Below are positions 1-32,000 of a DNA stretch of 32,000 nt, piece after piece. How positions within the stretch are numbered: position 1 is the stretch's first letter; every line of letters begins with the position of its first letter. The stretch lies in contig CAZPUN010000057.1 in NCBI GenBank assembly GCA_964589775.1, positions 26,953-58,952 of the forward strand, written 5' to 3'. Made by a program: the position numbers and the translations under genes. The notes beneath the pieces are model-generated. The model was not told the DNA's origin, made no database searches, and saw only the letters and a program-made list of their open reading frames with translations. Source of the DNA: an uncultured archaeon (GTDB lineage: Archaea; Asgardarchaeota; Thorarchaeia; Thorarchaeales; CAZPUN01).

Positions 1-95
1 ATCCAATAGAATTGCAGTGCTATTATTGCGATCATGAAATAAATGAACAAGATATAATTAAACAGTTTAGAGAAAGGGATACCGTATGGTCTTAG
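1..95 (+). CDS. pyrI: 3' end of aspartate carbamoyltransferase regulatory subunit (partial)
   Basis: Frame starting at nt 3 reads PIELQCYYCDHEINEQDIIKQF...*, matching the C-terminal zinc-binding LxCxYC(E/D) motif of PyrI. TAG at 93-95 overlaps the srp54 start. Not in the ORF track. Confidence 0.7.
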   Translation, partial: PIELQCYYCDHEINEQDIIKQFRERDTVWS

Positions 96-1423
96 ATAAC
101 TTAGGACGAGCACTCAATAATGCATTAAAGAAAGTATTAGGTGCATCTGTAGTAGATGAGAAATTAGTTAATGAATTAGTACGAGATCTACAGCGCGCAT
201 TATTGACTGCCGATGTTGAAGTTAGCTTAGTAATGAAAATATCAGAAGAGGTTAAGAAAAGAGCATTAGAACAAAAGCTTCCGAAGGGAATTTCCCGTAG
301 AGAACATGTCGTCAAGGTAGTATATGATAGTCTGGCTGAAATACTTGGAGAAAAACAGAAACAGCTCAATATCACACCGGGTCAATTCAATTTAATTATG
401 ATGATCGGTATTCAAGGTAGCGGAAAAACTACTACAGCCGCAAAACTTGCAAGATATTATCAGAAGAGAGGCCTTAAAGTAGGTTTAATTTGTGCGGATA
501 CATTCAGACCCGGTGCATATGAACAACTAAAGCAACTTGCAGAAAAAACAAACATTCCATTTTATGGCAATCCAAAAGAAAAGAATCCAGTAAAAATTGC
601 AAAGAAAGGAGTCGAGGAATTCAAGAAACAAAAATTAGAGCTTGTATTTTTGGATACGTCTGGAAGACATAAAGAAGAGAAAGGTCTCTTAAAAGAAATG
701 AAAGATATTGCAAAGGCAGTAAATCCGAAAGAGATCATACTTGTTATAGATGGTACATTAGGACAACAAGCATACGCTCAAGCTTCGGCATTTATGCAAG
801 CAACACCTATCGGCTCGATTATTGTTACAAAGTTAGATGGTTCAGCTAGAGGTGGTGGTGCGCTTTCAGCCGTTGCTGCAACTGGAGCCCCAATAAAATT
901 CATCGGTACAGGAGAAGACATAAACGAAATAGAGCCATTTGTACCAACGAAATTTGTTGGTAGACTATTAGGAATGGCAGATCTAAAGGGACTAATTGAA
1001 AAAGTCAGGGAAGCAGAAATCGAAACAGATGAGGAACTTGCAAAGGCATTTATGACAGGAAAATTCAATCTAAAAGACATGCTTAAACAGATGAAAGCAA
1101 TGCGAAAATTGGGTCCATTGGGTAAAGTTTTGGAAATGATGGGATTCAAATACCAGATATCTGATGCAGACAAAGCAGTTACTGAAGAACGCCTTAAGGC
1201 ATGGGAGAATATAATTCAGAGCATGACAAAGGAAGAAATGGAAGACCCTAAGAAGTTAAATCAATCGCGAATACTACGAATTGCAAAAGGGTCCGGACAC
1301 TCGCAAAGAGAAGTTAAGGACCTAATAAAACAATATGAATTAATGAAGAAAACAATTAAGAAAATTGGAAAACAAAGAGGACTACGATTACCCGGTATGC
1401 GAGTACCTAGAAAAATGCGATAG
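86..1423 (+). CDS. srp54: Signal recognition particle protein SRP54
   Basis: [23 protein letters not shown] and [14 protein letters not shown] motifs; Met-rich M domain with [11 protein letters not shown]. Confidence 0.98.
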
Positions 1424-1425
1424 GA

Positions 1426-1992
1426 TTGATTTCAATGGACTTTTTTCGCATGGGAATACTTACACCAGATCTTGAATACACAATCAAAGACATAAAAAAG
1501 ACAATACCTGATAGACTATCAAATATAGCGCGAGGAATTTCTTCAGCACTCTTTTTTTCAAATAATATAAGACAAAATGTAATTGCAGAAACCATTTTTG
1601 TAAAAGGAGACAATTGTATAGTCATACAATTCCATGGCGATAGATTAAGAAGAGTTTCACCTGATGAAAGATCAGTGAGCATGTTTCTGATTAAAGCAAA
1701 AAAACATGCAGAACAAAGCGAAAGAACAAATGGATGGTATAATGAGGGCATATCATTCCAGAAGACACTTTTTACTCAGTATATTCAAAATTTGCCAGAA
1801 GATTATGTTATAAATAAAAACGGCAAAATCAAAAAATATATTTCGCATACAATTCTTCATATTATAGATGGATTTAACGTAAATAAAATAAATAAAGGAC
1901 ATCAAATATCAAAATGTGAAATCAATAATCCAGCATATTTCTTCGCGATAATAAATTGGATAATTGATAGAAACTTTATGGATATAAGATAA
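1426..1992 (+). CDS. Divergent TrmY-like (tRNA pseudouridine54 N1-methyltransferase, SPOUT) protein
   Basis: RLSNIARGISSALFFSNNIRQNV, FHGDRLRRVSPDERS and C-terminal IINWIIDR resemble TrmY. The SAM-knot motifs look eroded. TTG start. Confidence 0.7.
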   Translation: MISMDFFRMGILTPDLEYTIKDIKKTIPDRLSNIARGISSALFFSNNIRQNVIAETIFVKGDNCIVIQFHGDRLRRVSPDERSVSMFLIKAKKHAEQSERTNGWYNEGISFQKTLFTQYIQNLPEDYVINKNGKIKKYISHTILHIIDGFNVNKINKGHQISKCEINNPAYFFAIINWIIDRNFMDIR

Positions 1993-2039
1993 TGTAAAAT
2001 CCTTTTCAACTGTATCATATAAAAACAGGTTGATGAAAT

Positions 2040-3209
2040 ATGCCCACGAATGTAAGTGCAGAATATTCAGCTCAACGTGAAAAATACGAAGCAGCCACCA
2101 CACTACAACAAAAAATCATTGAATTAGAGAAGCTTATTTCACTTGCGCCTTCCCATAAGGGCGCTGAGAATCTTCGGAGGGAACTACGAAGACAACTTGC
2201 AAAATTAAAATCTGAACTGGCGCGAAAGAAAGCAATGGAGAAACAATCCTCAGGCGCTGCCAAAGACGAGTTTAGTATTAAGAAAGAAGGCGCAGCACAA
2301 GTTTGTATCGTGGGTGCCACAAATTCAGGAAAAAGCACGTTAATAAATTCAATTACAAATGCCAAGATACCAATAGGCAATTTTGCATTTACAACCAGAG
2401 TTCCAACACCTGCAATGATGCCATATGAAGACGTACTGATACAACTAATTGAAATCCCAGCAGTTTTTGAAAATTCAACGGTAACTACAACAGGTAGGCG
2501 TTCAATGACTCTCGTCAGAAATACAGATTGTATATTAATCACAGTAGATCTATCAAACAATCCAGTTGAAACTGCTAGAATGGTTATAAAAGAGTTATAC
2601 AATGCGGATATTCGATTAAATCAAGAAAAGCCCCCAGTTGTAATAGAACGTGTTGGCGGTGGGGGAATCCAAATATTTGGTGAAAGTAAATTTCAAGAGG
2701 ATATTTCAGTCGTAAAAGAATACCTAAAAGATTCAAAAATTCACAATATCGTAATTCGTTTTGAAAAACCAACTACATTTCAACAATTCGTTGATGCATT
2801 AGATGCCAGTATTGTTTATAAAAAAGGATTAATTGTTGGAACCAAAGGGGATTTACCTGGCTCTGCAGAAGGATTTGAAGCATTAAAGAAAGAATTTGGA
2901 GACCAGTTTAAAATAGTACCAATATCAGCACTAATGAACAAAAATTTGGATGTACTTAAGAAAGCAATCTATGATACATTGGATATAATTCGAGTATATA
3001 CAAGAAGCCATGGTGGAAAAATAGCAGATCAACCATTAGTTTTGAAAAAGGGTGCAACAATCGAAGATGCGGCTAGAAAGATACACAAGCATTTTGTAGA
3101 GAATTTTAAAATGGCAATAGTATTCCGAGAAACGGATAAGGTAAAAAGAAAACAAGTCGGTTTAGCATATCCATTACAAGAAGGAGATATAATTCAGATT
3201 TATGCATAG
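2040..3209 (+). CDS. DRG/OBG-family GTPase with C-terminal TGS domain
   Basis: G1 GATNSGKST, FAFTT, TKGD, IIRVYT...IHKHF TGS domain; MPTN-type N-terminus of archaeal DRG paralogues. Confidence 0.93.
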   Translation: MPTNVSAEYSAQREKYEAATTLQQKIIELEKLISLAPSHKGAENLRRELRRQLAKLKSELARKKAMEKQSSGAAKDEFSIKKEGAAQVCIVGATNSGKSTLINSITNAKIPIGNFAFTTRVPTPAMMPYEDVLIQLIEIPAVFENSTVTTTGRRSMTLVRNTDCILITVDLSNNPVETARMVIKELYNADIRLNQEKPPVVIERVGGGGIQIFGESKFQEDISVVKEYLKDSKIHNIVIRFEKPTTFQQFVDALDASIVYKKGLIVGTKGDLPGSAEGFEALKKEFGDQFKIVPISALMNKNLDVLKKAIYDTLDIIRVYTRSHGGKIADQPLVLKKGATIEDAARKIHKHFVENFKMAIVFRETDKVKRKQVGLAYPLQEGDIIQIYA

Positions 3210-3223
3210 GACAGGATACAATT

Positions 3224-3952
3224 ATGATTATGAATAATTTAGGAAATCTAACAATCATATTAGTTGAGCCAGAACATCAGGGGAATATAGGCGCCATAGC
3301 AAGAGTAATGAAAAATTTTGGCGTAAAAAAATTAGTAATCGTAGGAACCCCAATAGATCCTATTGGTGAAGCGTATCCTAGAGCAATGCATGCAAGAGAT
3401 ATTTTAGACAATGCCAAAATTGTAGAAACCCTGGATGAAGCATTAGAGAATATCGATTTGGCAATAGGTACGACTGCAAAGACTGGATTTAACTATTCAA
3501 CAGAACGTGTCCCAATGCCCTTATCGCATCTACCAAATCCTGAAGAATATGAAGGAAATATTGCCCTTGTATTTGGAAGAGAAAGCTTGGGTTTGAAAAA
3601 TGAAGAAATTATAAAGTGTGATTATTCAGTAATAATCCCGACACATCCAGAATATCCAACTATGAATATCAGTCATGCTGTTTCTGTAATACTATTTTAT
3701 TTGTACACACGAGAAAAAACCCAACGCATAAAACCAAAATTAGCAAACAGAACCGAAAAGGAATACTTATTTAATTTTTATAAAAAAACAATAGATTGCT
3801 TAGAAATATTAGACTTCAGAAAGCCCATTGCAATTCAAACATTTAAAAATTTGATAGGTAGAGCAGGACTTACAGGACGTGAAGCTACAACATTAATTGG
3901 GATATTTAGGCATATTTCAGAAATAGTATGCAACAAGAGAGAAAATAAATAA
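3224..3952 (+). CDS. trmJ: TrmJ/TrmH-family tRNA 2'-O-methyltransferase
   Basis: LVEPEHQGNIGAIARVMKNFG, LVFGRESLGL and YPTMNISHAV SPOUT motifs. Confidence 0.92.
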   Translation: MIMNNLGNLTIILVEPEHQGNIGAIARVMKNFGVKKLVIVGTPIDPIGEAYPRAMHARDILDNAKIVETLDEALENIDLAIGTTAKTGFNYSTERVPMPLSHLPNPEEYEGNIALVFGRESLGLKNEEIIKCDYSVIIPTHPEYPTMNISHAVSVILFYLYTREKTQRIKPKLANRTEKEYLFNFYKKTIDCLEILDFRKPIAIQTFKNLIGRAGLTGREATTLIGIFRHISEIVCNKRENK

Positions 3953-3956
3953 GGCA

Positions 3957-4496
3957 TCATGCGATGCCCAACTTTTGACGCAGAGATGGATCTGCAACAT
4001 AGTCAACCACAATTCGGGTTGGAGTACTAAATTTGTATGATGCTCTCTTTAATGCCAGTTTTGCAGCTTCAATATGAGGCGCATTTACCTGCACTGTAAT
4101 CAAAGGCTGATTGGGACGAATTCGTGCAGCACGATCTACAGACTTGCCAAATGCACGACGCATTCCATCTTGGACACGGTCTGCACCTGCACCAGTAATC
4201 ATTTTGTTTTCTCGTAATATGTGATGTGGATGTGGTCTAATAATTAAGTGAAACTTGTCTTTTCCAGCCTTTTGAACAAGTACACGGTTTGATGTAATAC
4301 GTGCCGCCTCAAGAGAAGTATGCCTAATTTGACATTTCTCAAGCGCAATCAATGATAATTGTATCTCAAACTTTGCCTTTCGATTACCCATATCAAATAT
4401 GGTAATCCTACTACCGGGTTGTCGATGAATATACTCTTTCCGGGTAAATGGCGGATGTTTTTGATATCGATAGCAATGTCCTGGACGCTTTCCCAT
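3957..4496 (-). CDS. rpl10e: 50S ribosomal protein L10e (uL16)
   Basis: MGKRPGHCYR, LEAARI, LRENKMITGAGADRVQDGMRRAFGK. Start moved to ATG 4496. Confidence 0.97.
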   Translation of the reverse strand: MGKRPGHCYRYQKHPPFTRKEYIHRQPGSRITIFDMGNRKAKFEIQLSLIALEKCQIRHTSLEAARITSNRVLVQKAGKDKFHLIIRPHPHHILRENKMITGAGADRVQDGMRRAFGKSVDRAARIRPNQPLITVQVNAPHIEAAKLALKRASYKFSTPTRIVVDYVADPSLRQKLGIA

Positions 4497-4578
4497 TGTT
4501 AATATCCCCTTTATAGGGTTATATAATCTATCAATTAGATAGACTCTTTTTTTATAAGGCATTCGGTTTACACAAATT

Positions 4579-5508
4579 CTATTTTTTTAATCTTTGGTAA
4601 GCCGCAGCTAAAATTATCGGGAATAATGCGGTTACATCACCAACTACTGTTTCAAATCTTGCGGATGTTCTTAGTTTTTGCCAAGAAATACCTTCATTAA
4701 GTGGCGTTCCACTTAAACTACCAGTTTCAGGACGATCCATTGTTATTTGAATAGCGTAATCAAGACCATCACGTAAGATATTTGCACCCATCGTATAATG
4801 TTTAGTTAAACCACCGCCTAGAATTATCGCCCCAGTCTTTTTTACTTCAAAGATTAAATCACTAAGATATTGCATGTCTTTTACAAAATCAAGATTCATT
4901 TTTCCAAATTGATTATATGTCCATATGTGGAAGCCGATCATAGAATCCAACAAGCCGGGCGAAAATATTTTTACATTATGCAAATAGGCCTGTCGAATTA
5001 TTGAATTCTCATCCGAAAGTTGTTCGCCTAATTTATACATCAGTTCACTTGGAGTTAAAGAGGAAATACCATCATCTGAAAGTTTATCAAAGAAATTATG
5101 CAGATTTGTCTCTAAAGTTTCAAAATGTTCATTTTTCGTAAAAATATCGCCGATTCGACCAATACCTTCTTCTCTAAGCTTAGGATCATAACTATTCATA
5201 GAACCAATGATGTGATAACCACCCCATGCTTCTAAAAGATCATGAACAAGATTTGCTCCGCTAGTAATGATCACATCAACAAAACCATCACGAATCATAT
5301 CAGCAAAAAGATACCGCATACCACCTGGAACTAAAGGACCAGATATCGCAAGAAATGTAAAGATATCGGGATCTTCCAAAATCTTTGTTAGAATTGAAGT
5401 TGCGCGACCAAGTCTACCTGCACCGAGAACGCCAGCAGATTCCATTTTAAACATCAAATCTGAGATAGTTGTGTTTTCATCAATTCTAATGTGCTTCACT
5501 TTTTCCAT
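4579..5508 (-). CDS. dys: Deoxyhypusine synthase
   Basis: IILGGGLTKH, YAIQITMDRPETGSLSG and EGISWQK (catalytic Lys retained). Confidence 0.93.
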   Translation of the reverse strand: MEKVKHIRIDENTTISDLMFKMESAGVLGAGRLGRATSILTKILEDPDIFTFLAISGPLVPGGMRYLFADMIRDGFVDVIITSGANLVHDLLEAWGGYHIIGSMNSYDPKLREEGIGRIGDIFTKNEHFETLETNLHNFFDKLSDDGISSLTPSELMYKLGEQLSDENSIIRQAYLHNVKIFSPGLLDSMIGFHIWTYNQFGKMNLDFVKDMQYLSDLIFEVKKTGAIILGGGLTKHYTMGANILRDGLDYAIQITMDRPETGSLSGTPLNEGISWQKLRTSARFETVVGDVTALFPIILAAAYQRLKK

Positions 5509-5640
5509 TAAAAATCACCAGACATATTTTGCACATAATTGCAGATTACGTTTACAAATAAAAAATCTCTTAAACGTATATCTAAGAAAAATCTTATAAC
5601 ATACAAAAGAAATCTGAACGATAGAATAAAATATTAAGAG

Positions 5641-5907
5641 ATGATGACCTTGAAAGGCATTATAACATCATATAGACGAAGTAAACGAGACCAGAAACCA
5701 AATCAAATGTTAGTCCAAATTGAAGGAATTACATCTAGAAATGAAGCAGCACAATTGGCCGGAAGAAAGGTCATCTGGATGACTGAAACAGGTAAAGAAT
5801 TTGTTGGCAAAATAACTGCACCACATGGTGGAAAGGGCATAGTAAGAGTTAGATTCAAGAAAGGACTTCCGGGCACAGCTATTGGTACAGATGTAATTAT
5901 TAAATAA
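5641..5907 (+). CDS. rpl35ae: 50S ribosomal protein L35Ae (eL33)
   Basis: GIITSYRRS, GKITAPHGGKGIVRVRFKKGLPG. Confidence 0.96.
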   Translation: MMTLKGIITSYRRSKRDQKPNQMLVQIEGITSRNEAAQLAGRKVIWMTETGKEFVGKITAPHGGKGIVRVRFKKGLPGTAIGTDVIIK

Positions 5908-5920
5908 ACTTCATTATTTA

Positions 5921-5950
5921 TGGTTGGTGGCTATGAGCTGGCCCCAACCA
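5921..5950 (+). other. GC-rich hairpin downstream of rpl35ae (terminator or processing signal)
   Basis: TGGTTGG...CCAACCA outer stem with an inner GGCTA/TGGCC stem, in AT-rich intergenic DNA. Confidence 0.5.
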
Positions 5951-5983
5951 AAAACATATCTATGAATTTTCATAAACTTTTTT

Positions 5984-6050
5984 TGAGCTCCAATGATTAC
6001 AAATGGCTAACTGATCTTGATGATGAGTCATAGTTAAAATGAGGAGCTCA
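5984..6050 (+). ncRNA. C/D box guide sRNA
   Basis: 8-bp terminal stem TGAGCTCC/GGAGCTCA; box C ATGATTA 5993-5999; D' CTGA 6011-6014; C' TTGATGA 6017-6023; D ATGA 6039-6042. D guide GAGTCATAGTTA is complementary to LSU rRNA helix 69 UAACUAUGACUC. Confidence 0.82.
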
Positions 6051-6105
6051 CTTCCCAAAATTTTAATATGCAATTAAAAAAACTACAGATTTGAGGCAGG
6101 TCATA

Positions 6106-7500
6106 ATGTCAGACTTAAAAAAGCAATTTGAAAAGTTCTTCTATCCGAAATCGATTGCAGTAGTAGGTGCATCAGAAAAGGCAGGAAAAATTGGTGCGGA
6201 AATTTTCAGAAACTTAGCATTTTATGATTATGAATACAAAGATAGAGTTTATCCAGTTAATCCAAAACATGAAAAAATTATGGGCATAAAGGCATATCCA
6301 AGAATAGAGGATATTCCTGATGAAGTAGATCTTGCGGTTGTATCCATAGGTGCAAAATTCATACCGGATCTCGTTGAATCATGTGGAAAGAAAGGGATCA
6401 AAAATATGGTAATTGTATCGGGCGGATTCAAAGAATTAGGCACTGAAGAAGGGAAAGAATACGAACAAAGAATGATTGAAAATGCAAAGAAATATGGCGT
6501 TCGGTTAATAGGACCAAATTGTATAGGAGTCCTGAACGCAGAAATAGGATTAGATACATTTTTCCAAAGTCATGAGCACATGATTCGCCCTAAGCCTGGA
6601 AATATTGCATTTCTCACACAATCAGGAACCTTCGGATGCAGCTTTTTAGAATGGGCAGCTGAAAGCCCAGTAGGAATAAGTAAATTTGTATCCTATGGAA
6701 ATAGAAGCGATGTAGATGAAGCAGATCTAATTACGTATTTAGACCAGGACGAAAAAACGAAAGTTATAGCAATTTATATGGAAGGACTGTCAGACGGCAG
6801 AAAATTCATGAATGCTGCGAAGAAAATAACAAAACATAAGCCAATCGTAGTACTAAAAGCAGGAAGATCCAAAGCGGGTGCTAAAGCAGCAGTTAGTCAT
6901 ACAGGATGGCTCGGGGGTTCTGAAAAAATTTATGATGCTGCATTCAAACAATCCGGAATAATTCGAGTTAACAATTTTGAGGAATTATTTGATGCATCAA
7001 AAGCAATATCTATGCAAAATTATGCTAAAGGACCTAGAATTGGGTTAGTATCAAATGGTGCAGGACCCATGATAATGGCTATTGATGAAATTGAACGTAG
7101 AAACTTAGAGTTACCCTCATTATCAGAAAATATAGAAAAAGAACTCAAAGAGAAATTACCACCATTTTACATCGTGCATAATCCAGTCGATATTACAGGC
7201 TCAGCTACTCCTAGAGATTACGAAATCGTTTTAGAACATTTAGCAAAAGACCCGAACATAGATATATTGATGCCATTTTTTGTATTCCAGAATACACTAA
7301 TTGATGAGAGTATCGTTGATGTAATGGAGAAGATCAACAAATTGGGTAAGCCCGTAGTGGGCGGCGCAGCAGGTGGTCCATATACCAAGAAGATCTCAGA
7401 AGCAATTGAATCTGTAGGAGTCCCAATGTACCCAATTGCAGAACGAGTTGTTGCAGCAGCACATGCATTATATATAAACGGTCGAAATTTAAACAAATGA
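6106..7500 (+). CDS. acdA: ADP-forming acyl-CoA synthetase (ACD) alpha subunit, paralogue 1
   Basis: FFYPKSIAVVGAS, RLIGPNCIG, QSG, phospho-His SHTG, NPVD. ATG 6106 preferred over TTG 6091. Confidence 0.93.
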   Translation: MSDLKKQFEKFFYPKSIAVVGASEKAGKIGAEIFRNLAFYDYEYKDRVYPVNPKHEKIMGIKAYPRIEDIPDEVDLAVVSIGAKFIPDLVESCGKKGIKNMVIVSGGFKELGTEEGKEYEQRMIENAKKYGVRLIGPNCIGVLNAEIGLDTFFQSHEHMIRPKPGNIAFLTQSGTFGCSFLEWAAESPVGISKFVSYGNRSDVDEADLITYLDQDEKTKVIAIYMEGLSDGRKFMNAAKKITKHKPIVVLKAGRSKAGAKAAVSHTGWLGGSEKIYDAAFKQSGIIRVNNFEELFDASKAISMQNYAKGPRIGLVSNGAGPMIMAIDEIERRNLELPSLSENIEKELKEKLPPFYIVHNPVDITGSATPRDYEIVLEHLAKDPNIDILMPFFVFQNTLIDESIVDVMEKINKLGKPVVGGAAGGPYTKKISEAIESVGVPMYPIAERVVAAAHALYINGRNLNK

Positions 7501-7510
7501 GGCATAATTT

Positions 7511-8044
7511 ATGAATTTCATAATTCTTCTCTTTTTTTCCATTGCAGGATTTTTGCTAAAGTTTGGTGATGACTTGATTGACGTTCATCATAGAGGAGAA
7601 ATTGCAAACATACCATTAATAATAACAGCGATTCTATTGGGACTATTAATTGCTATTTCAAATGATTCTGCAGCAATTGTTATTAGCATAATATTAGGTG
7701 TTTTATTTTCATCTAAGATCGATAGTTATCAATACATTATTGGTGTAGCTATAATTATTGCAACACCGGTCATTGTAGGATTATACTATGAACCAATTCT
7801 TCCAAGAATAATCCTGCTACTTTTAATATTAACAGCAATGGGTATACTAGATGAAAAAGGCGATTCAATTAGTGAAAAAGAAAATAAATGGTATATTTTA
7901 CAATATAGACCGTTCATGAAGATATCAGTGATTATTCTAGCGGTTTTAAATTTATTATATTGGGATGTAGCTTTAGGATTTTTATTATTCGATACATTTT
8001 ATATCTTAGCATCAAAACTTACAACACAAGCTTATGCAAAATAA
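7511..8044 (+). CDS. Polytopic membrane protein of unknown function
   Basis: About 6 hydrophobic segments; polar motifs KFGDDLID, KID, LDEKGD, YRPFMK. Co-oriented 10 nt after acdA. Confidence 0.75.
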   Translation: MNFIILLFFSIAGFLLKFGDDLIDVHHRGEIANIPLIITAILLGLLIAISNDSAAIVISIILGVLFSSKIDSYQYIIGVAIIIATPVIVGLYYEPILPRIILLLLILTAMGILDEKGDSISEKENKWYILQYRPFMKISVIILAVLNLLYWDVALGFLLFDTFYILASKLTTQAYAK

Positions 8045-9038
8045 TATCCTTTTGAACAACACTACAACAAATATCACGATATATCGGTTTTAGCCCCTTT
8101 TTAATAGCATAATCAACTCCTTCTTGACTTGGATATACAAGACCATTAATCCCGGAATCTATTGCAATTTTGTCTGTTTCAATTTTATGAGAGCCCATAG
8201 GCCTAGCACATCCAATATTTATAGGAATTAATGGAAACAATACGCGAGCTGCTGAAACCAAGCGACCTACAAGAGATGGAGGAGGCGATTGTACATTTGC
8301 CATAGGGGTATTACGTAATGGAATCAATATAATAAAGACCAATGCAGCAATAGTATATTTCACTAATTCTTGTAATGCCAACCATTCACCCTTCACGTGT
8401 CCGTAATTAAGCCCTATGAGGATATGCGGGGTGACAGGTATCGAGAATTCATTAAACATTTCAATTGCATTGTAAATATCATTTGGAGTGCGATGCAAAT
8501 GGTAAACATTATGCATTGTTTCAATATCGCCAATAACATCGATCATAACAGAATCAACTTCAGATTCATGCAAGCCTTCAACAATTTCGCGGGTAGGAAT
8601 TCCTGTATGAACAGTAATTGTAAGATCTAAATCATACTTTATTTTCTTAATTATTGGAAGAAACGGCTCGAGAGGGACTCTACCATCAGATAGAGCGCCA
8701 CCACTTATTAAAATACCATAGCCTTCATGCGATACTATCTGTTTTGCTAAGTCATAAAGAGACTCAGGAGTCAATGTATGGTTCATAGAATGCAGCATCG
8801 TACCCATACAATGGTCACAATTTAGAGCGCATCCATTTCCCGTAATACTAGTCGATACAAATTTATAAAAATTAGAGGGCTTGTGAGACGGAATTTTATA
8901 TGGATACATCGTAGGAAAATAAAGATGCAAATAATCATTATAATTTGACTTTCGAATACGAAATGCCTCTTTTCGCAATTTTTCAAGTTCAAAAATATCC
9001 TTAGATTGTGCATATTCAATTATTTTATTAATATTCAC
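8019..9038 (-). CDS. Radical SAM protein, LipS1-type archaeal lipoyl synthase subunit
   Basis: CALNCDHC (CX3CX2C), GILISGG, plus GCARP and a C-terminal CC motif as described for Thermococcus LipS1. Confidence 0.8.
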   Translation of the reverse strand: MNINKIIEYAQSKDIFELEKLRKEAFRIRKSNYNDYLHLYFPTMYPYKIPSHKPSNFYKFVSTSITGNGCALNCDHCMGTMLHSMNHTLTPESLYDLAKQIVSHEGYGILISGGALSDGRVPLEPFLPIIKKIKYDLDLTITVHTGIPTREIVEGLHESEVDSVMIDVIGDIETMHNVYHLHRTPNDIYNAIEMFNEFSIPVTPHILIGLNYGHVKGEWLALQELVKYTIAALVFIILIPLRNTPMANVQSPPPSLVGRLVSAARVLFPLIPINIGCARPMGSHKIETDKIAIDSGINGLVYPSQEGVDYAIKKGLKPIYRDICCSVVQKDIILHKLVL

Positions 9039-9134
9039 GTATATATCACCTAATAATTAACGATAAACCGAAGCTTTAATTAATAATCAAATGTGCAAAA
9101 ATAAGTGTTAATAAATTTATAAGAGGGACGCAAT

Positions 9135-10541
9135 TTGTCTGAAGACATTAAAACCCTTGAACCATTCTTCAAAGCAAAGTCTGTTGCAATAATTGGAGCC
9201 TCAGGAATCCAAGGAAGCATCGGTAATGTATTACTACAAAATTTCTTGAATCCGGCTTATAAAGGAAAAGTATATCCAGTAAATCCGAAATATAACTCAA
9301 TTTCGGGTCTGAAATGCTATCCATCAATATTGGAAATTGAAGACCACATAGACTTAGCAGTTATCGCAGTGCCAGCAAGACTGACACCAAAAATAATGCA
9401 AGAATGCGTTAAAAAAGGAATTAAAGCAGCGATTATAATATCAGGTGGCTTTTCAGAGATCGGTCCTGAAGGAAAAGCACTTGAAGATGAAACGATAAAG
9501 ATTGCTAAAGAAGGCGGAATACGCGTAATTGGTCCAAATTGTATAGGAGTATTAGACACAGAAACACATATCGACACATTCTTTTTACCATCATGGCGAT
9601 GTGACAGACCAAGAACTGGAAATATCAGTTTTATCAGTCAGTCTGGTGCATATGCCGCAGCAATTTCAGACTGGTCAGCAATGCTTGAGCTCGGAATTTC
9701 AAAAATTATTAGTTTGGGAAATAAAGCAGATGTTAATGATGAGGATATTATCAGATACTTGTCAAAAGAAGATCCAAATACAAAAGTCATCTGTCTATAT
9801 ATAGAAGGATTTGATCCAGGTGCAGGACGCGATTTCATAAAAGTTGCCAAAGAGGTTGGGCATGAAACACCAATATTGGTAATTAAATCCGGAAGGACTT
9901 CAAGAGGCGCTGCAGCTGTTTCAAGTCATACAGGATCTCTTGCGGGGTCAGACAAAGTATTTGATGGCGCTATGAAACAGGCAGGAGTTATCCGAGCGGA
10001 ATCTTTCGAAGATATGTTCGATATGGCAAAAGCACTTGCTATGCAACCACCAGCCAAAGGAAATAGAATACTAATTGTAAGTAATGGCGGTGGAGTAGCT
10101 GTAATGTCTACTGATGCTTGTGAAAGCTTAGGACTAGACGTTCCAGAATTGTCTGAAGAAATTCAAAACGAACTTAAGAAGTACTATCCCGCAGCATGTG
10201 CCACACATAATCCAATTGATGTTATTGGAGATACAGATGCAAAGAGATATGAGATAGCGTTTAAGATAGCAGCTGCCTCGGATGAAGTAGATGGAGTTAT
10301 TGTTGGATTATTATTACAAACACCAGCATTAGGAATGGATGTTACAAATATAATTGCAACCTATGCAAAACAAATTAACAAACCAGTAGTTGTTGTCGCG
10401 CTAGGTGGAAGATTTACAACACAAGGCGCAAAGATTCTCGAAATGATGGGTGTCCCAGTATATCAAACACCCGAGAGAGCTGCAAAGGCAATGTATGCCC
10501 TTGTAAAGCAAGGAGAAAAAATATATTCTAAGGAAAAGTAA
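9135..10541 (+). CDS. acdA: ADP-forming acyl-CoA synthetase (ACD) alpha subunit, paralogue 2
   Basis: KSVAIIGAS, RVIGPNCIG, SQSGA, SSHTGSLAG, HNPID. TTG start after GAGGG. Confidence 0.94.
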   Translation: MSEDIKTLEPFFKAKSVAIIGASGIQGSIGNVLLQNFLNPAYKGKVYPVNPKYNSISGLKCYPSILEIEDHIDLAVIAVPARLTPKIMQECVKKGIKAAIIISGGFSEIGPEGKALEDETIKIAKEGGIRVIGPNCIGVLDTETHIDTFFLPSWRCDRPRTGNISFISQSGAYAAAISDWSAMLELGISKIISLGNKADVNDEDIIRYLSKEDPNTKVICLYIEGFDPGAGRDFIKVAKEVGHETPILVIKSGRTSRGAAAVSSHTGSLAGSDKVFDGAMKQAGVIRAESFEDMFDMAKALAMQPPAKGNRILIVSNGGGVAVMSTDACESLGLDVPELSEEIQNELKKYYPAACATHNPIDVIGDTDAKRYEIAFKIAAASDEVDGVIVGLLLQTPALGMDVTNIIATYAKQINKPVVVVALGGRFTTQGAKILEMMGVPVYQTPERAAKAMYALVKQGEKIYSKEK

Positions 10542-10551
10542 GGTGATCTAA

Positions 10552-11250
10552 ATGAGCAAAGCTGCAGATATAATAAAGAACGCCTTAAATGAAGGCAGAA
10601 CATTTCTATTAGAGAATGAATCGAAGACAATTATAGCAGAATATGGAATTCCTACAACTGTTTTTGAAGTAGCCTCTTCACCTGAAGAAGCCGTATCAAA
10701 AGCAGAAAAAATCGGATATCCAGTTGTATTAAAAATCCTTTCACCAGATATTATTCATAAATCTGATGCCGGAGGAGTTATTACAAATCTGAAAAATGCT
10801 GATGAAGTCAAGGAAGCATACAATAAAATAATTGAAAATGCAAAGAAGTACAAACCAGATGCAAAAATAAATGGAGTATTTATTCAAGAATTTGCGCCAT
10901 TGGGAATTGAAATTATTATAGGTATGGTCAAGGATCCCCAATTTGGCCCGGCAATAATGTTTGGTTTGGGTGGAATTTTTGTAGAAGTTCTAAAAGATGT
11001 AAGCTTCAGAGTAGCACCATTAACAGACAAAGATGCAGATGATATGATCCATGAGATCAAAGGGTATCCATTATTAACCGGAATCAGAGGACAAAAACCA
11101 GCAGATATTGAAGCACTAAAGAAAACATTAGTGGGAATTTCAAAATTAGTTATGGACTTTCCACAGATCAAAGAATTAGACTTGAATCCAGTTTTTGCAT
11201 ATCCAGACGGCGTCAAATGTATCGACGCAAGAATAATTTTGGAAAAGTAA
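10552..11250 (+). CDS. acdB: ADP-forming acyl-CoA synthetase beta subunit (ATP-grasp)
   Basis: IGYPVVLKI, IIHKSDAGGV, DPQFGP, FGLGGIFVEVLKDVSFR, ELDLNP, DARI. Confidence 0.95.
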   Translation: MSKAADIIKNALNEGRTFLLENESKTIIAEYGIPTTVFEVASSPEEAVSKAEKIGYPVVLKILSPDIIHKSDAGGVITNLKNADEVKEAYNKIIENAKKYKPDAKINGVFIQEFAPLGIEIIIGMVKDPQFGPAIMFGLGGIFVEVLKDVSFRVAPLTDKDADDMIHEIKGYPLLTGIRGQKPADIEALKKTLVGISKLVMDFPQIKELDLNPVFAYPDGVKCIDARIILEK

Positions 11251-11285
11251 GCTCGAACTTCCGAGCTCTACTTTTTTTGTTTTTT
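11250..11285 (+). terminator. Hairpin plus oligo-T terminator after acdB
   Basis: AGCTCG/CGAGCT stem (11250-11267) followed by TTTTTTTGTTTTTT. Confidence 0.6.
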
Positions 11286-11329
11286 CCAAAGCACATAATT
11301 TTAAGAAATAATATACTCAAAAATTTACA

Positions 11330-12517
11330 TTAGTTTTCATCTAATTGATTTAATAATTCGACTTCATGAGATAAAGCTAAATGGATTATATCCTGAGAAA
11401 TAAATGAATTGCCTTTTGCATTCATAATAATAAGGGCAATTACTAAACACAAACTTACGATTCTGTGAGTTATATTGCTCATTTTCAATATTGCATCTGA
11501 ACGTCTAATTAAAGATCGTGTGTAATTAAGTAATCTTTGCAATCCAACTAACTCAGAAATTGCATTATCATCAAGTCTAATTTTTGATAGATAATTCTTT
11601 AATTCATCAATAGTAAGAACTTTACCTTTTAGTGGGTAATATAAAGAGTGTATTGATGATAAATATTCCACAAAAAGAACCTCGTATTTTTTAACTAGAG
11701 CTGTGGTTATACGCATTTGATTATCTTTTATTGCAGATATTTGTGAGAATAATTTTAATGCACTACCAACAAAAGTGGACGAAATTCCAAGCTTAGAAAA
11801 TTGACTGCCGTCTATAAATTTGATATTTACCAGATATGATTTAGAAATTTGATAATTTACTTCAGCACCTAATGAAACTTGAGAGATAACTTCAATAATA
11901 TTAGGATTTTGCATTTCAAACATATCTTTTACTAAGCGAATATGTGCAGGTAACAGTTTAAACATGAATTTTCTTAATAGTACATAGGCTGAATCAATAT
12001 CATCAATGAAAATTTGATTTTGCCTAAGAGAAACTGCAATAAGTGATGAAAAGTAAATCAACGTCTTTTTTACACGGGATAAAATTATATCAATTTCGGA
12101 TTTAGAAAATGCATTCATTTCTAAGAATGAACGCGTCCGCTCAACTATCTGGTTTATGTGACTTGACACACCTTTTGATTTAGTCATTTGAGAAATCTTC
12201 TTATGAGTAGCGAGAATACTCCGAATCGGTGCATCAATACAAATAAATTTACTTAGATTTTCTGTCCTAAATGTAGATAATAAATATTGTAAAAGCATAT
12301 CACCTTCAGATATATCGGATTCAAGAATACCATTGTGATTCTGTGCAATAGAACAAGCAATACCTAGAAATTCAATTGTTGCATACAATAGTTCTTGATT
12401 ATCTTTGGAATCATCTAGGCGATTTACTAATTCAGTTAGTGTTTGCTTCACAACATCTGGGAGGGGGGAACTCAAATATTTATAGACCATAATTGGTTCG
12501 CGTGTCAATTGATGCAC
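11330..12517 (-). CDS. Hypothetical helical protein with four ~100-aa internal repeats resembling AAA+ lid domains
   Basis: 395-aa ORF, no Walker motifs. Repeated ISQ(M/V)...FSK...L..FS.I.A....N.I pattern. Start may be ATG 12490. Confidence 0.7.
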   Translation of the reverse strand: MHQLTREPIMVYKYLSSPLPDVVKQTLTELVNRLDDSKDNQELLYATIEFLGIACSIAQNHNGILESDISEGDMLLQYLLSTFRTENLSKFICIDAPIRSILATHKKISQMTKSKGVSSHINQIVERTRSFLEMNAFSKSEIDIILSRVKKTLIYFSSLIAVSLRQNQIFIDDIDSAYVLLRKFMFKLLPAHIRLVKDMFEMQNPNIIEVISQVSLGAEVNYQISKSYLVNIKFIDGSQFSKLGISSTFVGSALKLFSQISAIKDNQMRITTALVKKYEVLFVEYLSSIHSLYYPLKGKVLTIDELKNYLSKIRLDDNAISELVGLQRLLNYTRSLIRRSDAILKMSNITHRIVSLCLVIALIIMNAKGNSFISQDIIHLALSHEVELLNQLDEN

Positions 12518-12579
12518 CTGTTTTATTTTTAGAAATATAGAAAAAAATATACAATTAAACCTTAGGAATATGTGCGCAT

Positions 12580-13344
12580 TTATTTACCAAACCTACGACC
12601 ACGCTTAGTGTACGAACGAATAGCCCGCCATACATCTATACGGCGTACTTCTGGCCAATATATTTGACTAAAGTACAATTCAGAGTATGCAGATTGCCAA
12701 AGCAAAAATCCAGAAAGCCGTTCTTCTCCAGAAGTTCGTATAATTAAATCAGGATCAGGAAGCCCACGAGTATACAAATACATCTCGACGAGCTTCTCAT
12801 CAATATCTTCAGGATTAATCTCACCTTTTTTGACTTTTTCAGCAAGCGCCTTGAAAGCATCTACAATCTCAGCACGGCCAGAATAGCCAATTGCAACATT
12901 TAATACGTGATCATTGTAATCCTTAGTAGCTTCTTCAGCATCGCGGATAGCCTGTTGCACATCTAGGGGCAAAAGGTCTACACGACCAATCGCTTGAATT
13001 CTGCATTTATGTTTATGAATATCAGGATTTGTAATTACTTCTGAAAATTTTTCTTTTGCAATTTCCATTATTTTAGATACTTCTTCCTTACGTCTCTGAA
13101 AGTTTTCAATTGAGAATGTATATAGCGTTACTACTTTAACACCGGACTCCCACAAATATTTTAGAACTTCAATAACACGTTCTGCGCCATCTCGATGTCC
13201 ATACCATGGGGGTAATTTTCTCTCTCGTGCATATCTTCGATTGCCATCTAGAATTAAACCAACATGCGTAGGAGCCTTCTTTACATCAATTTGTCGATGT
13301 AGCCACCATTCATATAATCGATAGACGGGTCCGGTAAGTAACAT
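12580..13344 (-). CDS. uppS: cis-prenyltransferase (polyprenyl diphosphate synthase)
   Basis: HVGLILDGNRRYA, YTFSIENFQR, DPDLIIRTSGEERLSGFLLWQ, C-terminal RRFGK. Confidence 0.96.
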   Translation of the reverse strand: MLLTGPVYRLYEWWLHRQIDVKKAPTHVGLILDGNRRYARERKLPPWYGHRDGAERVIEVLKYLWESGVKVVTLYTFSIENFQRRKEEVSKIMEIAKEKFSEVITNPDIHKHKCRIQAIGRVDLLPLDVQQAIRDAEEATKDYNDHVLNVAIGYSGRAEIVDAFKALAEKVKKGEINPEDIDEKLVEMYLYTRGLPDPDLIIRTSGEERLSGFLLWQSAYSELYFSQIYWPEVRRIDVWRAIRSYTKRGRRFGK

Positions 13345-13409
13345 AATAATCCCTCATAATAAAAATAGAAGGTTATGCAGCCAAATTAATGTTATGTTAT
13401 GGATAAATT

Positions 13410-13781
13410 TTAGATTAATTTCTCGATCTCTTTGGCTGCTTGAGTCATATAGTGCATAACAAGTCCTAATTTTGCATCAGCTGACGCAGATACTGTCAGA
13501 CATGCATTAAATCCTGCTGATTGAACAGCAAGAAATCCGTTTTTACCACGGACTAGAACTTGCTCTAATTCACCTTTATTAAGTTCCATTGATGCTCTCT
13601 CGCCTAAAGATAAGATTGCGGCAGTCATAGCTGCAATCTTTGCCTCATCGACTTCATTGGGAAGTATTGATTCTATTGGAAGCCCCTCTACACTAACGAT
13701 GGCTGCAGCTTCTATTTCCTGTATTCCTGTAGTTAAATTTTCCAATATTTTTCGTAATGGACTTTGTTTTCCAGAGCTCAT
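13410..13781 (-). CDS. Roadblock/LC7 domain protein
   Basis: AAAIVSVEGLPIES, IAAMTAAILSLGERA, GELEQVLVRG, AKLGLV. Confidence 0.93.
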   Translation of the reverse strand: MSSGKQSPLRKILENLTTGIQEIEAAAIVSVEGLPIESILPNEVDEAKIAAMTAAILSLGERASMELNKGELEQVLVRGKNGFLAVQSAGFNACLTVSASADAKLGLVMHYMTQAAKEIEKLI

Positions 13782-13796
13782 AAATATCAACCTTTT

Positions 13797-14360
13797 TTAT
13801 TTGTACATTCTTTTGAGTACAACCTCACGTGCAATAGCTTGGAAGGAGCGCTTTACACCGACACCTTGAATAGCGATTGTTTCATAAATGGGTATATTAT
13901 CACCGAGCCCCAAGCTATCCAACATTTCTTCCCGTGACATTCTATTAGGTAAGTCCCTCTTATTAAGCATTATTACTATAGGGATTTCTCTACCTAAGCT
14001 GTCACCCAAGAAGAGCTTAAGTTCTTCAAAAGAATCAACATTTTCCTCTTTTTGCTCGGGGTCTGAGTCTGCTACAAATATAATCCCATCTACACCTTTA
14101 AGTACAACCTTGCGTTGATGTTTATGTCGTTTTTGGCCTGCAACGGTAAATACATCAAAAATGACCCTACCTCCTGCAGACATGGGGACATAATCAAAGA
14201 ACAGTGTTCGATTTGTTTCATCTTCAATTGATGTAAAGTCACCTTTTCTAAGACCCTCTACACCACCATATAACCATCGCAAGGCAGTAGTCTTACCACC
14301 AAGGGAAGGTCCATAGAATACAATTTTAAAGTGTATACGTCCAGCTTCGTCCTTTCTCAT
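13797..14360 (-). CDS. MglA-type small GTPase
   Basis: KIVFYGPSLGGKTT, RTLFFDY (G2 with intrinsic Arg), TVAGQ (MglA-type G3), LKGVDGIIFVADS, NKRD. Confidence 0.93.
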   Translation of the reverse strand: MRKDEAGRIHFKIVFYGPSLGGKTTALRWLYGGVEGLRKGDFTSIEDETNRTLFFDYVPMSAGGRVIFDVFTVAGQKRHKHQRKVVLKGVDGIIFVADSDPEQKEENVDSFEELKLFLGDSLGREIPIVIMLNKRDLPNRMSREEMLDSLGLGDNIPIYETIAIQGVGVKRSFQAIAREVVLKRMYK

Positions 14361-14411
14361 TAGATCCAGCCTCTGTTTGTGATTGAAATATAAATAAAGA
14401 AGAGCAACAGA

Positions 14412-14888
14412 TTATACACGTTCGAGCTCAGAGAGAGCTGCTTTCAAGTCTTCATTATCAAGATCACGTTCTCCAATGGGTGCCTCAGCTGTTGCACTTA
14501 GGAATTTGGCTAATTCTTCTTCAAGGACAGCTCCAGATTTCTTCATGACTAGACGAACTAAACCAATATTAATATCAGGCTCAGTTACAACACAAAGAAC
14601 ACCCTTGCCGCAGCTGCTAGCGAAAATCTTTCCGCCGTTAAATTCGCTGGTCACCATCTGAAGCTCCCCGATATCAAGGTTTTTACCTTGCTCTTCACTA
14701 GCACAGAAGACTGCGCTTGCAATGGCGCCTATGCTATCAACATCAACTGGATATGGACTTAACTTAGAAACATGGGCAATAGTAAGGCCTGTTTTGTCAA
14801 CAAGAATTACTTTCTTAATTCCTTTTGTGGATTTTATGATTTCACTCAATATTTTATCAAATGATTTCGGGTCGCTCAAATCAACCAA
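14412..14888 (-). CDS. Roadblock/MglB-like protein with acidic C-terminal helix
   Basis: VILVDKTGLTI, IGAIASAVF, INIGLVRL; tail DLDNEDLKAALSEL. Directly upstream of the GTPase. Confidence 0.88.
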   Translation of the reverse strand: MVDLSDPKSFDKILSEIIKSTKGIKKVILVDKTGLTIAHVSKLSPYPVDVDSIGAIASAVFCASEEQGKNLDIGELQMVTSEFNGGKIFASSCGKGVLCVVTEPDINIGLVRLVMKKSGAVLEEELAKFLSATAEAPIGERDLDNEDLKAALSELERV

Positions 14889-14949
14889 ACCTCGTTAATT
14901 TTTGATTAAATTGATATATTTGTATTCATGTATATGTCTGTTGACCTTA

Positions 14950-15240
14950 TCATTTCAACACGATAAGTACATACTCATCTTCGGGTGCTACGAGTACTTT
15001 TCCTTCAGTAGTATCTAAGGTCAAGAACGATAGCTTTCCACGATTTAACGCTTTTGTAACACCAATTGCCTTCCCAACTAGGGAGGTAATTAATGCTGCA
15101 ACGTGTTCTGTAGTATCGGGATCTAGGTCTGAGGTTATTGGTAACCCCTCAAGATTAGTAACAACAATACCTTTTACGCCTTCATGAGCACGTAGTTTAC
15201 TAAGAGTTTCTTCAAGTTTTTCCTGACTTATCAAGGTCAA
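14950..15240 (-). CDS. Short Roadblock/LC7 protein (dynein light chain roadblock-like size)
   Basis: HEGVKGIVVTNLEGLPI, VAALITSLV, LSFLTL...VLVAPEDEYVLIVL. Probable TTG start at 15240 or 15234 after GGAG. Confidence 0.88.
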   Translation of the reverse strand: MTLISQEKLEETLSKLRAHEGVKGIVVTNLEGLPITSDLDPDTTEHVAALITSLVGKAIGVTKALNRGKLSFLTLDTTEGKVLVAPEDEYVLIVLK

Positions 15241-15424
15241 CGACTCCAACAGCAGTATATAATAAACATTTAATACTATCATTAAATAGCAACGACTAAT
15301 TTAAAATGTTTTGTGGTTGTAATCACTATATTATAATATGTGTAATTCTTATTAATAAATTTAAACAAACATTAAAAGGAACTTATATAGAAGTATTATA
15401 TAAAGATATTTGAGGGAATGAAAT

Positions 15425-15784
15425 ATGAGCGAATCACGGATCAGAGAACTCGTAGCTGAAACGATGGACAAGATTCCAGAGATTGAAGGAATTGTAGTGT
15501 CAAACCTCCAAGGAAAGGTTCTTTTTGGACATACTTTAGATGCAGCGATCGACCAAAATGAGATTGCGAGATTATCCTTACGTATGGCACAGGATGCTGC
15601 CAGCCTTTCAAGAACAACAGATAAAGGCGGCCTAAAAGAAATAAATATTTCAAGTGAACAAGGATTTCTACTAATTTTAGGAGACCCCAAATTTGTTTTG
15701 ACGGCGATTACAGGCAGCGATTCAAGAGAACAATTGGGTCTTATAAAAATGACACTAAAGAAACTCCTTGTAAAATTAAAATAG
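15425..15784 (+). CDS. Divergent Roadblock/LC7-like protein
   Basis: IPEIEGIVVSNLQGKVL, GGLKEINISSEQG, QLGLIKM. GAGGG ribosome-binding site. Confidence 0.82.
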   Translation: MSESRIRELVAETMDKIPEIEGIVVSNLQGKVLFGHTLDAAIDQNEIARLSLRMAQDAASLSRTTDKGGLKEINISSEQGFLLILGDPKFVLTAITGSDSREQLGLIKMTLKKLLVKLK

Positions 15785-15918
15785 GTCTATATACCTAAAT
15801 TTTTTATTTATAATGTAATATTTCCGTAATACCAAAAGAGAAATTGATAGTTTAAAGAATAAGATTGTAATTTATTCTAAACTCCAATAGTTTATCAAAT
15901 AAAAAGCATGTAGGGTTA

Positions 15919-18900
15919 TTGACATTGGTACATATAGAGAAGATTGAACTAAAGGGATTCAAATCATTTGGGAATGATAAAGTTACAATAGAGTTATCCC
16001 CAAAATTTTCAGCAATAGTAGGTCCAAATGGTAGTGGAAAAAGTAACGTCATTGATGCATTATGTTTTGCACTAGGCCAATTAAGTACAAAAACTATGCG
16101 AATTAGTTCATTTTCAGATTTATTATTTAAACCAACAAAGAAAAAAGGACAAACGGGCGCTAAATCAGGTTACGTGGAGTTACATATTAACAACAAAGAT
16201 AGAAAAATGGCTTATGATGCGGACAAAGTAATAATACGACGAGAAATCAATTCAGATGGTAGTACAGCATATCGCGTTAATGGAAAAAGTACAACAAGAA
16301 CCGATGTTTTAGATATGCTTTCAACTATTGGAGTAGATCCTAATGGATACAACATTGTACTTCAAGGAGAAATTGCACACGTAGTTCAAGTCTCCCCAAT
16401 TGAACGTAGAAAGTTGATAGAGCGTATATCAGGAATTGCTGCTTTTGATGTACAAAAGGAAAAGGCGCTTAAAAAATTAGATGAGGCAACCAAAAAATTA
16501 GCTCAAGTCGATACACAACTTTCAGAACGAAGACGCATGTTAGAAAGATTAGAACAAGACCGGCAAGAAGCCATTAGATACAAAGAGTTGAGTTGGAAAA
16601 GGGTTCTCACTCGCCGAAAGTTAATGGAACGGCGCCGTACGTACTTAGTAGAACGAATTAAAAAGCTCGAAAATATGATAGAATCTAAAAAACAAGAAAT
16701 TAATGACATAACAAATCAGATTAATGAAATTGAAAATGAAATTGCACAAGCAGAAGAAGAACGAGAAGCAATCGGACAAAAAATAAATGAAATTGCAGGC
16801 AAAGAGGCATCACAAATATCTATTGAGTGGGCAAATCTGCGTAATAAGATTGAGCAATTACAGATACAGCTAAATACGATTCAAGACAATATTTCAGATA
16901 AAGAGACAAAACGGGAAGAATTAGAGCAAAGATTAAGTAGCATAAAAACTGAAATCGATGAATTATCTATAAAGCGTGACGATTTGAAATCAAAACTAGA
17001 TAAAATTGTGGAAGAAATAAATAGAAAGAATGAAGAAATTGAAAACTTAAATGAACGGTTAGAAAGTGAAGGAGAAGCTTATTTTAATGCATCATCAAAA
17101 ATCAATGAATTATCAAAAATAATCAGTGAATTAGAGGAAACACGCTCACGAATCAATTCTCAACATACATCAAATGAAAGAGAAATTAGAATATTGACCG
17201 ATGATATAGATTCACTTGAAAAACAAATTACAGATTTATATGATGCAAAGGAAAAAACACAAGTGCAGATCAAAAATATGGAAGAAGATATCTTGGATTA
17301 TCAAACAAAATTTGATGATCTAATTGAAGATATAGATCGAACAAATGCAAAATTTAGGGATATTTCAAAAGAAAGCATAGAAACACGTAAAATCTACAAC
17401 AAAACTCGTGAAGAATTAATAAAGATTGAAGCAAGAAACAAAGCATTAAAAGAAGCTCAAGAGAAATTCTTCTCAAAGCAAGGAGCTATCTCAGCAATTT
17501 TAAAACTGCGGAATTCTGGCGAGATTGATGGAATATATGGTACTGTTGCAGAATTAGGCACAATAAATCCACAGTATTCAACTGCACTTGAAATTGCAGG
17601 AGGCGGTCGCTTATCATATATTGTTGTTCGCGATGAAAGTGTTGCTGCAAAATGTATTAGATACCTTAAACAAAAAAGACTTGGACGCGTATCATTCATT
17701 CCACTCGATAAAATTAGAGCGCGAGTGTCCAAACATGATATTGATGAGCCCGGGGTAATCGGATATGCGATAGATCTTGTTGATTATGATGAGGATGTTA
17801 GAAAAGCATTCGAATATGTTTTTGGAGATACATTAGTAGTAGAGACTTACGATGATGCAAGAAGAATTGGATTTAAGGGACAACGAATTGTCACATTAGA
17901 TGGAGACTTGATAGAAGCTTCGGGACTCATCACAGGAGGACATTATACACCCCGAAAGCATGGACTTTCTCTGAAACAAGAAGATAATAAAGAAGAACTT
18001 GAACAAAAACTTCATGGCCTTGAGACAATCTTAGCAGACATCGAATCACGTAAGAAAGAAATTTCACAAAAATTATCAGACTTGGAAAAAGAAAAGAGAA
18101 ACTTAGAAATTGCAATTAATACCGCACAAAAAGAGATCCAGCAACTAAAAGAGCGTAAGAATGATATTGAATACCGTATAAACGCATCCAAAGCTAAATT
18201 AGAAAACACTAAGAATAAAATCAAGACGATTAAGGAAGAACAGATAGAATTAGAAACTAAAATGCAAGAACTCGAAGTAAGCATAAATGAAAAGAAATTG
18301 CAACTTGAGGAATTCCAAAAATTAATTGAAACCAGTACTGCTAAGACATTAAACAAACAAATTTCAGATAAGAGAAAAGAACTTGATGATTTAATTGCTA
18401 AGAAAAGTGAAATTTTACAAGAATACAATGAAATTAATTTCAAAATAAATTCTTCATTATTACCAACAATAGATGAAATCAACAAAAATATTACACAAAT
18501 TAATGATGAAATTCCACAATTACATGAAAAAATAGAGCAAATTAGAACAGAGCTAGAAAAGTATAATGCCGCATTTAGAGAAGTTGATGAGCGAAAAGAC
18601 GTAATTGAAGAAAAAGTAGGTAAATATACCAAACAGCAAACAGAAATAAACCAACATATTAAAGAGCTAAGAGGAAAATTGGATACTCTGAATTCTACAA
18701 TACAAAACAAAACAAGAAATCTGTATCGTCAAGAGAATGATAAGGAGAAAACAGAAGAAGAATTAAAAATTGTAGAACTTGAAATTAAAGAACTTAATTC
18801 TGAACCAATAGATGCTGAAGAACATAAAATTAAAGATTTTGAGAACACATTACCAGATGATTATAATCAATTATCTGAGAAATTAAGGGAGATCGATGGC

Positions 18901-19521
18901 GAATTAAATGAATTAAAATCAATAAATATGAAAGCACTAGAAGAATATGATAACGAAAAGAAATTGTATGATGAACTTGCAGAGCGACGAGCAAAATTAG
19001 AAGAGGACTATCAAGAAATATTAAGATTTATAGATGAACTTGAAAATGAAAAAACGAAAAAATTCATGACTACATTTAATTCGATCGCAGAGAATTTCAC
19101 ACAAGTTTTTGCACGTTTGTCACCAGGTGGAAGTGCTCAATTAATATTAGATGACCCAGAACATCCATTAATGGGTGGCATTACGGTTAGAGCAAAACCA
19201 CGAGGCAAAGAAGTTGCATCTCTAACAGCAATGAGTGGCGGAGAAAAAACAATAACAGGATTGGCATTAATTTTTGCAATCCAAAGATATTCTCCAAGTG
19301 CATTTTATATATTAGACGAAATAGATGCTGCATTGGACAATGCAAATGCCTATTTGGTTGCAAAACTAATAAAGGAATTTTCAGAGACTTCACAGTTTAT
19401 AATAATTTCTTTGCGAGATCCAACAATTAGATTGGCAGATCGATTAATTGGTGTAACAAATCAGGACGGCATTTCAAAAATAGTTAGCGTCGAACTCGAA
19501 GAGGTTCTTAGTGATGAGTGA
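15919..19521 (+). CDS. smc: Chromosome segregation protein SMC
   Basis: GFKSF, GPNGSGKSN, long coiled coils, hinge (GTVAEL, GRVSFIPL, VFGDT, ITGG), MSGGEK, ILDEIDAALD. Confidence 0.98.
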   Translation: MTLVHIEKIELKGFKSFGNDKVTIELSPKFSAIVGPNGSGKSNVIDALCFALGQLSTKTMRISSFSDLLFKPTKKKGQTGAKSGYVELHINNKDRKMAYDADKVIIRREINSDGSTAYRVNGKSTTRTDVLDMLSTIGVDPNGYNIVLQGEIAHVVQVSPIERRKLIERISGIAAFDVQKEKALKKLDEATKKLAQVDTQLSERRRMLERLEQDRQEAIRYKELSWKRVLTRRKLMERRRTYLVERIKKLENMIESKKQEINDITNQINEIENEIAQAEEEREAIGQKINEIAGKEASQISIEWANLRNKIEQLQIQLNTIQDNISDKETKREELEQRLSSIKTEIDELSIKRDDLKSKLDKIVEEINRKNEEIENLNERLESEGEAYFNASSKINELSKIISELEETRSRINSQHTSNEREIRILTDDIDSLEKQITDLYDAKEKTQVQIKNMEEDILDYQTKFDDLIEDIDRTNAKFRDISKESIETRKIYNKTREELIKIEARNKALKEAQEKFFSKQGAISAILKLRNSGEIDGIYGTVAELGTINPQYSTALEIAGGGRLSYIVVRDESVAAKCIRYLKQKRLGRVSFIPLDKIRARVSKHDIDEPGVIGYAIDLVDYDEDVRKAFEYVFGDTLVVETYDDARRIGFKGQRIVTLDGDLIEASGLITGGHYTPRKHGLSLKQEDNKEELEQKLHGLETILADIESRKKEISQKLSDLEKEKRNLEIAINTAQKEIQQLKERKNDIEYRINASKAKLENTKNKIKTIKEEQIELETKMQELEVSINEKKLQLEEFQKLIETSTAKTLNKQISDKRKELDDLIAKKSEILQEYNEINFKINSSLLPTIDEINKNITQINDEIPQLHEKIEQIRTELEKYNAAFREVDERKDVIEEKVGKYTKQQTEINQHIKELRGKLDTLNSTIQNKTRNLYRQENDKEKTEEELKIVELEIKELNSEPIDAEEHKIKDFENTLPDDYNQLSEKLREIDGELNELKSINMKALEEYDNEKKLYDELAERRAKLEEDYQEILRFIDELENEKTKKFMTTFNSIAENFTQVFARLSPGGSAQLILDDPEHPLMGGITVRAKPRGKEVASLTAMSGGEKTITGLALIFAIQRYSPSAFYILDEIDAALDNANAYLVAKLIKEFSETSQFIIISLRDPTIRLADRLIGVTNQDGISKIVSVELEEVLSDE

Positions 19522-20206
19522 TTCTGAAAAGCCATTTTGGGTTTCTCCGCCATATATACTATTAACAGGAGTTTTACAGTTAGATAAAGTAGACCCATGG
19601 AAAGTAGATGTAGCTAAATTGATCGGCGGCTTTTTAGAAGAAATGAAGAAAAGAGAAGAAATCGATTTTAAGATATCAGGAAATGCCGTCTATACTGCAG
19701 CAATAATTTACATGCAGAAAGTCAAAAAATTAGTTGAAAAATCAAAACCAAAAGAAGAAGAGAAAGAAAAAGTCACAGATGAGGATTTACTAAATGTACC
19801 GATGATGCGACCCCCATTTAGATTAACAAATAGGAGAGTTACATTAGAAGAACTAATGTTAGCTATGGAACAAGTATTATTACAATCCACAAAAAAACGA
19901 AAACGCAGTAAACGAAAACGCACACCAATAGAAATTCCACCGATTATTATGGAATTAGAAGATACACAAGCACGAATTGAAGAGCATATTGCAGACACGT
20001 TATATAAAATAGAAGAATTATCAAAGAATCAAGAAATAATATCCTTTTATGACCTTGTTGAAGAACGCACCAGAAAAGAAATTGTAAAAGTTTTTGTAAG
20101 TCTATTATATTTAGCAGCAAGAAAATATATAGATCTCTGGCAAGAGAATGGAGAAATTAAGGTTCAATTATTAGACGAACCAGAAGAGGAGGTCGCTGAA
20201 GATTAA
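19514..20206 (+). CDS. scpA: Kleisin ScpA
   Basis: VDPWKVDV, VTLEEL, FVSLLYLA...IDLWQ. Overlaps the smc stop. Confidence 0.92.
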   Translation: MSDSEKPFWVSPPYILLTGVLQLDKVDPWKVDVAKLIGGFLEEMKKREEIDFKISGNAVYTAAIIYMQKVKKLVEKSKPKEEEKEKVTDEDLLNVPMMRPPFRLTNRRVTLEELMLAMEQVLLQSTKKRKRSKRKRTPIEIPPIIMELEDTQARIEEHIADTLYKIEELSKNQEIISFYDLVEERTRKEIVKVFVSLLYLAARKYIDLWQENGEIKVQLLDEPEEEVAED

Positions 20207-20768
20207 AGAAGAAACAAAATTAATCGTTGAGGCTTCATTATATGCTTCAGGAAGACCTATGCCAATTACAGAACTTGCAGATATAGCGAAAACAGATGTG
20301 GATTCTATAAAACGAGCTATTAAGAAATTAATAAAAGAATATTCATCACGAGAAACTGCATTAGAAATTGTAGAACTCCCAAATGAACGATTTGTACTTC
20401 AATTAAAGCCGGAATTGACACCAAAAATTGCATCATTAATTCCGGGCGGTCTCCTTTCATATGCCACGCTGAAGACACTTGTTTTTATTGCATTAAAACA
20501 GCCTATAAAGCAATCCGAACTCGTACAAATGAGAGGAGCACATGTATATGACCATGTGAGAGAATTAGCTGAGAAAAAATTCATAGAAGTGAATCCTGAA
20601 GGGCGTACAAAAATACTAACAACCACAGATTTGTTTGCGGATTACTTTGGGTTTGATTATGATAAAATAAGAATGAAAGCTCAATTAAGATGGAAATTAA
20701 GAAAAATATTGAAAGAAAAAGATGCAAAACAAACAGAAAAAGATACATCAACAAACACGGGGAATTAA
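20196..20768 (+). CDS. scpB: Kite subunit ScpB (probable non-canonical start)
   Basis: IVEASLYASGRP lies upstream of ATG 20259; LKTLVFIALKQPI, RG, GRTK, TTDLFADYFG. Start placed at CTG 20196 (ATT 20202 is an alternative). Confidence 0.9.
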   Translation: MKIKEETKLIVEASLYASGRPMPITELADIAKTDVDSIKRAIKKLIKEYSSRETALEIVELPNERFVLQLKPELTPKIASLIPGGLLSYATLKTLVFIALKQPIKQSELVQMRGAHVYDHVRELAEKKFIEVNPEGRTKILTTTDLFADYFGFDYDKIRMKAQLRWKLRKILKEKDAKQTEKDTSTNTGN

Positions 20769-21773
20769 TTCACCATAAGGCATTTGAACTAGACGTTTCC
20801 CACCGATGGATGTTAACATAACTACACGTCCGGGAACGCCCTCTTTTACGTGCCCAATTACTTTTGCATCTTTCCCTTCTGGAGTTTGTTTTAATGTTTT
20901 TAATATCTCTTCAGATTGATCTTTATTAACTATGATAACTGCAATACCTTCTGATGTAATCATTAATGGATCAAGCCCTAAAATATCAGATAATGCGCGT
21001 ACTGGTTCTCGAATGGGAATTTCGGACTCGTACAATTCAATCTCAACTTTAGATTTAGTTGCGATTTCATTTATTGCTGCAGCAAACCCGCCACGAGTCG
21101 GATCTTTCATTACGTGAATTCCACCGATAGGTAAAATCTTGTTTATCATGGGCCACAAAGGCTTCACATCAGATTTCAGATCAGTATCAAATTCAAGACC
21201 TTCGCGATGAGCTAACAAAACAGTACCATGATCGCCAATAGGACCCGAGATAATTACAACATCGCCGGGCTTTGCCCCATGATCAGTAATAAGGTTGCCA
21301 CGTTTTACAACACCAATACCGGTTGTTGCAACGACAATTTTATCCAAACTATTCTTAGGCATTATTTTTGTATCACCGGCAATGATTGCAACATCGCACT
21401 TTTCAGCCACTTCATTTATGGATTCAAGGATCAACTTTAACTGTTCAACAGGAAAGCCTTCTTCAACAATAATCGCATCAGTCATTGCAATAGGTTTAGC
21501 GCCCATCATTGCAACATCGTTAATGGTACCTGCAGCTGCCAGAGTACCAATATTACCGCCAGGAAAGAAAGGCGGTTGAACAGTATGACCATCAGTACTT
21601 ACCACAATGTCGAAATCACCAATTGAAAAAGAAGCCCCATCATCAAAATCATCAATACCTAGTCCGTTATCGATACGACGCTTTGAAAAGGCAGGAACTA
21701 ATACTGATTCTAAAAATTCTTGCATGGCTTTTCCGCCAGCACCATCCGCTTGCTTTAATAATTTTGTAGGCAT
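20748..21773 (-). CDS. hypE: Hydrogenase maturation protein HypE
   Basis: GAGGK, DGHTVQPPFFPGGNIG, GDTK, DPTRGG, terminal PRVC. ATG 21773 follows AGGTGA. Confidence 0.96.
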   Translation of the reverse strand: MPTKLLKQADGAGGKAMQEFLESVLVPAFSKRRIDNGLGIDDFDDGASFSIGDFDIVVSTDGHTVQPPFFPGGNIGTLAAAGTINDVAMMGAKPIAMTDAIIVEEGFPVEQLKLILESINEVAEKCDVAIIAGDTKIMPKNSLDKIVVATTGIGVVKRGNLITDHGAKPGDVVIISGPIGDHGTVLLAHREGLEFDTDLKSDVKPLWPMINKILPIGGIHVMKDPTRGGFAAAINEIATKSKVEIELYESEIPIREPVRALSDILGLDPLMITSEGIAVIIVNKDQSEEILKTLKQTPEGKDAKVIGHVKEGVPGRVVMLTSIGGKRLVQMPYGELIPRVC

Positions 21774-21863
21774 ATCTATCACCTAGTCAGATAACGTCCT
21801 CTTAGAAATCTTTTTAAATATTCTTAAGAGAACAACATATACATTTATTTATGGTGGTTAAAA

Positions 21864-22250
21864 ATGGGCATCTGGCATCAGAGATCTAGACGTTCAGCGA
21901 CAGGTTCCCTGTACAAAAAATTTGCAAAGAAAAGAAAGCATGCATTAGGAAGGGAACCAACAGAGACAGTACTAGGTGAAAAGAAAATAAAGAAAATCCG
22001 TACAAAAGGTGGCGGATTAAAGGTCAGATTAGTAAAGACTATGGAAATAAATGTTGTTGATCCAAAGACCCGCAAAACATTCAAAGCAAAAATACTTAGT
22101 GTAGAGAAAAACCCTGCTAATACAGACTACTCACGCCGTGGCGTGATTACAAAAAGTACAATTGTAAGAGTCGAAAAGGGCCTTGTACGAGTAACAAGTA
22201 GACCCGGACAACACGGTGTATTAAATGGCATTTTAATTGAAGAGAGCTAA
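21864..22250 (+). CDS. rps8e: 30S ribosomal protein S8e
   Basis: KRKHALGREP, NPAN..YSRRGVITK, VTSRPGQHGVLNG. Confidence 0.97.
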   Translation: MGIWHQRSRRSATGSLYKKFAKKRKHALGREPTETVLGEKKIKKIRTKGGGLKVRLVKTMEINVVDPKTRKTFKAKILSVEKNPANTDYSRRGVITKSTIVRVEKGLVRVTSRPGQHGVLNGILIEES

Positions 22251-22274
22251 ACAGCTCTCGAATAGATTTATCTT

Positions 22275-22652
22275 TTATGTTTCAATTTCTATGTTTCGAA
22301 CAATTGAATCATTACCACCAATGATATCGGTTTCTGAGCTTCCACATTTTGGACATTTTAACATTTGAACTGATATAAATGAATGATCGATAAGTTCATC
22401 GCGATTAATTTCGCCAATATACCCACAATTATAACACTTTATTTTACCGGGAATAATTTCAAAAATAATTTCTGCACCATCAGCAAGAGTATCTTTAGAT
22501 AAAATTTCGAACCCAAATTTAACTTGCTCTGGATTTAAATACGTTAACTCACCAAGCTCCACAACTACCTTAATGATACGTTTTGCATTATTTTCTTTTG
22601 CGACTTGAAGCACTGTATCAAGAATTGCCATTGCGGCTGAGAATTCATGCAT
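22275..22652 (-). CDS. hypA: Hydrogenase nickel chaperone HypA
   Basis: MHE N-terminus, GEL, two CxxC motifs (CYNC, CPKC). Confidence 0.95.
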   Translation of the reverse strand: MHEFSAAMAILDTVLQVAKENNAKRIIKVVVELGELTYLNPEQVKFGFEILSKDTLADGAEIIFEIIPGKIKCYNCGYIGEINRDELIDHSFISVQMLKCPKCGSSETDIIGGNDSIVRNIEIET

Positions 22653-22691
22653 AATAACCACACAAAGAAAAAATAGAAAAAGAAAATAAAA

Positions 22692-23297
22692 TTATTTATT
22701 TATACCAAGCATCTCATAGACTTTTGGTAGATTCTTTTGTACTTCTTCATCCATCTTTCTGTGAAGATTATTCCCATGAGAATCGATAGTTACAATTAGC
22801 GGCCCAAAATCGTCTGCTTCAAAGATCCAGAGGGCTTCCGGCATTCCAAGGTCAAACCATTCAACGCCCTTGACTTCTTTAATGCCTTTTGCCGCAAGAA
22901 CTGCAGCCCCGCCAGTAAAAGATGCATAGACAGCACCGACATCTTTAAGCGCAGCAGTAGTTTTTTCACCCATGCCGCCTTTTCCAATAATAACACGTAC
23001 TTTAAATGCGCGAATAAAATCAGACTCGAAAATTTCCATTCTTGCACTTGTTGTAGGTCCAGCAACTACAACTTCCCATTTATCATCTACTTTTCGCATA
23101 ACTGGACCACAATGATATACTACACCACCTTCAAGTTCTACAGGCAGTTTCTTGCCTTCCTTATGATAATGGAGAGCCCGCTCATGAGCTTCATCACGTG
23201 CGGTAACCATTAATCCAGAAACATACAAAATATCGCCAGCTTTTAGCTTTCTGATATCTTCTTCTGAAATCGGAGTTTTTAGATGATATTCGGCCAT
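22692..23297 (-). CDS. Class I fumarate hydratase / tartrate dehydratase beta subunit
   Basis: TARDEAH, YHCGP, GPTTSARM, IIGKGGM, DLGMPEA, DSHGN. Confidence 0.93.
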   Translation of the reverse strand: MAEYHLKTPISEEDIRKLKAGDILYVSGLMVTARDEAHERALHYHKEGKKLPVELEGGVVYHCGPVMRKVDDKWEVVVAGPTTSARMEIFESDFIRAFKVRVIIGKGGMGEKTTAALKDVGAVYASFTGGAAVLAAKGIKEVKGVEWFDLGMPEALWIFEADDFGPLIVTIDSHGNNLHRKMDEEVQKNLPKVYEMLGINK

Positions 23298-23298
23298 T

Positions 23299-24183
23299 TT
23301 ACGGAACCTCCTTGTGTGTTACATATTCAATTTTTCCATCGGCAGAAATTCTAGCCGTAGCACGTCGTGCAGCCCAACATTGAATCGCAACACCTACAGG
23401 ATAGCTGGCAGGATGTCGCATGGCATAATCCATTCGTACACCAAGTACAGTTGTTTTTCCACCTAATCCCATAGGACCAATTCCAGTCGCATTTAAAGCC
23501 TCATGAATCTCTTTTTCTAATTTGGCAAGTTCTGGATCTGGATTTGGCTCAGTTAAAGGTCGTAATAGTGCTTGTTTAGCTACTTTGATTGCAATATCTG
23601 CACCACCTCCAATGCCAATTCCAACTATTGTTGGAGGACAAGGCTTGCCACCTGCACGCACAATAGTATCCACTACAAATTTCTTTAGACCTTTAATTCC
23701 TAAGCCGGGAGTAAGCATACCCACCATGGACATATTTTCAGACCCACCGCCTTTTGGAAAGGCAGTGATTTCTAGAGAGTCACCTTCAGTAATTTCCCAA
23801 TTTATCCATGGAATCTTACGACCAGTGTTATCGCCAGAATTTTTCTGGGCAATAGGGTCAACAGCATTTGGTCGTAATGGTATTTTAGAAGTTGCAGATT
23901 TAACGCCTTCAAGAATGCCATCGCGGATTTTTGATAACCCTGGAAAGTCAGAACCTACTTTTACATAAAAAATCATAATGCCTGTGTCCTGACATAACGG
24001 GCGCTTATTTGTTTCCGCAAGCTCAATATTTTTCAAAATTGCACTTAAATTCATTTTTGCGGTTTCATTTGTTTCTGATTCGTAGGCAGATTTCAACGCA
24101 GATTTAACATCATCTGGAAGATATAATTCAGCCATACGAAGAAGAGTTTCAGTTGTGTCCGAGATTATGTTTTTGAAATCCAT
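23299..24183 (-). CDS. Class I fumarate hydratase / tartrate dehydratase alpha subunit
   Basis: PLCQDTG, PKGGGSEN, PCPP, GIGPMGLGG, CWAAR Fe-S ligands. Confidence 0.93.
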   Translation of the reverse strand: MDFKNIISDTTETLLRMAELYLPDDVKSALKSAYESETNETAKMNLSAILKNIELAETNKRPLCQDTGIMIFYVKVGSDFPGLSKIRDGILEGVKSATSKIPLRPNAVDPIAQKNSGDNTGRKIPWINWEITEGDSLEITAFPKGGGSENMSMVGMLTPGLGIKGLKKFVVDTIVRAGGKPCPPTIVGIGIGGGADIAIKVAKQALLRPLTEPNPDPELAKLEKEIHEALNATGIGPMGLGGKTTVLGVRMDYAMRHPASYPVGVAIQCWAARRATARISADGKIEYVTHKEVP

Positions 24184-24283
24184 AATTCACCCAACCTCTG
24201 CATTAAATTTCAAATGCATTATGAAAAAACAAGTATAAAAATAGATATTATTTTTACTGTTTTAAAAAATAAAGAGTAAAAAA

Positions 24284-25015
24284 TCATAATTCACCCGTAG
24301 GCATTACCACAAACCCATTATTAGAGATCTCAACTGTAAATCGTTTCAAGCTGTGAGAAGTACCGCGCATTTTCCTAACAATAAGACTTCGCTTTAATTC
24401 ACCATCAATTTCGCGCAGTGAAAGTAAGATTAAGCCTTGTGTGATAAATTCCTCAACTCCATAACGACTATAACGAGACTCGTCTACAACTTCAGTAGTC
24501 ATTAAAGAGGTTAATTTCAACTCTCGCAATAATGAGCTGAGCTTAAATAGTGCATCGCGTATTTCGTTAAGTGAATCTAATTGAAAACTTAATCCAGAAA
24601 TACTATCAATAACAATACGCTCGGCATTTATTTTTTCTTTTGCCTTGTAAATTTTATCAGCTACAGTTTCAATACTGAATGTAGATTTCAATGCCATTGA
24701 TTCATAAGTAGGTAATCCAGCTTTACTGGATGCCCCATCAATAATAACAAGCTTTCCCTCCGATTCTAATTTTGATAAATCCCAACCAAAAAGAGATGCT
24801 TCACGTCTAAGCTCAGAAGGACGCTCTTCAAGTGTAAGAAGAATCCCCGGTTGATTATATTTCACTATACCCGCATATAAGAATTGTAAGCAAAAAATGG
24901 TTTTCCCTGTACCTGCAGGTCCAGAAATTAATATATTACTTCCTTTAATAAACCCACCGTGAAGTATATCATCCAATCCGGGAATTCCAGTTGGAACTCG
25001 TTCGATCTTATGCAT
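24284..25015 (-). CDS. Single-domain KaiC/RAD55-family ATPase
   Basis: PTGIPGLD, GPAGTGKT, LEE, RIVIDS, KMRG. Confidence 0.92.
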   Translation of the reverse strand: MHKIERVPTGIPGLDDILHGGFIKGSNILISGPAGTGKTIFCLQFLYAGIVKYNQPGILLTLEERPSELRREASLFGWDLSKLESEGKLVIIDGASSKAGLPTYESMALKSTFSIETVADKIYKAKEKINAERIVIDSISGLSFQLDSLNEIRDALFKLSSLLRELKLTSLMTTEVVDESRYSRYGVEEFITQGLILLSLREIDGELKRSLIVRKMRGTSHSLKRFTVEISNNGFVVMPTGEL

Positions 25016-25027
25016 TATGACATCAAC

Positions 25028-25489
25028 TCACATAATATCTCCTTTTTTAATTTCAATAAAATCAAACTTCTCAATGCTGACAATATCCGGAGAGCCATCT
25101 AAATAATTCATAAATTCATCAGATGCTGAACCTTTCTTATAATAAATAATTATTAGTTCAGTTTCAGTTGGGCCTATACCGACAAAAATCACATCCTCAC
25201 GAGCAGATATTTTTTCTGCAAATTCACGTGCATATTTCACGCTTAAATCTGGAACAATATGGCCTCCAATTTTTATTTTTACCATAGATGCTGTAGAATA
25301 TCCAAAAGCCCTCGGATCGACTAAAGTAGAAAATCCACGAATAATACGCTTTTTCAACATTTTATTTATCCTAAAGTGAATGGTAGTATCTGGAACTTTT
25401 AGATCTTCGGCTATTTTTGTAAAGGGAATTCGTGCATTATCCTTTAACATTCTGAGTATTTTTTTATCTAAAGCGTCAATAGTACTCAT
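25028..25489 (-). CDS. Lrp/AsnC-family transcription regulator
   Basis: IDALDKKILRMLKDNARIPFTKIA...TIHFRI HTH. ATG 25489 preferred. Confidence 0.92.
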   Translation of the reverse strand: MSTIDALDKKILRMLKDNARIPFTKIAEDLKVPDTTIHFRINKMLKKRIIRGFSTLVDPRAFGYSTASMVKIKIGGHIVPDLSVKYAREFAEKISAREDVIFVGIGPTETELIIIYYKKGSASDEFMNYLDGSPDIVSIEKFDFIEIKKGDIM

Positions 25490-25580
25490 CAGGCATGCCC
25501 CATAAAAGATCAATAACTAAAATAAAAAAGATACATTAATGCTTAAAAAGATTCTATAAAAATAAGAAAAAAGATAAATT

Positions 25581-25883
25581 TTAGGATAATACAATGAAAT
25601 CAAATAAGATAGTCCATACAAGAACCCAGATTAATAAGTATGAAAACAAACCGCTTGTAATGACTTTTGTCCTGCCACCAACTTCAGAAGGATCAATATT
25701 CAACACATAAATCGTGATGTAATATGTAAATCCATATATCACAAGACCAAATAAGCCGCCGCGCCAACCACGTAGATCAAATAATACACATAGTATTGAT
25801 GCAATTATTGCAAATGTTATTTTGAGATAATACATTTTATCGTTTGCATTCATCTCACGAATTTTTTCAGCCAGTGAGACCAT
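25581..25883 (-). CDS. Three-TM EMC6/Rab5ip(OPTI)-like membrane protein
   Basis: Three TM helices; LRGWRG and SGLFSYLLIWVLVWTILF resemble EMC6 GLxGxxG and GGLFTYVLFWTFLY. Confidence 0.72.
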   Translation of the reverse strand: MVSLAEKIREMNANDKMYYLKITFAIIASILCVLFDLRGWRGGLFGLVIYGFTYYITIYVLNIDPSEVGGRTKVITSGLFSYLLIWVLVWTILFDFIVLS

Positions 25884-26033
25884 TTATATCGAACTCCAAT
25901 GTTTATATTAAGTTGAGCATACTTTTATTATAAATAAACATTGTGCTTTAGTATAAACTTTATATAAAAAACATTTTGTATCTATTGAACTATAAAAAGC
26001 ATGAGGCTCATTAAATTTTGGAGAGAATCACAA

Positions 26034-28043
26034 ATGCCAAAAACAGCTATGACGAACGTAGACGTTGCGTACATTGTGCAAGAGCTTAAGGAAGTCGTAG
26101 GAACTTATGTTGAAAACATTTATGACATAGATAACTTGGTCATATTGAAAGTTCATTCTGCATCAACTGGAACGATCTCAGTACTAATTGAACCGGGAGT
26201 TAGGATTCACAAAACCGAGTACAAACGAGAAGCCCCAAGAATACCTACACCTTTTGCTATGACCCTACGAAAATACTTACGCGGAAAGAAAATAACAGAG
26301 ATAAAACAGCATAATTTTGATAGACTGGTTTCAATAAAAATCGGAAATCCACCGGAAGAATATACTCTAATCATAGAGATAATTGGCAGTGGCAATTTAA
26401 TTTTACTAGACCCAACCAATTTAATTTTCGTTGGAAAATCATATAAACGGATGAAAGATCGTGCAATTTTACCAAAAAGAGAATATGAATTTCCAGAACC
26501 ACGTGGCATAGATCCAAATAAAATAACAATTGAAAACTTGAAAGAAGCTTTTACCGATTCCAAAAAGAATGTATTAAAGACTTTAGTTCGCACTGTAAAC
26601 TTAGATCCTGCAAGTTGTGAGGAAATTTTAATTAACGCGAATATTGATAAGAAAAAACAAGCCTCAGAAATAACCAATGAAGAAATTGAACATATAATAA
26701 AATCCATCAAAGAGTTTATGAATAGAATTGAAAAACGGGAAGAAAAAGCAATAATTGTATTTGAAGAGGACAAACCTGTATTTTTTGCACCATTTCCATA
26801 TAAAAAATATGAAGACAAAACAATAAGGACATTTGAAACATTTAGTAAAGCTGTTGATGAATATTTTGTTCATTTTGAAGAAATCCCCACGGAACAAATA
26901 ACAGATGATGAAAAAGAACGCCAACGACTTAGGCGAATAATTGAAAAACAATTGGAAGGCGTTGAAAAACTTAAACAAGTTTCAGAAGAGAAAAAGAAAA
27001 AGGCTGAACTGATTTATGGATATATGGCAGCCATAGATGAGATTATAACAACTATAAAGAATGCACGTACCAAGGGAATTTCATGGGAAGAAATTATTGA
27101 AAAATTCAAACAAGCAAAAGAGAAGAAGATATTCCCAGCAACATTAATTGATAAAATAGAACACAAAAAAGCAGAATTAATTCTTGATTTAGATGGAACT
27201 AAGGTAGAAATAGATTTTAGAAAGTCTGCAGTAGAAAATGCAAATGAGTATTTTGAGAAATCTAAGAAGGCTCGTGCAAAGATTGAAGGCGCATTAAGAA
27301 AAGTCAAAGAGACAACGGGCGCCATTGCAGAAATTCGAGGCGATAAAATAGAAATAATAAGTATGCCAAAGAGAAAGAAAATTAGAAAGAAAAAATGGTA
27401 TGAGAAATTCCATTGGTTTAACACTAGTGAAGGCTATTTAGTGATAGCTGGACGCGATGCAAAGACAAACGAGCAAATCGTTAAGAAGCATTTAGAAACA
27501 AATGACATATTAGTACATGCAGATATACATGGCGCACCACATACAGTGATCAAAGTACCTAATGAACCGCCCTCTGAAAAATCTATATATGAGGCTGCGA
27601 TTTTTGCAACTTCATTTTCACGAGGCTGGAAAGAGGGCTGGGCAGCAGCTGATGCATATTGGGTTCATGCAGATCAGGTAAGTATGGAAACACCATCAGG
27701 TGAATATTTAGCAAAAGGTGCGTTTACAATCAAAGGAAAGAAGAATATGCTAAAAGGTGTACCATTAGAATTAGCTGTAGGTATAATCTTTGATGATGAA
27801 TTTGCGATTCCAATTTCTGGACCTGTAGATGCAATAAAGACTCAAACTGATCTATATGTGATAATAACACCGGGCGATACTAAAAAGGGTAAAGCCTCAA
27901 AGGCTATTCTGAAATTTTTCATAGATAAGGTGGATGATGATAAAAAACAATTAGTTGAAAATCTTAGCTTGGATGAAATAAATAGTATATTACCGAGTGG
28001 AGATACTCGAATTATATATCCGGGTCAAAGAAAAAAGTCTTAA
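26034..28043 (+). CDS. rqcH: Rqc2/NEMF/RqcH ribosome quality-control protein
   Basis: FAMTLRKYL, FDR, GNLILLD, ENANEYFEK, WYEKFHWF, GRDAKTNE, HADIHGA, PSGEYL. ATG 26034 follows GGAG. Confidence 0.95.
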   Translation: MPKTAMTNVDVAYIVQELKEVVGTYVENIYDIDNLVILKVHSASTGTISVLIEPGVRIHKTEYKREAPRIPTPFAMTLRKYLRGKKITEIKQHNFDRLVSIKIGNPPEEYTLIIEIIGSGNLILLDPTNLIFVGKSYKRMKDRAILPKREYEFPEPRGIDPNKITIENLKEAFTDSKKNVLKTLVRTVNLDPASCEEILINANIDKKKQASEITNEEIEHIIKSIKEFMNRIEKREEKAIIVFEEDKPVFFAPFPYKKYEDKTIRTFETFSKAVDEYFVHFEEIPTEQITDDEKERQRLRRIIEKQLEGVEKLKQVSEEKKKKAELIYGYMAAIDEIITTIKNARTKGISWEEIIEKFKQAKEKKIFPATLIDKIEHKKAELILDLDGTKVEIDFRKSAVENANEYFEKSKKARAKIEGALRKVKETTGAIAEIRGDKIEIISMPKRKKIRKKKWYEKFHWFNTSEGYLVIAGRDAKTNEQIVKKHLETNDILVHADIHGAPHTVIKVPNEPPSEKSIYEAAIFATSFSRGWKEGWAAADAYWVHADQVSMETPSGEYLAKGAFTIKGKKNMLKGVPLELAVGIIFDDEFAIPISGPVDAIKTQTDLYVIITPGDTKKGKASKAILKFFIDKVDDDKKQLVENLSLDEINSILPSGDTRIIYPGQRKKS

Positions 28044-28072
28044 CCGATACCCTTAAAAAAATCAAAATACGA

Positions 28073-28131
28073 ATGAAATTGTCGATTATTCGACAAAACT
28101 GATGATAACTTCAATGAAGTTTGAAGGAGTT
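28073..28131 (+). promoter_or_regulatory. Structured rpl7ae 5' leader with a kink-turn-like motif overlapping the ribosome-binding site
   Basis: Hairpin TTGTCGA/TCGACAA, then CT-GAT-GA-T-AACTTC(AAT)GAAGTT-T-GA-AG running into GGAG. Confidence 0.6.
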
Positions 28132-28139
28132 AACCGAAA

Positions 28140-28514
28140 ATGCCAAAACCAGATTTTGTTGATTTTGATACACCACCAGAATTAGCCAAAAAGGCACTTG
28201 ATGCACTTGCAATGGCTAAAAAGAGTGGAAAAGTAAAGAAAGGAATCCATGAAACCACAAAAACAATTGAACGTGGTCATGCCAAACTCGTAGTAATTGC
28301 TGAAGATGTAGATCCTCCAGAAATTACAATGTTTATGCCTGCCTTATGTGATGATAGAAATGTACCATTTATATATGTACAAAGTAAGGCAGATTTAGGA
28401 AAAGCTGTTGGCGTAGAAGTACCAACTGCTGCAGCAGCAATAGTTACAGAAGGTAAAGCAAAAGATTTAGTTGCAGATATTGTAGAAAAGGTAAAAGCCC
28501 TAAGAGGCAAGTAA
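28140..28514 (+). CDS. rpl7ae: Ribosomal protein L7Ae (eL8)
   Basis: GKVKKGIHETTKTIERG, IAEDVDPPEI, LGKAVG. Confidence 0.97.
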   Translation: MPKPDFVDFDTPPELAKKALDALAMAKKSGKVKKGIHETTKTIERGHAKLVVIAEDVDPPEITMFMPALCDDRNVPFIYVQSKADLGKAVGVEVPTAAAAIVTEGKAKDLVADIVEKVKALRGK

Positions 28515-28530
28515 TCTGGAGGTGCGGTAA

Positions 28531-28746
28531 GTGAGTGAACAGACCGAACCTGCAATACCTGCAGAAGTAATCCAGCTAATCGGGCGTACAGGAGTTACAG
28601 GCGAGATTACTCAGGTTCGTGTCAGAATCTTAGAGGGTCGAGATAAGGGACGTATCATTACAAGAAATGTAAAAGGTCCCGTCCGTCTTGGAGATATCTT
28701 GATCTTAAGAGAAACTGAACGCGAAGCAAAGAGAATGAAACGTTAG
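28531..28746 (+). CDS. rps28e: 30S ribosomal protein S28e
   Basis: [36 protein letters not shown] start after GGAGGTG. Confidence 0.97.
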
Positions 28747-28758
28747 GACGTGCTAGCT

Positions 28759-28953
28759 ATGGTAAGAACCTACAAATGCGTATTTTGTGGAAAGGATATC
28801 GAACCAGGAACAGGCTCCATGTTTGTTAGATCAAAAGATGGGAGTGTTCTATGGTTCTGTTCAAATAAATGTAAGAAAAACTACTTAGTTTTACGTAGAA
28901 AACCAAGATATACAAAATGGACCAAATACTATGTAAAAGGTCCAAAAAGGTAA
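28759..28953 (+). CDS. rpl24e: 50S ribosomal protein L24e
   Basis: [26 protein letters not shown]. Confidence 0.96.
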
Positions 28954-28979
28954 AGAGGGACTTTCCCTCAATACCTCGT

Positions 28980-29648
28980 TTACTTATTAATTTCACTAAG
29001 AATAAGATCTACAATTGAATTTGTTAAATTCTTTACATATTTTTCATCAATATCGCCAGCTGAATCAAGTAAAAGCTTGAATATTTCATCTTTATCTTTT
29101 GCAGTTACTTCTTTTGATTCATAAGCAGAGACTATTACTTTTCTCAAGTCTGCAGTATGGTCATGATTATAATTAATCCATTTGGAAATATATTCCTTTG
29201 CAAGTTTATCGGCATTTTCAACTATTAAATTAGCCTCAGTACTCCAGAGATTAATTTCAAAGTTAGCAGTTTCAGTGCTGTCAGAGGCATGAATTACATT
29301 TAATCCCTTCCAAATTCCATATTTTCCACGTAGAGAATCAGGAGATGCTTTTTCTACAAATGTAGCACCTGCAAGTTCACGAATTAGCTGAATCGCATTT
29401 TCGCCTTCTAACACTAAAACGACTACTGGAGCAGAAGTGATATAATCAACTAGCCAACCATAAAAGGGTTTATCACGATGAACTGCATAATGTTTTTCTG
29501 CGATTTCACGAGGTACTACAAATTCTTTAAATGCAGTAACCTTAAGATTATTTTCAAGAAATGTATTAAGTGTCAAGGCACTTACTTGCCTTCTTACAGT
29601 TCCATCTGGCTTTATAATGACTAAACTACGTTCAACAACCATTTTCAT
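28980..29648 (-). CDS. ndk: Nucleoside diphosphate kinase with C-terminal extension
   Basis: ERSLVIIKPDG, HY, KPFY, SLRG, NVIHASDS (phospho-His), plus about 80 extra residues. Exact start uncertain (29651, 29648 or 29642). Confidence 0.93.
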   Translation of the reverse strand: MKMVVERSLVIIKPDGTVRRQVSALTLNTFLENNLKVTAFKEFVVPREIAEKHYAVHRDKPFYGWLVDYITSAPVVVLVLEGENAIQLIRELAGATFVEKASPDSLRGKYGIWKGLNVIHASDSTETANFEINLWSTEANLIVENADKLAKEYISKWINYNHDHTADLRKVIVSAYESKEVTAKDKDEIFKLLLDSAGDIDEKYVKNLTNSIVDLILSEINK

Positions 29649-29733
29649 CACAATAAAAGCAGTCTTCGTAATCTATTTAACCTCAACGGTTTGAAACAAA
29701 AATAATTGAAAAATCAAATGGTGGTGACCCCCA

Positions 29734-31533
29734 ATGAGCAAAGAATCAGATAGAAAAAAAATACGTAGCCCAATTTGTGTGGTCTTGGGGCATATAGATC
29801 ATGGAAAAACTAGCTTATTAGATAAAATAAGAGGAACCGCAGTACAAGCGCGAGAAGCTGCAGGTATTACACAACACATTGGCGCAAGTTTCTTCCCAAC
29901 AGAAACTATAGAAAAAGTCTGTGGAGAACTCGTTAAGAGATTTAAAATCAAGTTAAAAATCCCAGGATTAATGGTTATCGATACACCAGGACACGCCGCA
30001 TTTTACAATTTGAGAAAAAGAGGTGGCGCTGTTGCGGACATTGCAATTTTAGTTGTAGATATAAATTCAGGTTTTCAAACGCAAACATATGAATCAATTA
30101 AAATATTAAAATCTAGAAAAGTTCCATTTATTGTAGCAGCAAATAAAATTGATCGAATTCCCGGCTGGCAAAGCCATCCAGATATGCTATTCTTTGATTC
30201 TCTAAAAAACCAGCGAGCAGAAGTTAGAGCTGAATTGGATAGAAGAATATATGATATTGTTGGAGAATTATCAGCAAATGGATTTGACGCTGAAAGATTT
30301 GATCGTGTATCTAATTTTACAAAAACAATTGCAATTGTTCCAACATCAGCAAAAACGGGTGAAGGCATCCCAGAGCTATTGGTAGTACTTGCAGGTCTAA
30401 CACAACAATACTTAACAGAGAGATTGTTAATCACGGAAGGCCCAGCGAAAGGTACAATTCTTGAAGTTAGAGAAGAAAAAGGATTAGGCACTACAATAGA
30501 TGTAATAATTTATGATGGAGTAATAAGAAAAAATGATACAATTGTCGTTGGGGGTCTTGGAAAAACAATTGTAACGAAAGTTCGAAGTTTGCTAATACCT
30601 AAGCCATTAGATGAAATAAGAGACCCTGAGGATAAGTTCAATTCTGCTGAAGAAGTGTCAGCAGCCGCGGGAATAAAAATTTCGGCGCCAAATTTGGAAG
30701 ATGCAGTTGCGGGCGCACCAATGTATGTCGCATTGACTGATGAAGATATTGAGGATTTAAAGAAACGTGTTGAAAAGGAAATTGGCGAATTCCGTACAAT
30801 TACAGACAAAAAGGGAATAATATTAAAGACGGATACACTCGGATCTTTGGAAGCATTCACACAATTCCTAAGAGAGCATAAAATTGCAGTAAGGATCGCA
30901 GATGTAGGACCGGTTACAAAACGAGACGTTATGGAAGCGATAGCAGCTACTGAAAAAGATCCATACTCTGCAGTAATATTAGCATTCAATGTAAAAGTGA
31001 ATCCAGATGCAAGAGAACTTGCAGAGCAAGAAGGAATTGAAATATTTGAAAATTCAGTAATATATCAGTTATATGAAGCATATAACCAATGGAAGATACT
31101 TAAACGCGAGCAAGAATTAGCTAGTTCTCTTGAAGCGATCATTCACCCTGGTAAGATACAAATTCTTTCAGGATATGTTTTCCGTAAGAATGATCCCGCA
31201 ATTGTAGGAATAAGAGTACTTAAAGGTGTGATTAAACCAAAATATCCATTAATTAGAGAAGATGGAAAACGTGTTGGAACAATTTTACAAATACGCGATA
31301 GAAACGAAAATCTAGACGAAGCTCGAATGGGGCAAGAAGTAGCAATTTCAATTAAAGGACCCACAGTTGGACGCCATATAAAGGAAGAAGACATATTATA
31401 TGTGGATGTCCCAGAATCTAACGTGAAAACAATTCAAAGAAAATTCATTGATGAATTACCCCCGGATGAAGTTGAAGCACTCGAAGAATTTATAGATATA
31501 AAGAGAAAACATTCAGAATACTTTGCAATGTAA
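29734..31533 (+). CDS. infB: Translation initiation factor aIF5B (IF-2)
   Basis: LGHIDHGKT, GITQHIGA, DTPGH, NKID, DTLGSLEA. Confidence 0.98.
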   Translation: MSKESDRKKIRSPICVVLGHIDHGKTSLLDKIRGTAVQAREAAGITQHIGASFFPTETIEKVCGELVKRFKIKLKIPGLMVIDTPGHAAFYNLRKRGGAVADIAILVVDINSGFQTQTYESIKILKSRKVPFIVAANKIDRIPGWQSHPDMLFFDSLKNQRAEVRAELDRRIYDIVGELSANGFDAERFDRVSNFTKTIAIVPTSAKTGEGIPELLVVLAGLTQQYLTERLLITEGPAKGTILEVREEKGLGTTIDVIIYDGVIRKNDTIVVGGLGKTIVTKVRSLLIPKPLDEIRDPEDKFNSAEEVSAAAGIKISAPNLEDAVAGAPMYVALTDEDIEDLKKRVEKEIGEFRTITDKKGIILKTDTLGSLEAFTQFLREHKIAVRIADVGPVTKRDVMEAIAATEKDPYSAVILAFNVKVNPDARELAEQEGIEIFENSVIYQLYEAYNQWKILKREQELASSLEAIIHPGKIQILSGYVFRKNDPAIVGIRVLKGVIKPKYPLIREDGKRVGTILQIRDRNENLDEARMGQEVAISIKGPTVGRHIKEEDILYVDVPESNVKTIQRKFIDELPPDEVEALEEFIDIKRKHSEYFAM

Positions 31534-31616
31534 ATGTTACATAACGGAACATTTATGAATATACAACTTAAAAGCATCTAAAGGAAAATAAAAGATTAAT
31601 GAAGGTGAGTCAACAC

Positions 31617-32000
31617 TTGGCAGGCTTTAGACTCGTAATTTCAGATCCAGAAACAGGTCGCGCATTACAATATGAACTTGATGAGTCAAAGAAAGGATTA
31701 CTAATCGGACGAAAAGTAGGAGATATTATAGATGGTAATGAAATAGGCATTACAGGCTATAAGTTGAAGATTACGGGAGGTAGTGACTCATCAGGATTCC
31801 CAATACGACCTGATGTTCATGGACCAGGAAAGAAAAGAATATTATTATCCTCTCCACCAGGATATCATCCTAAGAAGAAAGGTGTTAGACGTAGAAAGAC
31901 AGTACGTGGAAATGAAATTTCACACGATATTGTCCAGATCAATATGAAAATTGTAGAAAAAGGTAAAAAACCACTTGAAGAATTAATTACAAGTGCATCC
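31617..32000 (+). CDS. rps6e: 30S ribosomal protein S6e (runs off the window)
   Basis: TTG start after AGGTGA; reads MAGFRLVISDPETG...LKITGGSDSSGFPIRPDVHGP...RRKTVRGN. No stop before the window end; not in the ORF track. Confidence 0.95.
   Translation, partial: MAGFRLVISDPETGRALQYELDESKKGLLIGRKVGDIIDGNEIGITGYKLKITGGSDSSGFPIRPDVHGPGKKRILLSSPPGYHPKKKGVRRRKTVRGNEISHDIVQINMKIVEKGKKPLEELITSAS

What the first reader, a model, noticed from the sequence alone, without database searches (positions are those of the whole stretch)
5984..6050. Unannotated C/D-box sRNA predicted to guide the eukaryote-type helix-69 2'-O-methyl-A
Seen: an 8-bp terminal stem encloses C, D', C' and D boxes with 11-15 nt spacers. 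The D guide (6025-6036) is the exact complement of UAACUAUGACUC. Known: that sequence is LSU rRNA helix 69 as found in eukaryotes, and guides methylate the base paired with the fifth nucleotide upstream of box D. Inference: nt 6034 pairs with the second A of GUAAC (E. coli A1913 equivalent). That is the position of yeast Am2256, guided by snR63, whose human counterpart is SNORD46. This would be an Asgard functional equivalent or ancestor of a conserved eukaryotic snoRNA. Caveats: boxes C and D are variants (ATGATTA, ATGA) and the two bases next to box D would not pair with the usual target.
Basis: partly seen in the sequence, partly recalled or inferred. Interest (0 to 1): 0.8.

Follow-up and report, generated by a model that had tools for sequence, protein, structure and literature searches.

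The report
Asgard guide RNA for helix 69
This is a real small guide RNA, kept across most Asgard archaea, that points the sugar-methylating enzyme at one adenosine of the large ribosomal RNA that yeast, plants and humans also methylate; it is a new example of a well-known kind of RNA, and two non-Asgard archaea were already reported to target the same site.

Summary
Real. Window 5984-6050 is a double-guide box C/D sRNA of a Thorarchaeales (Asgard) archaeon. It lies after rpl35ae in 29 of 30 loci picked only by that gene (this genome plus relatives). The stems covary, and the odd boxes (AUGAUUA/AUGA) are a compensated K-turn pair. The D guide pairs 10 bp with the host's own 23S helix 69, and the +5 rule gives A1913 (yeast Am2256, human Am3760). 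The guide changes in step with helix 69 across lineages. Corrections: box C' is 6020-6026, so two of the '12' complementary bases belong to C'. A second, weaker D' guide aims at helix 71 (C1934). The family spans most Asgard groups (Hodarchaeum 22/22, Heimdallarchaeaceae 28/31), usually pairing A1913 with G1945 (yeast Gm2288). The site is not unique to Asgard and eukaryotes: expressed Ignicoccus sR91 and Sulfolobus sR113 were already predicted to target it (Dennis 2015). Descent of snR63/SNORD46 from this family is plausible but unproven; similarity stops at the guide. In this host a group I intron separates the two targets. Expression and methylation are untested. The scan noted this family before in three other Asgard genomes. 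New member of a known kind.

The parts
5641..5907 (+). rpl35ae (ribosomal protein L35Ae), conserved upstream neighbour
   Evidence: Pfam PF01247 E=1e-22; sRNA follows it in 29/30 loci chosen by this gene
5921..5950 (+). Hairpin in the rpl35ae 3' region, seen only in the host's own family; role unknown, probably not part of the sRNA
   Evidence: -20.4 kcal/mol, z=-2.8 for 5905-5990; arms kept and loop changed in L065-L068; not seen in the sister family
5950..5960 (+). Promoter-like A-run plus TATA-like element, 39 nt before box C (inferred; weak match in this host)
   Evidence: most relatives carry a T-rich TATA-like motif 35-38 nt before box C, which would put the start at the 5' end of the terminal stem
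5978..5984 (+). T7 run, candidate terminator of the rpl35ae transcript (inferred)
   Evidence: sequence; archaeal U-rich terminators from general knowledge
5984..5991 (+). 5' arm of 8-bp terminal stem
   Evidence: 6 of 8 pairs show changes on both sides across 30 homologues
5993..5999 (+). Box C, variant AUGAUUA
   Evidence: C6:D1 is Watson-Crick in 42/42 homologues, G-C in 39 and U-A in 3
6000..6010 (+). D' guide; core UGGCUA (6004-6009) pairs with 23S helix 71; +5 base G6006 faces C1934
   Evidence: 6 bp + 2 mismatches + 2 bp in host; core conserved, up to 10 bp in L009
6011..6014 (+). Box D' (CUGA)
6015..6019 (+). 5-nt loop of the K-loop (a 4-5 bp covarying stem-loop in the sister family)
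6020..6026 (+). Box C' (AUGAUGA)
   Evidence: position fixed by alignment with relatives
6027..6038 (+). D guide; 6027-6036 pair with U1911-C1920 of helix 69; +5 base U6034 faces A1913
   Evidence: 9-nt core present in 29/30 loci chosen by synteny alone
6039..6042 (+). Box D, variant AUGA
   Evidence: compensates box C variant; same swap arose again in L030/L033
6043..6050 (+). 3' arm of terminal stem
6091..7500 (+). Downstream gene, ADP-forming acyl-CoA synthetase-like (likely start ATG 6106); not the conserved neighbour in the sister family
   Evidence: Pfam Succ_CoA_lig, CoA_binding
28140..28514 (+). L7Ae, the K-turn-binding protein of the sRNP, in the same window
   Evidence: PF01248 E=6.5e-31; fibrillarin and Nop5 adjacent on C17

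Best explanation
A free-standing double-guide archaeal box C/D sRNA of about 67 nt. SHOWN by sequence and comparison: boxes C/D close a K-turn above an 8-bp stem, with the G-C pair swapped to U-A; D'/C' form a K-loop; the D guide is complementary to U1911-C1920 of the host 23S helix 69 with a Watson-Crick pair at +5 on A1913; the D' guide core is complementary to nearby helix 71. INFERRED from the known mechanism: the RNA is made from its own promoter just after rpl35ae, binds L7Ae, Nop5 and fibrillarin, and directs 2'-O-methylation of A1913 during 50S assembly. A1913 sits in the helix-69 loop that contacts helix 44 and the A-site tRNA. The short D' duplex anchors the particle on helix 71 and may methylate C1934 (less certain, about 50%). 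It belongs to an Asgard-wide family whose D guide is fixed on A1913 while the D' guide has moved among helix 70-71 sites: G1945 in most lineages, G1940 in Heimdallarchaeaceae, C1934 in Thorarchaeales.
For: Host target present. Synteny in 29/30 loci chosen only by rpl35ae; the same layout in Atabeyarchaeum and in G397. Strict family pattern in 61/400 Asgard genomes against 0 in the control. Stem covariation beyond all 500 shuffles for cells with two-sided change. Box C6:D1 pair kept in 42/42. Guide-target covariation: where helix 69 has A1918 (Atabeyarchaeum, L. ossiferum) the guide has U in place of C; Thorarchaeaceae have C1910 in 26/27 and G at guide position 2 in 31/41. Machinery is encoded. 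The same register is predicted for expressed Iho sR91 and Sac sR113, and C1934 for Mka sR43 (PMC4644070). About 45% of Pyrobaculum sRNAs target two sites within 100 nt (PMC6009581).
Against: No transcript or methylation data. The host D' duplex is short (6 bp core, -8.7 kcal/mol), D' boxes are degenerate in some relatives, and the register slips by one in L016 and L064. The two guide bases next to box D are unpaired in this host. The promoter-like element is weak here. The strict family patterns did not find it in the large Lokiarchaeia family f22 (0/135; the f22 hits that were inspected mostly lie in ORFs or lack boxes).
Confidence: 0.88

Rival explanations
1. The RNA acts mainly as an rRNA folding chaperone: it pairs with helices 69 and 71 to order 50S domain IV, with little or no methylation, above all at the D' site.
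For: D' duplex only 6 bp in most homologues, degenerate D' boxes and register slips. In Gerdarchaeales the same UUGGCUA element sits in the loop between D' and C' (L165-L167), like the 'extra base-pairing' of yeast snoRNAs (PMC3116282).
Against: The D guide keeps a Watson-Crick pair at exactly +5 in every homologue seen across the phylum. Anchoring and methylation are not exclusive.
Confidence: 0.08
2. The true D-guide target is 16S rRNA (host 278-289), which can pair over all 12 guide bases.
For: 12 contiguous pairs with two G.U, -13.3 kcal/mol against -13.0 for helix 69.
Against: The +5 position is a G.U wobble. In three relatives the site changes to one mismatch plus three wobbles while the guide core stays invariant. 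The guide covaries with helix 69, not with this site.
Confidence: 0.02
3. A chance arrangement or a mere terminator or UTR hairpin between two genes.
For: Boxes deviate from consensus; no Rfam family reaches its threshold.
Against: Conservation, synteny, covariation and control counts.
Confidence: 0.01
4. (On origin) The Asgard family and eukaryotic snR63/SNORD46/GlsR7 hit the same site by convergence, not by common descent.
For: Similarity is confined to guide and boxes. Helix 69 is a methylation hotspot in archaea (PMC4644070). Hoeppner and Poole could not separate homology from convergence for such pairs (PMC3511168).
Against: Continuous presence in most Asgard groups including Hodarchaeum 22/22, same D position and register, and both partner sites methylated in plants, yeast and human (PMC11542601). 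Ignicoccus sR91 has the same two-site pairing.
Confidence: 0.45

Closest known systems
Ignicoccus hospitalis sR91 (Dennis et al. 2015, PMC4644070, Additional file 1)
   Same: Double-guide C/D sRNA; D guide in the same register on 23S alignment position A2179 (the paper sets A2178 = E. coli A1912, so A1913); second guide on helix 71; stem between D' and C' as in most Asgard homologues.
   Different: Its D' guide targets G2211 (G1945), as most Asgard homologues do, whereas this one targets C1934. Its guide is adapted to a UCUGAC loop. Canonical box D. Genomic neighbourhood not checked.
Sulfolobus acidocaldarius sR113 (PMC4644070)
   Same: Expressed (32,156 reads), about 60 nt, short K-loop, D guide predicted on A2179 (printed 'A21779').
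   Different: No predicted D' target; canonical boxes; crenarchaeal.
Methanopyrus kandleri sR43 (PMC4644070)
   Same: D' guide predicted on C2200 (= C1934) and D guide on helix 69.
   Different: Its D guide targets G2173 (about G1907), not A1913.
Yeast snR63, human SNORD46 (RF00218), Giardia GlsR7 (RF02476), Guillardia nucleomorph GtNM-R8
   Same: Same target nucleotide (Am2256 / Am3760) by a D-box guide with nearly the same sequence. GlsR7 is the best Rfam hit by E-value (0.13), is as compact and also has box C AUGAUUA.
   Different: No match outside guide and boxes: GlsR7 17.2 bits against a threshold of 75; SNORD46 not listed for this RNA and 12.7 against 40 for the Hodarchaeum homologue. 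SNORD46 is longer (104-position model). In yeast and human G1945 has its own guide (snR75; SNORD15 from memory).

Membership tests
Archaeal box C/D sRNA | Terminal boxes C and D able to form a K-turn above a terminal stem | tested here: met
   Tandem GA/AG kept, U.U and U-A pairs; C6:D1 Watson-Crick in 42/42; stem covaries
Archaeal box C/D sRNA | Internal D' and C' boxes forming a K-loop | tested here: met
   CUGA 6011-6014, AUGAUGA 6020-6026; conserved in position
Archaeal box C/D sRNA | Guide spacers of about 10-12 nt | tested here: met
   11 and 12 nt
Archaeal box C/D sRNA | D guide with about 10 Watson-Crick pairs to rRNA, including +5 | tested here: met
   10 bp to host helix 69, +5 = A1913; covaries with target
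Archaeal box C/D sRNA | D' guide with a full-length duplex | tested here: inconclusive
   6 bp + 2 mismatches + 2 bp in host; 6-10 bp in relatives tested
Archaeal box C/D sRNA | Host encodes L7Ae, Nop5 and fibrillarin | tested here: met
Archaeal box C/D sRNA | Expressed as a stable small RNA bound by L7Ae | not testable with these tools
   needs small-RNA-seq or RIP
Archaeal box C/D sRNA | Directs 2'-O-methylation of the +5 nucleotide | not testable with these tools
   needs RiboMeth-seq, MS or in vitro assay
SNORD46 / snR63 / GlsR7 families | Same target nucleotide through the D-box guide | tested here: met
   A1913 = Am2256 = Am3760; GlsR7 alignment
SNORD46 / snR63 / GlsR7 families | Score above the Rfam gathering threshold, or similarity outside guide and boxes | tested here: not met
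   GlsR7 17.2/75; SNORD46 absent here, 12.7/40 in the Hodarchaeum homologue
Iho sR91-type A1913+G1945 double guide | D guide on A1913 | tested here: met
Iho sR91-type A1913+G1945 double guide | D' guide on G1945 | tested here: not met
   Host D' points to C1934; G1945 is met in Hodarchaeum, Baldrarchaeia, f16, f27, f32 homologues

The most novel reading that the evidence does not exclude
The Asgard-wide A1913(+G1945) double-guide sRNA, ancestrally next to rpl35ae and present in all 22 Hodarchaeum genomes searched, is the direct ancestor of eukaryotic snR63/SNORD46/GlsR7 and, by splitting of its two guides, possibly of the Gm2288 guides (snR75). That would make it one of the first individual snoRNA families traced back across the archaea-eukaryote transition. 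The window's RNA is the Thorarchaeales branch, with a retargeted D' guide and, in this host, targets on either side of a group I intron whose P1 helix overlaps the D duplex.
Probability: 0.4. Interest if true: 0.7.

Novelty: new member of a known kind. Interest (0 to 1): 0.47.

Why it matters
Earlier work found no snoRNA family that could be firmly placed in the common ancestor of archaea and eukaryotes (PMC3511168, before Asgard genomes). I found no paper describing Asgard C/D sRNAs at this site in the library searched. A guide kept across most Asgard lineages, with a stable locus and guide-target covariation, aimed at a methyl group shared by plants, yeast and human, is a concrete test case for that question. 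It can be tested in cultured Lokiarchaeum ossiferum, which carries a degenerate copy. It also shows one guide of a double-guide RNA being retargeted while the other stays fixed. The mechanism itself is textbook, and the site was already predicted in two crenarchaea, so the surprise is moderate.

Tried and rejected
Sequencing runs: no RNA holder listed. Box C' at 6017-6023 (15-nt spacer): rejected, relatives fix C' directly before the 12-nt guide. 16S 278-289 as D target: rejected. tRNA-Ser D-arm as D' target (same 6-nt core): not excluded, but helix 71 is preferred because it lies 21 nt from the D target and D' guides of other lineages also aim at helices 70-71. The first loose phylum pattern was too noisy; tighter patterns with controls were used. 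Sigma-70 promoter and terminator scan: not suited to archaea, nothing found. Helix 69 of Heimdallarchaeum and Hodarchaeum was not recovered with my pattern, so covariation there is untested. No experimental map of Am1913 in any archaeon was found in the paper library. Non-Asgard genomes could not be searched directly.

Full report
Observation. The stretch lies in the 183-nt gap between rpl35ae (5641-5907) and an acyl-CoA synthetase-like gene (6091-7500). It reads: 8-bp stem arm 5984-5991, box C 5993-5999, an 11-nt spacer, D' 6011-6014, a 5-nt loop, C' 6020-6026, a 12-nt spacer, box D 6039-6042, stem arm 6043-6050. The genome's single 23S gene has helix 69 with a G1910-C1920 pair, and 6025-6036 is its exact complement. 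The fifth base upstream of D (6034) faces the second A of GUAAC. Yeast Psi2258 and Psi2260 equal E. coli 1915 and 1917 (PMC2794176), so this A is E. coli A1913 = yeast Am2256 = human Am3760 = Arabidopsis Am2257 (PMC11542601). In a strict genome-wide scan it is the only candidate with both an 8-bp stem and a 10-nt perfect rRNA match; the reversed genome gives none with a 10-nt match.

Conservation in the order. The host is the only genome of its family in an order of 87 genomes; named proteins of the other family are Thorarchaeota. Of 30 loci chosen only by rpl35ae (the host and 29 relatives), 29 carry the RNA downstream on the same strand; the exception is cut short 476 nt after the gene by its contig end. 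Across 42 distinct homologues the box C6:D1 pair is always Watson-Crick: G-C in 39, U-A in the host and, separately, in L030/L033. The C5.D2 pair is U.U in 37 and C.C in 3. Terminal and internal stems show two-sided changes at 10 of 13 pairs; the structure was drawn from these sequences and they are related, so this is support, not a probability. The alignment fixes C' at 6020-6026. The two extra complementary bases belong to C' and vary in relatives, so the guide duplex is 10 bp with a 9-nt core that matches U1911-A1919. Most relatives have a TATA-like motif 35-38 nt before box C, which suggests an own promoter with a start at the stem's 5' end; the host's version at 5950-5960 is weaker.

Guide and target change together. 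Thorarchaeaceae have a flipped C1910-G1920 pair in 26 of 27 recovered 23S genes, and their guides have G at position 2 in 31 of 41. Atabeyarchaeum and L. ossiferum have A1918, and their guides have U instead of C at the facing position. Baldrarchaeia and Gerdarchaeales have the host's helix and the C-type guide. Sulfolobus and Ignicoccus guides carry the change that fits a UCUGAC loop (their rRNA sequence is from memory). A 12-nt match of the D guide to host 16S has a wobble at +5 and decays in three relatives, so it is rejected.

The second guide. The D' spacer has a conserved core UGGCUA that pairs with helix 71, 21 nt downstream of A1913, with +5 on C1934. The duplex is 6 bp plus 2 in the host and up to 10 bp in L009. 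M. kandleri sR43 is predicted on the same base. Because the duplex is short and slips in two relatives, methylation there is about even odds; anchoring is the fallback.

The wider family. Patterns for a C or C' box, the guide and a D box found it in Heimdallarchaeaceae (28/31, including H. aukensis and H. endolithica), f27 (5/5), f28 (3/3), Gerdarchaeales, Baldrarchaeia, Atabeyarchaeum and several Lokiarchaeia families. All 22 Hodarchaeum genomes carry the guide-plus-box string; 11 of 12 inspected copies are full C/D sRNAs. It follows rpl35ae on the same strand in Atabeyarchaeum and G397, and lies near it in two Lokiarchaeia, which points to one old family. Most D' guides aim at G1945 (yeast Gm2288, human Gm3792), those of Heimdallarchaeaceae at G1940 (scored against the host 23S). 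It was not found with these patterns in the large family f22. Kin are not independent, so these counts describe spread, not significance.

A host-specific twist. The host 23S holds an 800-nt insert after U1923 (C23:101408-102207) that ends in G, has a group I core fragment (RF00028, E=0.19) and a LAGLIDADG ORF. LSU/1923 is a known archaeal group I site (PMC6125680). The D target lies 10 nt before the 5' splice site and the D' target 11 nt after the 3' one. The predicted P1 helix uses G1918-U1923 and so shares three bases with the D duplex. Both guides can sit on one short segment only after splicing, and early sRNP binding could compete with P1. This is inference. The 27 relatives whose 23S was recovered by an intron-free pattern lack the intron, so it did not shape the family.

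Mechanism. L7Ae (window 28140-28514), Nop5 and fibrillarin are encoded. By the established archaeal pathway the RNA binds them through its K-turn and K-loop, and fibrillarin methylates the ribose at +5. Am2256 lies next to the A-site tRNA; its loss alone had only small effects on accuracy in yeast. Expression and methylation were not testable here.

Comparison with what is known. It works like, and passes every testable feature of, an archaeal C/D sRNA (the D' duplex length is inconclusive). It is a functional counterpart, but not a demonstrable member, of SNORD46/snR63/GlsR7: Rfam scores stay far below threshold and similarity stops at guide and boxes. The site is not new for archaea: Dennis et al. 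list Iho sR91 on A2179 and G2211 and Sac sR113 on A2179, with A2178 = E. coli A1912. P. abyssi is blank at this site in a published comparison. Earlier notes of this scan describe the same family in Loki-type and Hodarchaeales genomes and the same intron; I read them after reaching these results and do not count them as support.

Verdict. Real, well supported, new member of a known kind; interest 0.47. The open and interesting part is whether this Asgard-wide double guide gave rise to the eukaryotic snoRNAs for Am2256 and Gm2288 (about 40%).

Noticed in passing
G000 C23:101408-102207 (L001:2127-2926): 800-nt group I-type intron after 23S U1923 with a 188-aa LAGLIDADG ORF (L001:2306-2869); its P1 overlaps the sRNA's D-guide duplex by 3 nt.
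   Followed up: partly
window 5921-5950: Stable hairpin after rpl35ae, arms kept and loop changed in a second species of the host family (L065-L068), not seen in the sister family; contains a wobble-rich near-complement of the D guide. Unexplained.
   Followed up: partly
G000 C23 (16S 20552-22053; 23S from 99368): 16S and 23S genes are unlinked, about 77 kb apart on one contig.
   Followed up: no
L165-L167, L105, L203 (Gerdarchaeales): Extended homologue with a D' guide near G1945/U1946 plus an UUGGCUA element in the D'-C' loop complementary to helix 71, resembling eukaryotic extra base-pairing.
   Followed up: partly
L174/L256 (Ca. Lokiarchaeum ossiferum), L250-L257: Homologues keep boxes C, D and the A1913 guide, but the D' half is degenerate and A/U-rich in several, like single-guide eukaryotic snoRNAs.
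   Followed up: partly
G000 C34:14026-14081 (-), C23:113972-114028 (-), C20 near 33902 (+), C21 near 101756 (+): Other C/D-like candidates. C34 D' guide has 11 bp to 23S near helix 93; C23 D' guide matches 16S near 1026. The C20 D' guide fits host 16S near 263 (9 perfect pairs) better than helix 69. C21 is doubtful, as it was dropped by the intergenic filter.
   Followed up: partly
L204 (G019), G050: Helix 71 has U in place of A1937 (yeast A2280 equivalent) in this genus, creating a mismatch with its own D' guide.
   Followed up: no
L136-L163 (Heimdallarchaeaceae): Family member lies elsewhere, between an IDI-2 gene and an AN1 zinc-finger gene where checked; D' guide aims at G1940 but has drifted to A-rich sequence in several genomes.
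   Followed up: partly
L014 / L040 (G032): A partial second copy of the guide and box D directly after rpl35ae, with the full sRNA about 700 nt further on; possible insertion with duplication.
   Followed up: no
window 7511-8044: 177-aa ORF after the acyl-CoA synthetase gene with no Pfam match, kept in L065-L067.
   Followed up: no
window 1131-1189: Weak SNORD78 Rfam hit (E=1.8) inside the SRP54 coding region; taken as chance.
   Followed up: no
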